Of a stretch of DNA of 64,000 bases, positions 1 to 64,000 are shown piece after piece (the stretch's first letter is position 1; each line of letters opens with the position of its first letter). The position numbers were made by a program, and so were the translations under genes. The stretch is from Myxococcota bacterium. Lineage in GTDB: Bacteria; Myxococcota_A; SURF-8. A model generated the notes under the pieces. That model had not been told where the DNA came from, did not search any database, and was given only the letters and a program-made list of their open reading frames with translations. The stretch covers positions 768,001 through 832,000 of the forward strand of contig CAXXQS010000001.1 in the NCBI GenBank assembly GCA_963674735.2, given 5' to 3'.

Positions 1-1
1 T

Positions 2-355
2 TTTGGTTTCGGCTGTCTTGCGGCGATCGTTCTTTATCGGCTTTGGCGTTTTCGTCGTTTCCCGCCTTTTACTGCCCGCAAGCGCAACGAAGAAAACAGC
101 GTTTCGCCAATGCTGGGGCTGTTCGTGCAACTGAGCATCTATACGCTGTTGGATCTGGTCCAGATGTTTTACATTTTCAATGAAGAAACAGTGGCTCGCA
201 CCGGCGCGGTTTATTTCGTGCTGCAGGCGCTGCTTGCCTTCGTCTGCTTCCTTCTGAGCCTGCGATTTGTTTACGAACCCCTGCGCGTGTGGTGGATCGA
301 ACGGCGGGATCTGAAATGGGAAAGACTGGCGGCGGAGGAATCCGACGCTAGCTAG
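2..355 (+). CDS. Partial (5'-truncated) membrane protein
   Basis: Frame is open from position 2 (FGFGCLAAIVLYRLW...) into the tracked ORF 110..355; several hydrophobic segments. Confidence 0.65.
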   Translation, partial: FGFGCLAAIVLYRLWRFRRFPPFTARKRNEENSVSPMLGLFVQLSIYTLLDLVQMFYIFNEETVARTGAVYFVLQALLAFVCFLLSLRFVYEPLRVWWIERRDLKWERLAAEESDAS

Positions 356-1301
356 TCCGACTAAGCACCGCGGTTCGGGTGGATTCGAGTTCGGAAGCGG
401 GCGGCGAGCCATCGGGGTTGAGCGGACAGGTCTGGTGCCAGCGCGCATCGTCGAAAGCATAGTGGGTGTTCTCGAACGTCTCGCGCACCGCCTCGCGGTA
501 TTCGCGCCGCTTGAAATGCGCCGTCCACACCTTCGAGAGAGGCAGCACCTGTTCCTCGCGAAACCACTCAAGTTGTTCGCCCGTTCCGATATCGTGCACG
601 CAACCGCGTAAAATTCCCCAACTCGATTGCGCCAGCGTGTAAGCGGCCAGATCGCGCCGCATGGCCCGCAGACGTCCCTCGGCGGACGGGTTGAAGTAGC
701 GGAAGCGCTCGGAATACAGAACGGCCGCGTGGGGAAATTCAGGGATATTGATCAGGCCGCTCATCTTCATACGCTCGGCCAGCGCAATCAGCATCGCCAT
801 CACTTCATGGCCGACTTTCAAGCCGGGATGGGACTGCCCGGGCAGGGCGGGGCGTCCAGGATGAAAGGGGACGGTCGGGTTTTGCAGGCATAACCACTGG
901 ATGTACAGCATGAAAAAACGCTGGTCGCGCAATTCGAAGGCGAAGGGATGGGTGGGCATGAACAGTCCGTCGTGCAGGCTGATTTCGCCCAGCAAATGCT
1001 CCGTTCCGTCTCGTTCGATGTAAAGAAACACCTGCTGACGCTCGGAATCGGAGGTGTCCATGCGCACGTGTATGTTGTCGAGACCCTCCTCGCGCAGTTT
1101 GGGCGATACTCCGTAATGTTCCAGACGTTCGTGGATCATCTCCAGCGAGTAGTGTCCCAAAAGCAGCGGGCTTTTGCTGTCGCGAAACAAGCCCGAGAAG
1201 TCGTCGTCGCCGGGCAGCAAGGAAGAGCTGTCCATGAACACCCGACGAAAATGGCGAAGCGGAAATAGCTCGGGGTGGAGACGTTTGGACTGCCGCGACA
1301 T
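348..1301 (-). CDS. Conserved hypothetical protein resembling the domain fused to some bacterial histone-deacetylase-family proteins
   Basis: 317 aa ORF with RBS-like GGAG upstream; motifs WLCLQNP...RPALPGQSHPGL and PEFPHAA..Y...EGRLRA; family link recalled, not searched. Confidence 0.6.
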   Translation of the reverse strand: MSRQSKRLHPELFPLRHFRRVFMDSSSLLPGDDDFSGLFRDSKSPLLLGHYSLEMIHERLEHYGVSPKLREEGLDNIHVRMDTSDSERQQVFLYIERDGTEHLLGEISLHDGLFMPTHPFAFELRDQRFFMLYIQWLCLQNPTVPFHPGRPALPGQSHPGLKVGHEVMAMLIALAERMKMSGLINIPEFPHAAVLYSERFRYFNPSAEGRLRAMRRDLAAYTLAQSSWGILRGCVHDIGTGEQLEWFREEQVLPLSKVWTAHFKRREYREAVRETFENTHYAFDDARWHQTCPLNPDGSPPASELESTRTAVLSRTS

Positions 1302-1512
1302 CAGGACTCCGAAACTAGCTGCCGTGCTGCATCACCCCCATGGTGAGCGGCTGCGACAAGGATTGCTCTTATTGTAAGGGGGGCGTCCGTTTTGAGCAAC
1401 CCTAAAGCCGCGTGTGGGGTCGTGGCCGGAAAACGAAGGCAAGTGCCGAATTCGCTTTGGATTCGAGGGTAGGTTCTGTAACATGGAATGATATCTATTG
1501 AGAGGAGCGCTC

Positions 1513-4128
1513 ATGCGGCAGATGACGAAAGCGTGGCTGGGGATTTTTGCGATTCTGTGCGTGCTTCTAAGCGCCTGCAGCGAAACGGGTGAAAGTCCCG
1601 GCACCGGCGACGCCGATGGGCAGCCGGATGGCGATGCCGACGGCCAGGTGGATGGCGACCTCGATGAAGAAAGCCCGGATGCCGACGGCGATAGCGAAGA
1701 GGCGGACGACACCTTTTTTGAGTCGCGCTGGTGGCCGATCGACGATCCCACCGGCGTTCTCGATCTGCTCGATGACAGTCCGTTTTTTGCTGCGCGTTCC
1801 TGGCTGGTAAAGGACATGAGCGCCTGGTTCGAGAGCGGACAAGCCGACCCGCCCGGCAGCGTGCCCGACGACGCCAGCCGTTTGGGCTATTATGCCGTGG
1901 GAAACGGAGTGGCCTTTGGCTTCGTGGGCAGTTACCATCCGCGCAACACCTTGCATGAAATGATCGGTCCCGATTTCCAAAAGAGCGGTAAAGGCTTTTT
2001 CTCCGATGTCTCCGCCCTGATCGAAATCGAGGGTTCGCCGTTGGCCTGGACCAACGAATGGATCTGGCGGGTTCGGCGCACGCAAATCCCCCTGACGCGC
2101 ATGCAGGTGGAGGGGTCGTCTCTCGAACTCGATACGATTACCTTCGCGCCGCGTCGCGACAGTATGGGCGACGAGCGGCGCACCCTCGTGCAAGTCCTGA
2201 ACCTGCGCAATACCGGAAGCGACGTTATTGACGGGGCGTCGCTGCGCCTGCAAAATGCCGCGCCCGTAGAGCTTAGCGGTGAGGGGTATTGGGAACAGAT
2301 GCGCGGGACGCATCGCTGCCGTCTCGCACCGCTGGAAGAGGGCTGGAGCGTGGAAGAAGCGGAGTCGGTGGAGCCGTATCTGCGCAGTCCGGTTGTTTCG
2401 CTTGAAGCGGGTGAGGAACGGCAGTTTGTGGCCGTTTACGAGTTCGGGTATGAGGACGAAACGCTCGGGGACGGACGCAGCGCCGTTCGGGCTGCGGGCT
2501 GGGAGCAACTCCTCGACGACACCGCCGCCTGGTGGCGCGCCTGGCACGCGGCGGGCTTGCAGGTGCTGACGGAGGATACGAAGGTCAACGACCTGATCGA
2601 TGGCTTGAAGGGCGCGGTGAAGGTGCAGATGGCCGAAAACGGCGCGTTGTGTCCCATGTCGCATTACACCGGCGTCTGGATCCGCGACAGCTTCGGACCG
2701 ACGCGTATGTTTCTGAAATTCGGCTATCACGCGGATGCCTGGGCGGTCAGCGATTACTACCGTGCCGCCTCGGCCATGGCGGGCGGGATCGGGAATGCGC
2801 GGGATGCCGACATTGTTCCGGCCGATCCGTTGCCGCAGGTTGACTGGCTGGGCAATATCCCGTTTTCAGGTCGCCTGCGCGGCGAAGGTCCGAGCTACAT
2901 TCCGTTGATGCACAGCTGGCTTTGGCGCTATACGGGAATGGATGACCGGTTGACGGCGCGCTGGAGCTACCTGATGCACACGCTTAAAGGGCAGGGCATC
3001 ACCGACGACGGCTTGCTGTATTTCTCGGGGGACGAAACGTTTCGTCCGCAACTCGCCGCCAACTGGGGATACTCGGCCGAATACGCCTTCGAGGAATTGA
3101 CCTACTCGGCCAACTCGGGCTTTCTGTTCGTCGCGGCCTGTGAACAACTGGGAGCCTTTGCCGAAGCGTCGGATGCGTCCGAAGCCGATGTCCTGTGGCT
3201 GTCCGAACACGCGGCGACCGTTCGTGCCGCTACCGATCGCGCCTATTGGTTGGAGGATGACGGGCGTTACAGCCCGGTTATATACATGGAAAACGGGGCG
3301 GCCGAAACGCGTCCGGCGGAGGATGTCAACACCAAGCCGCTCTGGCTGGGCTATCTCGACCGCAGCGACCCGCAGGCGCGGGAAAATATCGAATCGGTGA
3401 TCGCCGCCATCGGACAGGATAACGGGCTTATTCAAAATCAGCTCGGCGAGGAAAGTACGTTATTGGGCTACGATATCGGCCAGGGCATCATGACGGGCAT
3501 GGGGCCCGCCTATTTCCTGTATAACGTGGCCGAATTGAATCTGGAGCAGGCCGAAACGGTCTTCGACACGGTCGGAACCTACGTGTCGCCGTCGGGCAAC
3601 TTGCCGGAGGTGGCGTTGTTTGCCGAACCGGGGCGGGCGCTTGCGCCTGTTTACGATCGGGCGGGCAGTCTGGGCGAGCTGTGGGCGCGGCACCGGCAGT
3701 GGGAAGGGGCCATCGCCGCCGAGGCGTTTGAGCACTATCTGATCGGTTATGAGGCGGATGTCGCTGCAGGCTGGCTGCGGGTCGCGCCGCGTCTGCCCCA
3801 CGGCTCGAAACGCATCGAGGCGCGCAATCTGCGTTTCGGCGAACATGGGTTGACGATGACCTATGAATGGGAATGGCCTGTCTTCGGGTTGCGTATCGAG
3901 GGGCCGGACGATCCGCAGTCCGCCGGGTTAAACGAATTGCGCGTGCGGCTTGTGCTGCCGATCCGTGATATCCTGTCCGTCGAAACCCATACGGGCGCGT
4001 TGACCGAAGACGACTACAACCTGACGGCTCTTGGCGAGGGTGGGTCGGAAATCGAGTTGGTGCTTACCCCGGCCGCTGAAATGTTTGTGGCCGTGGGCGG
4101 AGAACGATCCGATCGGGAGAGGAAGTAA
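1513..4128 (+). CDS. Lipoprotein, six-hairpin glycosidase-like (GH15-like), N-terminal DGD-repeat linker
   Basis: RBS GAGGAG at 1502-1507; lipobox LLSAC; acidic GDADGQPDGDADG linker; YTGVWIRDS and C-terminal GNLPE motifs typical of (alpha/alpha)6 glycosidases. Confidence 0.7.
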   Translation: MRQMTKAWLGIFAILCVLLSACSETGESPGTGDADGQPDGDADGQVDGDLDEESPDADGDSEEADDTFFESRWWPIDDPTGVLDLLDDSPFFAARSWLVKDMSAWFESGQADPPGSVPDDASRLGYYAVGNGVAFGFVGSYHPRNTLHEMIGPDFQKSGKGFFSDVSALIEIEGSPLAWTNEWIWRVRRTQIPLTRMQVEGSSLELDTITFAPRRDSMGDERRTLVQVLNLRNTGSDVIDGASLRLQNAAPVELSGEGYWEQMRGTHRCRLAPLEEGWSVEEAESVEPYLRSPVVSLEAGEERQFVAVYEFGYEDETLGDGRSAVRAAGWEQLLDDTAAWWRAWHAAGLQVLTEDTKVNDLIDGLKGAVKVQMAENGALCPMSHYTGVWIRDSFGPTRMFLKFGYHADAWAVSDYYRAASAMAGGIGNARDADIVPADPLPQVDWLGNIPFSGRLRGEGPSYIPLMHSWLWRYTGMDDRLTARWSYLMHTLKGQGITDDGLLYFSGDETFRPQLAANWGYSAEYAFEELTYSANSGFLFVAACEQLGAFAEASDASEADVLWLSEHAATVRAATDRAYWLEDDGRYSPVIYMENGAAETRPAEDVNTKPLWLGYLDRSDPQARENIESVIAAIGQDNGLIQNQLGEESTLLGYDIGQGIMTGMGPAYFLYNVAELNLEQAETVFDTVGTYVSPSGNLPEVALFAEPGRALAPVYDRAGSLGELWARHRQWEGAIAAEAFEHYLIGYEADVAAGWLRVAPRLPHGSKRIEARNLRFGEHGLTMTYEWEWPVFGLRIEGPDDPQSAGLNELRVRLVLPIRDILSVETHTGALTEDDYNLTALGEGGSEIELVLTPAAEMFVAVGGERSDRERK

Positions 4129-4138
4129 AGGAGCGAGT

Positions 4139-4711
4139 ATGTTGAATACGTGTTGGAAAACGTTGCTTGCCGGACTGCTCGGGGCGGCTTTGCTCGTTGC
4201 GTGCGGCGGCGATGACGGTCCGGCCGATGGGACGGGCGGTGACGTGGATCTCGATACCATGGAAGCCGAAGAGGAATTTGTCTATCCCACTGACGGCGAC
4301 GAAGACCGCGAAATCGAAGAGGAGGCCCCGCCTTCGGTGTTGGGGCATTGGTCGTTGACCGATACCAGCGCCTTTACCTGGTTTCAGAACGAGAACATCC
4401 AGACGCTGTATTGGGTGATCGACAACCTGGAATTCTTCTATTGGATGGAAACGGAAAACGGCCCGAAGTGCTGGGCGCAAAGCATGACGCGTGAGACGGC
4501 CAGCCGTTTCGTCCCCACCGACGACCCCGATTCCTGCTGGTATGAATTGACCCTCGACAATCTCGACCGCCTGACCGCCTTGTCGCGGCATCGCAACGAT
4601 ACGGCCGATGACCCGTGGACCTTCATCTTCGAGCGCATCGACGCGGTTCCCGATTTCGATGCGGAGCTGTGCATCCGGCTGAACGATTGCATCGATTACA
4701 ACGCAGAGTGA
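4139..4711 (+). CDS. Hypothetical lipoprotein
   Basis: RBS AAGGAG at the previous stop; lipobox LLVAC; acidic linker containing DGD. Confidence 0.75.
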   Translation: MLNTCWKTLLAGLLGAALLVACGGDDGPADGTGGDVDLDTMEAEEEFVYPTDGDEDREIEEEAPPSVLGHWSLTDTSAFTWFQNENIQTLYWVIDNLEFFYWMETENGPKCWAQSMTRETASRFVPTDDPDSCWYELTLDNLDRLTALSRHRNDTADDPWTFIFERIDAVPDFDAELCIRLNDCIDYNAE

Positions 4712-4757
4712 GTGCTTTAGACGAAACGGCAATGCGAAGCGTCACACTGCTTCGCGA

Positions 4758-4785
4758 TTGACAAACGCAGGAATTCGGCTACTCT
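4758..4785 (+). promoter_or_regulatory. Putative sigma70 promoter
   Basis: TTGACA-N16-TACTCT about 35 bp upstream of ATG 4820. Confidence 0.45.
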
Positions 4786-4819
4786 CGAATGATCGGCTCC
4801 AACCGTGAGGGGAAAAACC

Positions 4820-5554
4820 ATGGCGGAACGTAACCCATCCTTATTCGGCGGGCTTCTTATGCTGGCTCTGGCCATTATCGGGGCAGCTGCCATCGGGGCC
4901 TGGGCCATTCACGACGCCAAGCGCAGCGGCGACACGGTTTCGGTAACCGGTTCGGCCCGCAAGCCCATCACGGCCGATCTGGTGGTGTGGCGCGGCAACG
5001 TGTCGCGCCAGCACGACGATTTCAAGACAGCCTTCCGCGATGTCAAGTTCAACATGGATGGTGTGCTCGACTATCTCAAAAGCAAACAGGTGACGGCCGA
5101 GGAACTCACCGTCCATCCGGTCGAAAATTACCCGCTCTACGGACGCAACCTCGACGGGTCGTCGTCATCGAAAATCGTCGGCTACAACTTTTCGCAGATG
5201 TTCGAAATCCGTTCCGGTCGTATCGAAGCCATTACGGCGCTGTCGCGCGATGTGTCCGACCTGATCGAAAAAGGCATTCAGCTACAGTCGTATCGTCCCG
5301 AATACTACTACACCAAGCTCGCCGATTTGCGCGTGGAGATGATCGGCAAAGCCACCAAAGACGCCAAGCTGCGTGCGGAAATGCTGGGAGAGGCGGCCGG
5401 GTTCCGCGTCGGTCCGGTGCGTAGCGCACGAACCGGCGTTTTCCAGATCACCGCCCGCAATTCCACCGAAGTCAGCGATTACGGCGTGTACGACACCTCG
5501 ACCATCGAGAAGGATATTGCCGCCGTCGTGAAGGTGACTTTCGGCGTGGATTAG
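4820..5554 (+). CDS. SIMPL (DUF541) domain protein
   Basis: N-terminal TM; VSVTGSA..I.AD.VVW; YYYTKLADL..EMI..AT.DAK.RAE; A.TGVFQIT. Confidence 0.85.
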   Translation: MAERNPSLFGGLLMLALAIIGAAAIGAWAIHDAKRSGDTVSVTGSARKPITADLVVWRGNVSRQHDDFKTAFRDVKFNMDGVLDYLKSKQVTAEELTVHPVENYPLYGRNLDGSSSSKIVGYNFSQMFEIRSGRIEAITALSRDVSDLIEKGIQLQSYRPEYYYTKLADLRVEMIGKATKDAKLRAEMLGEAAGFRVGPVRSARTGVFQITARNSTEVSDYGVYDTSTIEKDIAAVVKVTFGVD

Positions 5555-5705
5555 CGTTTGGGCCAACGTGGCTGGCGACGGTTCGATCCGCAAACTCGAC
5601 GACCCGTGCCATTGCAGCGACGACATTCCTAAGCGGGGCAGGGTAGGACGATTTCTTACCCGACATATAATGTCTGATCTACTGGATGCGACTTACAGGG
5701 CTGAC

Positions 5706-7250
5706 ATGTTAAAGCATAAAAAACATATGGCATTGTTTCTTCTTCTGTTTCTGGCTGTCGGAGTGATCGGCTGCAACGAGTCCTCTGATGATTCAGCGGG
5801 AGATGGCGACATAATCGACGGCGATCAGGACAAAACCGACGGCGGCAGCGGGGTTTGCGAGCCGGAAGCGCTGCGCTGTCGTCCGGGCGACGACCTGGTG
5901 GTCGAAATCTGCCAATCAGATGGTTCGGGCTGGTCGGAATTTCGGCGCTGCTCCGAGGGGCAGGTGTGCTATATCAACGCCTGTAAAGCGATTGATACCG
6001 ACGGCGATAAGCCAGATGGTGACACCACCGATGGCGACACGCCCGACGGCGACATGGATATCGAATATTCAGGCCGATGCCTGCCGTTCTGCGAAAAGTA
6101 CCTGGAGTGTTACCCCGACGACTCGGGGACCCTCGGCGATTGCATGAACATGTGCCAGACTCTCAACCTCCCGAAGGAAGTAACTGACTGCGCCGAGCAC
6201 GAAGACTGCGCCAGTTATGGCCAGTGTGTGGATGCAATCCTCGACGGCGATGGACCGGATCAGGATCCCGATTCGACAGAAGCTCGTTGCGAGCGCTTCT
6301 GCCGGATGTTTGAAACCTGTGATGATGTTGTTTATAGTTTTTGTTCCAGTGATTGCCAGAATACACCACCAGCCGAAAGTTTACTTATCTGCGGCGATGA
6401 AACGGAGTGCGTAGCATTCCATCAGTGTGTCGGCATCGTGGATGGCGATCTGGATGAGGCGGAATGGCCCGAACGCGACACGGTGGATTACGACTATCAG
6501 GAGGGGGAGCCATCGATAGCCAACTGTTGGAACCACCCCGAGATGGTGCCGGTGAACGGAAGTTTCTGCATCGACCGCTACGAGGCCACCGTGCGGGCTA
6601 ATGCCGATTGCACGGGTACGATTTACGGACAAAACGAAGACGACTACCCGAGCGGTTTCGGCAATTGCGTGAGCTGCTTGGAAGATGAAATTTGTTATGA
6701 ATGGGAAAAAAACGGCAAGGCGGGAGGAGTTGCCGGTTGCGCAACCGACGATACTAGCGAATACGCCCCGCAAAGCACACCGCTTTTTGCTTGTTCCGAG
6801 GCTGGTGTGCTTCCCTCTCGGTTCATCACCTGGTATCAAGCGAACAAAGCTTGCGAGAACTCAGGAAAAAGCCTTTGTGCACGTAGTGATTGGGAAGCGG
6901 CCTGTGTGGGACCACATAATTTTGCCTTTCCATATGGAAACAACATAATACCAGGCATTTGCTACGATAAAGCTGCATATGAAATTAGTGGCGTCAACGC
7001 TCCAACACAGACAGGTGTGATGAGTGGATGTTACTCCGACTATGGAATATTCGACATGTCCGGGAATGTTATGGAATGGCTTAAAGAGTACAACCAATAT
7101 CTTACGGCATATACTGCTGGAGGCTATTGGTTTCTAAACACACAAGCATTCTTAGCATGCGTCGAATCATCAGATACGATGGGACGCGCAGCATTATCAA
7201 CAGCCATAGAACAATGCGGGTTTCGATGCTGTAAATATTCTCCTCAATAG
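5706..7250 (+). CDS. Cys-rich lipoprotein with C-terminal FGE-sulfatase (SUMF1/C-type-lectin fold) domain
   Basis: Lipobox VIGC; DGD repeats; motifs FCIDRYE, WEAAC.G, FPYG, DMSGNVMEW and terminal GFRCC. Confidence 0.85.
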   Translation: MLKHKKHMALFLLLFLAVGVIGCNESSDDSAGDGDIIDGDQDKTDGGSGVCEPEALRCRPGDDLVVEICQSDGSGWSEFRRCSEGQVCYINACKAIDTDGDKPDGDTTDGDTPDGDMDIEYSGRCLPFCEKYLECYPDDSGTLGDCMNMCQTLNLPKEVTDCAEHEDCASYGQCVDAILDGDGPDQDPDSTEARCERFCRMFETCDDVVYSFCSSDCQNTPPAESLLICGDETECVAFHQCVGIVDGDLDEAEWPERDTVDYDYQEGEPSIANCWNHPEMVPVNGSFCIDRYEATVRANADCTGTIYGQNEDDYPSGFGNCVSCLEDEICYEWEKNGKAGGVAGCATDDTSEYAPQSTPLFACSEAGVLPSRFITWYQANKACENSGKSLCARSDWEAACVGPHNFAFPYGNNIIPGICYDKAAYEISGVNAPTQTGVMSGCYSDYGIFDMSGNVMEWLKEYNQYLTAYTAGGYWFLNTQAFLACVESSDTMGRAALSTAIEQCGFRCCKYSPQ

Positions 7251-7267
7251 CACGATCAGGCGCAGCC

Positions 7268-7567
7268 GGAGTAGGATGGGCAACTTGTTGCCCATCTTCA
7301 CCTACTCCTGCTAAGCGCAGCTTGCCCATGGGAAGGCAGCAAACCCCCGCTCAGCCTGAGTAATTTCGCGAAGCGAAATGTATCGAAGGCTCCCTAGGTA
7401 CGCCGTTTGCCAAACGGCTACTCGGGATGAGCGTTGAATATTTCATTTCCCTTGTAGGCGCGCGTCTCCCGACAGGCTCCACTAGCCAGGAGCATGGCTC
7501 TGTCATGCTCCGCATGTTTGTCTTGCTCGTTTTTCTCTTTGTTGGAACGCGTCTCCCGACGGGCTCC
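7268..7567. repeat. Cluster of REP-like palindromes from several families between convergent genes
   Basis: GTAGGATGGGCAAC-TT-GTTGCCCATC hairpin; GCTAAGCGCAGCTTGCCCATG (shared with the 20.2 and 21.2 kb copies); CCTGAG..TCGAAGG type; two copies of GCGTCTCCCGAC.GGCTCC. Confidence 0.7.
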
Positions 7568-7642
7568 CGCCTTTTGGCCCTGTTAGAGAACGAACCAATT
7601 GTACGTTATACAGAGCAAAAGCAAACCAACGAGCTTGGGCCG

Positions 7643-8800
7643 TCATTCGCCTGCGAGATTTTCCACATCGGCGGGCGTGCATTCCGCCGGTGCCAGCAGC
7701 GGGTGGCAGCGACTCGGATTGCCTTCGGGGATGTCGAAGAAATAGTCGTACTCATCCGTGACGGCGGGGAAATCGGTGCTGATGAGCTGGGCGGCGCTCG
7801 CCAGCGCGGCGCTGATGCGCGTGGTATCGTTGGCGATGGCTTCGCGGCTCGACACATCGGTGCGCGTGCGGATCAGAAAGCCCGCCTCGGCGAACTGCCG
7901 GATGCGCTCGGCGTCGGCCTGCGGATCGTCGAAGTTGACGAAGGCCCCGATGGGTGAGTCGATGGTTTTATCGGAGCGCGGAAACATCACGCGCCCTTCC
8001 GCGTTGGGCCGGCCTTCCAGATACGCATTGCGGTAAACATCGGAATCGAAGTTGAAAAACACGGCCTTGTCGCGGCTTTCACCCAGCGTCGGCCAGCCGT
8101 CGGCTTCGATGGCGGCCCGCAAAGTGGCGTGGTCGCCGCGCAGGTCGTCGGGACGGATCAAACGCTCGGCGGGCCACACCGATAAAATCAAATCGTCCAG
8201 CGCGTCGAGTTGGTCGGTCATGGTGAGTGGAGTGAAATCGTCTTTGGGTTCGATGAAAATGAACAAGGCGTGATGACCCGGATGGGCGTCGGACCACGTT
8301 TTCAGAAGCGCCAGGCAGATTCCCAGCGTTTCGCAATTGCTCCCGGCGTCGCCATACGTGGTGTGATAGACCCGAAAACCGCAATCCGGGTCATAGTGAA
8401 CATCCAACTCGAACTGGCGCACGCCCTGGTCTTCGAGCTGCACGTCGAGGGGCGCGAGTGCGCCGCCGAAAACCGGGATGGGGTCGTCGTTGAAAATGTG
8501 ATAGCTGTTATGCGTGCCTTTCACCTGGATTTGATTGAGGCGCAGCGTGTCGTCCAACGGGTAGTCGGGATACGGTTTTTCGACGTCGTTTTCCATGTCG
8601 TCATCCGCATTTTCAACAGATTCGCTGTCGGCCTCCTGCGTGTCAAGCTCGCCATCACCGTCGACAGAGGCTTCGTGATCGCCGTCGAGCGGCGTGTCGG
8701 ACGATTCCCCGCAAGCGCAACAAATAAAAAGGAGAATCAGGATCGCCAATATCGGCCTGTCGCTTTTCTTGCTTTGAACCGCTGATCGTATGAAACGCAT
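7643..8800 (-). CDS. Lipoprotein, Ca-dependent phosphoinositide phospholipase C-like (PI-PLC-C1) phosphodiesterase
   Basis: Motifs LRLNQIQVKGTHNSYH, GVRQFELDVH, WSDAHPGH, GWPTL, LIRTRTD, AQLISTDF; signal ending CCAC; start moved from the tracked 9271 to ATG 8800. Confidence 0.85.
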   Translation of the reverse strand: MRFIRSAVQSKKSDRPILAILILLFICCACGESSDTPLDGDHEASVDGDGELDTQEADSESVENADDDMENDVEKPYPDYPLDDTLRLNQIQVKGTHNSYHIFNDDPIPVFGGALAPLDVQLEDQGVRQFELDVHYDPDCGFRVYHTTYGDAGSNCETLGICLALLKTWSDAHPGHHALFIFIEPKDDFTPLTMTDQLDALDDLILSVWPAERLIRPDDLRGDHATLRAAIEADGWPTLGESRDKAVFFNFDSDVYRNAYLEGRPNAEGRVMFPRSDKTIDSPIGAFVNFDDPQADAERIRQFAEAGFLIRTRTDVSSREAIANDTTRISAALASAAQLISTDFPAVTDEYDYFFDIPEGNPSRCHPLLAPAECTPADVENLAGE

Positions 8801-9574
8801 CGCTACATCCTGTCGGTTGTTGGCCGTTGCACTGTAAAAAAACATACTCAGAGGGAAAAGGCAACCGTTTCTCGGTTGGGACGTATTTCCGACGACCGCC
8901 AGGCTTTGTGTTCGTGCGATGCAGGTCGATTGGACGAGTCGGGGTTCGTTGTTTGCGGAGGGTGTACTCTGTAAATGTACGGAAATATGACTAAAATAGG
9001 CAAGTTGGAACGCGTATCCGGGGCAAGTTCGGCGGCGTTTTGGAAGAAATTGGAAATCACTTGTAATATCGGCAAGATAGACGTGCATAATAGGAATCCC
9101 TAGTAAATACATAGAATATAATATAGTCCGTATAGATATACTGAATGTATAGTATGACCCGACAAGGCGGCCGTCGGACTGAATAATTGCGAGAAAAACC
9201 CCGACTATTAACAATATATCTTGCCGAAATAACAGTGAATATCGTGTTCGACTGTGACAGCCTGAACGCAAGTCGCCAGTCCGGCGACATAATCACGACT
9301 TAAATAGAAGCCAACGGAATGTGACGTATTACGGCAATCCCGGTAATCCGATCGGAATAGCTCCCGGCAAAAAAACGATCATCGGAAAAACCCTGTGATT
9401 TCAAGGATAGACGATCGAGCGCATCGAACGCATTTCGCGCATTCGGCGCAACGAACGACCGGCAGGCCTCGACAGAACGACGTTCACGAGACATGAGTAT
9501 GGTTGTTTTTCAGAATAGGACATGAAACAATAATAAGACAAATAGGGGGCGCGGAGAGACGTGCCGGAGTCCGC

Positions 9575-11662
9575 TTATTCCGTTTTGGGCGGAGTTTCGT
9601 TTTCTTCGAAAATCGGGAACAGCAAACTGAAGATGGTGCCGTTTCCGACTTCGCTGGACACTTTGATGTCGCCGCCGTATTGCGTGATGATGCGATAAGA
9701 AACGTGCAACCCCATGCCGGTGCCTTTGCCGGTGGGTTTGGTGGTGAAAAGCGGTGTGAAAATGCGCTCCAGATGTTCGTCGGCGATGCCGTGCCCGGTG
9801 TCTTCGACTTCAGCCAAAACGAAGCGCGAGTCCTGCGGTTTGAGGCGCAAGGTCAGCTTGCCGCGACCTTCCATCGCATCGATGGCGTTGACGATCAGGT
9901 TGATGAACACCTGCTGATACTGGCCGCGATTGCCGCGCACCTGGGCAACCGGTTCGAAATCGCGCTTGACGATGATATCGCCGAAATTCCGCGTATGGTA
10001 GGAAAGCTCCAGCGATTCTTTGATGATTTCAACCAGATCGATGGGATTGGCGACCACCGTTTCATCTTCTTTCATGGAACGGGCGTATTTGGAAAGCCCA
10101 CGCACGATTTCAGCCATGCGATTGACATACTTCACGATGTCGCGCGTGGCGCTCTGGACGGTCAGCTTGTTATCAATATGGCGTAAAATGTGTTGCGACT
10201 TGAGCAGGAGCGCCTGAAGCGGATTGTTGATTTCGTGCGCCACACCGGCGGCCAGAATACCGATACCGGCCAGCTTTTCCGACTGGACCAACTGGAAATG
10301 CATGGACTTCACTTCATCGAGAGAATTTTCCAGCTCTTTCGTGCGCTCGGCCACCATGCGTTCCAAATTGTCGACGTAGCGCCGCAGTTGGCGTTCCATG
10401 ATTTTCTTGTCGGTGATGTCGTGCAACACACCGATGACATGCGGTTCGTCGCGCATCTCGACCGGCTGGGCTTTGCATTCGACAACCGCTTTTTTGGCGT
10501 CCTTGCGGGCGATCAGAAATTCGACCGGCTTGATATAGCGTCCCGTTTTGACGTTTTCCCACCACGCCTGCGCCTTGGCGTCGTTGCGCTTGACGATGAG
10601 ATCGAGCACCGGACGGCCCTTGAGTTCCTGGCGGGTGAAACCCGTGATATTGGCGAAGGCCTTGTTGACGAAGATGAGTTCGTTGCCCTTGGCGATGAAG
10701 TACCCTTCGTTGATGTCTTCGACCAGATGGCGATAGCGTTCTTCCGATTCGTCGAGATCGCGGGAACGTTCGGCGAGAATCTGTTGCAGATCGTTGGTGT
10801 AGCGCAGAAGTTGTTCCTGGAGCTGGCGCTGCTCCGACATATCGCGCCCGACGGCCAGGTAACCGAGTATTTCCCCCTTTGCCGAGCGAATCTGGGTAAT
10901 GGCCACCTGCACGGTGAGCTCATGTCCGTCTTTGTGGCGGTAGGGGACTTCTCCCGAAAAGTACTGGGCGCTGAGTATCTCTTCACGCACTTTGTCCATT
11001 GAGCCTTCGGTGTTGAAGGCTTCGGAGTGAAGCACTTCGGGACCGCGTCCCATGACCTCGACGGGATCGTAGCCAAGCAGTTGCTGGGCGGTGTAGCTGA
11101 ATTGTTGGATCCGATTGTCGCTGTCGAGAAGAATGGAGAAATACTCGCTGCGCAGATTCAGCAGAGAGTCGACCACCGAATTGGCGTGAGCGGTTTCCGT
11201 TTCGAGGTCAGTCAGGCGTTTCTGGATCAGGGCGGTTTCATTCTTTTGATGTTCGACCGCTCGTGTGTAGACCTGTTCGAAAAGCCGGTTGCGTGTGAGG
11301 TGAAACCAATCGTCCAGCAGACGAATGTGTTTCTGGTAGAACTTCAGCCGCTCTTTCGAATTGATGAAGCGGGCGAAGGTGTGCTTGAGATTTTCCAGCC
11401 CCTGCAAAAAGGTGAATATCGTTGCGACTTTGCGCTCGCCTTTAAGCGAGTAGGCGATCTGGAAAAGAGAGGCCACCATGTAGCGGCGATCATCTTCATT
11501 AACCGCTCGCATCATGGCGTCGAGCAGGCTCTCCGCGATATCATTGAGTGCCAGAGGGTCCAACTGGCCGTTGTCTGAAAGAAAATTTTCCAGATCGGTA
11601 ATCAGGTCGTCCCGATGGGCGAGATAAATGCGATTTAGTAGTGGAGCGATTTGATGAGTCAC
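9575..11662 (-). CDS. PAS-PAS sensor histidine kinase
   Basis: H-box GVAHEINNPL, N-box NLIVNAIDA, DTGHGI, FTTK..GKGTGMGL; two PAS domains. Confidence 0.95.
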   Translation of the reverse strand: MTHQIAPLLNRIYLAHRDDLITDLENFLSDNGQLDPLALNDIAESLLDAMMRAVNEDDRRYMVASLFQIAYSLKGERKVATIFTFLQGLENLKHTFARFINSKERLKFYQKHIRLLDDWFHLTRNRLFEQVYTRAVEHQKNETALIQKRLTDLETETAHANSVVDSLLNLRSEYFSILLDSDNRIQQFSYTAQQLLGYDPVEVMGRGPEVLHSEAFNTEGSMDKVREEILSAQYFSGEVPYRHKDGHELTVQVAITQIRSAKGEILGYLAVGRDMSEQRQLQEQLLRYTNDLQQILAERSRDLDESEERYRHLVEDINEGYFIAKGNELIFVNKAFANITGFTRQELKGRPVLDLIVKRNDAKAQAWWENVKTGRYIKPVEFLIARKDAKKAVVECKAQPVEMRDEPHVIGVLHDITDKKIMERQLRRYVDNLERMVAERTKELENSLDEVKSMHFQLVQSEKLAGIGILAAGVAHEINNPLQALLLKSQHILRHIDNKLTVQSATRDIVKYVNRMAEIVRGLSKYARSMKEDETVVANPIDLVEIIKESLELSYHTRNFGDIIVKRDFEPVAQVRGNRGQYQQVFINLIVNAIDAMEGRGKLTLRLKPQDSRFVLAEVEDTGHGIADEHLERIFTPLFTTKPTGKGTGMGLHVSYRIITQYGGDIKVSSEVGNGTIFSLLFPIFEENETPPKTE

Positions 11663-11794
11663 GCGTCCTCTAGTGGCAAATAGAAATCTGAATTCCTGTC
11701 AAAAACTACATGGTTAAAACGAATTTGTCCAGATAAAGCAAAGTCGCCTTTGGAAGGCGACTTTGAGACGAGACGTATCGGATGCGGCGTCAGC

Positions 11795-12775
11795 TCATTG
11801 AGTGGCTTCGCCTTTATAGTAACTCTGTTCTTTGATGAAGCGCTCTTTTTGGTATTTCGGAATCTGGTAGACTTTGGTGTCGCCCTTCAGCATCACCCAA
11901 ACGAGCCGTTTTTGTTCGTCTTCATTGCCGAATAACAGGGTTTGGCTTTCACCGGTTTTCCGTGTGACGGTCAGCGACGCTTCCGGTTTATCGAGTCCAT
12001 AACCGGTCAGACCGGCGGGTTTCTCGACGATATCCGACCAGCGCAAGCGGAACAGGGAACCGAGCATCCCGTCTAGCCGAGCGGTATCGACGGGGAAATC
12101 GGCCTTTTGGTCGCATACCCAACCGGCGGGGACGGCCGCCTCGCCTTCAGTAGCCTCTTTTGCTTCGTTGAAGGTGAACCCGTAAGTGGTCTTTTTCACG
12201 GAAAAAGAAATATTCTTAACGTCGTCTTTGGTCAGACTGCCGTCGAACAGCGATTTGTCGCGCCAGTCCTGGACGGATTTTTTGAAGCCGGAACCCAAAG
12301 TCAGCTTGGAGGCATAGACCGTATCGGAATCGGGCAAGCGCAGGAAGTTCGAACGGAAATCGGGTGTGTTCTTCCCGACGATCAGCGTCAGGATTTCCCG
12401 GCCCTGTGAAAGCGCCTTAACGTGCGAGCCTTCCTCGTCTACGGAAAACTGACTATGCTTGTCTTTGTTTTCGGAGACGACGCGATCGAGCGAAACCTCG
12501 GCGAGTTTGTCGACGATCAGCGAGGAGAAGCTCTTGTCGGCCTTATACTCGGCCGGGGAGGTGATGAACCAGTCGTCGCCGCGTTTTTCGAAGGTGATGG
12601 CCTCGGTTTTGTTGACGATTTCGATCTTGTCGACCGCATCGGCACTCAGTTCCGGCAGGACCGGTAGAGCGGATGTCTCCGGAGTTTCGTAGGGATCTTC
12701 CTGCAGCAAAATGACCAGTCCAAGCAGGATAACGAAAATGACGATTGCGAGAAACGTTTTACTCTTCAAGAACAT
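11795..12775 (-). CDS. DUF4340 domain protein
   Basis: N-terminal TM; duplicated domain with W.I..P, YGLDKP and DWRDK motifs; lies after a GldG-like gene. Confidence 0.85.
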   Translation of the reverse strand: MFLKSKTFLAIVIFVILLGLVILLQEDPYETPETSALPVLPELSADAVDKIEIVNKTEAITFEKRGDDWFITSPAEYKADKSFSSLIVDKLAEVSLDRVVSENKDKHSQFSVDEEGSHVKALSQGREILTLIVGKNTPDFRSNFLRLPDSDTVYASKLTLGSGFKKSVQDWRDKSLFDGSLTKDDVKNISFSVKKTTYGFTFNEAKEATEGEAAVPAGWVCDQKADFPVDTARLDGMLGSLFRLRWSDIVEKPAGLTGYGLDKPEASLTVTRKTGESQTLLFGNEDEQKRLVWVMLKGDTKVYQIPKYQKERFIKEQSYYKGEATQ

Positions 12776-12808
12776 GGGAACTCCCCGTTTATCGGATAGA
12801 TTCCAAAG

Positions 12809-14401
12809 TTATACCGCCAGTTGAACGCCCTTCCGGCGGGCGCGACGCAAGGTCCAGCGAAGCAAACCGAACAGGATAAACAGAATCGGGACGCCGATCA
12901 TGTTCATGTACTTGACAAGGCCTTTTTCCCAACTCTCCAACTCGGCGATGGGTTTGCTCGTGATGCCGCGGCTGCGGATCGTAATCAACGCCTCGTCTTG
13001 CAGAAGCCAGTCGATGGTGTTGATGAGGAACACCAGGTTCTGCGGGTCGGTGGTCTGATCCTGGGCGAAGGAGCCGTCGCCGATGACGAGAATGCGCGTA
13101 TCCGGGCTCTGTTTCAGGATGTCGTCGGGGTTGGACATGTAGGGTTTGTCCGCTGCGGAGGAGTCGATCTTATCGGCGAAATAGCTCGTGAAGCGTCCTT
13201 TGGCCATGGCCATGAGCGGAAACGGTCCGGTTTTGGACGTGCCCATGGGAGACAGATTTTCCATCGGGTTGAGCTTGTACATGCCTGTTTGCAGCCAACT
13301 GCGTTCCGAGGAACGCCCGAGCACGGTGTAAGTCAGGTCCGGTTTGTCGGCGGCGATCTCCAAGGAGCTGACGAAGCTGAAGGACAGGGCATCGAGGGTG
13401 TTGGTGAGCGAACTGTCGCGGTCGAAATCGGTGACGACCGGAATCAGCGGGTAGTTGATGACGTTGGTCATGCGGAACATGCCCTGCTGACTGGCGACGT
13501 TGATGCGCTTGTTCTGCAGATCGAGAACCAGATCATCATTGACGGTGATGCCGTAGTGCTTCAGCAGGACATCCAGCCCGTTGTCGATATTGGTTCCATG
13601 GAAGTTGCGCAAATCGACGTTGACTTTGTCCGTCAAAAAGGCGATGGTGCGCCCCTTCATCAGGAACTGGTCGATGCGGAAAAGCTCTTCGTCGGTCAGC
13701 TTTTCCGTGGGGTTGACGATCAACAGGGTGTCCATTTCGTCATTGATGGCGTTTCCTTCTAGGGCATTGACCATCTCGACTTTGTAGGCCTTTTGGAGCT
13801 CGCCCATAAGCTGGCGCATGGTTTCGTTCGGATTCGGCTCGCCATGGCCTTGCAGGAAGCCCACAACCGATAGCTTTTCGCTGGTAAGCTTGCGGATCGT
13901 CGAGGTGAATTCGTATTCCAGTCCGGTGGTGGATTTCACAACCGGGATGACTTCTTTGCGGTCGGCATAATAGAAGGCAATGCCGAGAAAGGCCTGCTTG
14001 ACCTGGAATTTATCATCTTGAATTTCCTGAATTTGAACGGGCGGGATGCCGAGCATCATCAGGTTGGTTTTCTCGGTTTCGTCTTCGCCGGGATCGATGA
14101 ATTCGAAGGTGAAGCGGCCTTTGGAGTAGGCGGCATATTCCTCGAACAGGTCTTTCACGAATGTGGTGTGGGAGTTGTAGGGCGCGGGCAGATCCGACGT
14201 GAAGTAGGCCTTGGCGTGCACCTTGTCGTCCAGGTTCTTCATGATGTTCCGACTGGCGTCCGACAGCGAATACATGCCGTTTTCCGTTAGATCCAGGCGG
14301 CCGAACAGGCGTACCGATACCAGGTTGACCAGGACCAGAATGCCGACGACCGTCAGAATGAACAAGCCGATGGAGGCCTGCGTTTTGACATTGTGTTTCA
14401 T
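12809..14401 (-). CDS. GldG-family ABC transporter auxiliary component
   Basis: RLDLTENGMYSLS, EYEFT..I, FLQGHGE, IDQFLMKG, N.IDWL; C-terminal TM. Confidence 0.9.
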   Translation of the reverse strand: MKHNVKTQASIGLFILTVVGILVLVNLVSVRLFGRLDLTENGMYSLSDASRNIMKNLDDKVHAKAYFTSDLPAPYNSHTTFVKDLFEEYAAYSKGRFTFEFIDPGEDETEKTNLMMLGIPPVQIQEIQDDKFQVKQAFLGIAFYYADRKEVIPVVKSTTGLEYEFTSTIRKLTSEKLSVVGFLQGHGEPNPNETMRQLMGELQKAYKVEMVNALEGNAINDEMDTLLIVNPTEKLTDEELFRIDQFLMKGRTIAFLTDKVNVDLRNFHGTNIDNGLDVLLKHYGITVNDDLVLDLQNKRINVASQQGMFRMTNVINYPLIPVVTDFDRDSSLTNTLDALSFSFVSSLEIAADKPDLTYTVLGRSSERSWLQTGMYKLNPMENLSPMGTSKTGPFPLMAMAKGRFTSYFADKIDSSAADKPYMSNPDDILKQSPDTRILVIGDGSFAQDQTTDPQNLVFLINTIDWLLQDEALITIRSRGITSKPIAELESWEKGLVKYMNMIGVPILFILFGLLRWTLRRARRKGVQLAV

Positions 14402-14434
14402 CTGACTCTTCCTCTTGTCTCCAGGCCGTCAAGC

Positions 14435-15157
14435 CTATTTGATTCGTTCGCTTTCAAGGGCGTGCACCGAAAACATCAAAAACATGCTGATGAAGGTCGC
14501 GTAGTAAATCAGGTCGCGGGTATCGATCACGCCGCGTGCGATGTTGTTGAAGTGGTAATCGATCGATAAAAACTGCAGGGTCGAAGCCATGAAAGCCGGC
14601 GCGAACATGAGCACTTTGTCCAGGATAAATACCACGAAACACAGCGCGAGGCCGACGATGAAGGCCACGATCTGATTCCGGCTGATCGAGGAGCAGAACA
14701 TGCCCAGCGCCAGATAACCGCCTCCAAGCAGCATCAATCCCAGATAACCGCCGATCACCGGGCCCCAGTCGAGATCGCCCAGGAAGCTGATGGTGATGGG
14801 GTAGGTGAGGGTGAGCAGACCGGCGACGGCCAGCAGACCGAAGGCGGCCAGATATTTTCCGAGAATGATGGAGGTGCTGGACATCGGCAGAGTAACCAGC
14901 AATTCCAACGTTCCGGTTTTGCGCTCTTCGGAAATTAAACGCATCGTGATGGCCGGTGCGAAGAAAATGAACAGGGTCGGCGTGATGCCGAACAACCCGC
15001 GCAAGGTGGTTTCGCCGACCAGGAAGAATTGTTGAAAGAACAGCCAGCCGGTGATCAGGAGAAACACCGTGATGACGATATAGGCGATCGGCGAATTGAA
15101 ATAGCTGGCAAATTCGCGTTTGAAGATCGCCCAAGTGGTTTTGATGGTCTGTTGCAT
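14435..15157 (-). CDS. GldF-like ABC-2 permease
   Basis: REFASYFNSPIAY, PAITMR.ISEERKTGTLELL.T.P, RGVID.RD. Confidence 0.92.
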   Translation of the reverse strand: MQQTIKTTWAIFKREFASYFNSPIAYIVITVFLLITGWLFFQQFFLVGETTLRGLFGITPTLFIFFAPAITMRLISEERKTGTLELLVTLPMSSTSIILGKYLAAFGLLAVAGLLTLTYPITISFLGDLDWGPVIGGYLGLMLLGGGYLALGMFCSSISRNQIVAFIVGLALCFVVFILDKVLMFAPAFMASTLQFLSIDYHFNNIARGVIDTRDLIYYATFISMFLMFSVHALESERIK

Positions 15158-15172
15158 CGGAACCTCTCGCGG

Positions 15173-16102
15173 CTATTGAACCGTCAGTTTGCGGAATACG
15201 TCTTCAAAGCTGACCGTTTCGCTGTGCAGCTCAAGCAGTGTCCAGCCCTTGTCGACGGCCAATTGGAAAACTTTGCCCCGGATATCGTGGATCTTTTTCG
15301 TTTCCAGCGTGAAAACCGGATGTCCGTCGATGTCGGGGCGTGCGGCGACATTTTCAACGAAATCGACGCTCTTCAGAATCTCAGCGGTCCCGTCGTAGGG
15401 CTTGTCGAGCTGAAGGGTGATGACGGTGTTGCTTTGATCGCGCTCCAGCAATTCCGAAGGGGTGCCGTCGGCGACCAGGCTGCCGTTATTGATGATGATC
15501 ACGCGGTTGCAGGTGGCGGTGACCTCCGGCAGAATATGCGTGGACAAAATCACGGTTTTCTCTTTGCCGATTTCCCGGATCAGATTTCGGATTTCCACGA
15601 TCTGGTTGGGATCGAGACCGGAGGTCGGTTCGTCGAGGATCAAGACCTCGGGGTCGTGAATCATGGCCTGGGCCAGGCCGACACGTTGCCGATATCCGCG
15701 GGATAACTGGCTGATGTCTTTGGCCACGACATCTTTCAGCCCGCAGACCTTGATCATCTCGGCAAGCTTGGATTTCTTCTGACTTGCCGGGATGTCGCGG
15801 ATTTCGGCGATGTAATTGAGATACTCAATCACCATCATGTCTTCGTAAAGCGGGAAGCTTTCCGGGACATAGCCGATCAGCTTTTTGGTTGCCATGGGAT
15901 CCTGGGCGCAGTCGATACCCTTGATGGTGGTTTTGCCTGCGGTCGGCTGCAAGTAGCCCGTAATGATCTTCATGGTGGTGGTTTTGCCGGCACCGTTGGG
16001 GCCTAGGAACCCCAAAATCTCGCCGTGTTGCACCTCGAAGCTGATGTTGTCCACGGCTGTGACCGGCCCATATTTTTTCGTTAGATTCACTACCGAAATC
16101 AT
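15173..16102 (-). CDS. GldA-like ABC transporter ATP-binding protein
   Basis: Walker A GPNGAGKTT; signature LSRGYRQRVG; Walker B LILDEPT. Confidence 0.95.
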   Translation of the reverse strand: MISVVNLTKKYGPVTAVDNISFEVQHGEILGFLGPNGAGKTTTMKIITGYLQPTAGKTTIKGIDCAQDPMATKKLIGYVPESFPLYEDMMVIEYLNYIAEIRDIPASQKKSKLAEMIKVCGLKDVVAKDISQLSRGYRQRVGLAQAMIHDPEVLILDEPTSGLDPNQIVEIRNLIREIGKEKTVILSTHILPEVTATCNRVIIINNGSLVADGTPSELLERDQSNTVITLQLDKPYDGTAEILKSVDFVENVAARPDIDGHPVFTLETKKIHDIRGKVFQLAVDKGWTLLELHSETVSFEDVFRKLTVQ

Positions 16103-16327
16103 TCTGGCCTTCTCTCTTGGATTGTTGCCAACAATTGCTTTAAGTTCTCTAAAGAACTATAGAAAATCCATTCAGCATGAGTGAACAGGTAACTATCAAG
16201 AAATATTCCAACTGTCAAATATTTTCCATAAACATTTGCCTTTTGCTAGAATATTCGTACAGTATTCGGGGATCGGATTTACCGCCAGCCTTTATTTGTC
16301 TACCTAAGCTAGGTAAGCTGCTGGCTT

Positions 16328-17503
16328 ATGCCTATTTTTAAGGACAAGATCTTGATGACGAAAAAGGACGACAATAACCAATCCCAAGGTGTTCGCCTAG
16401 ACAGCACATCGTTGCCGCCCACGATCGACTTGGGTTTGGCGGAGGGGACGCCGCGATCGGCTAAAGAATCCCCATTGCGCGATTACGCACGTGTGTTCGA
16501 TGCTCTTCCCGATTCGGCCGTTGTCTTGAATCTGGACGGCAACATCGAGGCGATCAACCGGAATTTCCGCTTGATCACCGGCTGTACCGAAAAGCAAATT
16601 GTCGGGCGTTCTTTTTCGGAGTTCATTGTCTCGAAAACGCAGGCGGAGAACGGGCAGAAAAAAGCGGTCGAACGTTATATCATCCAATCGATTCTAGAAG
16701 AAAACGTGTCGACTTACGCGTTCGATCTGGAGCTCAAAGACCGGGACGGCAAACCCATTCCCGTCAATTTCTCCGGCTCCCCTATCTTGAACGAGGATGG
16801 AAATATCGTCGGAATCGTCGGCATCGGACGCGATTTGACCGAAACCCGCAACATGATGGAAAAGCTCGAACGTGCCGAAACCCTGGCTCAGGATTACAGC
16901 TCGCGCCTGGAAGATCAGATGGGCGAGCGCATGGCGGAAATCAAGGAGCGCACCCGTATTCTGGAAGAGCTGTCGGTAACCGACGAACTCACCAAGCTTT
17001 ACAATCGACGATACGTTTTCAAACGGCTATTTGAAGAATTGCATCGCTCGAACCGCTACGGGAATCCGTTTTCTCTGGTGGCCCTGGACATCGATCACTT
17101 CAAAGTCATCAACGACACCTATGGTCACCAGGCCGGGGATATGGTTCTCTATGAGCTTTCCGGTATTTTGCGGGGTTCGATCCGGCAGACCGATGTCGTG
17201 GCCCGCACCGGCGGCGAAGAATTCATGATTATGCTGCCCTCCATTCGGGAAGGGCACGGTTATCTGTTCTGCGAGCGCTTACGCGAGAAGGTGAAAGCCT
17301 TCCAGTTCACCTATCTTCCGGAAGGCGTACATCCGACCATTTCCATGGGGATTGCCGACTACCCGCGTGATGGCGTGCATTCCATCGACGATTTGATCCG
17401 CCTTTCCGACAATGCCTTGTACAAGGCCAAGGAAACCCGCAATACCACCATTTGCGCATCGAATGTCAAAGATGACGCAATCGAGACGGTTCGCGATAAA
17501 TAA
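16328..17503 (+). CDS. PAS-domain diguanylate cyclase
   Basis: PAS, coiled coil, TDELTKLYNRR, DIDHFK.INDTYGH..GD, I-site RQTD, active site GGEEF. Confidence 0.95.
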   Translation: MPIFKDKILMTKKDDNNQSQGVRLDSTSLPPTIDLGLAEGTPRSAKESPLRDYARVFDALPDSAVVLNLDGNIEAINRNFRLITGCTEKQIVGRSFSEFIVSKTQAENGQKKAVERYIIQSILEENVSTYAFDLELKDRDGKPIPVNFSGSPILNEDGNIVGIVGIGRDLTETRNMMEKLERAETLAQDYSSRLEDQMGERMAEIKERTRILEELSVTDELTKLYNRRYVFKRLFEELHRSNRYGNPFSLVALDIDHFKVINDTYGHQAGDMVLYELSGILRGSIRQTDVVARTGGEEFMIMLPSIREGHGYLFCERLREKVKAFQFTYLPEGVHPTISMGIADYPRDGVHSIDDLIRLSDNALYKAKETRNTTICASNVKDDAIETVRDK

Positions 17504-17581
17504 AGCGTTTGAAATGCTCTCCGAATAAAAGCGTCTTGAAGCCATCTCAAAAATGGTCCCGATGAGGGACGCATATCGGAA

Positions 17582-17748
17582 TGCCTTGCCCCCCAAAAGC
17601 TGGACCGCTGATGTGTTAGAATCCTCCGATGATTCAAGGAGGGATTCTGATGAAAGGAAAGCGGTTTTCGGACGAGCAGATCGTGACGATCTTGGAGGAA
17701 GCGGAATGCAAGATCGCGACGGTGCAGGAGATCTGCCGCAAGCACGGC
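17582..17748 (+). mobile_element. IS3-family left-end remnant (IRL plus 33 codons of orfA)
   Basis: TGCCTTGCCCCCC...TGGACC end; RBS AGGAGG; ATG 17650 MKGKRFSDEQIVTILEEAE...EICRKHG, then fused to Rhs sequence. Confidence 0.8.
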
Positions 17749-17749
17749 G

Positions 17750-18244
17750 CGACCTGAACAGGTTGTGACCGGCCAAGGCGAGGTGCTGTGGGAGGCCACC
17801 TACGGCGTTTACAACTGGCACCGGACGTACATCCCCGAACTCGGCATCTACACCAGCCTCGACCCGCTCTTCCAGAACCCCGGTGCGCTGTATGGGTATG
17901 CTGGAACAAATCCGGTTTGGAACGTGGATCCGGAGGGGAGAAATGCATGGGTCATAGGATTTATTGGAACATATATTGTTGGAAAAGCTGCTTTTGCTGG
18001 TTATGATGAATACAATAAGAGTGATAGTACGTGGGAATCTGTTGTAAAGGCATCAGCAAAAGGGGCCGGGATGGCGGTGCTTACAGTGGCTGGGTTTAAA
18101 TTTAATCGGGGTGTTGGCTTCGTGTTACTCATTACGGATGCTTTAATAACGGCAACGGATGTTGCCTTTCGTGAAGTGGAAGTTGGAGGTGATCTAAAAT
18201 CGGAAGATGTTGGTGAAGACGGTGATGAAAATTGTGATTATTAA
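17750..18244 (+). pseudogene. Orphan Rhs core remnant plus C-terminal toxin tip (cassette 1)
   Basis: YNWHRTYIPELGIYTSLDPL...YGYAGTNP...DPEG Rhs-core motif, followed by a low-GC tip with hydrophobic Gly/Ala helices. Confidence 0.85.
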
Positions 18245-18262
18245 GTATTGAGAGCAGCGATC

Positions 18263-18667
18263 ATGGTAGTGAAAAAGTTTCATATCAGAGGAAACTGGGG
18301 AATGATAACGATATTGATTCTCGTTATTTCAATTCTTCTATGTGATGTGTTCAGTAATGAAATAATATTGCCTTATGTATTTAGCATAAAGATGTTGCAA
18401 TCGGCATTATTTATATTGTATGGTATATTATCCTTACTAATTCTATTTACACATAATATTTATGTTCATACTGATAATGTGGTCGAGTTTGTTGATTTGA
18501 TTTCTAGAAAACGGATTAGTATTGACTCAATAAAGGGATTTCATTCTAAAAAAGGCCTTATTCTTTTCAGTGGCAGAAAAGTTAAGTATTTTTTCCCACG
18601 GCTACAATACTATCCCAAGAAAGATTTTCATGAATGGATAGATAAGACTTTCACAAAATTAGATTAA
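18263..18667 (+). CDS. Putative membrane immunity protein for Rhs cassette 1
   Basis: Very low GC; two TM segments; immediately follows the tip. Confidence 0.6.
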   Translation: MVVKKFHIRGNWGMITILILVISILLCDVFSNEIILPYVFSIKMLQSALFILYGILSLLILFTHNIYVHTDNVVEFVDLISRKRISIDSIKGFHSKKGLILFSGRKVKYFFPRLQYYPKKDFHEWIDKTFTKLD

Positions 18668-18824
18668 CCTTGGCCTTGACATTCAGCTATGATTTTGTTA
18701 GCTTCCATCAAAATTACGAGAAATACCCACGATCCAACATGGAGCGTTATTTGCGGCTACTAAAACCATCGGTATGCTGAGAAGAATAACCAGCAAAGTG
18801 AACAAGATGTAATAAAATTACAAA

Positions 18825-19241
18825 ATGTTTTCATTCTCCAATCCATACTTAGTTGCGCTTGGAATACCGGCCATATTATTGGCGTCAGGTGCTTTTGCAA
18901 AAAAACTGGCAAGAGGCTCATCTTGGGAGCGTTTTGATTTCTTTCTTGGAGTGGAATTCACTTTGGCAGCGATGTCATCCGCTCTCATTTATATATTTGA
19001 TTTATCTAAAATTGGTTCAACTAGTAATCCCATTCCCGTATCCTTGATGAATAAATTTGCTGCGACGGCAGTATTTATTTCACTGTCCTTTTTTTTGTTG
19101 CTTTATATACTGTCCACACACCAAGACTGGCAAAGGCGAAATAATAATCCTCGCGGTCAAATATTCTGGTTAGGTGTGATTGCTAATATTATCGGTGCAG
19201 GCCTCCTTGCGACCTTTGTATTGCTTGTTAAGGGGGTATAA
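18825..19241 (+). CDS. Four-TM membrane protein of unknown function
   Basis: 138 aa, four hydrophobic segments; stop 4 nt before the TIR gene start. Confidence 0.8.
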   Translation: MFSFSNPYLVALGIPAILLASGAFAKKLARGSSWERFDFFLGVEFTLAAMSSALIYIFDLSKIGSTSNPIPVSLMNKFAATAVFISLSFFLLLYILSTHQDWQRRNNNPRGQIFWLGVIANIIGAGLLATFVLLVKGV

Positions 19242-19245
19242 TGCA

Positions 19246-19857
19246 ATGAAACGCGATTTAATAGATAAATTTAGCAGCTTTACCAGCATCACCGGTTTAG
19301 TTATTGCGTTATTATCAGTGACACTTGATGCTCAATTCGCAAATGATTCGAACTCTCTAATGCTATCATTTATGATTGCCGCTTCAGCCATAGCTGCAAT
19401 CGGAGCATACACAAAAATATTCTCTGGAAGAAGAAGACCTAAAACAGGCAAAGGCCGAATATTTTTGATCTACGCAAAGGAAGACACGGAAAGAATTGAG
19501 AAAATATATGATGAATTAAAGAGATCAGGACTTAAGCCGTGGCTTGACACCCATGATATTCTTCCAGGTCAAGATTGGAAACAAACGATCACCGAAGCAC
19601 TTAAAGAATCTGATCTAGCACTTGCTTGTCTGTCAAAAGCCTCAGTCAGTAAAAAAGGTTTTGTTCAATCGGAACTGAAAATAGCTCTTGATATTTTAGA
19701 AGAACGATCTCGGGGAGTAAGCCCTGTTATTCCCGTACGCTTGGAGGAAACTGAAGTCCCCGAGCGACTTAAAAACTTGCAATGGATTGATTTGTTCGAG
19801 AATGGTAATATCATGAAATTAAAAACGGCGATAGAGAAAGCTTCAGCCATGGGCTGA
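19246..19857 (+). CDS. TIR-domain protein with two N-terminal TM helices
   Basis: IFLIYAKED, GLKPWLD..DILPGQDW...I..AL..SD, LSKASV.KKGFVQSEL, VIPVRLE, L.NLQWIDLF; RBS AAGGGGG overlaps the upstream gene end. Confidence 0.92.
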   Translation: MKRDLIDKFSSFTSITGLVIALLSVTLDAQFANDSNSLMLSFMIAASAIAAIGAYTKIFSGRRRPKTGKGRIFLIYAKEDTERIEKIYDELKRSGLKPWLDTHDILPGQDWKQTITEALKESDLALACLSKASVSKKGFVQSELKIALDILEERSRGVSPVIPVRLEETEVPERLKNLQWIDLFENGNIMKLKTAIEKASAMG

Positions 19858-20128
19858 ACTATGAAATTTAATTCGATCATTTATCGCGCTACTTTTCTGG
19901 GACGATAATTTCGCCGGAGGTATACGTTGAATACCAAATCAAGACGAAAGATAATGCAGTGCTCCCCGTTGTATGGACCACCTGATAAGTTAGAATCCGG
20001 GTTGCGAATGAGCCATGCGGCTCGACCGTTTGAATCGTAGCACAAATCACCTTTCCGATCATCCTTTTCGTGATACATTTATCGCACCCGTCCTGAGGAT
20101 AGGGCTCCGCTGGAGAACGACCCGAGCG

Positions 20129-20200
20129 GCGGGTGGTCGTGACAACCCCTGACCTTTGAATGACGAATGGGTGGCATGGGCTAAGCGCAGCTTGCCCATG
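20129..20200 (+). repeat. 72-bp inter-cassette repeat, copy 1 (ends in a GGTG-type REP palindrome)
   Basis: Ungapped alignment to 21104..21175. Confidence 0.85.
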
Positions 20201-20771
20201 TGCAGCCGAGGCAGATCGACGACGGCGAGGGCTACGGCGTCTACAACTGGCACCGCACGTACATCCCCGAGCTGGGCATCTACACCAGCCTCGACCCGCT
20301 GCTACAGGATCATGGGGCGCTCTACGGCTACGCCGGGGCGAATCCGATGTGGTTCGTGGATCCGGAGGGACTTTGCTATTGGGATGTGAATATTTCACTT
20401 GGAAAGTTGATTGGTGTCACAGGGGGAATTCAAATCGATCCGGAAACATGGGATATTTTTCCTTACTTAGGTGGATATGTTGGAACACCAGGCTGGTCTA
20501 TAACGCTGTCTCCAAACGATCCTGCACCAGCCGGGGTAGGTCGGGCAAATTTCTTGCCCGACACATGAATTGTCGGGCACAATGTGCCCGACCTACAGGG
20601 CTAATCGGTGCTGCATCAGGTGCACTTGCCGCTGCAACTGCTGGCGCAACAACAGCATTATCCGGCACAGTAGCTGCTACGAGCACTGTGGCAGCCACAG
20701 CGCTCACAGATTACATAACAGTTCACGGAACTGATCCGAGTCAAGACCAACAAAATGTATGTGAATATTGA
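20200..20771 (+). pseudogene. Orphan Rhs core remnant plus toxin tip (cassette 2), broken at a REPIN
   Basis: Same Rhs core motif to DPEG (20233-20370); frame stops inside the REPIN; a Gly/Ala-rich tail ending NVCEY continues in another frame. Confidence 0.8.
20536..20596. repeat. 61-bp GTAG-type REPIN (inverted REP doublet)
   Basis: GTAGGTCGGGCA-AATTTCT-TGCCCGAC, short spacer, GTCGGGCA-CAATG-TGCCCGACCTAC. Confidence 0.85.
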
Positions 20772-21100
20772 TTCCATACTATGTTAATGGAGCATACATG
20801 ATTGTAATAGAAAGATTGCTTGTCTACTCTTCGTCCCTTTCCATTTCAATTCTTTGGGGAGGGATAATTCTTGATGAGTCAAATGATTCAATAATAACAT
20901 TAATAGTGTTGGCATGTTTATATTCAATGATTCTACTTCTCCCACTGATTGTATATTATAAAAGATATGAAATTAATTTTCTAGAACATAATAAACCTAG
21001 TAAAGGAATTGGTGCGACGATATTTGCGATTATAAGTTCCATTTTCTTTCTACTAATAAATATCTATATGTTATTTTATTACGTTGTGAAGACAGGGTAG
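20768..21100 (+). CDS. Putative membrane immunity protein for Rhs cassette 2
   Basis: Very low GC; three TM segments; overlaps the tip stop codon. Confidence 0.6.
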   Translation: MIPYYVNGAYMIVIERLLVYSSSLSISILWGGIILDESNDSIITLIVLACLYSMILLLPLIVYYKRYEINFLEHNKPSKGIGATIFAIISSIFFLLINIYMLFYYVVKTG

Positions 21101-21103
21101 CCA

Positions 21104-21175
21104 GCGGGTGGCCGTGACGACCCCTGATCATTGAAAACAGGATGGGTGGCATGGGCTAAGCGCAGCTTGCCTATG
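21104..21175 (+). repeat. 72-bp inter-cassette repeat, copy 2
   Basis: Ungapped alignment to 20129..20200. Confidence 0.85.
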
Positions 21176-21554
21176 GAAAGGGAGGATGACCTGGAATCGC
21201 GCGGGTTCGTGATCGCCGAGCGCACGGGACGTCCCGAGCAAGTCGTGACCAGCCAGGGCGATGTACTGTGGGAGGCCACGTATGACGCCTACGGCGCGGC
21301 CGAGGTGTCCGTTGCGACGCTCGGCATGCCCCTGCGCTATCCCGGGCAGGTCGACGACGGCGAGGGCTACGGCGTTTACAACTGGCACCGCACGTACATC
21401 CCCGAACTCGGCATCTACACCAGCCTCGACCCGCTCTTCCAGAACCCCGGCGCGCTCTACGGCTACGCTGGGGCGAATCCGATGTGGTTCGTGGATCCGG
21501 AGGGAAAAATTGCATGGTATCCGGCTGTTGCAACTGGATACGTTTTAGCAAGAG
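21176..21554 (+). pseudogene. Orphan Rhs core remnant (cassette 3), tip truncated by an IS
   Basis: TGRPEQVV...LWEATYDAYG...PLRYPGQ.DD...YNWHRTY...DPEG; IS end starts about 50 nt after DPEG. Confidence 0.85.
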
Positions 21555-22346
21555 TGTCCACCGTCAGCGAGTTTGAGACAGTTGGTTAGGGAGAATTAAG
21601 GGAGAGTTTGGGGTATGGGGAAGCGGTTGTTGGGGCGGCGCGGGAGTTTCCGGGACCGTAGGAATTATCCCGGACGCGACCTCAGACGTCCCGCCCCGAC
21701 GCTCGTTGCAGCGTCGGGACCGCTTCCACGATTGACCATCCGTTCCGGTCCGGGTACAACCTCTGAAGGAGGAGGACCCCATGGCCACCAATGTTGTCAA
21801 ACAGATCCGCCGAAACACCCGCCGCAAATTCAGTGCCGACGAGAAGATCCGCATTGTCGTCGAATCGCTGCGCGGCGAGATTTCCATCAGCGAGCTCTGC
21901 CGCCGGGAAGGCATCCAGCCCAGCCTGTTCTATCGCTGGTCCAAACAGTTTCTCGAAGCCGGCAAGAACGGGTTAACGCGTGAGACGAAACGTGATGCCT
22001 CGGACGACGAGGTGCGTGAGCTGAAATCGGAGAACGAGCAGCTCAAGATCTCCCTGGCCGAGGCGCATCTGGCTGTCTTTATATCGCAAGACAGCCAGAT
22101 GCGCCTCGGCCAGGGAGATCTTGAGCTGCTCGTTCTCCGATTTCAGCTCACGCACCTCGTCATCACTGGCGATCGCGCTTCGTCCTCGACGCGTGTCAGG
22201 CCATTTTTGCCGGCCTCCAGAAACTGTTTGGACCAGCGGTAGAACAGGCTGGGCTGGATGCCTTCTCTGCGGCAAAGCTCGGAAATCGGGATCTCGCCGC
22301 GCAAGCTCTCGACGACGATCTGTCCCAAACTCGCTGACGGTGGACA
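21555..22346. mobile_element. Two convergent truncated IS3-family copies (orfA only) joined in a palindrome
   Basis: 27-bp ends TGTCCACCGTCAGCGAGTTTG(A/G)GACAG inverted at both borders; orfA from 21781 RRKFSADEKIRIV.ESLRGE.SISELCRREGI; no orfB. Confidence 0.9.
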
Positions 22347-22529
22347 GTCATGATCCAGCCTGACTCTCCCTTAGAAATAAACCAACATTTGTCTCCCAAC
22401 AACTAGGGTGAATATCGGAGAAGGCCATTTGGCGCGGTTAAGCTTGACAGTACCCCACAGCCCCCTTATACCGGTAGAACAGGAGACTAAATATTGTCCA
22501 CAAGGAGCCTGACTTCACCATCGGAGAGG

Positions 22530-24271
22530 CTGCGCCTGCTATTCTATTATCTATTTTATCTATTTTACTTGCTTGCTTCTTTATTTCTTCTGTTGGCTGT
22601 GGCAACAATGCTGAACAGGGTACTGCCGATGGTGACTTGACTGAACAGGATACTGCCGATGGTGATCTGACTGAACAGGATACTGCCGATGGTGACTTGA
22701 TAGAGCAAGAGGTAGCCTACCAGCGTAATACCAGCCTTGCTCCGCCGCCAAAGCCTGCAGATAGCCTTGGCTACGAAACTAAAGCCCGAACGCCCAAAGG
22801 TACAAATCCTACACCTGAAGAAATCCACTGCCTTTACCAAAAAAGTAACCGGCTTTTATAAAGACACACAGTTCTGGGATTGGGTGTATCGTGGCAGCCA
22901 CGGGCTCGACAAAAGCTACGACTCCGAAATGTTCCATTATCGCCTGTGGTGGCAAAGCGTGGGCATGGTTAAACATGGCGATGTGGTGGAATTTAAGCAT
23001 CAGTACAAGGGCACATCGGAAAACATGACTGACCGAAGCGTGAAAGTGATGGTCAATGCCATTGCCCTGTATCTGCTAACCAACGATCAACGAATAGGTG
23101 AGATTGCTGCCGGTATGATGCGCGGTATTGTAGCCCAGTCTTAGGGTTAGAGCGCGAAATTGAAGATCCCCTGGTGAAATACCTGCAGGCTCGCTCAATA
23201 TTCAATCACAATCACGAATATGAGGTCGATGGCCGCAAGGTAGCCATCAACTACGACGGCGGAAAGGTGCTTGGTTCAAGGGGAACCTGCATGTATTCAA
23301 TATTCCCGACAACCCCACTTTCGGTGACATCTGGGTGGCAAACATGCGCTCAAAAGACGATGTCCCCCAAATGTACTATTCATTGGTCATGGCCACCCGA
23401 GCTTATTACGAAGCAAAAGACGCCTACGTGCGGGAAGCAGCAGAATTGCTCATTGAATATATGCGCGTTTTGCCCAGAGTATTGAAGACATGACTGGCAT
23501 ATTCTGACCAAAATACGAAGACGGCCTGCCCGCCGAAGCCCTCAATTATCTACTCACCACTTCTGAGGTTCACACCCTCCAGCAGACCTGGGTAGCTTTG
23601 TCCATTGGCGCGATATATGGGGCCTGATGCAGAATGCAACGGTCAGTTGGGTGCGGCCATGAGTGGCTACGGTTGGCCAGCAGACCGTAAAGACTGCGAA
23701 GGCGGCTGATTGGCTGGGACTTTGAACGTTTGGCCTTCGTCAGTCATTTCTTTAACTATGAAAACTATAATTACTTCCTATTGCTGCTCTTGCTGTTTCC
23801 GAACTTTGGGGCTACCACTATATTGCCAAAGCAATCAACGAAGGCTTAGTGTACCGCTTTGAAGAAATAATGTACAACCCGGCCATGCCCAATATCGACG
23901 ATCCCCGATGTGAGGCCAACACCGCCGCCTGGTTGCTCAACGCTGCCACTTTTGGCTATGGTTTTACCGCTGAAGAAGCCCATCACGTCATGAAATGGTA
24001 CGGTGATTCGGCCGCATGGTTCAAGGCATGGCCTCACTGGGATCCGTGGTCCTCAATGTCCGATGGCCAAGAGTTGGAATCGGATAAACCTGATCGCTGT
24101 GAGTGGATTCCCGGCCAAGGCGATGAACCGGCCACCCGTGGCACCTGTTACATAAACCTGTATGAGATGCCATACATATTTGAGTACTGCTATTCCCAAT
24201 GGAAAAATCCTAATGGTGTGCCCTTCATTGATTGCGACATTGTGGCCGACCCAAGCCAGTGGGGCGAATAG
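22530..24271 (+). pseudogene. Multiply frameshifted large lipoprotein gene with DGD repeats
   Basis: Lipobox SVGC then (EQDTADGDLT)x3; successive protein-like fragments in changing frames (22737-23144, 23174-, 23849-24271); lower GC; 5' boundary approximate. Confidence 0.7.
22611..22700 (+). repeat. 30-bp tandem repeat, three copies
   Basis: CTGAACAGG(G/A)TACTGCCGATGGTGA(CT/TC)TGA units at 22611, 22641 and 22671. Confidence 0.95.
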
Positions 24272-24375
24272 AGCAAAACAGAAAGAGCTTTTGCCATCAA
24301 TAGAGTTCGTTTCCTTCCAGTGATGCTAGCATATTGTCCACTTTCTCGGATGTAATCGCTTCCAGTGTGGCGACA

Positions 24376-24605
24376 GGCCATGGGGCCCTCCTGTTTGGAG
24401 TTGTACCCGGACCGGAACGGATGGTCAATCGTGGAAGCGGTCCCGATGCTGCAACGAGCTTCGGGGCGGGGCGTCTGAGGTCGCGTCCGGGATAAACCCT
24501 ACGGTCCCGGAAACTCCCGCGCCGCCCCATCAACCGCTTTCCCATACCCCAAACTCTCCCTTAATTCTCCCTAACCAACTGTTCCAAACTCGCTGCCGGT
24601 GAACG
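24376..24605 (-). mobile_element. Third copy of the IS3-family left end (IRL, leader, first two codons)
   Basis: Reverse complement closely matches 21555..21786. Confidence 0.9.
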
Positions 24606-24635
24606 CCGGAGCAAACAAGCTCGATGATTTGCTCA

Positions 24636-24664
24636 TTGACAATCCGGCGAGCGCCAAGTATTTT
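24636..24664 (+). promoter_or_regulatory. Putative sigma70 promoter of the metal-uptake operon
   Basis: TTGACA-N17-TATTTT upstream of RBS GGAGG and ATG 24695. Confidence 0.45.
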
Positions 24665-24694
24665 GTGGGCTATTGGAGGAGGGTTTTATACAGT

Positions 24695-25123
24695 ATGCAG
24701 AAGCGAAGCCTTGGCCACTCTAAAATGTCCACGTATTTAAGCGCCGCTGCCATGCTGGCGCTGGTGCTGCGGACGACGCTTCTGACGCTGCACTTCGTTT
24801 CTCTGCCGCATGCCATCGACCCGCATACCGGCCATTTCATTCACCTGCATGAACACGCCAGCGAAGAAACCTGCCAGCATGAAGATCCCGATGCGCGATC
24901 CGGGCCGAGCATCAAAGCAGATTCGCATTCCTGCTGCGACAGTGGCGTTCATGACTGCCCGTACAACCATTTCCTTCATCAGCCATCCAGCCAGAACCTG
25001 GGCCAGGCCGACACAGCCGGAATCCTGCCGCCGTCTGCGACGTCCGGCCTTCCGAATGGACGCTCCCCTTTCATACGTGATGATCTCCACCTCTTGGCCC
25101 CGATGAATTCACCTCCCGTGTAA
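24695..25123 (+). CDS. DUF2946-like His/Cys-rich leader protein
   Basis: Signal/TM segment, His cluster, CC...HDCPY, C-terminal LAPMNSPPV; first gene before a TonB-dependent receptor operon. Confidence 0.7.
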   Translation: MQKRSLGHSKMSTYLSAAAMLALVLRTTLLTLHFVSLPHAIDPHTGHFIHLHEHASEETCQHEDPDARSGPSIKADSHSCCDSGVHDCPYNHFLHQPSSQNLGQADTAGILPPSATSGLPNGRSPFIRDDLHLLAPMNSPPV

Positions 25124-25290
25124 TCATTCCTACGACAAGCAGTACTGCGGTCTTCCGATGACAACCGGGAGACCCTACGCATAATCGATGACGCGATCCG
25201 CGTATGTATCGAGTGCTTTCGCTTTCGTGAAGGCGAGTGCGCTCGGTGACGCGCGTACAGAATGACTACGATTGCACAACGGAGAAATCC

Positions 25291-26310
25291 ATGAATTCGA
25301 CCAAAGGTAGCTTGCTGTTTACCCTTTTGATTATTTTCGCCCTTTCGTTTTCCGCCTGTGGGGCTGATGATGGCGGTGAGGATGTGGACGGCGATGTGGA
25401 CGGCGATGTGGATGGCGACACCTGGGACGGCGTTTGCACCGATGAACGCGACGGCTGGGAGAAGTGTGAAAACAACCGCATCCAGTGGTGCCATGTCCTT
25501 GAAGGCATGGCACCGCATTTTCACGAAGGCTCAAACTGCGAAGCACTGGGCCTGACCTGCGTAGAACTCGCCCACGAGCACGATGGCCATACCCAATACG
25601 AAGCGTTCTGCGTGGACGAATCCATGACCTGCGAGGCCGGTGAATTTGCCTGCGTAGATAACACGGCGCAGAACTGCATCGACGGCGTCATGGCGCTGGA
25701 GCCCTGCGGTACGATGCATTGCCATGAGGAAGCCGACGAGGCGGTCTGCGAACAGGAAGGCGAAGAGGAATGCGGTGGTCACGGCCATCTGCACGATGGC
25801 GAATGCCATTGCGACGAGAATTACGACGTCGATCCCGACGATCCGACCAATTGCGTGGCGGTGCTTTCCTTCCCGGAGATGGCCTGTCAGACTTTCGCGG
25901 ATCACAAGGACGACATCCCGGCGGATCACCACCTCGATTCCACCGATACACGGCCCGGCCCGCACGCGCATCTGGACGAGGTGATGGAGGCGCTTCTACT
26001 AGCCGCCAACGCCTCGAACTACGTGCATTTCCCGGTGCTGGAAACCGGTGAGTACGTTCTGTTCCTGGATACGGTGGGTGTGGTTGCGACTTTTTACGAC
26101 AAGGACGGCGAGGAGGTTCCTTTCACCAATCCCGGCCCCAATGGGATGTGCTCGGACAGCCTGGTGGATCACTTCCACATCTCCGCCACCTACATCGGCG
26201 ACGGGGAAAACCCCGTACCGACCATCATCGAGTTCCAGGTGGAAGCGGATACCGAGGTGAAGTTCCTCATCATGTTTCATGAAGAAGACAAACACGAAGA
26301 CCACGAATAG
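25291..26310 (+). CDS. His/Cys-rich lipoprotein, putative metal-binding
   Basis: Lipobox FSAC; DVDGDVDGDVDGD; CGGHGHLHDGECHC; C-terminal HEEDKHEDHE. Confidence 0.8.
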   Translation: MNSTKGSLLFTLLIIFALSFSACGADDGGEDVDGDVDGDVDGDTWDGVCTDERDGWEKCENNRIQWCHVLEGMAPHFHEGSNCEALGLTCVELAHEHDGHTQYEAFCVDESMTCEAGEFACVDNTAQNCIDGVMALEPCGTMHCHEEADEAVCEQEGEEECGGHGHLHDGECHCDENYDVDPDDPTNCVAVLSFPEMACQTFADHKDDIPADHHLDSTDTRPGPHAHLDEVMEALLLAANASNYVHFPVLETGEYVLFLDTVGVVATFYDKDGEEVPFTNPGPNGMCSDSLVDHFHISATYIGDGENPVPTIIEFQVEADTEVKFLIMFHEEDKHEDHE

Positions 26311-26396
26311 ATCCTGCGTCCCGAGCGTCCGCGTGTCTTCGATTTCAGGGCATGCGGGCGTTTCGGGATGTTCAGTGTTGGATCAAGGAGGATGAG

Positions 26397-27224
26397 ATGT
26401 CCACGCGACAGCGAAAAATAAAAAGCAGGTCGCTGCTCATGCTGATGGCCCTGATGGCCTTTGGCTGCGGCGATAAAACCGCCGGAGAAGCGCTGAACTT
26501 CGATACGGCGGCACTGGGTGTGACGGAATCCGGTACACCCAACCAGGCTTTCACCAACAGCAAGGGCTGGCGCATCACGCTGGAGTCGGCGTCGCTGGCT
26601 GTTGGTCCTGTTTACTATTACAGTTCCGAGGCGCAGGCCGGCCTCCTCGACCGGCTGTTCACGATCAAAAGCGCCTATGCTTGCCCCGCTCACGCTCAGT
26701 ACGACAAAGGCATGGTCCTGGGCGAAATCCGGCAGCAGGTCGTGGTCGATCTGCTGGCCGAATCGCCGACGCCAACCGGTGTCAGCGAAGGAGAGAAAGG
26801 ACACTGTCAAATGTTTGAGTTGCACTTCCATCCACCCGGCGAGATTCCGGCCGCCTCGAACGATGCAGCCTTTGAACCGCTGGATGGGCATTCCTTTGCC
26901 ATTTCCGGCGTTGCCGAAAAAGACGGCGTGGAGATACCCTTTTCCAGTTACATGATCATCCCCGATGAAAGCACCATGCGTATTGTGGAGAGCATTCCCG
27001 CCGATCTTGTCTTGGATGGTCGCTCCGGTCTTGCAGTGACACGGATTCATATCGATCGGCAACTCGCCAACCTGGATTTCGCCTCCATCACAGATGAGTC
27101 GGGGGCGTGTCTGGAAGAAGCGGGAGAAGGCGCTTGCTTGATCGGGGAAGACAGCCAGGCCCATCTGGCATGGCTATACGGCGTGCGCTCGCGTGAATGC
27201 TACAGCCTTGAATGGCGGGAATAG
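26397..27224 (+). CDS. Lipoprotein associated with the TonB-dependent receptor
   Basis: RBS AGGAGG; lipobox AFGC; FTNSKGWRITL..A.LAVGP.Y and AYACPAH motifs. Confidence 0.8.
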   Translation: MSTRQRKIKSRSLLMLMALMAFGCGDKTAGEALNFDTAALGVTESGTPNQAFTNSKGWRITLESASLAVGPVYYYSSEAQAGLLDRLFTIKSAYACPAHAQYDKGMVLGEIRQQVVVDLLAESPTPTGVSEGEKGHCQMFELHFHPPGEIPAASNDAAFEPLDGHSFAISGVAEKDGVEIPFSSYMIIPDESTMRIVESIPADLVLDGRSGLAVTRIHIDRQLANLDFASITDESGACLEEAGEGACLIGEDSQAHLAWLYGVRSRECYSLEWRE

Positions 27225-27238
27225 GAAGGGGGACGATC

Positions 27239-28168
27239 ATGCGACACTACGAAACAAGATACGGTTTGGCGATAATCGCAGCGATCATTTTCCATCTTTT
27301 CATCATTGGCTGCACCAGCGAGGACGCCGCCGGAGAAGGCAGCCTGCGCTTGCAGGCCGGGGGCGGCAAAGCGCTTGAAACCGGGTTTCCCTACACGGAA
27401 GGCGGTGTGGAATACGCTTTCGTGGATGGCTGGTCGTTGCAGTTCACGCACTATGTCGTGGTCATCGGCGATGTCAAGTTGACCGATGGAGGATCGGTAG
27501 TCGGTTCGTGGGACGGCCCGGCCATTATCGACCTGAAGAAAGGCAGAGGTAACAACCATGATGTCGTGACCTTGGAGGGCTTACCCGCCAAACGGCTCGA
27601 CCTTCAGTTCCGCTTCTTCGCGGCAAGCGAACAGGCCGAGAACCGAAACGTCGATACGGCCATCGCCGAGGAGATGATCGAAAACGGTTATTCGTACTGG
27701 ATCGAAGGCGACGCCAGCCGGGATGGCGAGATCGTGCATTTTCTCTTGCGGCTGAAAACGCCCACCCTCTATACCGACTGCATCAACGGAAAAGACCAGA
27801 CCAAGGGCATCGCCATCGAAGCGAACAAGACCATTGGAGCGTTCATCTACGCCCATGGGCTGCATCTGTTCTGGGATACGCTCGCCGCCGGGGATGAATC
27901 CCTGCGTTTCGATGCCTTCGCCGCCGTAGCGGATGCCGATGGCGAGCCGGACACAGTGACGGAGAGCGAACTTGCGGTTCAGGATCTGACCGATCTGAGA
28001 GACGCCAACGGCGATCCCTTACGCGATGAAGACGGCTCCCGCGTTTTCTACAACAGCGGCACCGTGCTCCCGCAGGATAGTTTAACGCTTTTGTCCTTCG
28101 TTGAATACGCCGCGCGATACGGCGTGCACTTCAACGGCGTGGGCTTGTGTTTATCGGAGATTGAGTGA
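27239..28168 (+). CDS. Lipoprotein associated with the TonB-dependent receptor
   Basis: Lipobox IIGC; FVDGWSLQF; HGLHLFWD; C-terminal HFNGVGLC. Confidence 0.8.
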   Translation: MRHYETRYGLAIIAAIIFHLFIIGCTSEDAAGEGSLRLQAGGGKALETGFPYTEGGVEYAFVDGWSLQFTHYVVVIGDVKLTDGGSVVGSWDGPAIIDLKKGRGNNHDVVTLEGLPAKRLDLQFRFFAASEQAENRNVDTAIAEEMIENGYSYWIEGDASRDGEIVHFLLRLKTPTLYTDCINGKDQTKGIAIEANKTIGAFIYAHGLHLFWDTLAAGDESLRFDAFAAVADADGEPDTVTESELAVQDLTDLRDANGDPLRDEDGSRVFYNSGTVLPQDSLTLLSFVEYAARYGVHFNGVGLCLSEIE

Positions 28169-30717
28169 TGGATGATTACGAACATGAAGCACTAAGATTG
28201 CTGGCGATGGTCAATCGATTGGGAGTATCTTGTCTTTCCTCACTCGTCGCGGCGTTGCTGCTATTGATCGCCGGTCCCCTTTGGGCGCAGGGGCAGGAAC
28301 CCGTCGAACTCGATTCCTCAGGAGGCGGCGTTCACACCACCGCAACGGCGGATGAGCCACAACCGGATGAAGCCCAGGCGGCTGATACAGTCCCCCCGGA
28401 AGCGAACGCCGATGATGAGACGGGAGCGCCTTCACACGTTGTGGAAAAAGATCCAACGCCGGTCGAAGTGGAGGTTCCCCCGAAGGACGATACGTCAACG
28501 GATAAAAAAGAATCTTCTCCCGCCGAAGACGGTGAACTGGAGATCATCATCGAGATGGAGCCGGAAGACCAGGAAGAGGACTCACCGCCACCGGACGACG
28601 GTTCTTTCATGCTGGGGGAGATCACCGTATTCGGCCAGCAGCAGGACTCAACCGTGTCAGCTTCCAAGTACGAAGTCGAGATCGGCAAACTTCATATCGT
28701 GCCGCGAAAGAACGCCGCCGAGCACCTGATGCTGGCGCCGGGTGTCCTCACCACCAACCATGGAGGCGAAGGCCATGCCCACGAGACCTATATGCGCGGC
28801 TTCGCCGCCAAGGAAGGCCAGGACATCGAGTACACGCTGAACGGCGCGCCGTTGAACGAGGTCAGCAATCCCCACGGGCACGGCTACGCCGACCTGCTGT
28901 TCATCCCGCCCGAACTGGTGATGACCGTGCGTATTCTGGAAGGCCCCTTCGATCCGGAACAGGGTGATTTCGCCTTCGCCGGTTCCGCCGACTATCAGCT
29001 TGGCGTGCGGGAGCGCGGCTCGTATCTCAAATACGGCTATGGACGTTGGAACGCGCAGCGCACGCTGTTTCTGATCGCTCCAGAAGAGTTGGACACCGAG
29101 AGCTTCGCGGCTTTTGAGTATTACCAGACCGACGGTTACGGGCCGAACCGCGCGGCCAAACGCGCCAGCGCCTTGGGACAATATTCCCAGGAGGAGGAAC
29201 GCTTGAAGTTCAAGTACACCTTCGGTATCTACGGCTACATGGCCCGCTACGACCAAGCCGGGGTGGTGCGGGAAGACGACTACGAGGCCGGGCGCATGGG
29301 CTTTTTCGACACCTACGATTCGAATCAGGGTGGAGAAAGCAACCGCGTGCTGTTCACCTTTCGCACGCGCGTCGGTCCGAAGAAATCCCGCTTTCAACAG
29401 GTGGCTTTCCTGGGCTGGCGCACCATGCGGTTGCGCACGAACTTCACCGGCTGGTTGCTCGACGACCTCACCGACGGCGATGGCAACTACGTCGCTACCG
29501 AGCAGCGCGGTGACGGTACGGAAATGCGTTACAACGTTCTGACCGCCGGGTCGCGCGGAGACTACACATACAAACCCTATCTGCTCGGTCACGAACAAGC
29601 CCTGAGTTTCGGTTACGCCCTGCGCTTCGATCAGGGCGAAACCAGCCAGCGGCGTCTGCGCGCGGTGACGGCGATTCCCTATAAACGGGTCTTCGACACT
29701 TCGTTCACCATCCTCAACATTGCCGGGTGGACACGCCTGCATTTTCGGCCCTGTCGCTGGTTTGCGCTGAAAGGCGGTGTAAGGTTGGATGCCTTTTCCT
29801 TTGGCGTCACAGACCACAACAAGCCGGAGGCCGACCGGGAAGGTCTGCGCGATCCGAGCCAGACGAGCCAGTCGCTGGGTTATGCCGTCAATCCACGCGT
29901 CACACTGGATTTCCGACTGCACAAAGGGCTGCACCTGCTGGGCAGCTATGGCGAGGGAACACGCTCGACGGAAGCGATGGCGCTTTCCGACAACGAAACC
30001 ACGCCTTTCGCCAAGGCGCATTCCGCCGAAGGCGGTCTGAGTTATCGCCACGGCAAACCGGGCGACCCTTTCTCCGTCAGCGGCCAGGCCAGTTACGTCT
30101 ATACACACATCACCCAGGACATGCTCTTTTCCGAAACCGCCGGGCGCAATATTCCGGTTGGCGCGTCCGACCGCCACGCCGGGCTTTTGGGTCTGCGCTT
30201 CCTGGTCGGTAATTGGTTCGACAGTCTGGTGAACGTTGGCTATGCGCATGCGACTCTGGCCGACACGGGCGAATTGATTCCCTATGTGCCGGAGTGGATC
30301 GTGCGGCTTGATGTGGCGGCGAACGGGCAAATCAGCGATTGGGAGTTGGCCGGGGTGCCGATCACGGGGCGCGTCGGGCTGGGCTTCACGTATGTCCCCG
30401 GTCGCCCGCTGCCACTCAAGCAGACCGGCGATCCCATGTACTTACTAAACCTGGGCGGTGAAATCCGATTGTACCATTTCTCGCTAGGCATCGAAATGCG
30501 CAACCTGTTGGACCTGCGTTATCGTCAGTCGGAGTATCATTACGCCAGCAGCTTCGAGTCCGCCGACGCCATCCCCTCGCAGGTGGCCGAGCGCCACTTC
30601 GTGGCCGGGGAGCCCTTCTTCGCCATGGGGACGATCACCTGGCACATCGAAGACATGATCCGGGGCTTCGTACCGGGATCGACCGGTGAAGACGGCAGCG
30701 AGGACGGCGAGATGTAG
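28168..30717 (+). CDS. TonB-dependent receptor (probably metal uptake)
   Basis: Signal peptide, acidic extension, TonB-box-like EITVFG, plug HGGEGHAHE...RGF.A.EGQD...PHGHGYAD, beta-barrel repeats. Confidence 0.92.
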   Translation: MDDYEHEALRLLAMVNRLGVSCLSSLVAALLLLIAGPLWAQGQEPVELDSSGGGVHTTATADEPQPDEAQAADTVPPEANADDETGAPSHVVEKDPTPVEVEVPPKDDTSTDKKESSPAEDGELEIIIEMEPEDQEEDSPPPDDGSFMLGEITVFGQQQDSTVSASKYEVEIGKLHIVPRKNAAEHLMLAPGVLTTNHGGEGHAHETYMRGFAAKEGQDIEYTLNGAPLNEVSNPHGHGYADLLFIPPELVMTVRILEGPFDPEQGDFAFAGSADYQLGVRERGSYLKYGYGRWNAQRTLFLIAPEELDTESFAAFEYYQTDGYGPNRAAKRASALGQYSQEEERLKFKYTFGIYGYMARYDQAGVVREDDYEAGRMGFFDTYDSNQGGESNRVLFTFRTRVGPKKSRFQQVAFLGWRTMRLRTNFTGWLLDDLTDGDGNYVATEQRGDGTEMRYNVLTAGSRGDYTYKPYLLGHEQALSFGYALRFDQGETSQRRLRAVTAIPYKRVFDTSFTILNIAGWTRLHFRPCRWFALKGGVRLDAFSFGVTDHNKPEADREGLRDPSQTSQSLGYAVNPRVTLDFRLHKGLHLLGSYGEGTRSTEAMALSDNETTPFAKAHSAEGGLSYRHGKPGDPFSVSGQASYVYTHITQDMLFSETAGRNIPVGASDRHAGLLGLRFLVGNWFDSLVNVGYAHATLADTGELIPYVPEWIVRLDVAANGQISDWELAGVPITGRVGLGFTYVPGRPLPLKQTGDPMYLLNLGGEIRLYHFSLGIEMRNLLDLRYRQSEYHYASSFESADAIPSQVAERHFVAGEPFFAMGTITWHIEDMIRGFVPGSTGEDGSEDGEM

Positions 30718-30905
30718 ACAATCCGACCGGGATCAGCCTTTCTTTGTCAAATATTGCTCCACAGCAGCGGAAGGCGCAAGGCTCGTCGCCCTGATCGTGG
30801 AAACGAGCAAGTGTTCTGACTTGTTCACTTGGGCGTGCGTCCCGAAAACTCCGTTCAAGCTGAAATTACTTGCTTATTTATGATCGTTTCACAAAGCTGT
30901 TTTGC

Positions 30906-31707
30906 ATGAAACTCTTGCCGATTATCACAATATTTGCCGCCCTGAACCTCTTCCTGTTCGGTTCCGTCCATCGCAAACTGATCCTGCTCGTCACCTTGCA
31001 ACGCCAGCAACTGGCCGTTTACAAGCGGAAGATCAAGCGACCGAATCTCAAAGAACGGGATTGCCTATTCTGGATGCTTCTGTCCAATATCTGGTCGGAC
31101 TGGAAAGAACATCTGGTCATCGTCAAGCCGGAAACGGTCATCCGATAGCGACGCCGGAAATTCAAGGACTATTGGCGAATGATCTCAACAAGAAGGAGGA
31201 ACATCGGCAGACCGCCCATTACCCAAGAATACATCGAGTTCATTCGCCGCATTTCCGCCGATCATCCGGACTACAGTGGCAAACGTATCGCGGGGATGTT
31301 GAACCTGCTGTTTGGCGTAAATCACGCGTCGAGCACCGTGGATCGCTACCGGGTCAAACTGCCAAAGCCTCCTGGTGGAAATCAGCAGTGGAGCACGTTT
31401 CTCAAGTACCACGCATCCGCCATCTGGTCCTTCGATTTCTGTATCCAGTTCACATTTTTCTTCGCCCAAGTCTACATCCTGATCATCATCGAACTGGAAA
31501 ATCGAAAAATCGTTCACCTCGTTGTGACCATGCACTCGACCTTAGACTGGCTCAAACAGCAGATTCGAAATGCTACGTGGGACGAAAAACCCAAATTCCT
31601 GATCCACGACAACGACGGCATCTTCGGTCAGTTGGGAAAGCCGGTTACTGTGCGATTCAATGGGAAAACGGTTTCCTACCGTTCTTCATTGGATGTCTGG
31701 CTGGTCC
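30906..31707 (+). pseudogene. Integrase-core (DDE) transposase pseudogene
   Basis: RQQLAV..R..KRP, IVKPETVIR(TAG)RR, GRPP, W.TFL..H...W..DF, PKFLIHDNDG.FG; in-frame stop at 31146-31148 and 3' truncation. Confidence 0.85.
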
Positions 31708-31817
31708 TGACCTGCCCTCCTGAACCGAATCCAGTTTTTGTGTTCGATTTTTACTGGATATTGAGGAAAGGAGCCAGGAATATGGCGAAAAAGACGAATG
31801 TTGAGGAGGGCAGTTAT
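31708..31817 (+). mobile_element. IS3-family miniature remnant
   Basis: TGACCTGCCCTCCT left end, RBS AAGGAG, MAKKTNVEE start, then inverted AGGAGGGCAG. Confidence 0.55.
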
Positions 31818-31906
31818 CCTGCTCAGACATTTTTTAGATGGCTTGTAAAAAAACCGGCAATCAGCATGCCGGTTTTAAGTGCGCAATCGCTGCTTCGATC
31901 GGTCGA

Positions 31907-32455
31907 TTACATGCCTTTCAGGATGTACCAGCGATCGCCCTCCAGTTCCAGAATCATTTCGTTATCGTCGGCTTTGGAATGCCAGACTTCTTCATCGAGA
32001 TTGTCGCTGACCGTCGCAAACTGGCCGGTTTCATCGCTGTACTTGGGAGGAGGGAGCTTGAAATCGGTGGTGTAGTGGTAGAGCACCGTGACGACGTTAC
32101 GGTCTTCGCTGAATTCGACGCTCTTGTAAATGATCTTCATGCGTACTTGCGTGACGCGACGAAATTCCGGTGAACGCAGAAACTCGATCAGTCCTTTGTG
32201 GTCGTAGTTGTTGCTACTGTTGGAATCGCCGTTTTTCTCGAAATAGTTTTTCGAGGCCAGTGCGATCAGCATATCAGCGTCGCGTGCTTCCATCGCTTTG
32301 CGGTACATTTCAACCGTGCGAATCACGTCCCGCGATTCATCCGAATCTTCGATCTTGGTGTCTTCGATGTAGCGGGTGGTGCAAGCACTCGCCAGCATGA
32401 GCAGAATAGCGGCAAAGGCCGGAATCAAGCTCGTTGTGCATGTCAATCGTCGCAT
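31907..32455 (-). CDS. NTF2-like lipoprotein at the end of the T2SS operon
   Basis: Lipobox LASAC; YR.AME.RDAD.L..LAS.NY.E; C-terminal WYILKGM. Confidence 0.8.
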   Translation of the reverse strand: MRRLTCTTSLIPAFAAILLMLASACTTRYIEDTKIEDSDESRDVIRTVEMYRKAMEARDADMLIALASKNYFEKNGDSNSSNNYDHKGLIEFLRSPEFRRVTQVRMKIIYKSVEFSEDRNVVTVLYHYTTDFKLPPPKYSDETGQFATVSDNLDEEVWHSKADDNEMILELEGDRWYILKGM

Positions 32456-32460
32456 ATCAA

Positions 32461-33765
32461 TCACTCCTCTTCTTCGGCTGCGTCATCCGTTGCGCCTTCT
32501 TCGGACGCGTCGTCGGGGGATGGGATTTCGTCGGATTCTTCCTCTTCTTCCTCTTCTTCTTCGAGCTCTTCTTCGAATTCTTCCTCTTCCTGCTCATCCA
32601 GTTCTTCGTCGTCTTCCGGTTCGTCCTGCTTGTCGAGGACTGGCTTGGGAGACCGCGTTCGGGTTCGTCCGGGTGTGCGGCTGCGGCCGCGTTTGGGCGG
32701 GGTTCGGCGATTGCGGTCGACTTTCGGCTTGGGCGGTTTGGTGGGCCGCTTTCGGTCGAGCGCTTTGCCTGCGGGTGACTTCTTGTCTTGATCGGGTTTG
32801 GCCGTGTTGGCGCGCGATGGAGAGGTTCTGCGTTTGCCTTTCGTGAACTTGTACTCTGCGGCCTTGTTGGGTACCGGTTTCAGGTTATTGAGCGTGCCGC
32901 GCAGGGTGTGATAGTAAAAGCCGTCGCTGCCTTTGGCATTGTTCAGGGTCGATAGCGCCAGCTTGAAGATGTCGTCTTTTTTAAGCAATTCATCCGTGAG
33001 CTTGAAGCGATAGTCGAGATTGGCACGAGAGTACCCGAGCTTTTTGGATAGGGTGATACTGCCGCGCATGTCCGATTCCATGTCGGGGCTGGACTGCTGA
33101 AAGGTCTTGACGTCGATGCGGCCTTTGTCGATTTCGAAACGGGCGTCGAGATTTCCGGTCCGCACCAGCGGAAGCTCCATTCCGAATTTTCCGGGGCCGG
33201 TGGAACCGTTAGCCACTTTCATTTCGGCGAAGCCCTTCGACTGCTCCAGCTTCTTGAGATTCAAGGTGATATCGCTGTTGAGCGAAAACGTGCCTTTGAT
33301 CGGCAGGTCTTTGTACTTGTTTTTAAAGTAGGGAATCTGTTCGAACAACAGGTTTTCGATTTCAAGAGCCGAGACATAAACCTGTTCGTCCTGATTGACT
33401 TTGAATGAGCCTTCGACACGCCCGCCGAAAATTTCCGCGCTCAGATCGATGGCCGGGGTTCCGGCAATCAGAGAGAACAAGCCCGCTTTGACGGACAGGC
33501 GGGGAATGATAAGCGGCAGAAAATCGTTGGGTTTATCGTCGGTGCTGTCCAGCCGCACATCGATGGCGGTGAAACCGAGCGGCAGGCTGGTTTCCAGCTC
33601 CTCGGCGTCCATATGCAAATGGTGCTGCTGGCCCAATTGCTTGTTGATCAAACCCGTCATCTGCTCGACGGGGAATGTCCAAAGCAAAGAGATCAGTAGG
33701 CAGACCAAGGCAAATAGCGGATATCCCACCCATTTCAGGATCTTGATGTAACGTGATTTCAGCAT
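32461..33765 (-). CDS. gspN: Type II secretion system protein N
   Basis: Follows gspM; N-terminal TM ending WTFP; beta-rich body; charged tail. Confidence 0.8.
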   Translation of the reverse strand: MLKSRYIKILKWVGYPLFALVCLLISLLWTFPVEQMTGLINKQLGQQHHLHMDAEELETSLPLGFTAIDVRLDSTDDKPNDFLPLIIPRLSVKAGLFSLIAGTPAIDLSAEIFGGRVEGSFKVNQDEQVYVSALEIENLLFEQIPYFKNKYKDLPIKGTFSLNSDITLNLKKLEQSKGFAEMKVANGSTGPGKFGMELPLVRTGNLDARFEIDKGRIDVKTFQQSSPDMESDMRGSITLSKKLGYSRANLDYRFKLTDELLKKDDIFKLALSTLNNAKGSDGFYYHTLRGTLNNLKPVPNKAAEYKFTKGKRRTSPSRANTAKPDQDKKSPAGKALDRKRPTKPPKPKVDRNRRTPPKRGRSRTPGRTRTRSPKPVLDKQDEPEDDEELDEQEEEEFEEELEEEEEEEEESDEIPSPDDASEEGATDDAAEEEE

Positions 33766-33801
33766 CGATCGTCCTTTTTGCCTGCGTCTAAAACGGCGGG
33801 C

Positions 33802-34365
33802 TTAGTCTTCAAGTGGCACCAGCGTGCTGATGTTAAAGCTTGCATCCACCAACGAGCGGTCGTCGAAACGCGGCCGCATGCTGATGGAACGGATGAAAAA
33901 CAGTTTGTTCCGTTTTTCGATGGCCTGCAGAAAAGCGAGCAGCGTTCCGAGTTCGAGCTTTTTCACCTGCACCTTGACCGATTCCTCGCGCACGCCCGAT
34001 TGGCGGTCGACGGCGCCTTTGGATTGCGAGATCTGATCGATCTCGACCGCGCTTTCCTGGGCCAATCCGCCGATATCACGCATGAGCGTGTTCTTGTTCT
34101 GGGTGATTTCCTTCTTCACGCTTTCGAGGGAACGGCGCGCGGTGACATAGCGGTTTTTCAGACTGAGAATACGTTCGTAGTTGTCGCGTTTGGTTTCGAG
34201 GCGGTCTTCCAGGTTGCCCAGCGATAGGTTGACGCTGATTCCGATCAAAACGGCCACCACGATGATTATCGCGCCGATTGTGGTCAGGACCAGCACCTTT
34301 TCGCGGCCGGAGAGCCGGTCGAACAGCATGCCGAGCTCGTCTATGAATTGTCTGATTCGATCCAC
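33802..34365 (-). CDS. gspM: Type II secretion system protein M
   Basis: LSGREK motif before the TM, coiled coil, operon position. Confidence 0.85.
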   Translation of the reverse strand: MDRIRQFIDELGMLFDRLSGREKVLVLTTIGAIIIVVAVLIGISVNLSLGNLEDRLETKRDNYERILSLKNRYVTARRSLESVKKEITQNKNTLMRDIGGLAQESAVEIDQISQSKGAVDRQSGVREESVKVQVKKLELGTLLAFLQAIEKRNKLFFIRSISMRPRFDDRSLVDASFNISTLVPLED

Positions 34366-34380
34366 GATCGTCCCCTTTGT

Positions 34381-36129
34381 CTATTTCTTCGCGCTTCCGC
34401 AATCCACGTTGATGTTGAGGGAAAACTGGATTTTCCCTTCCCGCACCGAACTGCGAGTCGGACCCTGGTTGATACTGCGGAAACAGTCGTATTGCTTCAG
34501 ATTTTCTACGATGATTCCAACTGAAGGAATGCCGTCGACATCGCCCTTCAGCTTGATTTTCTTGTCGGTGATTTCGAGATCCTGAAGATCGACCACGGTG
34601 TTGTCGGTCATCATGCGCGAGATCAGCTCGTCGTAGAGATCCAGGGTGCTGGTTTCGGGTTTGAGCTTCGATCCGCCACCGCCCTGATTGCCGATGACTT
34701 CCATCATCTGCGAGACGCAGATTTTGGGGTCGCTCACTTCCTTGCCGAGTATTTGCTTGCAATTGTCGGCAATGGCGGTCGTCATGACCTCGTCCTGATT
34801 GCTCAACACGCGGAATTGCGACCACAGGCTGATGAGGAAGAACAGGAAAATGACCGCCATGCTGATACCCAGATGCGCAAAACGTCCCTTCCAGAACTCG
34901 AAATCGCCTTTGAAGGCAAATTCGCCTTTGCGGAAATTGAGGCGTTTGAGACGCGAGCCGGAGAGCCCGGCGAAGGCCATTCCCAGCGCGGCGGACAGAC
35001 GTGGGATATCTTCGGAACTTTCGGCCAGCGGACCGAACTTTTCAAGCGGGGGTGCGTAGCACGCAACCGGCTTGCCGATCTGCTCCGCCAGAAACTCTTC
35101 GATATTGCGCAGGTGAGAACTGCCGCCGGTGAGGCAGAGCGTGTCCACGGTGCGACGGGTTTCGGTGGCGTGGGCTTTAAAGGTCAGCTTGATCTGGCGG
35201 ATCAACTGTGTAAGCGAGGTTTCCAGGGTTTCCGCCGTTTTGATGTCCGGAGTCTCATCGGCTTCGGCGTTGGCGGATCGTAGGAATCCATGCTCGCGTT
35301 TGAAGGTCTCGGCGGCTTCGAAGTCCATCCCGTGTGCGGTGGCGAGCGCCTGCGTCAGATCCTGTCCCCCGAAGGGCACGCTGCGGATGAAGCTGATGAC
35401 GCCGTCCAGAATGAGGCAGATGGAGGTTTTCCGGTGGCCGATGTCGATCAGGGCGTGGCAGCCTTGCCGTTGCTCTTCCGTGGCGAACTGCAAGAACAGG
35501 TTGCCCAGCGCCAAACCGTCGATGATGACCCCGCGCGGTTCTTTGCCCGTATCGCTGAAATTGGCCAGATAATCTTCGATGGCTTCACGATCGAGGATGC
35601 CGGCGAGCAGGCGGGCCGAATTGGGCGTATGCTCGACGACTTGGTAATCGATGAGCTTATCGGCGAGCTGGAAGGGCAGGGTGTCTTCCAGATTGAAAGC
35701 CAGGGTGGCGTCGATCTTGCGCGTGTCGGAGAAGGGAACCGTCAGCGCCTTAAGCGAAATGCGGTCGGCGTCGAAGGCGGTGTAGATGGAGTCCCAGTCG
35801 TTTCCGTAGCGTCGGATGAACTGCTGCAAGACAAGCCGCAGGCGGTCGCGTTCGGGGTCGAAAGCGTCCGCTTCGTCGTCATCGACTTCCGCCGTGTCTT
35901 CCGCCTCGCCGTTTTCGTCCGCCTCGTCCTCATTCGTTTCCTCTTCCGGAGGCGAAGAAGGCGCGTCGACAGGCGCGATTTTGTCGATCAGCGACTTCGT
36001 TTCGACATAGCCCGTCGCGATACTCATTTCGTGGTAGCCGATCAGTTCCCAGCCGCGATAGGTGCTTTCGAGCACGGCTGCTTTGATGGAATGGCTCCCG
36101 ATGTCCAATCCGGCGATTTTCTGCGCCAT
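34381..36129 (-). CDS. gspL: Type II secretion system protein L (PilM/PilN-like)
   Basis: GLDIGSHSIK, IDIGH.KT, LTGGSS actin-like motifs; LNFRKGEF; TM. Confidence 0.9.
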   Translation of the reverse strand: MAQKIAGLDIGSHSIKAAVLESTYRGWELIGYHEMSIATGYVETKSLIDKIAPVDAPSSPPEEETNEDEADENGEAEDTAEVDDDEADAFDPERDRLRLVLQQFIRRYGNDWDSIYTAFDADRISLKALTVPFSDTRKIDATLAFNLEDTLPFQLADKLIDYQVVEHTPNSARLLAGILDREAIEDYLANFSDTGKEPRGVIIDGLALGNLFLQFATEEQRQGCHALIDIGHRKTSICLILDGVISFIRSVPFGGQDLTQALATAHGMDFEAAETFKREHGFLRSANAEADETPDIKTAETLETSLTQLIRQIKLTFKAHATETRRTVDTLCLTGGSSHLRNIEEFLAEQIGKPVACYAPPLEKFGPLAESSEDIPRLSAALGMAFAGLSGSRLKRLNFRKGEFAFKGDFEFWKGRFAHLGISMAVIFLFFLISLWSQFRVLSNQDEVMTTAIADNCKQILGKEVSDPKICVSQMMEVIGNQGGGGSKLKPETSTLDLYDELISRMMTDNTVVDLQDLEITDKKIKLKGDVDGIPSVGIIVENLKQYDCFRSINQGPTRSSVREGKIQFSLNINVDCGSAKK

Positions 36130-36142
36130 CGCCTCTCCTTTG

Positions 36143-37375
36143 CTAGTCTTCCCGGTAATACAGCAAATGCCCGCTCTGGGTCATGACCGCGCGAATGTTG
36201 CGCATCACGCCATTGATATCGGCGCTGGCATTTACCGTAAAGATGCTGCTTTTAACCGTAATCATCTTCTTCAACGTATTGCGGCCGCCGGATTTGAGCT
36301 CCAAGAACAGTTCGGGGCCGTTGGTGAGGAAGTTGAGAAATCCGTCTTCGTTCCAGAACCCCGCGTTTTGAACGCGGAAGTCCATGATGATGTCGATGAT
36401 GCGCTGCATTTCTTCTTCGACCGGGATCGGCGGCTCGATGTTCTGCTCGATCAGGGCGCGCATCACTTCGACCCCGCAGGTGTTGATATTGATTTTACCG
36501 GTGCGATACACGGTCAGCTGGTCCCCGAACAAACGCCAGAAGCGGTCGTCGATTCCGGCGATCAACTGAAGCTCGTCGTGGGAATCGAGCATATGATTCT
36601 TGCTGCTGTATTTGTCTTCGAGGAAATCGTAGCGGGAATCTTCATCCCCCGACTCGAAGCCCGAGCGCGTTTGATCGGGATCGATCCAGTCGATGATGGC
36701 CGAGATGATCTCCTGCCGGTCGTGGTACTGCCCGTTTTTGTCGGGGTTTTCGAACAGCGGATCGTATTTTTCCGGTGCGAACAGACTTTCCAGCCCGGCC
36801 TGCATGACCTGCTTTTCGGCGAAATTATTGGGCCGGATATTGACATTCATCTTGCGTTCTTCGTCGACGATCTCGGCGTGGAAGTGACCCTCGAACTCTC
36901 CGAAGCCCTCGGCTTCACCGAACGACATGGCCTGAGCCTGTTCGGTTTGTTTGGAGGCGAAACTGTCCTCTTCTTCGAGTCCTTGCCCCAGCAGGGTGTC
37001 CTGGAACAGGCTTTCCTGATCCTGCATCGAAAACATGCCGCCCGCCACGGCGCGCGCCAGATCGCTGTCGACCGGAATCATCTGCCACAACTGAATGTTC
37101 GGCGGGTTGTTCTTCCAGAAGCGCTGGATCATCTGATCGACTTGCGTTTGGAAGAACAGAATCAGGCGGGTGAATTCCATGGCCGAGCGCGCCAGGTAGA
37201 GCGCACGTGTGCGGTCGCGGAAGTTGCCCACCGATTGCAGGTATACGCGCGATTCGTACTGGAATTCCACGGAGACCACTGTCAGGATGATCACCACGGT
37301 CAGTACCATGATCAGCGCCACGCCCTTGCGTCCGTTCAGCGCTTCGCGTTTATGTTTGTTGACCTGCTCGTCCAT
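36143..37375 (-). CDS. gspK: Type II secretion minor pseudopilin K
   Basis: G|VALIMVL prepilin; DEERKMNVN, IIDWID.D, GKININT. Confidence 0.93.
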   Translation of the reverse strand: MDEQVNKHKREALNGRKGVALIMVLTVVIILTVVSVEFQYESRVYLQSVGNFRDRTRALYLARSAMEFTRLILFFQTQVDQMIQRFWKNNPPNIQLWQMIPVDSDLARAVAGGMFSMQDQESLFQDTLLGQGLEEEDSFASKQTEQAQAMSFGEAEGFGEFEGHFHAEIVDEERKMNVNIRPNNFAEKQVMQAGLESLFAPEKYDPLFENPDKNGQYHDRQEIISAIIDWIDPDQTRSGFESGDEDSRYDFLEDKYSSKNHMLDSHDELQLIAGIDDRFWRLFGDQLTVYRTGKININTCGVEVMRALIEQNIEPPIPVEEEMQRIIDIIMDFRVQNAGFWNEDGFLNFLTNGPELFLELKSGGRNTLKKMITVKSSIFTVNASADINGVMRNIRAVMTQSGHLLYYRED

Positions 37376-37384
37376 TCCTCAGCC

Positions 37385-38077
37385 TCAAATCGATACGAGA
37401 TCGACGGGTTTTTGCAGCATGATCTGGGTTTTCGTATAAAACGTGATTTCCTTGCCGTTTTCATCGAGAATGGTCAACTCGATTTGAACGATTCGCGGGA
37501 TTTTCTCGAACTGCTCGATTTGTGAAGTATCCCACTCTTCCACCCACTCTTTTTCGCCTTCGTCCCAGATCTGGACTTCGAAATCCTCCACATCGTCGGC
37601 CAGGATCATCTTTTTTCCGCCCCAGCCGGGTTCTTCATCGATGCGTTTTTGTTCGCGCCGCATCAGGTTCAGCACATCCTTTTTTTCAGGATCTTCTTCG
37701 AGGAAAAAACCGATTTCGCATTGGTCCGATTCGTCTACATCGGCGTAAAGTTTGGTATGGGCAAAAGCCGTGAAATCCAGGCGGTCGCCGGGGTCTTTGT
37801 TTTCAAGCCGGAAAATGTAACGCGGCGATTCGTCGGTGTTCGGATCGACATGCTTGGACAGATAGGCCATGGCGATTTCGGAAGTCATGCGATCCATGGC
37901 GATGCGGACTTTATGATAGCGCTCCTGGATATTTCGCAGGTATTGCGGAATTTCCAGGCTGCGGGCGAAGGAACTGTAAATCAAGGTCGATACCATGCCC
38001 AGGATGGTCACGGCGATCATGATCTCCATGAGCGAAAAGCAGCCCCGGCTCAGCATGTTGGGCGTGCGACGGCGCAT
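37385..38077 (-). CDS. gspJ: Type II secretion minor pseudopilin J
   Basis: FSLMEIMIA N-terminus; W..EWD and PR.V.I.L motifs; operon position. Confidence 0.88.
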   Translation of the reverse strand: MRRRTPNMLSRGCFSLMEIMIAVTILGMVSTLIYSSFARSLEIPQYLRNIQERYHKVRIAMDRMTSEIAMAYLSKHVDPNTDESPRYIFRLENKDPGDRLDFTAFAHTKLYADVDESDQCEIGFFLEEDPEKKDVLNLMRREQKRIDEEPGWGGKKMILADDVEDFEVQIWDEGEKEWVEEWDTSQIEQFEKIPRIVQIELTILDENGKEITFYTKTQIMLQKPVDLVSI

Positions 38078-38083
38078 GGTCGT

Positions 38084-38788
38084 TTACTTTCCCTTCGATT
38101 TGAACAGGCCGTTGAACTGGGACTTGCCTTCCAGTTTGCCTTTGGCCTTGTTGAACTTCTGTTTCGGGTCGTTCGCTTGCGTTTCGCCCCCGCTAGTGGT
38201 GGTTTTGTCGTCGCTGTCCGTCGCGTTGTCGTTGCCGGTTCCGATGGCCGCCTCCAGCATGTTGGAGCGTCCGAACTCGATGAAGTGCGTTGAAATCGTC
38301 AATTCCTGCATGTTGTTCCGGTCGCCCCAAAAAACGGTCAGGTTGCATTCGCGCAAGGCATTGGAAATCATGTCCGTCATCATCGACGCATAACCCTGCA
38401 TCATGCTGGCGTAAGCGTTGTTTTCTTCGCCCGGCATGCTGCCGGGAACCGGAATTTTTACTTTGCTGATCTGCGCATGCCAGCTGAATTCCGGCCAGCC
38501 TTCCTCCGAAAAATCGCCTTCCATTTCCTCCGCGAAGTCGGAGAATCCCGTTTCCGTCAATTCCTGCTCGATGTCCACCAGCTTGCTGCGGGCCAGCAAC
38601 GAGGCGGCCGTAATGAATTTGGAGCGACTGGCCGCCAAAATGGACGAACCCTGCACGTTGAAAATCGCAACCAGGCTGATGGCCAGAATGCCCATGGCGA
38701 CCATCACCTCAAACAGCGTGAAGCCGTTCTGTCCCCCGCGCACGCCGCGTTTGGAGGCGTGACTGTGGAAGTTAGAATGCTTCTTCAT
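38084..38788 (-). CDS. gspI: Type II secretion minor pseudopilin I
   Basis: GFTLFEVMVAM prepilin; operon position. Confidence 0.88.
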   Translation of the reverse strand: MKKHSNFHSHASKRGVRGGQNGFTLFEVMVAMGILAISLVAIFNVQGSSILAASRSKFITAASLLARSKLVDIEQELTETGFSDFAEEMEGDFSEEGWPEFSWHAQISKVKIPVPGSMPGEENNAYASMMQGYASMMTDMISNALRECNLTVFWGDRNNMQELTISTHFIEFGRSNMLEAAIGTGNDNATDSDDKTTTSGGETQANDPKQKFNKAKGKLEGKSQFNGLFKSKGK

Positions 38789-39521
38789 CTTCCAGTTCCT
38801 CGGGCATTTCCTCCAGGGTGTCGTAAATCGTCGAACGACCCGTCAGGGGCTCCGTCAAGATCGTGTAGATTTCTCGCTCATCGGCATACAAGGTTTCATC
38901 TTCCAGTTCATCCTCCATCGCGACCCAAATGGCCGTGCGTTCCATAAAACCGTTCGGAAAGAAATGGACGAAGATCTGTCCGTTGTCGACCGCTTCTTCC
39001 ACGCCCGATGTCTGTACTTTCCAGATGCGAACGCCGGCGGGCAAGGTGGTCCGGCTGGATAACTCGGTCTTGTAGGTCGAGAATTCCGCTTTCTTCTGGC
39101 GGAATTTCTCGGCGAAATCCGCCCATCCCTGCCATTTGGCGGTATCCATGTCCAACGACAGCAAGTCTCCCAGCTCCTGTTCTTCTTCTTCCTCCTCCTC
39201 TTCTTCCTCGATCACCACCGCCCCCTCTTCGACGGTCAGGGGCGTTTGAGTGAGAAAGAAAGGGTCTTTCGTGGATTCGGACCAGTAGATGTTCTGATCA
39301 AGATCGAAAACCAGCCGAATATACACGCGCTCAAGTACGGCGCGGTCGTACAGGTACTTGATGTTTCCGACAATTTTCTGTGCGGCGGCTTTCTGGTTGA
39401 CGTTTGTCAGGCGGTTGACCATGGGCAGAGCGGCGCCGGTTATCATCGCCACGATCAGGATGGCGATTACCATTTCGATCAGCGTAAAACCCCGCTGAAT
39501 TACCGATTGCCGCTGCATCAC
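38772..39521 (-). CDS. gspH: Type II secretion minor pseudopilin H
   Basis: GFTLIEMVIA prepilin; FFPNG and PLTGR motifs. Confidence 0.85.
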   Translation of the reverse strand: MMQRQSVIQRGFTLIEMVIAILIVAMITGAALPMVNRLTNVNQKAAAQKIVGNIKYLYDRAVLERVYIRLVFDLDQNIYWSESTKDPFFLTQTPLTVEEGAVVIEEEEEEEEEEQELGDLLSLDMDTAKWQGWADFAEKFRQKKAEFSTYKTELSSRTTLPAGVRIWKVQTSGVEEAVDNGQIFVHFFPNGFMERTAIWVAMEDELEDETLYADEREIYTILTEPLTGRSTIYDTLEEMPEELEDEEAF

Positions 39522-39539
39522 GCTCAGCCGTCCTCTACG

Positions 39540-39950
39540 CTAGTTGCTTTCCCAGTTCTCGATGTCGTCGTTCCCGCCGTCATTGCCATCCGGCCCGTAG
39601 GATTCCAGGTCGAAGGAGTCGGTATTGTGCGAACCCGGCGAAATGTAAACGAAATCACGCTTCCACGGATCCTTGGGGATGGAACGCATGTACGGTTTTT
39701 TGTTGTTGGGCGGCGCGGTGAGGATGTTCAGGCCGTCCGAGGTGCTGGGATAGCTGCCGAAATCGAGCTTGTAAAGATCCAGCGCCTGTCCGAAATCATG
39801 AATCTGGGTTTTGGACGCCTTGATTTTGGCTTCTTCAAGCTGATCGAGCACGGCCACACCGACCAAGCTGGCGATCAGGCCCAAGATGACCATCACGACC
39901 ATGATTTCAAGCAAGGTCATACCACTGGTTCCTGCGATTGTCGGTTTCAT
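39540..39950 (-). CDS. gspG: Type II secretion major pseudopilin G
   Basis: GMTLLEIMVV; ALDLYKLD.G.YP; PKDPW; SYGPDG..GG.DDI; RBS AAGGAG. Confidence 0.97.
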   Translation of the reverse strand: MKPTIAGTSGMTLLEIMVVMVILGLIASLVGVAVLDQLEEAKIKASKTQIHDFGQALDLYKLDFGSYPSTSDGLNILTAPPNNKKPYMRSIPKDPWKRDFVYISPGSHNTDSFDLESYGPDGNDGGNDDIENWESN

Positions 39951-40014
39951 TCTTTCAATCTCCTTAACCGTTACGAAATCCGATATATATGTCGTTGCGG
40001 ACCTGGCCCGCGCC

Positions 40015-41274
40015 TTAAGCTCCAAGTTGTTGGTTGATCTGCAAAATCGGCAACAGAATCGATAACACGATGAAGGTGACGACCACCGCCATAATAATGA
40101 TCATGAGCGGTTCGATCAGGGCGGTCATCGCGCCGATTTTGGCATCCACCTGAACGTCGTAGTTATTCGAGACATGCCCCAGCATTTCTTCCAGTTGTCC
40201 CGACTTCTCGCCGACGGCAATCATGTGGGTCACGATCGGCGGAAATTCTCCGCTGCGCTTGAGCGGCTGGGCGATGCTTTCACCCTCTCGAATGTTGTTG
40301 CGCGCTTCGGTGAGCACCTTTTGAAGGATGACATTGTCGAGGATGTTCTTGACGATGTCCATGGCTGTCAAAAGCGGGACGCCGGAAGAGAGCAGCGTCG
40401 ACAACGTGCGGGCGAAGCGCGAAACCGCGATCATGCGGATCAATTCTCCGAAGATGGGAGCCTTGAGGACGAAGCGGTCCCAGCGCACGCGGCCTTTTTT
40501 GGAGGCTTTCCAGCGCTTGAACAAAACGATGAGTCCGACAAAGGCCAGGATCATGGCCCACCAGTAATTGGCGACGGCTTCGCTGATGCCGATGAGAATC
40601 TGGGTGCTGAGCGGCAGGGTAACTTTGGCTTCCTCGAAAATTTTCGTGATTTTCGGTATGACCAGCACGAACAGAATGCCGACCACGATCACCGAGAAAA
40701 GCATCATGATGGCGGGATAAACCATGGCGCCGCGGACTTTGGTGCGCAACGCCATTTGATTTTCCGCATAGTCGGCCAGTCGATCCATGACGATTTCGAG
40801 CGAGCCCGATGACTCTCCGGCTGCGACCATGTTGGTATACAGGGGCGGAAACAGCTTGGGGTATTCCGCCATGGCATCGGACAAAGAGGTTCCTTCGTTG
40901 ACCCGCTCGCGTATCTGGCTGAGAATTTTCTTGAACTGTTCGTTCTCCACCTGGTCGATGATGGCTGTCATCGATTCCACGATGGGGATGTTGGCGGCGA
41001 TCAGGTTGGCAAGCAGGCGCGTGATGATCGCCACATCGGCTTGAGTTACGCGCTGAAAGTACTGTTTGAAATCGATCTGCTTGGACAAGACGCCGTTGCT
41101 TTTCGAGGACGAATCGGTGGAACGGGACGCGGAAGCGGAGGCTTCTTTCAATTCCGTCAGAAAGACGCCCCCCTTTTTCATTTTTTCTTTGGCGGAACGG
41201 GGCGATTCGGCATCGATGATGCCTTTCTTGTTCTTCCCCTTCGCGTCGATTCCTTTCCACTCAAATACCGGCAT
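40015..41274 (-). CDS. gspF: Type II secretion inner membrane protein F
   Basis: AGESSGSL, AMVYP, GEKSGQL, EPLMI motifs. Confidence 0.97.
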   Translation of the reverse strand: MPVFEWKGIDAKGKNKKGIIDAESPRSAKEKMKKGGVFLTELKEASASASRSTDSSSKSNGVLSKQIDFKQYFQRVTQADVAIITRLLANLIAANIPIVESMTAIIDQVENEQFKKILSQIRERVNEGTSLSDAMAEYPKLFPPLYTNMVAAGESSGSLEIVMDRLADYAENQMALRTKVRGAMVYPAIMMLFSVIVVGILFVLVIPKITKIFEEAKVTLPLSTQILIGISEAVANYWWAMILAFVGLIVLFKRWKASKKGRVRWDRFVLKAPIFGELIRMIAVSRFARTLSTLLSSGVPLLTAMDIVKNILDNVILQKVLTEARNNIREGESIAQPLKRSGEFPPIVTHMIAVGEKSGQLEEMLGHVSNNYDVQVDAKIGAMTALIEPLMIIIMAVVVTFIVLSILLPILQINQQLGA

Positions 41275-41295
41275 ATCGGCTCCGTATTATGGCGC

Positions 41296-42975
41296 TCAGT
41301 CGTAGACGATTTCGTCCTGGGTGACACGCAGAACTTCCTCGACGGTGGTCCAACCGCGCAAGATCTTCTCCACACCGTCCATGCGCAAAGTCAGCATGCC
41401 CTGGGAAAGCGCCTTGCGCTTGATTTGATTGACATCGGCGCTGGCCAGGATCATCGATTGAATTTCTTCTTCCACCGGTAGCAGCTCGAAAATTCCCATC
41501 CGTCCCTTGTAACCTTTGTTCATGCAGGCCGGGCAGCCTTCTGCGGCGTAGAACGGCCCCGTAATCTGGCTGCGGTCGAGCCCGATATTGCGCAGCTCTT
41601 CATCGCTGGGTACGTAGGGACGTTTGCATTGGTTGCAGACCAGACGCACCAGGCGCTGGGCCATAATACCGATGACCGACGAGGCGACCAGGAAGGGCTC
41701 CACGCCCATATCGATCATACGTGTGACGGTGGAAGCCGCATCGTTGGTATGGATGGTCGAGAACACCAAGTGACCGGTGAGCGAGGCCTGAATGGCGATT
41801 TCGGCGGTTTCGATGTCGCGAATCTCACCGATCATGATGACGTCGGGATCCTGGCGAAGAATGGACCGCAGCCCGCGGGCGAAGGTCATCTCGATTTTGC
41901 TGTTCACCGGAATCTGCCCGATGCCCGGCAACTGGTATTCGACCGGGTCTTCGATCGTGATCAGGTTTTTGTCGGGCGTGTTGATTTCCGACAAGGCCGA
42001 ATAAAGCGTCGTCGTCTTACCCGAACCGGTCGGGCCGGTGACCAGGATAATGCCGTGGGTCTGGTTGATCAGTCTCTGGAAAATGGCATACTGTTTTTCG
42101 AGGAAGCCGAGGCTCGACATCGACAACAGAACGGCGGAGCGGTCGAGCAAACGCATAACCAGGCGTTCCCCGTGACTGGTCGGCAGGGAGGACAGACGAA
42201 TATCGATGTCTTTGCCGGCGATTTTGATGCGAATTCGGCCGTCCTGAGGCAAGCGCTTTTCGGCGATGTTGAGATTGCCCATGATCTTGATGCGCGAGGT
42301 GATGGCCGCCTGGGCCGCCTTGGGCGGCCGCGTGACTTCGTACAGAACGCCGTCGATGCGCAGACGAACGGCCAGATCTTTTTCCATCGGCTCGATGTGA
42401 ATATCGCTGGCGCGCTCTTTTACCGCGCGAAGCAGCAGATTGTTGACGAAGCGGATGATGGGCGCGTCATCGGTGCCTTCCAAGATGTCGATCAGCCCGT
42501 CGTCTTCTTCCTCTTTGCTCTGGAGATCTTCGTCTTCCAGGTCGCGGCCTTCACCGAGTTCGGTGTAAACTTGGTTGATGGCGGGTAGGATGCGCTGATA
42601 GGACGCGACTTTCACTTCGACATTGCAACCGAGAATCAGCCGAAGGTCGTCGAGGGCGAACACTTCCAGCGGTTCGGCCGTCACCACGGTGATGGAGCCG
42701 TTTTCGCGCTTGATGGGCAACAGCTTGAATTGCTTGGCGAAGTTGATCGGAATGCGATCCATCAGATCCGATGGAATCTCCTTTGGTAGCTCGGGGAGAT
42801 AGTCCAACCCCAGTTGGGTGGCCAACGCATGCGCCAACTCTTCCTCGTTGATCGCCTTGATTATGACCAACACCTCGCCGAGACGCAGCCCTCGTTCCTC
42901 CTGGATGATGAGGGCTTCCTGGATCTTGTCGGCCGTGCAGGCGGTTTCCTGGATGATGACTTCACCGATCAGCAT
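41296..42975 (-). CDS. gspE: Type II secretion ATPase E
   Basis: GPTGSGKTTT, TIEDPVE, LRQDPD, tetra-Cys motif. Confidence 0.97.
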   Translation of the reverse strand: MLIGEVIIQETACTADKIQEALIIQEERGLRLGEVLVIIKAINEEELAHALATQLGLDYLPELPKEIPSDLMDRIPINFAKQFKLLPIKRENGSITVVTAEPLEVFALDDLRLILGCNVEVKVASYQRILPAINQVYTELGEGRDLEDEDLQSKEEEDDGLIDILEGTDDAPIIRFVNNLLLRAVKERASDIHIEPMEKDLAVRLRIDGVLYEVTRPPKAAQAAITSRIKIMGNLNIAEKRLPQDGRIRIKIAGKDIDIRLSSLPTSHGERLVMRLLDRSAVLLSMSSLGFLEKQYAIFQRLINQTHGIILVTGPTGSGKTTTLYSALSEINTPDKNLITIEDPVEYQLPGIGQIPVNSKIEMTFARGLRSILRQDPDVIMIGEIRDIETAEIAIQASLTGHLVFSTIHTNDAASTVTRMIDMGVEPFLVASSVIGIMAQRLVRLVCNQCKRPYVPSDEELRNIGLDRSQITGPFYAAEGCPACMNKGYKGRMGIFELLPVEEEIQSMILASADVNQIKRKALSQGMLTLRMDGVEKILRGWTTVEEVLRVTQDEIVYD

Positions 42976-42984
42976 GGCGCACTC

Positions 42985-45720
42985 CTATTCGTCGGCCTCG
43001 TCGCGAGAGGAACGCCCGGTCAGGCGCCGCATCAGTTCGGTCGGGTCCGGGCGACTCGCGGAGGCGGGCGTTTTAGCCTCATCCGTGTCCTCACCCGCCG
43101 ATGTGGACGAGGACGACGGTCCGTCTGTCAGTCCGACTTCATAGGCCTGGTGCCCGCTTTCGGGGACGATCAGCATCTCTTCGGTTTCCTTCGTTTTAAC
43201 CTGCAGGCTCTGCAGTTCCTCTTCGTAAGTCGAGCGGATGGTTTCGACGATGCCGGTTTTCTGGCTGTAGTCGACCTCGAACTCGTAGTCTTCTTCGGTA
43301 CCGTAGAATTTGCGCAGGAATTCGTTGCGTTCGTCCATCTTGCGCTTGAAGATTTTCTTGAAATCATCCTCGTCTTTGATGATGTGTGGCGTTAGGAAGA
43401 TCAACAGGTTGGTCTTCTCGTCGTTGTCTTTGTCGCGCCGGAACAGTCGGCCGAGAATGGGAATGTCGCCGAGGAATGGCACTTTTTCCGAGTCCGCTTT
43501 CTGGACGTCGCGAATCAAACCACCGATGACGATCGTTTGGTTGTCCTTCACGACGACCACACTTTTCGCGGCGCGTTTGGTGGTGGTCGGGCCGAGTGTC
43601 TCACTGATGGAGACCAGCTCGGTGATTTCCTGCTGCACCTGCAGGCGTACGTAATCGCTTTCGTTGATCTGCGGCTTGATTTTCAAGGTGAGGGCCACAT
43701 CCTGGCGTTGAATCGAGAGGACGGGCTGATTGTTGGAATCGCGAGCCGAACCGGTAACGAAAGGCACGTTGGAGCCGACGATAATTTCGGCTTCCTCATT
43801 ATCCATGGTGAGGATGTGCGGGGTTTGCAGCACGTTGGCGTTGGAGTCGGTCTGGATCATTTGTATCATGACGCCGAACGAGGGTAGCGAGACGCCTTCA
43901 CCCAGAAGACCTTCGGTTCCTTCCAGATCCGGACCCTGCAAGCCGACGGCCAGACCGGACAGCGTTGTCGGGTCGATCGCAACCGAACTCATGGTGCCGA
44001 GGGTGGTGCCGGCAAACAGCGGAACTTGCTCGCCGCCGATGTCGAAGGTGTAACCGCCGTTCATGGCGATACCCTGGGCGTTATCGCGTTTGAGGGTGAC
44101 CTCCATGATGACCGCCTCGACGAAAACCTGACGGCGGCGCAGATCGAGCTTTTTGATGACTTTTTTCAACTGATTGAAATCTTTGGTCGACGCCGTAATA
44201 ACCAGGGAGTTGGTGGCCTTGTCGGCCGTGATTTTCACTTCGCCCTCGAATAGCTCGCCCTGATTCTGGCCGCCTTTTCCTTTGCTCTTGCTTTTACTGG
44301 TGTTGCCGCGGCCGGCCAAACCGGTGAGCGTGGAAGCCAGCTCCTCGGCATTGGCGTTTTCCAGATAAAAGACATGTACTTGCCCGTCACCGGGGATCGG
44401 AACGTCCAGGCGGTTGATCATATCCAGAATCTTGGGCATGGCGCTGCGGGGAGCGACCACGATCAACTGATTGGTGCGCTCATCCGCCAACACGTTGGAC
44501 ATGGTGACCTGGGTGGCATCGCTTTCGTCGGGTGTGCTTTTGCTGGATTTTCCCCTGGACCGAGTGCTTTTCGTCGCGGTGGATTTGGATTTGCTGCCGC
44601 CTTTATCGCCGAAAATCTGCTGCAATTTCTCGGCCACGTCCGCCGCCGATGCGTAGTAAATGTCGATGACGTGGATGGCGTCGCGGCCGCTGGGCAGATC
44701 GAGTTCGTTGATGATCTTGAGCATGCGACGGATATTGATGGCGGTATCGGTGATGATCAGAGAATTGGTCGGTTCGAAGGAGAGGATGTTACCCTCTTTG
44801 CTTTTCAGATCCTTCAAAACCCGTTCGATGTCTTTGATTTCCAAGTGCTTGAGCTTGAGCAGGTAGGTGACGAATTCTTCGGTGGGGTCGGTGCTGCCAC
44901 CGTTCAAATAGGTTTTCATCGGGTTGCGCTCGGCCTCGCGCGACTTGATGATCTTATAAAACTTACCCACGCGTGTCAGGGCGAGGTCTTTGGAATTTAG
45001 CGCGGACAGGAAGGCCTGCCAGGCTTCTTCGCGCGTGACCGGGTTCGGTGAAATGATCGTGATCTTTCCGCCTTTTACACTATCGGAGATAATGAAGTTT
45101 ACCTTGAACTTCTCCGACATCTGTTTGACGAATTCGATCAGATCCTGATCGTAATAGTCGATATAGTATTTTTCGCCTTTGTTGAAGCCTTTGAAATCTG
45201 TACGTTCTTCTTCGGCGTTACCCATCTGGACCGGCAATGCTTTAGCCGGTGTGGCGGCGGAAGGTGCCGGGCGCTCGGTCTGACCGCGTACGCCTGAACT
45301 GGGCTTGGGTGCGGGAGGAGCCGGAGGGCGTTTCCCATCCGCTTTGAGCGTGTTGGCGGAATCGGTCGGGGTGGCCGTGTTTTTGCCTTTGAGCTTTTTG
45401 GCCAGGTCGGGATTGAAGGCCTTCCCGGGACGATAGGTTTTTTCCGGCTTGCCGGTCGACGCAGGCTTGAACGGCGATGCTCCCAGGCTTTTCGGCTGTT
45501 TGGACGAGCCTTTCGCCTGATCCGCTTCTTCGTCGCTGTCTTTGGCGTTCGGCTTCCCTTTTACCGGAGGGCCCTTTTTCAACTGCACCGGTGCGAGGGC
45601 CGTGTCGGCTTTCAGGCTGTCGGACGCGGGTTCCGTTTGAGCGAACGCGAGTCCGGACGCGGTTAGAAGCAGCGCCGCCACTATCGAGATGATCGCTTGT
45701 TTGAGTCCCTGGGTAACCAT
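42985..45720 (-). CDS. gspD: Type II secretion secretin D
   Basis: N domains, QVFVEAVIMEV, KVPFLGDIPILGRLF, LLIFLTP.I. Confidence 0.97.
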   Translation of the reverse strand: MVTQGLKQAIISIVAALLLTASGLAFAQTEPASDSLKADTALAPVQLKKGPPVKGKPNAKDSDEEADQAKGSSKQPKSLGASPFKPASTGKPEKTYRPGKAFNPDLAKKLKGKNTATPTDSANTLKADGKRPPAPPAPKPSSGVRGQTERPAPSAATPAKALPVQMGNAEEERTDFKGFNKGEKYYIDYYDQDLIEFVKQMSEKFKVNFIISDSVKGGKITIISPNPVTREEAWQAFLSALNSKDLALTRVGKFYKIIKSREAERNPMKTYLNGGSTDPTEEFVTYLLKLKHLEIKDIERVLKDLKSKEGNILSFEPTNSLIITDTAINIRRMLKIINELDLPSGRDAIHVIDIYYASAADVAEKLQQIFGDKGGSKSKSTATKSTRSRGKSSKSTPDESDATQVTMSNVLADERTNQLIVVAPRSAMPKILDMINRLDVPIPGDGQVHVFYLENANAEELASTLTGLAGRGNTSKSKSKGKGGQNQGELFEGEVKITADKATNSLVITASTKDFNQLKKVIKKLDLRRRQVFVEAVIMEVTLKRDNAQGIAMNGGYTFDIGGEQVPLFAGTTLGTMSSVAIDPTTLSGLAVGLQGPDLEGTEGLLGEGVSLPSFGVMIQMIQTDSNANVLQTPHILTMDNEEAEIIVGSNVPFVTGSARDSNNQPVLSIQRQDVALTLKIKPQINESDYVRLQVQQEITELVSISETLGPTTTKRAAKSVVVVKDNQTIVIGGLIRDVQKADSEKVPFLGDIPILGRLFRRDKDNDEKTNLLIFLTPHIIKDEDDFKKIFKRKMDERNEFLRKFYGTEEDYEFEVDYSQKTGIVETIRSTYEEELQSLQVKTKETEEMLIVPESGHQAYEVGLTDGPSSSSTSAGEDTDEAKTPASASRPDPTELMRRLTGRSSRDEADE

Positions 45721-45762
45721 AAACTCCGTCTCCTTGTCACAAGACCGAATCGTGATCTATGT

Positions 45763-46683
45763 TCATTGAATCGTATAATCCAAACTGGTTTTCTGGCCGC
45801 GCCGCAGAACGTCGATCGTGATGCTCTTTTCGCTACGCAGTTTCGAGTAAACCTCAAGCGCTTTTTCCGGGCTGTCGATTTCGAGCCCGTTGACACGCTG
45901 GAGGATGTCGCCGTTTTTGATGCCGATTTTCTGGTAAAGCGAGCCCGGCTTGATGGAGTAAATGCGGAAACCGTTTGATTTTCCATTTTGGAAACTGGGC
46001 ACGATACGAGCCTGGGTTGCCAGTACGTTCAGATTTTCCATGGCGCGTGCGACTTCGGATTCCGATACGATGAATTCGGTTTCGCTGATTTTGCGGATGC
46101 CGTCTTCGGCCGCTTCTTTACCGACGTCTTTCAGGTTCTTTTTCTTTTCGGGCGCTTCTCCGTGGAACAGACATTCGACGCGTCCGTTGTTGTTGATGAA
46201 CAACTTGTGGCGGACGACGGCGACTACCGTTGCACTCGGGGAGAACTCGTGTCCGATTTCGAACATTTTGGCTTTGTTGTTGGAATCGAGCACGAGTGCG
46301 AAGGAACTTCCGGGGTTGTCCGACACCACCGTGCCGATCAGCGTGCCGGGAAGGCTGGATTTGGGGCAGTCGGTGTTTTCGGTGTACTCATCCGGATTGT
46401 CCGGCATGGGTGTTTTGGCGGAAGCTTCTTGGGTGTTTTCGGGGATCGGTTCGGGAGGCAGCATGGATTCGCCGGTAAAAGGGTTTTTGGTGGCTTTTCT
46501 CGTCGTGGAGGTGTTGGAAGCCCGGGGTGCGGGTTCTTCCGCGGGGGCGACCAGTGAAGCCTGGGCATCTCCCGCCAGCCAGGAGCCCACGAAGGTATTG
46601 ACAGACTTGGCGGCCAAAAACGCACACGTGGCGATGGTGACCAAGTTGATTGTCCAGAAGTATTTCTTGATATATTTTTCCAT
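45763..46683 (-). CDS. gspC: Type II secretion protein C (PDZ)
   Basis: TM, HR domain LIGTVV, PDZ ARIVP...GFRIYSIKPGS...G.KNGD. Confidence 0.93.
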   Translation of the reverse strand: MEKYIKKYFWTINLVTIATCAFLAAKSVNTFVGSWLAGDAQASLVAPAEEPAPRASNTSTTRKATKNPFTGESMLPPEPIPENTQEASAKTPMPDNPDEYTENTDCPKSSLPGTLIGTVVSDNPGSSFALVLDSNNKAKMFEIGHEFSPSATVVAVVRHKLFINNNGRVECLFHGEAPEKKKNLKDVGKEAAEDGIRKISETEFIVSESEVARAMENLNVLATQARIVPSFQNGKSNGFRIYSIKPGSLYQKIGIKNGDILQRVNGLEIDSPEKALEVYSKLRSEKSITIDVLRRGQKTSLDYTIQ

Positions 46684-46741
46684 CGGTTCGCGACCCTCTC
46701 GCTCGCCCAGCGTCCACAATATTAATCCAGCCGTAGACGGA

Positions 46742-46757
46742 TGCAATAAATATGCCT
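46742..46757 (-). promoter_or_regulatory. Putative sigma54 -24/-12 promoter of the gsp operon
   Basis: Minus strand AGGCATATTTATTGCA (GG-N10-GC) about 60 bp upstream of the gspC ATG. Confidence 0.65.
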
Positions 46758-46883
46758 GCATTTGGAAAAAAAATATCTAGTAATATCAGTCAGATAGCGT
46801 TTGAAGGGAAGGGCGCGATACGAGAAAGGCATGGATTGACAGTTTTGAAAGATAAAACCGGTCTATTGGGAAGAAACAGGGAA

Positions 46884-46935
46884 GACAAAATGTCATTTTC
46901 TTCACAATGGGCGATCGGTGTATGACAAAATGTCA
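46884..46935. promoter_or_regulatory. Paired palindromic enhancer-like sites
   Basis: GACAAAATGTCA at 46884-46895 and 46924-46935. Confidence 0.6.
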
Positions 46936-47091
46936 CTGAGTGGGGCGAGGGTGTGTAGGACGCTGAAAAGACTATTGAAAAGAAATTGTTTGCTCTTCTT
47001 TGAGCACTTATGGTAAAGGAAATCGATATCGTATGGCAATGGATTGGTCGATCAGACTGCGGAGCGCGTTTTTTTAGCGGAAGGCGGGTGA

Positions 47092-47412
47092 GTGACGACA
47101 TTAACCGCTGAAAAAGTTGTAAAACTGGTAGCCCAGGGGGTTAGTCTGTATAAGGCCGATTTGTCGGGAATCGACTTGCACGATTACAACCTGCGAGGTT
47201 GCGATTTCAGCTATTCGGATCTTTCCAATGCCGATCTTTCCAATGCCAATTTCGTCTGCGCCAACCTGGAAGGCGCCAATCTGGACGGGGCCGACCTGCA
47301 AGGTACGGATTTGCGATATGCCAATCTGAGCGGGGCTATCGTTACCAATACCATCCTTGAAAATACCGACTTATTTAAAGTCACAAAGCTCAAGCACCAG
47401 AAGAAAAGTTAA
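47092..47412 (+). CDS. Pentapeptide repeat protein
   Basis: ADLSG/ADLSN/ANLEG/ANLDG repeats. Confidence 0.9.
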   Translation: MTTLTAEKVVKLVAQGVSLYKADLSGIDLHDYNLRGCDFSYSDLSNADLSNANFVCANLEGANLDGADLQGTDLRYANLSGAIVTNTILENTDLFKVTKLKHQKKS

Positions 47413-47513
47413 GTAATATCAATTTGGTGTGAATGGGCTGGCTTTTGCGGTAAAGCCCCTGCCACGGTGGCGCCGGTGCGGCCTGACTGCTCGGAGGGAT
47501 GCGTTTATGTAAT

Positions 47514-47855
47514 CTAGTTCTCAGCGTAGAAGGGGTCGTTCTTTGCCAGGAAACCTTTGAGTGCTTGACGTGATTCACCTTCGAGGTTGGTGAACTTGAT
47601 GCCCATCTGCCCGTCTTCGTCTTCCCGGCTCCAAACCACTTCGCCCAAGCACTCAACCACTTGTTCTTCATCAGGGAAATTGATGGCCAATTCGACGATA
47701 GTCCCGACTTTTTCAACGCTCGGGGCTATGATACTGATTCCACCGAGAGAGATGTTTTCGATGCGGTGAAACAGCAGAATTTCTTCGCCGGTGTAATCGA
47801 CATAAACATTCGCTTCTATACGCGGGTAGCGACGCTGTTCTTTGCCTCCGGGCAT
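47514..47855 (-). CDS. PilZ domain protein
   Basis: QRRYPR (RxxxR) and NISLGG c-di-GMP-binding motifs; GEVVW; GIKF. Confidence 0.92.
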   Translation of the reverse strand: MPGGKEQRRYPRIEANVYVDYTGEEILLFHRIENISLGGISIIAPSVEKVGTIVELAINFPDEEQVVECLGEVVWSREDEDGQMGIKFTNLEGESRQALKGFLAKNDPFYAEN

Positions 47856-47939
47856 CCGGACCTCCCTAAGATGAATCTCGAACAGTTCGAGTATAGTGAA
47901 ACGATTCGATAATGCAAGCTTTTTCGGCGAATGGTAACG

Positions 47940-49292
47940 CTACTCGCCGGATGTCGTTTTTCGGTAGATGGTTCGGACGGCAATGCCCAGAATTTGCGCA
48001 GCCAGCTTTTTGTCCCCAGCGGTGCGTTGCAGGGTGTCCTTGATCAGACGTTGTTCGATTTCGTCGAGAGTCAAGCCGAAGGGAATTTTGTATTCACTGG
48101 GAGGCTTGGGTTTGCCTTCGTGTTCGAAGAAATCTTCCGGTTCAAGGACATTGCCGACGGTTAGGACGACGGCGCGTTCGATCATTTTTTCCAATTCGCG
48201 TACGTTGCCCGGCCAGTTGTGCTGCATGAGCCGCTCGATGGCTTGTTGGGAGATCGCCTTGATCGGTTTGTTGTTTTTTTCGCAGTAGCGTCGAATAAAG
48301 TGTTGCGATAACAACGGAATGTCGTCGCGTCTGTCACGCAGGGGGGGTAAGGTCAGCGTGATGACATTCAGGCGGTAAAAGAGGTCTTCGCGGAAGCGCT
48401 TGGCTTCGACTTCTTCTGCAAGATTTCGATTCGTCGCCGCGACCAGGCGGAAGTCGACTTTGATGGGCTTGGCAGAGCCGAGACGCTCAAACTCCCATTC
48501 CTGTAACAATCTCAGCAGTTTAGCTTGTAAGGTGAGGCTCATGTCGCTGATTTCGTCTAAAAACAGCGTGCCGCCTTCTGCGGCCATGATGCGCCCGTCT
48601 TTACGTTGCGTGGCTCCGGTGAAAGCTCCCTTTTCGTAACCGAACAGCTCCGCTTCCAAAATGGATTCGGGCAGGGCGGCGCAGTTGACGGCCACGAAGT
48701 TCCGCTCCTCGCGTCCGGACAGCCGGTGAATGGCGCGGGCGAAAAGCTCTTTGCCGGTTCCCGAATCACCCAGAATGAGCATGGTGGCGGTGGAGGGCGC
48801 GGCCTGTTTGAGAATTGTCAGCGGTTTCTGCATGGCCGGAGCGGAGCCGATGATTTCCGCCAAGCCGTCAACCTGCTGCAGCTTGGCTCGTAACTCCCGG
48901 TTTTCAGCCAACAAACGACGTCGTTCCATCGCGCGTTCGACGGTTTGAATGACCTGGAGCTTGCGGATCGGCTTGGTGATGAAGTCGTAAGCCCCTGATT
49001 TCATAGCTTGAACAGCGGTTTCTACCGTTCCGTAGGCGGTCATCAGAATGACCTGGCAGTCCAGTTCAAGCGTGCGTACGGTCTTCAGGACGTCCAGGCC
49101 GTCCACTTCACCCGGCATGATCAAGTCGGTGAGAACGACGGGGAAGTCGTCCGAGCGCAGTTTGTCGATGGCATCTTTGCCGCGCGATGAGGTTTCGACG
49201 ACGTAGTTTTCTTTTTCGAAAATCCGTGCCAAAGTGGCCAGATGTTCGACTTCATCGTCGACAATCAGGATTCTTTTTTCCATCCACGACAT
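47940..49292 (-). CDS. Sigma54-dependent response regulator (NtrC family)
   Basis: Receiver (DDE, D..MP, KP), GDSGTGKE, GAFTGA, FREDLFYRLNV, WPGNVREL, Fis-type HTH. Confidence 0.97.
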   Translation of the reverse strand: MSWMEKRILIVDDEVEHLATLARIFEKENYVVETSSRGKDAIDKLRSDDFPVVLTDLIMPGEVDGLDVLKTVRTLELDCQVILMTAYGTVETAVQAMKSGAYDFITKPIRKLQVIQTVERAMERRRLLAENRELRAKLQQVDGLAEIIGSAPAMQKPLTILKQAAPSTATMLILGDSGTGKELFARAIHRLSGREERNFVAVNCAALPESILEAELFGYEKGAFTGATQRKDGRIMAAEGGTLFLDEISDMSLTLQAKLLRLLQEWEFERLGSAKPIKVDFRLVAATNRNLAEEVEAKRFREDLFYRLNVITLTLPPLRDRRDDIPLLSQHFIRRYCEKNNKPIKAISQQAIERLMQHNWPGNVRELEKMIERAVVLTVGNVLEPEDFFEHEGKPKPPSEYKIPFGLTLDEIEQRLIKDTLQRTAGDKKLAAQILGIAVRTIYRKTTSGE

Positions 49293-49599
49293 GTTCAATT
49301 TCCTAGTGTCCGTTTCGCTGATTGGGTAGCATAGTTCGAAGGTGAATGCAACCACAAGGTCTTGATTTTTTTATGTTGCACTATGATTCCGGCTATGCTA
49401 ACGTCCCGACCGACCACTCATATGGGACGGGGGTCCGTTCCCTGTTTGTGGAAATATTGATCGAATTCCAAAAGAATTCCGGTGTTCCTAGCAACCAACA
49501 TTAAAAGACCCGGAAAAAGTCCTTTGCTGGCTGATTCGGGATCGCGTTTGAGAAATTACGGTTTGTCTACCACGTTGTTTTCTTAAAGGAGGATTACCC

Positions 49600-52500
49600 A
49601 TGCGTTTTGGTAATCAATCTACGGGCCGGAGATCGATGTTGCCGTGGCTGCTGATGCTGCTGATCATCTCGGCAGTCTGGCTGATCAACTGCAATGACCA
49701 TCGCTTTACGCCTCTGGCGGATATCGAGGTTTATCCCGATGTCATCGATTACGAGGTGCAGCGTACCTCGCAGCTTACCGAGGAGATTCTGATTACCAAC
49801 AAAGGCGTTTCCGCCAAGTTGGAAATCTACGAAATCAACTTGGAGGATTCGAGCGGCGGTGTCCTGACTGAAGAATACGAGCCGGTAACCGACCAGACTC
49901 AGCTTATGCAGAATCTGGTTCCGAAACGGCTGTCCGATGGTTCGGCCATTGCGTACCTGACGGCCCCGATGGGACTTATCTCGGACGTCTCCTGCGAGGA
50001 TGATAGCTACTGTCATTGTACACCGGATACGGAGTCGGGAGAAACCTGCACCTACGCACTGGGCGATTCCACGGTGAACAAAGAACGCATGGGTGAGGGT
50101 TTTGTCTGCGCCCAGCATCCGCTGAATCCCAATGCCGGTAAAGTTTGCCTTGCTTACTTCAAATACTTCAATAACGCCGGAAACACCTTTACCGACGAGG
50201 CCGGCGAAGCGCATGTGAACGTTGCGCGGCAGGCGACCTGGGGCGGCGAATCCAAGACGGCCTGCACGGACTCCACCGCCTGCACGAGACTGGGACCGGA
50301 TTTTGTTTGCAAGGCTTCCGGAGTCTGCGGCACCGATATCCAGTTCGGCTTCTCCATGGAATACGGCCTGGAGCGCATGGTCGCGGTTAACAGCGAATTG
50401 GTGGATACCGATAAAGCCGCCGTTTGGAAGAGCATCGATGGCCGGGAAATCTGCCTGGTGGACGAGCAGGGCAATACGACGAGCGATTCCGCTTTTTACG
50501 GTCTTAACCGCTGCGATCAGATGGCTCTCAAGCGCTATGTCAGCGCGATCGATGACGGCGACGACCGTGTCGGTTACCGTTTGGTGCCCAAACGCCAGGC
50601 CAACTATCGCGTGATGGTCTCGGCTGTGGAAGGCGAAATCGGCCAGGCCAAGTACGTCACTTTCTGCGATAACGGCGAAGCGGTGGGCGTTAACGACATC
50701 ATGTTGGACGACCCGCTGGCCGGTCAGGATTGCTTGAATAGCGACAACGAAGTGAAATCCGATCTGCTTTCGATTTCGCCGGAAAATGTCAAGCTCGACC
50801 AGCTGCCTGTACGCATTCTTTACGATCCGATGTCGGATTACGATTCGGCGGCGGTGCTGTCGGGCAAAATCTTCACGATGCGCATCTTCAATTCGGCCCG
50901 CGTGGGTAACTCTTACGAGCGCACTGTTTCTTTGACCTTGCCTGAGAATCGCGGTGGACCCCCCATTCCGATCATCGAGATTCCGGCCGATCAACAGGAT
51001 CCGGAACCGTTGGATGTTATCCATCTCGACGGTCGCAACAGCGAGTCGCCTTTCGGTGACGAACGTAAACCCTTCCAGTACTACTGGGAGTGGGCGCCGG
51101 GTGGCAAACCCGCCTATGCGCAGGATGCCGTCTTGATCGAATCCACCGGCGATTTCGACAACCCCCGCTCGATCATGGGTAAGTGGACTGCCGAAGGCTA
51201 TCCGAAGATCTTCTTCCCCATCGCGGGTGAATACAAGATTCGTCTGCGCGTGAAGGATGCCGCCGGTGTCGAGAGCGGTCCCAACGACGACTGCCCGACC
51301 TGTCCCGAATATGACGAGATCACCATCAAGGTCAAGCCGTCGCAGAAACTCCACGTGGAGTTGATCTGGGACCGTGGCGACCAAGTCGATCTCGATCTCT
51401 TCCTGGTGCGCTATCGTGCTGACGGCACCTTCGCCGTTCCGGCTCCTTTCCAGGATCGCATCCAGCCTCCGCAAGTGACGATGTATGCTTGTGAAGACGA
51501 CAGCGACTGCTACGACGGTGCGTTCACCTGCAATACCGGTACCGGCTACTGCCAGAATTCCTGCCAAAGCGACGCGGACTGCAAAGCGGTCAGCGGCGGC
51601 TGGTACTGCAATGAATTCAACGAGTGCGCCATCCATGCCGATGGTGTGATCGAATGCGAAAGCGATGCGGACTGCAACGGCGGATCCTGCAACCCGAGCA
51701 AAGTTCGGGCGGAATACAAGATGATCTGCACCAGCCATAATTCCGATTCCGTCAACGACACCTGCTTCTTCCTGAACGGCCAGCCGCGCTGGGGCGAATA
51801 CGACAACGTATCGTTGGGCTGCGTATCGGATACCGATTGCAACAGTGCGGGCGATGAGACCTTCGCTTGCGGAACCAACGATTTCTGCGACTTCACTTGC
51901 AACAACTCGGCTGAATGCCTCGGCAAGAGCCCGCAGTACCTGTGCGGTGAAGGCGGAGCCTGTGTCGGGAACAACCAGGACGACGATCCCACCCTCGACA
52001 TCGATGACGTGGATGGTTGGGGTCCGGAAAACATCTCTCTCAAAGAGCCGGTCACCGGAACCTATCGTGTGGTGGCGCGTCTGTATGCCGATCCCTATAC
52101 CGTGGTCAACAACACGTCTCCCAACGGTCCGGTCAAAGCCTTCGTGCAGATCTACCTCAACGGTGAGCTGGCGTTGTCCAAGGGGATCGGGCATGAGCTG
52201 TATTCCCCGAGCACCTACTGGAAAGTCGCCGACATCGAATGGGACTCCACGTTGGGTGAAGGGGGCGACGGCGAAGTTCTTCCCATCTGCGCGGGCTGGA
52301 CGCTCACCAAGTGCGGAAACACCGCCGATTGCGAAGACTGGTATGGCGACGATTATTCCTGCGGACAGCGCCAGTGGGGCAAGTTCTGCTCGACCTGCAA
52401 CGGCTTGGGTGCGCCGGATGAGTGCAATCCGACCATCGCCTGCTCCAGTGACGCCGACTGTGTGAATGAGATCTCCTCGAAGATCTGTTCCGAAATCAAG

Positions 52501-52689
52501 GCCGACTACTGCAAATGCGAAGGTTCGAACGAGTACGGCAGCTTCGAAGCCGATCCCTATGCCAACCCGTTCATCACCAGTGTGGGTGGACAGTTCGATC
52601 CCAACGACGATCTGTCAAGCCGTTCCATCTGGTGCGATGCGCCGGAGCAAAAATACAACGACACGGACGCCTGTTCCTCGCTGTATTAA
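49600..52689 (+). CDS. Large Cys-rich lipoprotein with PKD-like and YfaP/DUF2135-like domains
   Basis: RBS GGAGG; signal ending LINC; LDGRNS and GEYKIRLRV.D (PKD-like); VELIWD...DLDL and LDIDD.DGWGPENI; many C.SD.DC repeats. Confidence 0.8.
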   Translation: MRFGNQSTGRRSMLPWLLMLLIISAVWLINCNDHRFTPLADIEVYPDVIDYEVQRTSQLTEEILITNKGVSAKLEIYEINLEDSSGGVLTEEYEPVTDQTQLMQNLVPKRLSDGSAIAYLTAPMGLISDVSCEDDSYCHCTPDTESGETCTYALGDSTVNKERMGEGFVCAQHPLNPNAGKVCLAYFKYFNNAGNTFTDEAGEAHVNVARQATWGGESKTACTDSTACTRLGPDFVCKASGVCGTDIQFGFSMEYGLERMVAVNSELVDTDKAAVWKSIDGREICLVDEQGNTTSDSAFYGLNRCDQMALKRYVSAIDDGDDRVGYRLVPKRQANYRVMVSAVEGEIGQAKYVTFCDNGEAVGVNDIMLDDPLAGQDCLNSDNEVKSDLLSISPENVKLDQLPVRILYDPMSDYDSAAVLSGKIFTMRIFNSARVGNSYERTVSLTLPENRGGPPIPIIEIPADQQDPEPLDVIHLDGRNSESPFGDERKPFQYYWEWAPGGKPAYAQDAVLIESTGDFDNPRSIMGKWTAEGYPKIFFPIAGEYKIRLRVKDAAGVESGPNDDCPTCPEYDEITIKVKPSQKLHVELIWDRGDQVDLDLFLVRYRADGTFAVPAPFQDRIQPPQVTMYACEDDSDCYDGAFTCNTGTGYCQNSCQSDADCKAVSGGWYCNEFNECAIHADGVIECESDADCNGGSCNPSKVRAEYKMICTSHNSDSVNDTCFFLNGQPRWGEYDNVSLGCVSDTDCNSAGDETFACGTNDFCDFTCNNSAECLGKSPQYLCGEGGACVGNNQDDDPTLDIDDVDGWGPENISLKEPVTGTYRVVARLYADPYTVVNNTSPNGPVKAFVQIYLNGELALSKGIGHELYSPSTYWKVADIEWDSTLGEGGDGEVLPICAGWTLTKCGNTADCEDWYGDDYSCGQRQWGKFCSTCNGLGAPDECNPTIACSSDADCVNEISSKICSEIKADYCKCEGSNEYGSFEADPYANPFITSVGGQFDPNDDLSSRSIWCDAPEQKYNDTDACSSLY

Positions 52690-52706
52690 GCTTTTCAACG
52701 GATGTC

Positions 52707-52907
52707 TCAAAAGCGGGCCTGCGGGCCCGCTTTTTTTGTGTTCTCGGCCATGTTGCCGAAAGCCGCGCTTGTCTGGGTGTAGTTCGCCAAGGCTTGGCAG
52801 AGCTTGTCGCGGAAATCCTCGACGCTCTCGCCGTCCATCAACGGAACGCTGTCGGCCTTCGAGAACAGATCGACACACAGCTTTTCAATTGTCTTGAAAA
52901 GACTCAT
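52707..52907 (-). CDS. Small hypothetical protein
   Basis: ATG preceded by GGGGGGA; 66 aa; ends within the terminator. Confidence 0.4.
   Translation of the reverse strand: MSLFKTIEKLCVDLFSKADSVPLMDGESVEDFRDKLCQALANYTQTSAAFGNMAENTKKAGPQARF
52708..52737. terminator. Bidirectional intrinsic terminator
   Basis: AAAAGCGGGCC-TGCG-GGCCCGCTTTTTTT between convergent genes. Confidence 0.9.
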
Positions 52908-52938
52908 GGAATCCCCCCCAGGGATGTCTTATTGAATT

Positions 52939-53160
52939 TTACTCAGGCTTGTATTCTTCTAGCAGTTCCGGCGCGAACGATTCAAACACGTAGTCGCCAG
53001 TCTGGCCATCTATCACTTTATCGTGTGGCGTATCGCTTTCATATATCGTCTCTGGGATACCACCCGGAAAAGCCAGACATCGCCCTATGGCGCGTCCCTT
53101 TTTTCTATCAACATACATACTTTGCAAGTGCTCGCAAAATGAACACTGGTCACCGAGCAT
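52939..53160 (-). CDS. Small CxxCxH / CxAFPxGIP protein (putative toxin immunity protein)
   Basis: QCSFCEH...CLAFPGGIP..I....PH.....Q.GD.VFE pattern; overlaps the upstream ORF stop. Confidence 0.7.
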   Translation of the reverse strand: MLGDQCSFCEHLQSMYVDRKKGRAIGRCLAFPGGIPETIYESDTPHDKVIDGQTGDYVFESFAPELLEEYKPE

Positions 53161-53400
53161 TTTTCAGTTCCTCCATGGCTCTACGCCAACTCGGTCTAAA
53201 ACCGGAAGTGTCGAATCCTTTCATTTCCAAAACAAAAGCCTCGGCAAGTACCTCTTGCGGCCTTTCGATATGATCGTTTTCAGCGTTTTTCCTGCTCTGG
53301 AAACTCTCAAATGATAGCATTTTCGATACGAGATTGTAAACATCAAGTGGAACCGCCACACGGCATTTCAATTCTGATTAAGTCTCGAATAATCTTCGAT
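53150..53400 (-). pseudogene. 5'-truncated toxin-like C-terminal fragment
   Basis: EVLAEAF motif reminiscent of zincin-type toxin C-termini; no good start; REPIN immediately upstream. Confidence 0.4.
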
Positions 53401-53407
53401 TAATGAT

Positions 53408-53483
53408 GGGTGGCACGGGCTAAATCGTCAGGTTTGCCCGTGAAAACAGCATGGGCAAGCCAAAGGCTTGGCCCATGGCACCC
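53408..53483. repeat. GGTG-type REPIN (inverted doublet)
   Basis: GGGTGGCACGGGC...GCCCGTG, spacer, CATGGGC...GCCCATGGCACCC; same family as the 20.2 and 21.2 kb palindromes. Confidence 0.8.
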
Positions 53484-53610
53484 CGAAAGCCGAAGTATCG
53501 TGGGTGGAAAACGGTGAAAAGCTTAGAATTGAAACGCCGTGGGAACCGCCATCCTAGATGAGACGAGTGTCCTGCTTTCTTCAAGATTCCCCGATTTGCG
53601 GTTTGCGCCA

Positions 53611-53640
53611 AATAAAAACCCCCGCGCCTGGCGGGGGTGA
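53611..53640 (-). terminator. Intrinsic terminator after the DUF2961 gene
   Basis: Minus strand ACCCCCGC-CAG-GCGCGGGGGT followed by TTTTATTT. Confidence 0.75.
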
Positions 53641-53661
53641 AAAGCAGAGAATAACGCGGGC

Positions 53662-56600
53662 TTAGTCGGTGACCTGCCCCAGGCAAACTTTGTCGATGGC
53701 GACGTCGTAGCTGGTCGATAAGGCGTTTTTATCCACCAGGCGGAATTGGAAGAAGACCGAGGTGGGGTCGCCTTCGCCATCGAAGGGGTAGATGTAGCGG
53801 TCGCCGATTTCGAGGGGCCCCCACGGCTCTTCGCTGGCGGCGTAACCGTCCTGGTTGCTACCCAGTGTGGTGGAGCCGACACTCAACATCCAGATGCCCA
53901 TGGCCGGCCCTTTCATCCCGTGTACGGTAATACGGTAGGTTCCGGCGTCGAGAATGTCGTCGGTTTTCAATACCAGCTTTTGGAAAGTGGAGGTTCCATC
54001 GAAATAAACCAACTGGTTGTTGGAATAGCCGTCGCGGGTTTGAATCTCGGCGGCGCCGTTTGTGGTCGAATCGAAGTCAACGGTATCCTCCGCTTCGAAG
54101 CACACGGGGCGCACGCCGGTGACCACTTCAAGCGAATTCGAGCAGATGCTGCGCTGTCCGGTGCAATCCTCCGCCTGGACGCGGTAGAAGTAGGTGGATT
54201 CCGAATCCAACGTATCGTCGCAGTATTCGGTTTCCGATGTGGTAGCCAGGAAGGACAAATCGCTGCAGTCGAATACCTGCGAGCTGCTGCTCCGGTAAAC
54301 GTGGTAATAAGCGGGCGGAGTGCCGTCCGGCGTGTCCCAGTGCAGACAAGCGGTGAGGCCGACGTAGGTGGTGTCGCCGAAGTTTTCGACTTTGCCCGGC
54401 CCTTCGCTTTGTTTGTCAAGCGGTAGGATCGAATAGGCGTAGAGCTCGTAAGCGTTCCATTCTTCTCCGCCCTGGTAGTCGAATTTCAGGCGAATCTGGC
54501 TTTTGCCCTCGGTATATTGCTTGGGGATATCGAAGATGCCTTCACGCCAGCGCAGGTTGACATTCTGGCCGGGACTGTACCAATGGCCGATATCGGTGTA
54601 GCTGTCGTCCAGGTTTTTGATCTGTACGATGGCATCCATGTTGCGGTACTTGTAGTCGAACAAGCGCACCAGACGAACCCCCTCGTTTTCGGGGTTGATG
54701 GCGAAATCCATGGCCATGAAGCCTCGGTCGTTGGCGGTCCCGGTGACACCGCGTCCCGAAGCCGTGAACGTGGATTCCCAGCTCTCTCCTTCAAAACTGC
54801 TGGTGACATTCTGGTGGGCGTACAAGTCGTTGAGGATGGCATCCGTGAAGTTATGGTTGCTCATGCTGAGGGTGTTCCCCAGATCGACCATGTCGGCGGC
54901 CGAACGGGCGGTGATACCTTCCAGACAGGACAAATAGTAGTAAACGACGCTCCGGTAGTTGGCCAGTTTATCGTTTTCGCCGCCGACTTCAAATCCCAGG
55001 GATATCGAGCGGTAGAAGGGAAGGGCATCGGATAAAAAGAGGCGACGCGCCGTGAACTGGAACGTCGGGTAGCCCGCATTCTTCCAAACGGAGAACAGAG
55101 GATGTTCGTAGGGTGGCGCCTGCCACAGGTTGTTGCCGTTGAAGAAGTTGTCGGTGCCGGTTCCGATGACGAGCGGATAGGTCATGCCGTCGATGATGAA
55201 ACGCTCGTCTCCCTGGAGAAAATCTTTGTAATAATGGGTGCTTTCGCTTTCGGTGGCGAGTGTGATGCCTACCACGTGACCCTGCCCGACGGTGTCGAGG
55301 GCTTTGAAATCCTGGCCGATGGTCGTCGGGAGCGCTTCTGCGTATTTCGCGTGGAAATGTCCCACGCTGCGGGGATAGTCGTTGGGGCCCAGATCCAGAT
55401 TGAATTCAAGCTGTTGAATCATCGTGGCCGATTCGTTCCGGATCTTGATCAACACTTCGTCCCAGTAGGGCATGGGGAAGTAACAGTACCATTGGCCGCT
55501 TTCGCTCATTCCGACCATCAGGCTCTGAAATTCGACCTGGCCGAAACCGGAACCGAAGAAAAGTCCGATCGGGACACTGACATCGGGGGTGGACTTTCCT
55601 TCCCAGTAGATGTCCAGCCAGGTTTGGTCAAGCACTTCCTGCGTGAACGGGGTGAGATCGAGATACATGCCGTTGATGGTTCGGGCGGCGAAATTCTCGA
55701 AAACCGTGACGCTACCCTGGGCGGGCACCTGTACGGTGGCGCTGGGGTGGTCGGGGGACGTGGTCGGCTTCGGATCCTGACCGACATTGTTTAAAGCGTT
55801 GACAGCCTGCGAAACGTCCATGTCGAGGGTGAAAGTCTCCAGATCGCCTGCTTCGGCATAGGTGTGGTAACCGAAGCTGAATCCGTGGGTTAGGCCGCTG
55901 ATGGTTACTTTCATCTCTTCCCGGTAGCAGATCGGGACGTAGGAATAGAACGAATCGTTCCAGCTTGGGCCGTCGGGAACGCGACCCACCAGCGGGGCGA
56001 GGAAGGGAGACGTCTCACCGGCGAAAAATTCGCCGACGGTGGTATTGATGCGGGCGGCATCTTCGCCTTCGAAGTAGAACTTGATGCGATACGTGCTGAT
56101 GCTGTTAGGTTCGCCGAGCCAGATACGATAGATACAACCGGGCCGCTTACTATGCATCAGGACCTGCTCGCCGCCGTCAAGATACAGGTTAGTCCAGGAG
56201 TTGTCCTGGTTGGCCCCGAGAGGATCGCGGCTGCTGTTCTGTTCCAAATGGGTGGAGGGGTTGATCCGGAAGTAGGGCAGCCAATCCAGGCGGGTAAGCG
56301 CTTCAACCGCCTGCGGGTTGGGGTAATCATCGGACGCGGTTCCGTCCGTATCGCCGTCGATGTCTCCGTCGACGTCTCCGTCGGTATTCTCGTCCGTATC
56401 TCCATCGGTGCCGAGGTCATCATCCTGATCGCCATCGGGGTTGTCGCCATCGGGGTTGTCGCCGTCGGGATCATCGCCGTCGGGGGCCTCGTCTTCGTCT
56501 TTGTCTCCGTCCGGAACGGGGATTTCGCAGAGGTTCGTGGTTGTGTCGCAGAATTTTCCAGTCGGACAGTCGTCATTGTTTATGCAGCAATTGATCCCGA

Positions 56601-56760
56601 TTGGGCAGGCGCAAGCCCCATTGACGCATTCGAGGGGAGGATCGCAAACACAGGCATCGCCATCGCTATCCGTACCGCCGCCGCCGCTGCATCCGGATAC
56701 GATAAGGATATTGAGAATAATCAGAGAGGCGATGAAAAGGGTCGAAACGAATCTGAACAT
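53662..56760 (-). CDS. Lipoprotein with DUF2961 (GH172-like) domain, FN3-like and CBM-like modules, DGD repeats
   Basis: Lipobox VSGC; PGCIYRIW, VPIGLFFG.G, CYFPMP, GHFHA, G.GH.VG, GTGT..FN; YFYRVQA (FN3-like); FEAED (CBM-like). Confidence 0.85.
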   Translation of the reverse strand: MFRFVSTLFIASLIILNILIVSGCSGGGGTDSDGDACVCDPPLECVNGACACPIGINCCINNDDCPTGKFCDTTTNLCEIPVPDGDKDEDEAPDGDDPDGDNPDGDNPDGDQDDDLGTDGDTDENTDGDVDGDIDGDTDGTASDDYPNPQAVEALTRLDWLPYFRINPSTHLEQNSSRDPLGANQDNSWTNLYLDGGEQVLMHSKRPGCIYRIWLGEPNSISTYRIKFYFEGEDAARINTTVGEFFAGETSPFLAPLVGRVPDGPSWNDSFYSYVPICYREEMKVTISGLTHGFSFGYHTYAEAGDLETFTLDMDVSQAVNALNNVGQDPKPTTSPDHPSATVQVPAQGSVTVFENFAARTINGMYLDLTPFTQEVLDQTWLDIYWEGKSTPDVSVPIGLFFGSGFGQVEFQSLMVGMSESGQWYCYFPMPYWDEVLIKIRNESATMIQQLEFNLDLGPNDYPRSVGHFHAKYAEALPTTIGQDFKALDTVGQGHVVGITLATESESTHYYKDFLQGDERFIIDGMTYPLVIGTGTDNFFNGNNLWQAPPYEHPLFSVWKNAGYPTFQFTARRLFLSDALPFYRSISLGFEVGGENDKLANYRSVVYYYLSCLEGITARSAADMVDLGNTLSMSNHNFTDAILNDLYAHQNVTSSFEGESWESTFTASGRGVTGTANDRGFMAMDFAINPENEGVRLVRLFDYKYRNMDAIVQIKNLDDSYTDIGHWYSPGQNVNLRWREGIFDIPKQYTEGKSQIRLKFDYQGGEEWNAYELYAYSILPLDKQSEGPGKVENFGDTTYVGLTACLHWDTPDGTPPAYYHVYRSSSSQVFDCSDLSFLATTSETEYCDDTLDSESTYFYRVQAEDCTGQRSICSNSLEVVTGVRPVCFEAEDTVDFDSTTNGAAEIQTRDGYSNNQLVYFDGTSTFQKLVLKTDDILDAGTYRITVHGMKGPAMGIWMLSVGSTTLGSNQDGYAASEEPWGPLEIGDRYIYPFDGEGDPTSVFFQFRLVDKNALSTSYDVAIDKVCLGQVTD

Positions 56761-57017
56761 GCTCCGCTACCTCATTTTTCTTATTTCTTCACGACGGTCT
56801 CGCACCGGCAATTTGTATTTCCGTGGCGTCTATCTATCATAATAGAAAAAGGGGTGTCGCATCAATCTTTTTTATCAGTCTTCATGACGATCTATAATGT
56901 CTCGTGGAAGCGGAGAGTTTCACTGAAAAGGGTTGCGTCTCCCCAAGTAGTGTGCTATGAGAAACGTGTTAGGTGAATGGGCATTCATTCAAAATCGATA
57001 TTGAATGCGATTGAGAA

Positions 57018-57896
57018 TTGATCGAGTACCAGCGTGAAATTTCGGGGAGCGCCCCCGCGAAAGTCAACGCCTATTTAGCGGTGCACGCGAAGCGGTGCGA
57101 TGACTTTCATGAGGTGGAGTCTCTGATTGTTCCTGTTGATTTGTGCGATACTCTAACGCTCTGCGTTGGAGTGAATAGGCCGGTTGAGGTGTGCTGCCCG
57201 GCTGTGCCCTCATTGGAAACGAATGACAATCTTGCGGTGCGTGCGGCGCGCTGGTATCTGGCGCGTCTGCCGAGTCGTTTTAACGGGCTTGGCGCGCACA
57301 TTACAATTGAAAAGCGGATCCCTTTGGCTGCCGGTTTGGGAGGTGGCAGCGCCGATGCCGCAGCCGTTTTGCGACTGTTGGAGCAGGTTTTAGGGTATCC
57401 GCTCGGCCGTGCGGAAATCGGGCGATGCGCAGGTGAAATCGGCGCGGATGTTCCGGCTTGTTTTGATGGGAAATGCCGTTGGGTTTCGGGAATCGGTGAC
57501 GTGTTGGGAGAGCGAGTCGAGCTTCCCCGTATGTGGTTGGTTCTTGTCAATCCGGGGTTTGAGGTTTCCACCCGTTGGGTTTATGAAAATCTTGCGAGTA
57601 CAAGGTTGACAAAGCATCCCATTGGTGGTAGGAAACTGACGCGATTCTCGGGAGTCTCGGACGTTGCGGCGTTTATGAGAAACGACCTCGAATCGGTGAC
57701 GTTTCAGGCATTTCCTGATCTTTCACAAGTGAGGAAGGCACTGCACGAGCAAGATGCTTTAGGAGTGTTGATGGCGGGGAGTGGCCCCACCGTCTTCGGG
57801 CTTTTCGAAAGGCTCGAAAACGCGGTTGAGGCAAGGAAGCATCTCACCGCAGCATTTCCCAAATGGGGCGTGTGGGTGGCATCCAACATCATCTAA
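57018..57896 (+). CDS. ispE: 4-(cytidine 5'-diphospho)-2-C-methyl-D-erythritol kinase
   Basis: APAKVN, KRIPLAAGLGGGSADAA, GADVP, NDLE, M.GSGPTVF. Confidence 0.96.
   Translation: MIEYQREISGSAPAKVNAYLAVHAKRCDDFHEVESLIVPVDLCDTLTLCVGVNRPVEVCCPAVPSLETNDNLAVRAARWYLARLPSRFNGLGAHITIEKRIPLAAGLGGGSADAAAVLRLLEQVLGYPLGRAEIGRCAGEIGADVPACFDGKCRWVSGIGDVLGERVELPRMWLVLVNPGFEVSTRWVYENLASTRLTKHPIGGRKLTRFSGVSDVAAFMRNDLESVTFQAFPDLSQVRKALHEQDALGVLMAGSGPTVFGLFERLENAVEARKHLTAAFPKWGVWVASNII
57606..57634 (+). promoter_or_regulatory. Putative promoter inside ispE for spoVG/tRNA/prs
   Basis: TTGACA-N17-TAGGAA. Confidence 0.4.
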
Positions 57897-57920
57897 GAGT
57901 TGATTATGAAGGATTGAGCC

Positions 57921-58220
57921 ATGGAGATCACCGAAGTAAAAGTCTTTCCGGTTAATGAAGACAAGCTCAAGGCCTACGTCACGGTAACGTTCGATCATTG
58001 CTTCATCGTGCGCGACTTGAAGGTGATTGACGGGAATACCGGCTATTTCGTGGCGATGCCCAGCAAAAAGCGAAAGGATGGTACCTTCCGCGATATCGCG
58101 CATCCGCTAAACAGCGAGTGTCGAGAAAAGCTGGAGACCATCGTGCTGGATGCATACCGGAATGAAACCAGTGGTGTTGGTGAAGAAGCCGAAAGACAAG
58201 CGGCTCAGGAAGAACACTAA
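57921..58220 (+). CDS. spoVG: Septation regulator SpoVG
   Basis: MEITEVKV, FVAMPSKKRKDG.FRDIAHPLN. Confidence 0.97.
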   Translation: MEITEVKVFPVNEDKLKAYVTVTFDHCFIVRDLKVIDGNTGYFVAMPSKKRKDGTFRDIAHPLNSECREKLETIVLDAYRNETSGVGEEAERQAAQEEH

Positions 58221-58281
58221 ACGCAGTTGATTTGATCGTGCATTCTTCTGATTGAAGAAGGAGGCGATTCCCGGTCAGCTT

Positions 58282-58356
58282 TGGGGTGTCGTCAAGTGGT
58301 AAGACACTGGATTTTGGTTCCAGCATTCGCAGGTTCGAATCCTGCCACCCCAGCCA
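58282..58356 (+). tRNA. tRNA-Gln(TTG)
   Basis: TGGGGTG acceptor stem; anticodon arm CTGGA-TTTTGGT-TCCAG; GGTTCGAATCC; encoded CCA; upstream of prs. Confidence 0.97.
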
Positions 58357-58473
58357 CTTTTCATACTGCGTGATCGATGAATAGCAAATCGGCCAACCCG
58401 GCCGATGCAGTTTGGTGGACCCTGTTACAGATTAGTGTAAACGATCTAAAACGGACAAACGGCAGGTTCTGGA

Positions 58474-59457
58474 ATGTACAAATCTCTCGACAACATGAGA
58501 ATCCTCAGCGGGAATGGCAACCGCCCGTTGGCCGAGAACATCTGCAAATACTTGAATCTGCCGCTCGGGCAAGCGGTGGTGGATCATTTCGCCGATGGCG
58601 AGGTGATGGTCAAGATCCTCGATAACATTCGCAATCGCGATGTGTTTATCGTGCAACCGACGTGTCCGCCGGTTAACGATAGCCTGATGGAACTGCTGGT
58701 GATGGTCGACGCCGTCAAACGCGCTTCGGCTGCTTCTATTACAGCCATCATCCCGTATTACGGGTATGCCCGTCAGGATCGTAAGGCCGCCCCGCGTACG
58801 CCGATTTCCGCGAAACTGGTTGCCGATCTGATTCAGGTTGCCGGTGTACGGCGCATGGTTGCGATCGATCTGCACGCCAATCAGATCCAGGGTTTCTTCA
58901 ACTTCGCCGTTGACAATCTGTTTGGTGCGAATGTGTTGGTGGGGTATCTGAAAAAGACCCTATGGAAAAGCTCTTACGATCCCGGATCTCAGAAATCCAA
59001 TATCGTGATGGTTTCGCCGGATGTGGGTGGAGCCGAGCGCGCGCGTAGTTTCGGCAAGCAGCTCGATGCCTCGCTGGCGATTGTCGATAAACGGCGGCCC
59101 GAAGCCAACGTCTCCGATGTGATGAATGTCGTGGGTCGAGTCAAAGGTCGCGACGCCGTTTTGCTGGACGATATGGTCGACACGGCCGGTAGCCTCACCA
59201 AGGCGGCTGCCGCGATTGCCGATCTAGGTGCCAAACGTGTGTGGGCTTGCTGTACACACCCGCTCCTGTCGGGCGATGCCGTCAAACGTATCGAGGAATC
59301 CCCCATCGAACGGCTCATTGTCACCGATACCATTCCCTTGCGGGAAGATGCATTGAAATCAGAGAAAATCGTCGTCGTTTCCATCGCCGACCTTTTGGCC
59401 GAGGCCATTCGGCGATTGTTGACGAACGAATCGATTAGTGAGTTGTTTTACAGCTAA
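58474..59457 (+). CDS. prs: Ribose-phosphate pyrophosphokinase
   Basis: FADGE, PYYGYARQDRK, DLHA.QIQGFF, DDMVDTAGS. Confidence 0.98.
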   Translation: MYKSLDNMRILSGNGNRPLAENICKYLNLPLGQAVVDHFADGEVMVKILDNIRNRDVFIVQPTCPPVNDSLMELLVMVDAVKRASAASITAIIPYYGYARQDRKAAPRTPISAKLVADLIQVAGVRRMVAIDLHANQIQGFFNFAVDNLFGANVLVGYLKKTLWKSSYDPGSQKSNIVMVSPDVGGAERARSFGKQLDASLAIVDKRRPEANVSDVMNVVGRVKGRDAVLLDDMVDTAGSLTKAAAAIADLGAKRVWACCTHPLLSGDAVKRIEESPIERLIVTDTIPLREDALKSEKIVVVSIADLLAEAIRRLLTNESISELFYS

Positions 59458-59490
59458 GAAAATCTGGAAGTTTCGCAACGGAGGCTCTTC

Positions 59491-60135
59491 ATGGAACCGA
59501 TAAATCTGACTGTCAACCCGCGGACGCAAACCGGCAAATCCGCGGCTCGTATTTTTCGCGCCGATGGCTCTTTTCCTGCCGTTCTGTACGGAGCGGGTAA
59601 AGAGGCTATCCATATTCTGGTCAAGCCGGAAGATCTGGAAGACGCACTTGATACGCCTTATCGCCGCAACACGCTGCTTTCGTTGAATCTCGATGGCGAG
59701 CAACACCTGGCCGTTATCAAAGAAGTGCAAAAACACCCGGTAAGCAAGCAGATCCAGCACGTGGATTTCTATGCGGTTTCTTTGGATCAGGTCGTGGAAT
59801 ACAAGGTCCCGCTGGTTACGACAGGAAAATCCAAGGGTGTGCAGCTTGGTGGGCACCTGTTCCAACTTTACCGTACGGTCAAGCTGTCCTGCAAACCGGC
59901 GGAAGTACCTGAGACTGTCGAACTCGATATCACCAGTCTTGACATCAACGACAAGCTGTCCGTATCGGATTTGCCCGCGATTGACGGCGTCACCTATCTG
60001 CAGCGTGACAACGTCGTGTTGATTCAGGTGAAGAGCGGGCGTGGTGCCGACTTGGAGGATGAGGAAGCTGAGGGCGCGGATGAGGCCGAGGGCGCTGAAG
60101 GTGCTGACGCGGAGGCCGCCGGACAGGAAAGCTAG
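59491..60135 (+). CDS. rplY: 50S ribosomal protein L25/Ctc
   Basis: GK.AAR..R, PAVLYG, Q.HPV...I.HVDF; acidic tail. Confidence 0.96.
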   Translation: MEPINLTVNPRTQTGKSAARIFRADGSFPAVLYGAGKEAIHILVKPEDLEDALDTPYRRNTLLSLNLDGEQHLAVIKEVQKHPVSKQIQHVDFYAVSLDQVVEYKVPLVTTGKSKGVQLGGHLFQLYRTVKLSCKPAEVPETVELDITSLDINDKLSVSDLPAIDGVTYLQRDNVVLIQVKSGRGADLEDEEAEGADEAEGAEGADAEAAGQES

Positions 60136-60137
60136 GC

Positions 60138-60725
60138 TTGAAACTTGTAGTTGGGCTCGGGAATCCTGGAGGGAAGTATGCCGCGACTCGGCATAATCTG
60201 GGGTTTGCCGTTCTTGATGAGGTTGCCCGGCGTCTGAGTGTAGCGGTTACGCGCGAAAAGTTCGGTGCGCAGATGGGTGAGACGCGGTTTAGAGGCGAGA
60301 AAATCGTCCTTTTGAAACCGCAGACATATATGAATCGCAGCGGGGATGCTGTGAGCGAAGCCTTGGGATTCTTCAAGGCAGACATAGCGGATCTAATCGT
60401 CATACACGACGACTTGGACTTGGAGTTCGGAAAACTCAAGGTCAAAGTCGGAGGATCGGATGGCGGTCATAAAGGGATTCGCTCTATTCTTTCTTCTGTA
60501 AAAGATCGGCAATTTGCCCGGGTGCGAATGGGGATAGGCAAACCCGAATATGGAGAGGACGTAGTTGATTATGTGCTACGTTCCTTTTACCCATGGCAGC
60601 AGCGCTATGTTGCCGAGTGGGTTGCCATCGGCGCTGACGCCGTCGCGACCCTGCTTGGTGATGGCGTCGTGGCGGCCACCAATTCATTTAATCGAAAAAT
60701 TTGGTTTGAGCCGATAAGGGAGTGA
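60138..60725 (+). CDS. pth: Peptidyl-tRNA hydrolase
   Basis: VGLGNPG..Y..TRHN.GF, KPQTYMN.SG, HDDLDL, GGHKG. Confidence 0.98.
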
Positions 60726-60787
60726 TTGGATGTGCACGTTTTTTTGGGATGCTATGGGAAGCTAAACGACAAGGAGGGAACAAGATT

Positions 60788-62959
60788 ATGCAGGAATTGA
60801 CCTACGCAGCGATCGTAGCGGGCGCGTTGGCGCTGGTGTTCGCCTTTATTAAGGCGAGATGGGTGAAGAAACAGGAGGTCGGCACGGATCGTATGAAGGA
60901 AATCGCCGGTTACATCCAAGAGGGTGCAATGGCCTTCCTTGGACGTGAGTACAAAGTTTTGTCGATTTTCGTGCTCGTCGTCGCTGTTTTGCTTGCGGTC
61001 AGCAACAACATCGATGGATCCCACTGGATGATCGCGGTGTCGTTTGTGTTTGGTGCCTTCTGCTCGGCTCTGGCAGGGTATTTCGGTATGCGCGTGGCGA
61101 CCAACGCCAACGTGCGTACAGCCAACAAAGCCCGCGTCAGCCTGAACGACGGCCTGGCGGTCGCGTTCTCGGGTGGTACGGTTATGGGGATGTGCGTGGT
61201 CGGCCTCGGCGTCTTGGGCCTGTCGATCCTGTTCCTGTCTTATCAGGCTTTCTGGCCGGGCCAGGACAACCTGATGAAGGTGATCAATGTCGTGTCCGGT
61301 TTCTCGCTGGGTGCTTCGTCGATCGCGTTGTTCGCTCGTGTGGGCGGCGGCATTTACACCAAAGCGGCCGATGTCGGCGCCGATTTGGTTGGTAAAGTGG
61401 AAGCCGGTATCCCCGAGGATGATCCGCGTAACCCCGCGACCATCGCCGATAACGTGGGCGACAACGTCGGTGACGTGGCCGGAATGGGTGCGGACCTTTT
61501 CGAGTCCTATGTCGGTTCGATCATCGGTGCGATGGTTCTCGGTGCCGTGGCGGTGCTCGTCAACGCCAATGGCAAAACGCTCAACGATCTACAGCTGGCC
61601 TTGATTCAGCTTCCGCTGGCGCTGGCCGCTCTCGGCATCGTGTTGTCGATCGTGGCCACGTTCTTCGTGCGTACCAAAGAAGGCGGCAATCCGCAGACGG
61701 CTCTGAATGCCGGAACCTTCGGCGCGGCGATCATGATGATCATCGTCAGCTATTTCCTCATCCAATACATCATGGGCGGCATGTCCTATGCGATGAGCCA
61801 GGGTGGCGTGGAATTCAAATATTGGGGTATCTGGGTGGCGATGACCTCCGGTCTGGTCGCCGGTACCTTCATCGGTATTGCCACTGAATACTACTGCGCT
61901 CCCGATCGTGGTCCGGTGAAAGGCATCGGACAGGCTTCGCTGACCGGTCCGGCCACCAACATCATCGCCGGCTTGGCCGTCGGTATGAAATCGACCGCTA
62001 TTCCGGTTATCCTGATTGCGTGTGCCGTTGTCGTGGCGTACAAATTCGCGGGTCTCTACGGTATTGCCATTTCCGCTCTCGGTATGCTGGCCACCACCGG
62101 TATCCAGCTGGCCGTCGACGCTTACGGTCCGGTGTCCGATAACGCCGGTGGAATCGCCGAAATGTGTGAACTGGGTAAGGAAGTGCGTAATCGTACCGAC
62201 AAGCTGGACGCAGTGGGCAACACCACCGCCGCCATCGGTAAAGGTTTCGCCATCGGTTCCGCGGCCCTGACCGCTTTGGCTCTGTTTGCCGCTTACATCT
62301 CCAAGATGCACGGCAACATCACGGCCATCGACGTGACCAACCCCAATACCATGGCGGGTCTGTTCATCGGCGCGATGCTGCCCTTCCTGTTCTCCTCCAT
62401 GGCCATGACGGCTGTCGGTGAAGCCGCTCAGTCGATGATCGAGGAAGTGCGCCGCCAGTTCAAGAGCATTCCCGAACTGAAAGCCGCGTTGGAAGTGATG
62501 CGCAAGATCGGTGACAATGCTCCCAACGAAGAGGAAAAGAAGATCCTCGATGCGTCCATCGGCAAAGCCGAATACGCCAAATGCGTCGATATTTCCACCG
62601 CAGCGGCGATCCGCAAGATGGTGCTTCCCGGAACCATGGCGGTTACCGTGCCGGTGCTCGTCGGCTTGTGGTCCCCGATGATGCTGGGTGGCTTGTTGGC
62701 AGGCGTTACCGTTTCCGGTGTATGCATGGCCATCTTCCAGTCGAATGCGGGTGGTGCCTGGGATAACGCCAAGAAATACATCGAAGAAGGGCATCATGGC
62801 GGCAAAGGCTCGGAAGCTCATAAAGCGGCGGTCACCGGTGACACCGTAGGCGACCCCTTCAAGGATACGTCGGGTCCCTCGTTGAACATCCTGATCAAGC
62901 TGATGAGCGTTGTGGCGATGGTTATCGCTCCGATCCTTTACAACATCCACTTCGCCTAA
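60788..62959 (+). CDS. hppA: Membrane-bound ion-translocating pyrophosphatase, K+-dependent type (probably Na+-pumping)
   Basis: [39 protein letters not shown] (Ala at the K+-dependence site), [10 protein letters not shown]. Confidence 0.97.
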
Positions 62960-62979
62960 GCTTCTATCAGTCCATCCAT

Positions 62980-63010
62980 AAAGCCCCGGTCATCTGGCCG
63001 GGGCTTTTTT
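62980..63010 (+). terminator. Intrinsic terminator
   Basis: AAAGCCCCGGTCA-TC-TGGCCGGGGCTTTTTT. Confidence 0.9.
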
Positions 63011-63318
63011 GTGTGCAGGTCGGTGGCCTGGCGGTGTGCGGTAAGTGAAAGCGATTAGAGGATATTTAAAAGCAGGGCAGGTGGGTGAATTCGTTGAATG
63101 CGCTGTTGAGACGATCTGCCGCGATTTCCGAATTCCACGCTTTTGGCGAAAATGGGTTCGTTTCGGTCTATGAGATAACTGTCCCAGCCAAATTGCGCGG
63201 ACTATTTTGGCAAAACGGTCTACTTCTGCAGCCCATCAGAATCAACCGGTGTTATTCTGGCCTGGCAGAGCCGGATGAAGAGAAATCACGAAAGTCCCGA
63301 CTGCCGAAGCTTGTATCC

Positions 63319-64000
63319 TTACGGAGTTTCGCCTACGCCGGTTTCGCTATATGTCGCGCCATAGCTGTTGTCTCCATTATGGTGGGCGCTGGCATCGAGG
63401 CAGACATTTGTATTGGAGAAGTCGTTGAAGTGCCACAATCCCATCGTGAAGGCATCGGGAACGAACGCCATCTGCTCGGTATAGCTGTTTCCTTCGTAGC
63501 GTGCAATTTTACTGACACGCACTTCATCGATATAACCGCGAAATCCCCATACTGCGTATTCGTCGAGTTGACCGACGGCCAGGTAGTCTTGCTGAAATCC
63601 GAAAGGCGTACTCCACCCCAAGGTGTTGGGTGCGTGGGCTTCAAGGACGCCGTTGACGTATAGATCCAGCCGGTCTTCGGCCCAAACGGTTGCGACGTGA
63701 TTCCAGGCTCCAATATCGATGGCATTGTTGCTGGAATGAATCCAGCCGGTTTTGGTGCTGCCGTCGGCATATTCCACGGCCGCGCCGAAGCGCGCCACCG
63801 CCGGGCGGTCGGCTCCACCTGCGTCGAAATTATTGCAGACGAGCAGAATGTAGTTGCCGACCGGTGATTGCAGCCATTTTTCCATGATGGCGTTGCCGCT
63901 GTTGTTGCAGTTTCCGGTTAGTTCCGTGGGGAAGATCCAGGCCTCCAGTGTGAACTCGGCATTGGGATCGTAATCATGTTCTTCATCCGGGATCAACAAG
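63319..64000 (-). CDS. Partial gene, C-terminal LamG/concanavalin-A-like domain
   Basis: FTLEAWI, WNHVA, LYVNG, F.GYIDEVRVS..ARY, LWHF; runs off the window end. Confidence 0.88.
   Translation of the reverse strand, partial: LLIPDEEHDYDPNAEFTLEAWIFPTELTGNCNNSGNAIMEKWLQSPVGNYILLVCNNFDAGGADRPAVARFGAAVEYADGSTKTGWIHSSNNAIDIGAWNHVATVWAEDRLDLYVNGVLEAHAPNTLGWSTPFGFQQDYLAVGQLDEYAVWGFRGYIDEVRVSKIARYEGNSYTEQMAFVPDAFTMGLWHFNDFSNTNVCLDASAHHNGDNSYGATYSETGVGETP

What the first reader, a model, noticed from the sequence alone, without database searches (positions are those of the whole stretch)
18825..19857. Intact two-gene operon (4TM protein plus membrane-anchored TIR) inside a decayed Rhs array: candidate new anti-phage system
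Seen: two tightly coupled low-GC genes 4 nt apart, with the RBS of gene 2 inside gene 1. They are intact while the neighbouring Rhs and IS sequences are broken. Gene 2 is 2TM+TIR and keeps the Glu at the usual catalytic position (FVQSEL). Neither gene follows a toxin tip, so neither is simply an Rhs immunity gene. Established: bacterial TIR domains are NAD+-consuming enzymes that act as signal makers (Thoeris ThsB) or effectors (CBASS, Pycsar), and small TM proteins are common defence effectors. No SIR2, SLOG, Macro, cyclase or NTPase partner is present, so the pair fits none of those architectures. Inference: a membrane-localised sensor/TIR or TIR-signal/pore pair responding to phage or to incoming membrane toxins.
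Basis: partly seen in the sequence, partly recalled or inferred. Interest (0 to 1): 0.8.

Follow-up and report, generated by a model that had tools for sequence, protein, structure and literature searches.

The report
Membrane-tethered TIR with conserved 4TM partner
Two tightly coupled genes, one for a small four-helix membrane protein and one for a membrane-anchored TIR (NAD-cleaving) enzyme, form a conserved mobile pair found in many bacterial phyla; it is probably an uncharacterised conflict or anti-phage module, but no defence role has been shown.

Summary
Window 18825-19241 encodes a 138-aa four-helix membrane protein. Window 19246-19857 encodes a 203-aa protein with two membrane helices and a TIR domain (Pfam TIR_2, E 8.5e-29). 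The genes are 4 nt apart, and a Shine-Dalgarno-like AAGGGGG lies inside gene 1.

The pair is not tied to Rhs. Of 15 genomes carrying a gene-1 relative, 12 have a TIR gene directly downstream on the same strand, and none has Rhs nearby. The two proteins' divergences track each other (r 0.89). The pair has lower GC than its surroundings in 15 of 15 loci and in the window. The gene-1 tree conflicts with taxonomy, so this is a mobile cassette.

Gene 1 belongs to a sizeable family (389 representatives) with no Pfam, NCBIfam or PADLOC name and no fold relative in the PDB. Both genes match PHROG families of unknown function. The catalytic Glu is kept in all 34 TIR-bearing homologues aligned.

The TIR is closest to NAD-depleting effector TIRs (SPARTA-type), not to ThsB. 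One clade keeps gene 1 plus a 2TM stub without a TIR.

Context does not support defence: known defence genes are rare nearby. My best reading is a membrane complex that controls a tethered TIR NADase. A Thoeris-like pore model is the main rival. I rate it a new variant of a known kind.

The parts
18825..19241 (+). Gene 1: a 138-aa inner-membrane protein with four helices. The predicted topology is N-out/C-out. Two conserved cytoplasmic loops (AKKLxRGxxWxRxD after helix 1; HQDWxxR..NPRGQ after helix 3) contrast with a variable periplasmic loop.
   Evidence: ORF and translation. Hydropathy and positive-inside count. AlphaFold2 model with pLDDT 82.4. Family of 389 representatives at E <= 1e-3. 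Conserved columns. No Pfam, NCBIfam or PADLOC family. phrog_25392 at E 8.5e-32.
19230..19236 (+). Shine-Dalgarno-like AAGGGGG for gene 2, inside the last codons of gene 1. It suggests translational coupling.
   Evidence: Read directly from the sequence. The same tight junction, from an 8-nt overlap to a 3-nt gap, was seen in the 10 related loci whose ORF ends could be read directly.
19246..19458 (+). Gene 2, residues 1-71: a basic N-terminus, two membrane helices joined by a short loop free of basic residues, then a basic juxtamembrane stretch (RRRPKTGKGR). This is a hairpin anchor with both ends in the cytoplasm.
   Evidence: A small-residue-rich second helix and a near-invariant Arg62 are seen.
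19459..19803 (+). Gene 2, residues 72-186: a cytoplasmic TIR domain. The catalytic Glu143 is encoded at 19672-19674.
   Evidence: Pfam TIR_2 E 8.5e-29. Glu present in 34 of 34 TIR-bearing rows. Profile match to the PdTIR structure 3h16 at E 1.3e-11. Fold matches to Hydra TRR-2 and MyD88 TIRs and, among bacterial proteins, SPARTA TIR-APAZ and AbTir.
19804..19857 (+). Gene 2 C-terminal helix and TGA stop.
17765..18667 (+). Context only, not part of the module: orphan Rhs core end plus toxin tip (17765-18244), followed by a 139-aa 2TM ORF (18248-18667) in the position of an immunity gene.
   Evidence: Rhs_assc_core E 2.4e-9. Repeat family D1. Hydropathy. No relatives in the 15 related loci.
20160..21589 (+). 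Context only: two further orphan Rhs core ends (20200-20568 and 21131-21589) with a 110-aa membrane ORF between them (20768-21100).

Best explanation
The pair is a self-contained, horizontally mobile two-gene conflict module. It most likely acts by abortive infection or exclusion against phages or other invading DNA. It landed by chance in the variable part of an orphan Rhs cassette.

Gene 1 makes a strongly conserved four-helix inner-membrane protein whose conserved face points into the cytoplasm. Gene 2 makes a two-helix hairpin that tethers a catalytically competent TIR domain to the cytoplasmic face of the same membrane.

Proposed mechanism:
1. The 4TM protein and the 2TM hairpin form a heteromeric membrane complex.
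2. In the resting state this complex keeps the tethered TIR domains apart and inactive.
3. A trigger at the membrane or its cytoplasmic face lets the TIR domains cluster.
4. Like other effector-type TIRs, they then hydrolyse NAD+ and stop growth.

Shown here: the gene structures, the TIR fold and catalytic Glu, the membrane topology by the positive-inside rule, co-occurrence, co-divergence, mobility, and the absence of any third partner.

Inferred: the physical complex, the NADase activity, the trigger, and the biological role in defence.
For: Conserved unit:
- 12 of 15 genome loci with a gene-1 relative carry a TIR gene directly downstream on the same strand. One of the 12 (L007) is frameshifted.
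- Pairwise identities of the two proteins correlate at r = 0.886 over 21 pairs, and 0 of 2000 Mantel permutations reached that value. Ten of the pairs are adjacent genes that I checked. Eleven are matched only by equal contig length.

Mobility:
- The pair's GC is lower than the rest of the locus in 15 of 15 loci and in the window.
- The gene-1 tree conflicts with taxonomy. Competibacteraceae is sister to Smithella (96/84), and cyanobacteria are nested among proteobacteria.
- Transposase, integrase, primase-helicase or phage head genes lie nearby in L001, L003, L004, L005 and L012.
- Both genes match PHROG families: phrog_25392 at E 8.5e-32 and phrog_24215 at E 2.4e-12, the latter covering the membrane part as well.

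Competent TIR in the cytoplasm:
-.

The TIR looks like an effector type:
- The best PADLOC models are pAgo-associated TIR (8.7e-15) and SAVED-TIR (3.4e-11). ThsB models reach only 2e-4 or worse.
- The best NCBIfam model is retron-TIR (1.4e-11).
- The best bacterial fold matches are SPARTA TIR-APAZ and AbTir.

The membrane pair looks like the core and the TIR like an add-on:
- L004 and L009 keep an intact gene 1 followed by a short 2TM-only gene that aligns with the gene-2 anchor.
- These two loci fall in one six-row clade with 91/91 support.

Precedent for a membrane tether restraining a TIR NADase:
- Dictyostelium TirC (PMC13142454, passages read).
Against: - No defence-island signal. 0 of 22 ORFs within about 15 kb in the window match PADLOC at E <= 1e-6.
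- Among 113 neighbour ORFs of the 15 loci, only two DNA methylases (L004), one PDC-S31-like protein (L010) and one PrimPol (L001) look defence- or mobile-related. The other hits are generic ATPases, a helicase, a GlgB-like enzyme and ankyrin repeats.
- Several loci lie between housekeeping genes (L006, L007, L010, L015).
- No tblastn match of gene 1 in 50,697 phage records or 72,556 plasmid records.
- Gene 1 is much more conserved than gene 2 (mean identity 61% against 38%), and its conserved residues are cytoplasmic. In signalling systems that pattern is more typical of an effector than of a sensor, which favours the Thoeris-like rival.
- A physical complex between the two proteins has not been shown.
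- The TIR-less clade rests on two loci, and the clade support (91/91) is below the tool's starred level.
Confidence: 0.4

Rival explanations
1. A Thoeris-like signalling pair. On infection the tethered TIR makes an ADP-ribose-derived signal. The gene-1 protein is the effector: a small oligomeric pore or channel opened when the signal binds its basic and aromatic cytoplasmic loops.
For: - TIR plus small membrane effector pairs have been shown to defend. Examples are type V with the 3TM DUF2270 protein, type VII with SLATT and type X with an ion channel. A further set of membrane proteins has been predicted (10.64898/2025.12.03.692087; sections 5 and 6 and passages).
- The conserved residues of gene 1 lie in the two cytoplasmic loops and are rich in Lys, Arg, Trp and His: K26, K27, R30, W34, H99, W102.
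- The partner is conserved and the TIR is variable (61% against 38%), as expected for an effector paired with a sensor.
Against: - Gene 1 matches none of the named Thoeris effector families or any other Pfam family. P0001 had no family hit, and 100 diverse members gave only 4 singleton chance-level hits. NCBIfam and PADLOC also gave nothing.
- The TIR scores far better against effector-type TIR models than against ThsB models.
- The TIR is itself membrane-anchored, and the protein has no soluble domain besides the TIR.
- A clade without a TIR keeps gene 1 and the anchor.
- There is no defence-island enrichment.
Confidence: 0.25
2. A membrane toxin-antitoxin or addiction cassette. The TIR NADase is the toxin, and the upstream, translationally coupled 4TM protein neutralises it. 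This stabilises the mobile elements or islands that carry the pair.
For: - The gene order and tight coupling resemble antitoxin-then-toxin operons.
- Toxin-antitoxin genes lie nearby in L002 (MazE) and L008 (HEPN, CopG), and mobile-element genes lie nearby in five loci.
- Distribution is patchy and GC is low.
Against: - The putative antitoxin is the more conserved partner, and it is retained where the TIR is absent.
- No match in 72,556 plasmid records.
- No DNA-binding domain is present for autoregulation.
Confidence: 0.12
3. Part of the Rhs system of this genome: extra immunity or accessory genes of the first orphan Rhs cassette.
For: The pair lies inside the low-GC variable segment between Rhs repeat copies 1 and 2, downstream of a tip and an immunity-like ORF.
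Against: - None of the 15 related loci has an Rhs fragment or a relative of the window's tips or immunity-like ORFs. tblastn found no hits, and Pfam found no RHS among 120 neighbour ORFs.
- An ORF already occupies the immunity position (18248-18667).
Confidence: 0.05
4. A non-conflict membrane function. Examples would be a TIR used as a protein-interaction scaffold, or an NAD-linked stress signal at the membrane.
For: - There is no defence neighbourhood.
- Several loci lie among housekeeping genes.
- Some bacterial TIR proteins act by protein binding (recalled, not tested here).
Against: - The catalytic Glu is kept in 34 of 34 TIR-bearing rows.
- Distribution is patchy and horizontally transferred, with low GC in every locus.
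- The PHROG matches and the prophage head-module neighbour in L012 point to mobile elements.
Confidence: 0.1

Closest known systems
Thoeris systems with small membrane effectors (types V, VII and X of Yirmiya et al. 2025 preprint, 10.64898/2025.12.03.692087)
   Same: A two-gene operon with a catalytically competent TIR protein next to a small multi-helix membrane protein with no enzymatic domain. The partner has a conserved, positively charged cytoplasmic surface.
   Different: - Gene 1 matches no named effector family (DUF2270, DUF6650, SLATT and the rest).
- The TIR itself carries a 2TM anchor.
- By profile and fold the TIR is nearer to effector TIRs than to ThsB.
- No defence-island context was found.
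- I could not check whether the family is among that paper's predicted but unnamed effectors, because they are listed in a figure and supplementary tables I could not see.
Effector-type TIR NADases: SPARTA TIR-APAZ, CBASS TIR-SAVED and TIR-STING, retron-TIR
   Same: These are the closest TIR relatives by PADLOC and NCBIfam profiles and by fold. In those systems the TIR is silent until it is brought together by oligomerisation, and then it depletes NAD+ (established for those systems; recalled).
   Different: No Argonaute, APAZ, SAVED, STING, cyclase or reverse transcriptase is present in the protein or next to it. Here the only other parts are membrane helices and a 4TM partner.
Phage lambda RexAB exclusion system
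   Same: A two-gene module, prophage-linked in at least one locus, that includes a membrane protein of about 140 aa with four helices. RexB is 144 aa in the fetched record; its four-helix character is recalled, not tested here.
   Different: There is no sequence relationship: hhalign probability 0.7% and BLASTP E 34. RexA is not a TIR protein. This is an analogy of layout only.
Dictyostelium TirC (PMC13142454)
   Same: A small protein with an N-terminal membrane tether and a C-terminal TIR NADase. Removing the tether releases toxicity (passages read).
   Different: It is eukaryotic, has a single helix and has no partner gene. It descends from TIR-STING-type bacterial TIRs.

Membership tests
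TIR domain superfamily (Pfam TIR_2, PF13676) | Sequence match above the curated cut-off, with a flavodoxin-like TIR fold | tested here: met
   101 bits against a cut-off of 28. 97 PDB fold matches at E <= 1e-3, all listed top ones TIR domains.
TIR domain superfamily (catalytic subclass) | Conserved catalytic Glu in the (W/F)xxxEL motif | tested here: met
   E143 is present in 34 of 34 TIR-bearing rows and aligns to the KEL motif of PdTIR 3h16. Enzyme activity itself was not tested.
Thoeris | A TIR gene adjacent to a gene of a recognised effector family (SIR2-SLOG, Macro-TM, caspase-like, DUF2270, DUF6650, SLATT, CMP hydrolase, ion channel, hydrolase) | tested here: not met
   Gene 1 has no Pfam, NCBIfam or PADLOC family. 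100 diverse members gave only 4 singleton chance-level Pfam hits. The predicted but unnamed effectors of 10.64898/2025.12.03.692087 could not be compared.
Thoeris | The TIR makes an ADPR-derived signal on infection, and that signal activates the partner | not testable with these tools
   Needs infected-cell lysates, LC-MS and toxicity assays.
Thoeris and defence systems in general | Enrichment next to known defence genes | tested here: not met
   0 of 22 window ORFs. Plausible defence or mobile hits in 3 of 15 loci. The sample is small, so this result is weak.
CBASS or Pycsar with a TIR effector | An adjacent CD-NTase or pyrimidine cyclase, and a signal-binding domain (SAVED, STING) on the TIR protein | tested here: not met
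   No such domain in gene 2, in 120 neighbour ORFs or in window ORFs.
SPARTA / TIR-APAZ with short pAgo | An APAZ domain fused to the TIR and an adjacent Argonaute gene | tested here: not met
   Gene 2 is 203 aa, and only the TIR part aligns (PADLOC Aga_TIR model positions 4-120 of 430). There is no Argonaute neighbour.
Rhs toxin-immunity cassette | The immunity gene lies directly after the toxin tip, and co-occurs with Rhs or other polymorphic toxins in other genomes | tested here: not met
   ORF 18248-18667 lies between the tip and the pair. No Rhs in any of the 15 related loci.
Lambda RexB family | Sequence or profile similarity to RexB | tested here: not met
   hhalign probability 0.7%. 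BLASTP E 34.
PHROG families phrog_25392 (gene 1) and phrog_24215 (gene 2) | Full-length profile match | tested here: met
   E 8.5e-32 over profile positions 6-138 of 138, and E 2.4e-12 over positions 9-194 of 200. Both families are annotated 'unknown function'.

The most novel reading that the evidence does not exclude
The conserved core is the 4TM protein plus the 2TM hairpin. Together they would form a new kind of inner-membrane sensor that reports a membrane-level insult, such as phage genome entry, holin insertion or depolarisation. A cytoplasmic output domain is hung on the hairpin. That domain is a TIR NADase in most lineages. It is absent in an acidobacterial clade, and one 316-aa metagenomic read-through form (P0241) carries an unidentified C-terminal part instead of a TIR. 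If so, this would be a bacterial counterpart of a Toll-like-receptor layout, with a membrane receptor and a cytoplasmic TIR, built from two small proteins.
Probability: 0.2. Interest if true: 0.8.

Novelty: new variant of a known kind. Interest (0 to 1): 0.55.

Why it matters
Bacterial TIR systems studied so far use soluble TIR proteins, either as signal makers (Thoeris) or as effectors joined to soluble sensors. This pair puts the TIR on the membrane beside a strongly conserved partner that has no known family or fold relative.

The partner family has 389 representatives at the 50% identity level, across at least seven phyla: Pseudomonadota, Cyanobacteriota, Acidobacteriota, Thermodesulfobacteriota, Myxococcota and others.

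If the pair is a defence module, it would add a membrane-based way of controlling TIR NADases. It would also give names and functions to two PHROG families now annotated as unknown. If it is a Thoeris type, it would add a new minimal pore effector and a tethered signal maker. Both outcomes can be tested with two small genes in a laboratory host.

Tried and rejected
- Complex prediction of gene 1 with residues 1-72 of gene 2, both as alignments, gave no verdict (score 0.00, partner fold uncertain, after two queue-full refusals). It counts neither for nor against binding.
- Gene-1 fold search against the PDB found 0 matches at E <= 1e-3. The best was E 1.9, a generic helical bundle.
- The gene-1 profile against PDB sequences found nothing (best E 2).
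- The ESM Atlas returned only unnamed clusters; the largest listed has 436 members.
- tblastn of gene 1 found no match in the plasmid or phage collections.
- blastn of the pair against E. coli complete genomes found no match. I therefore found no link to the E. coli TIR-I to TIR-IX systems of PMC11350192 (passages read). That paper does not say in its text which system carries the membrane domain.
- The homologue search with the 105-aa TIR-less partner of L004 found only itself. The extent of the TIR-less lineage is unknown.
- The long form P0241 (316 aa) has no Pfam family in its C-terminal part. My by-eye impression of a RelE/ParE-like motif there is unsupported, and I dropped it.
- Promoter-like sites near the pair are no more frequent than chance: 8 found, 6.3 +/- 2.4 expected.
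- No Rfam family in 17000-25000.
- RexB homology is rejected.
- Literature searches found no paper describing a 4TM protein paired with a 2TM-TIR protein. This covers only the open-access library searched, and supplementary tables were closed.
Full report
**What is there**

Window 18825-19241 (+) is an intact ORF of 138 codons, and 19246-19857 (+) is an intact ORF of 203 codons. They are separated by 4 nt, and AAGGGGG lies 9 nt before the second ATG, inside the first gene. The pair has GC 0.398 in a window that averages 0.553 outside the island.

Gene 2 matches Pfam TIR_2 at E 8.5e-29 over residues 72-186. Its N-terminal 70 residues form two hydrophobic helices with basic residues on both cytoplasmic sides, so the TIR domain is predicted to sit in the cytoplasm.

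Gene 1 has four hydrophobic segments. The positive-inside rule puts loops 26-38 and 93-116 in the cytoplasm and loop 58-73 in the periplasm. AlphaFold2 gives a confident four-helix model with pLDDT 82.4 and pTM 0.71.

**Surroundings in the window**

Three copies of the last 161 nt of an Rhs core lie at 17778-17938, 20210-20370 and 21345-21505. Each is followed by a different short tip and a small membrane ORF. IS3-type transposase fragments lie at 17629-17757 and 21781-22242.

No long Rhs-like ORF heads the array, and Pfam gave no RHS match for the other ORFs scanned between 1.5 and 36 kb. None of 22 ORFs in that span matches a PADLOC model at E <= 1e-6.

The pair lies in the low-GC variable segment of the first orphan cassette, after an ORF (18248-18667) that already occupies the immunity position.

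**The pair is a conserved unit and does not depend on Rhs**

- Gene 1 has 74 relatives at 48-84% identity in the 5.8-billion-protein collection, nearly all 130-150 aa.
- A profile of 35 of them finds 389 representatives at E <= 1e-3, 239 at <= 1e-10 and 45 at <= 1e-30, out of 1.84 billion cluster representatives. Among the 150 listed, all are short stand-alone proteins except one of 316 aa.
- Gene 2 has about 35 full-length relatives of about 200 aa with the same 2TM-TIR layout, plus many other TIR proteins.
- Twelve contig lengths occur in both hit lists. This suggests, but does not prove, shared contigs.
- A scan of one genome per species found 15 loci with a gene-1 relative (99 pattern matches, 15 confirmed).
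- In 12 of the 15 loci, a TIR gene related to gene 2 follows directly on the same strand. In the 10 loci whose ORF ends could be read directly, the junction ranges from an 8-nt overlap to a 3-nt gap. One of the 12 (L007) is split between two frames.
- In L004 and L009 the downstream gene is a short (105 and 76 aa) 2TM protein that aligns with the gene-2 anchor but has no TIR.
- In L014 gene 1 itself is truncated.
- None of the 15 loci contains an Rhs fragment or a relative of the window's tips or immunity-like ORFs.
- No third gene recurs among 120 neighbour ORFs.

**Co-inheritance and mobility**

Across 21 pairs, the pairwise identities of the two proteins correlate at r = 0.886, and 0 of 2000 permutations reached that value. 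Relatedness alone can produce such a correlation, so it shows co-inheritance, not contact.

The pair's GC is below that of the rest of the locus in all 15 loci, by 0.03 to 0.205. Part of this may reflect membrane-protein codon content.

The gene-1 tree (42 rows) conflicts with taxonomy. Hosts include Pseudomonadota, Cyanobacteriota, Acidobacteriota, Thermodesulfobacteriota and Myxococcota.

Mobile-element genes are close by in five loci:
- L001: primase-helicase.
- L003: IS30-type transposase.
- L004: transposases and two phage-like DNA methylases.
- L005: integrase, IS91 and rve genes.
- L012: a phage head module, with the portal gene directly beside the pair.

Both genes match PHROG families of unknown function over their full lengths. 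Even so, tblastn of gene 1 against the deposited phage and plasmid collections found nothing.

**What the proteins tell us**

*The TIR.* It keeps its catalytic Glu in every TIR-bearing homologue aligned, 34 of 34. Its best profile matches are effector-type TIRs: pAgo-associated at 8.7e-15, SAVED-TIR at 3.4e-11 and retron-TIR at 1.4e-11. ThsB models reach only 2e-4. The fold search ranks Hydra TRR-2 and MyD88 TIR domains first. Among bacterial proteins the best matches are SPARTA TIR-APAZ and AbTir.

*Gene 1.* It has no Pfam, NCBIfam or PADLOC family. One hundred diverse members gave only four singleton chance-level Pfam hits. It has no PDB relative by sequence or by fold.

Its conserved positions cluster in the two cytoplasmic loops and the adjoining helix ends: AKKLxRGxxWxRxDFxLGxE and HQDWE. 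Across 100 diverse members G42 is invariant, and P15, H99, L116, N121 and G124 are at least 90% conserved. The periplasmic loop varies in length and sequence. Gene 1 is more conserved than gene 2 (61% against 38% mean identity).

**Weighing the mechanisms**

Two readings fit.

In its favour:
- The TIR's nearest relatives are effector types.
- Gene 2 has no other soluble domain.
- A TIR-less clade keeps gene 1 and the anchor. L004 and L009 fall in one six-row clade with 91/91 support.
- Dictyostelium TirC provides a precedent: its membrane tether restrains the NADase (PMC13142454, passages read).

In the second reading, the pair is a Thoeris-like system. The tethered TIR makes a signal, and gene 1 is a small pore gated at its basic and aromatic cytoplasmic loops. 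In its favour:
- TIR plus small membrane effector systems have been verified (10.64898/2025.12.03.692087; sections 5 and 6 and passages read).
- The partner is conserved and the TIR is variable.

A toxin-antitoxin reading (0.12), a non-conflict role (0.10) and an Rhs accessory role (0.05) are less likely, for the reasons given under the rivals.

The weakest point of any defence reading is context. Known defence genes are rare near the pair.

**Comparison with known systems and novelty**

The TIR domain is an ordinary member of the TIR_2 family. The pair as a system fails the tests I could run for Thoeris effector families, CBASS, Pycsar, SPARTA, Rhs immunity and RexB.

In layout it resembles Thoeris types with small membrane effectors, and lambda RexAB. 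In likely regulation it resembles tethered or oligomerisation-gated TIR NADases.

Five literature searches of the open-access library found no description of a 4TM protein paired with a 2TM-TIR protein. I could not see Figure 1C or the supplementary tables of the Thoeris survey, so the family may already be among its predicted effectors.

I rate the finding a new variant of a known kind, with interest 0.55. It is a real, widespread and unnamed module with an unusual membrane-tethered TIR, but so far there is no evidence of function.

Noticed in passing
L004 9983-10737; L009 9986-10625: Two Acidobacteriota genomes keep an intact gene-1 relative followed by a short 2TM-only gene (105 and 76 aa) with no TIR. 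The two gene-1 proteins fall in one clade with four metagenomic relatives whose partners are unknown.
   Followed up: partly
L012 3805-11037: In a Tateyamaria genome the pair sits directly beside a phage head module: portal, head protease and capsid, head-tail adaptor, and tail completion protein. The pair is oriented divergently to that module. Both genes also match PHROG families of unknown function (phrog_25392, phrog_24215).
   Followed up: partly
window 18825-19241: The gene-1 protein is absent from the 5.8-billion-protein collection, while the gene-2 protein of the same window is present. Gene 1 was therefore probably not called, or was called with another start, in the source genome.
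   Followed up: no
window 17940-18244, 18248-18667, 20768-21100: The first orphan Rhs tip is hydrophobic and Gly/Ala-rich with a strongly acidic tail. The ORFs in the immunity positions are small membrane proteins with 2 and 3 predicted helices. This would suit membrane-acting toxins. None has a Pfam family.
   Followed up: partly
window 21556-24604: A 205-nt inverted repeat (95% complementary) at 21556-21760 and 24400-24604 brackets 2.6 kb. That segment holds an IS3-type orfA fragment in inverted duplication (21853-22319), a 30-nt unit repeated three times (22611-22710), and three ORFs with no family (22737-23144, 23174-23485, 23849-24271).
   Followed up: no
protein P0241 (metagenomic, 316 aa): This is the only long form among the 150 best gene-1 relatives. 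It has gene-1 helices 1-3, then a 2TM segment, then a C-terminal part with no Pfam family and no TIR. It may be a read-through or frameshift artefact, or a different output domain on the anchor.
   Followed up: partly
L007 3161-3749: The TIR gene of this metagenome-assembled genome is split between two reading frames. This is either a frameshift or an assembly error.
   Followed up: no
L010 5520-6455; L014 14112-15077: A DUF2971 protein (PADLOC PDC-S31-like in L010) lies within about 4.5 kb of the pair in two alphaproteobacterial loci.
   Followed up: no
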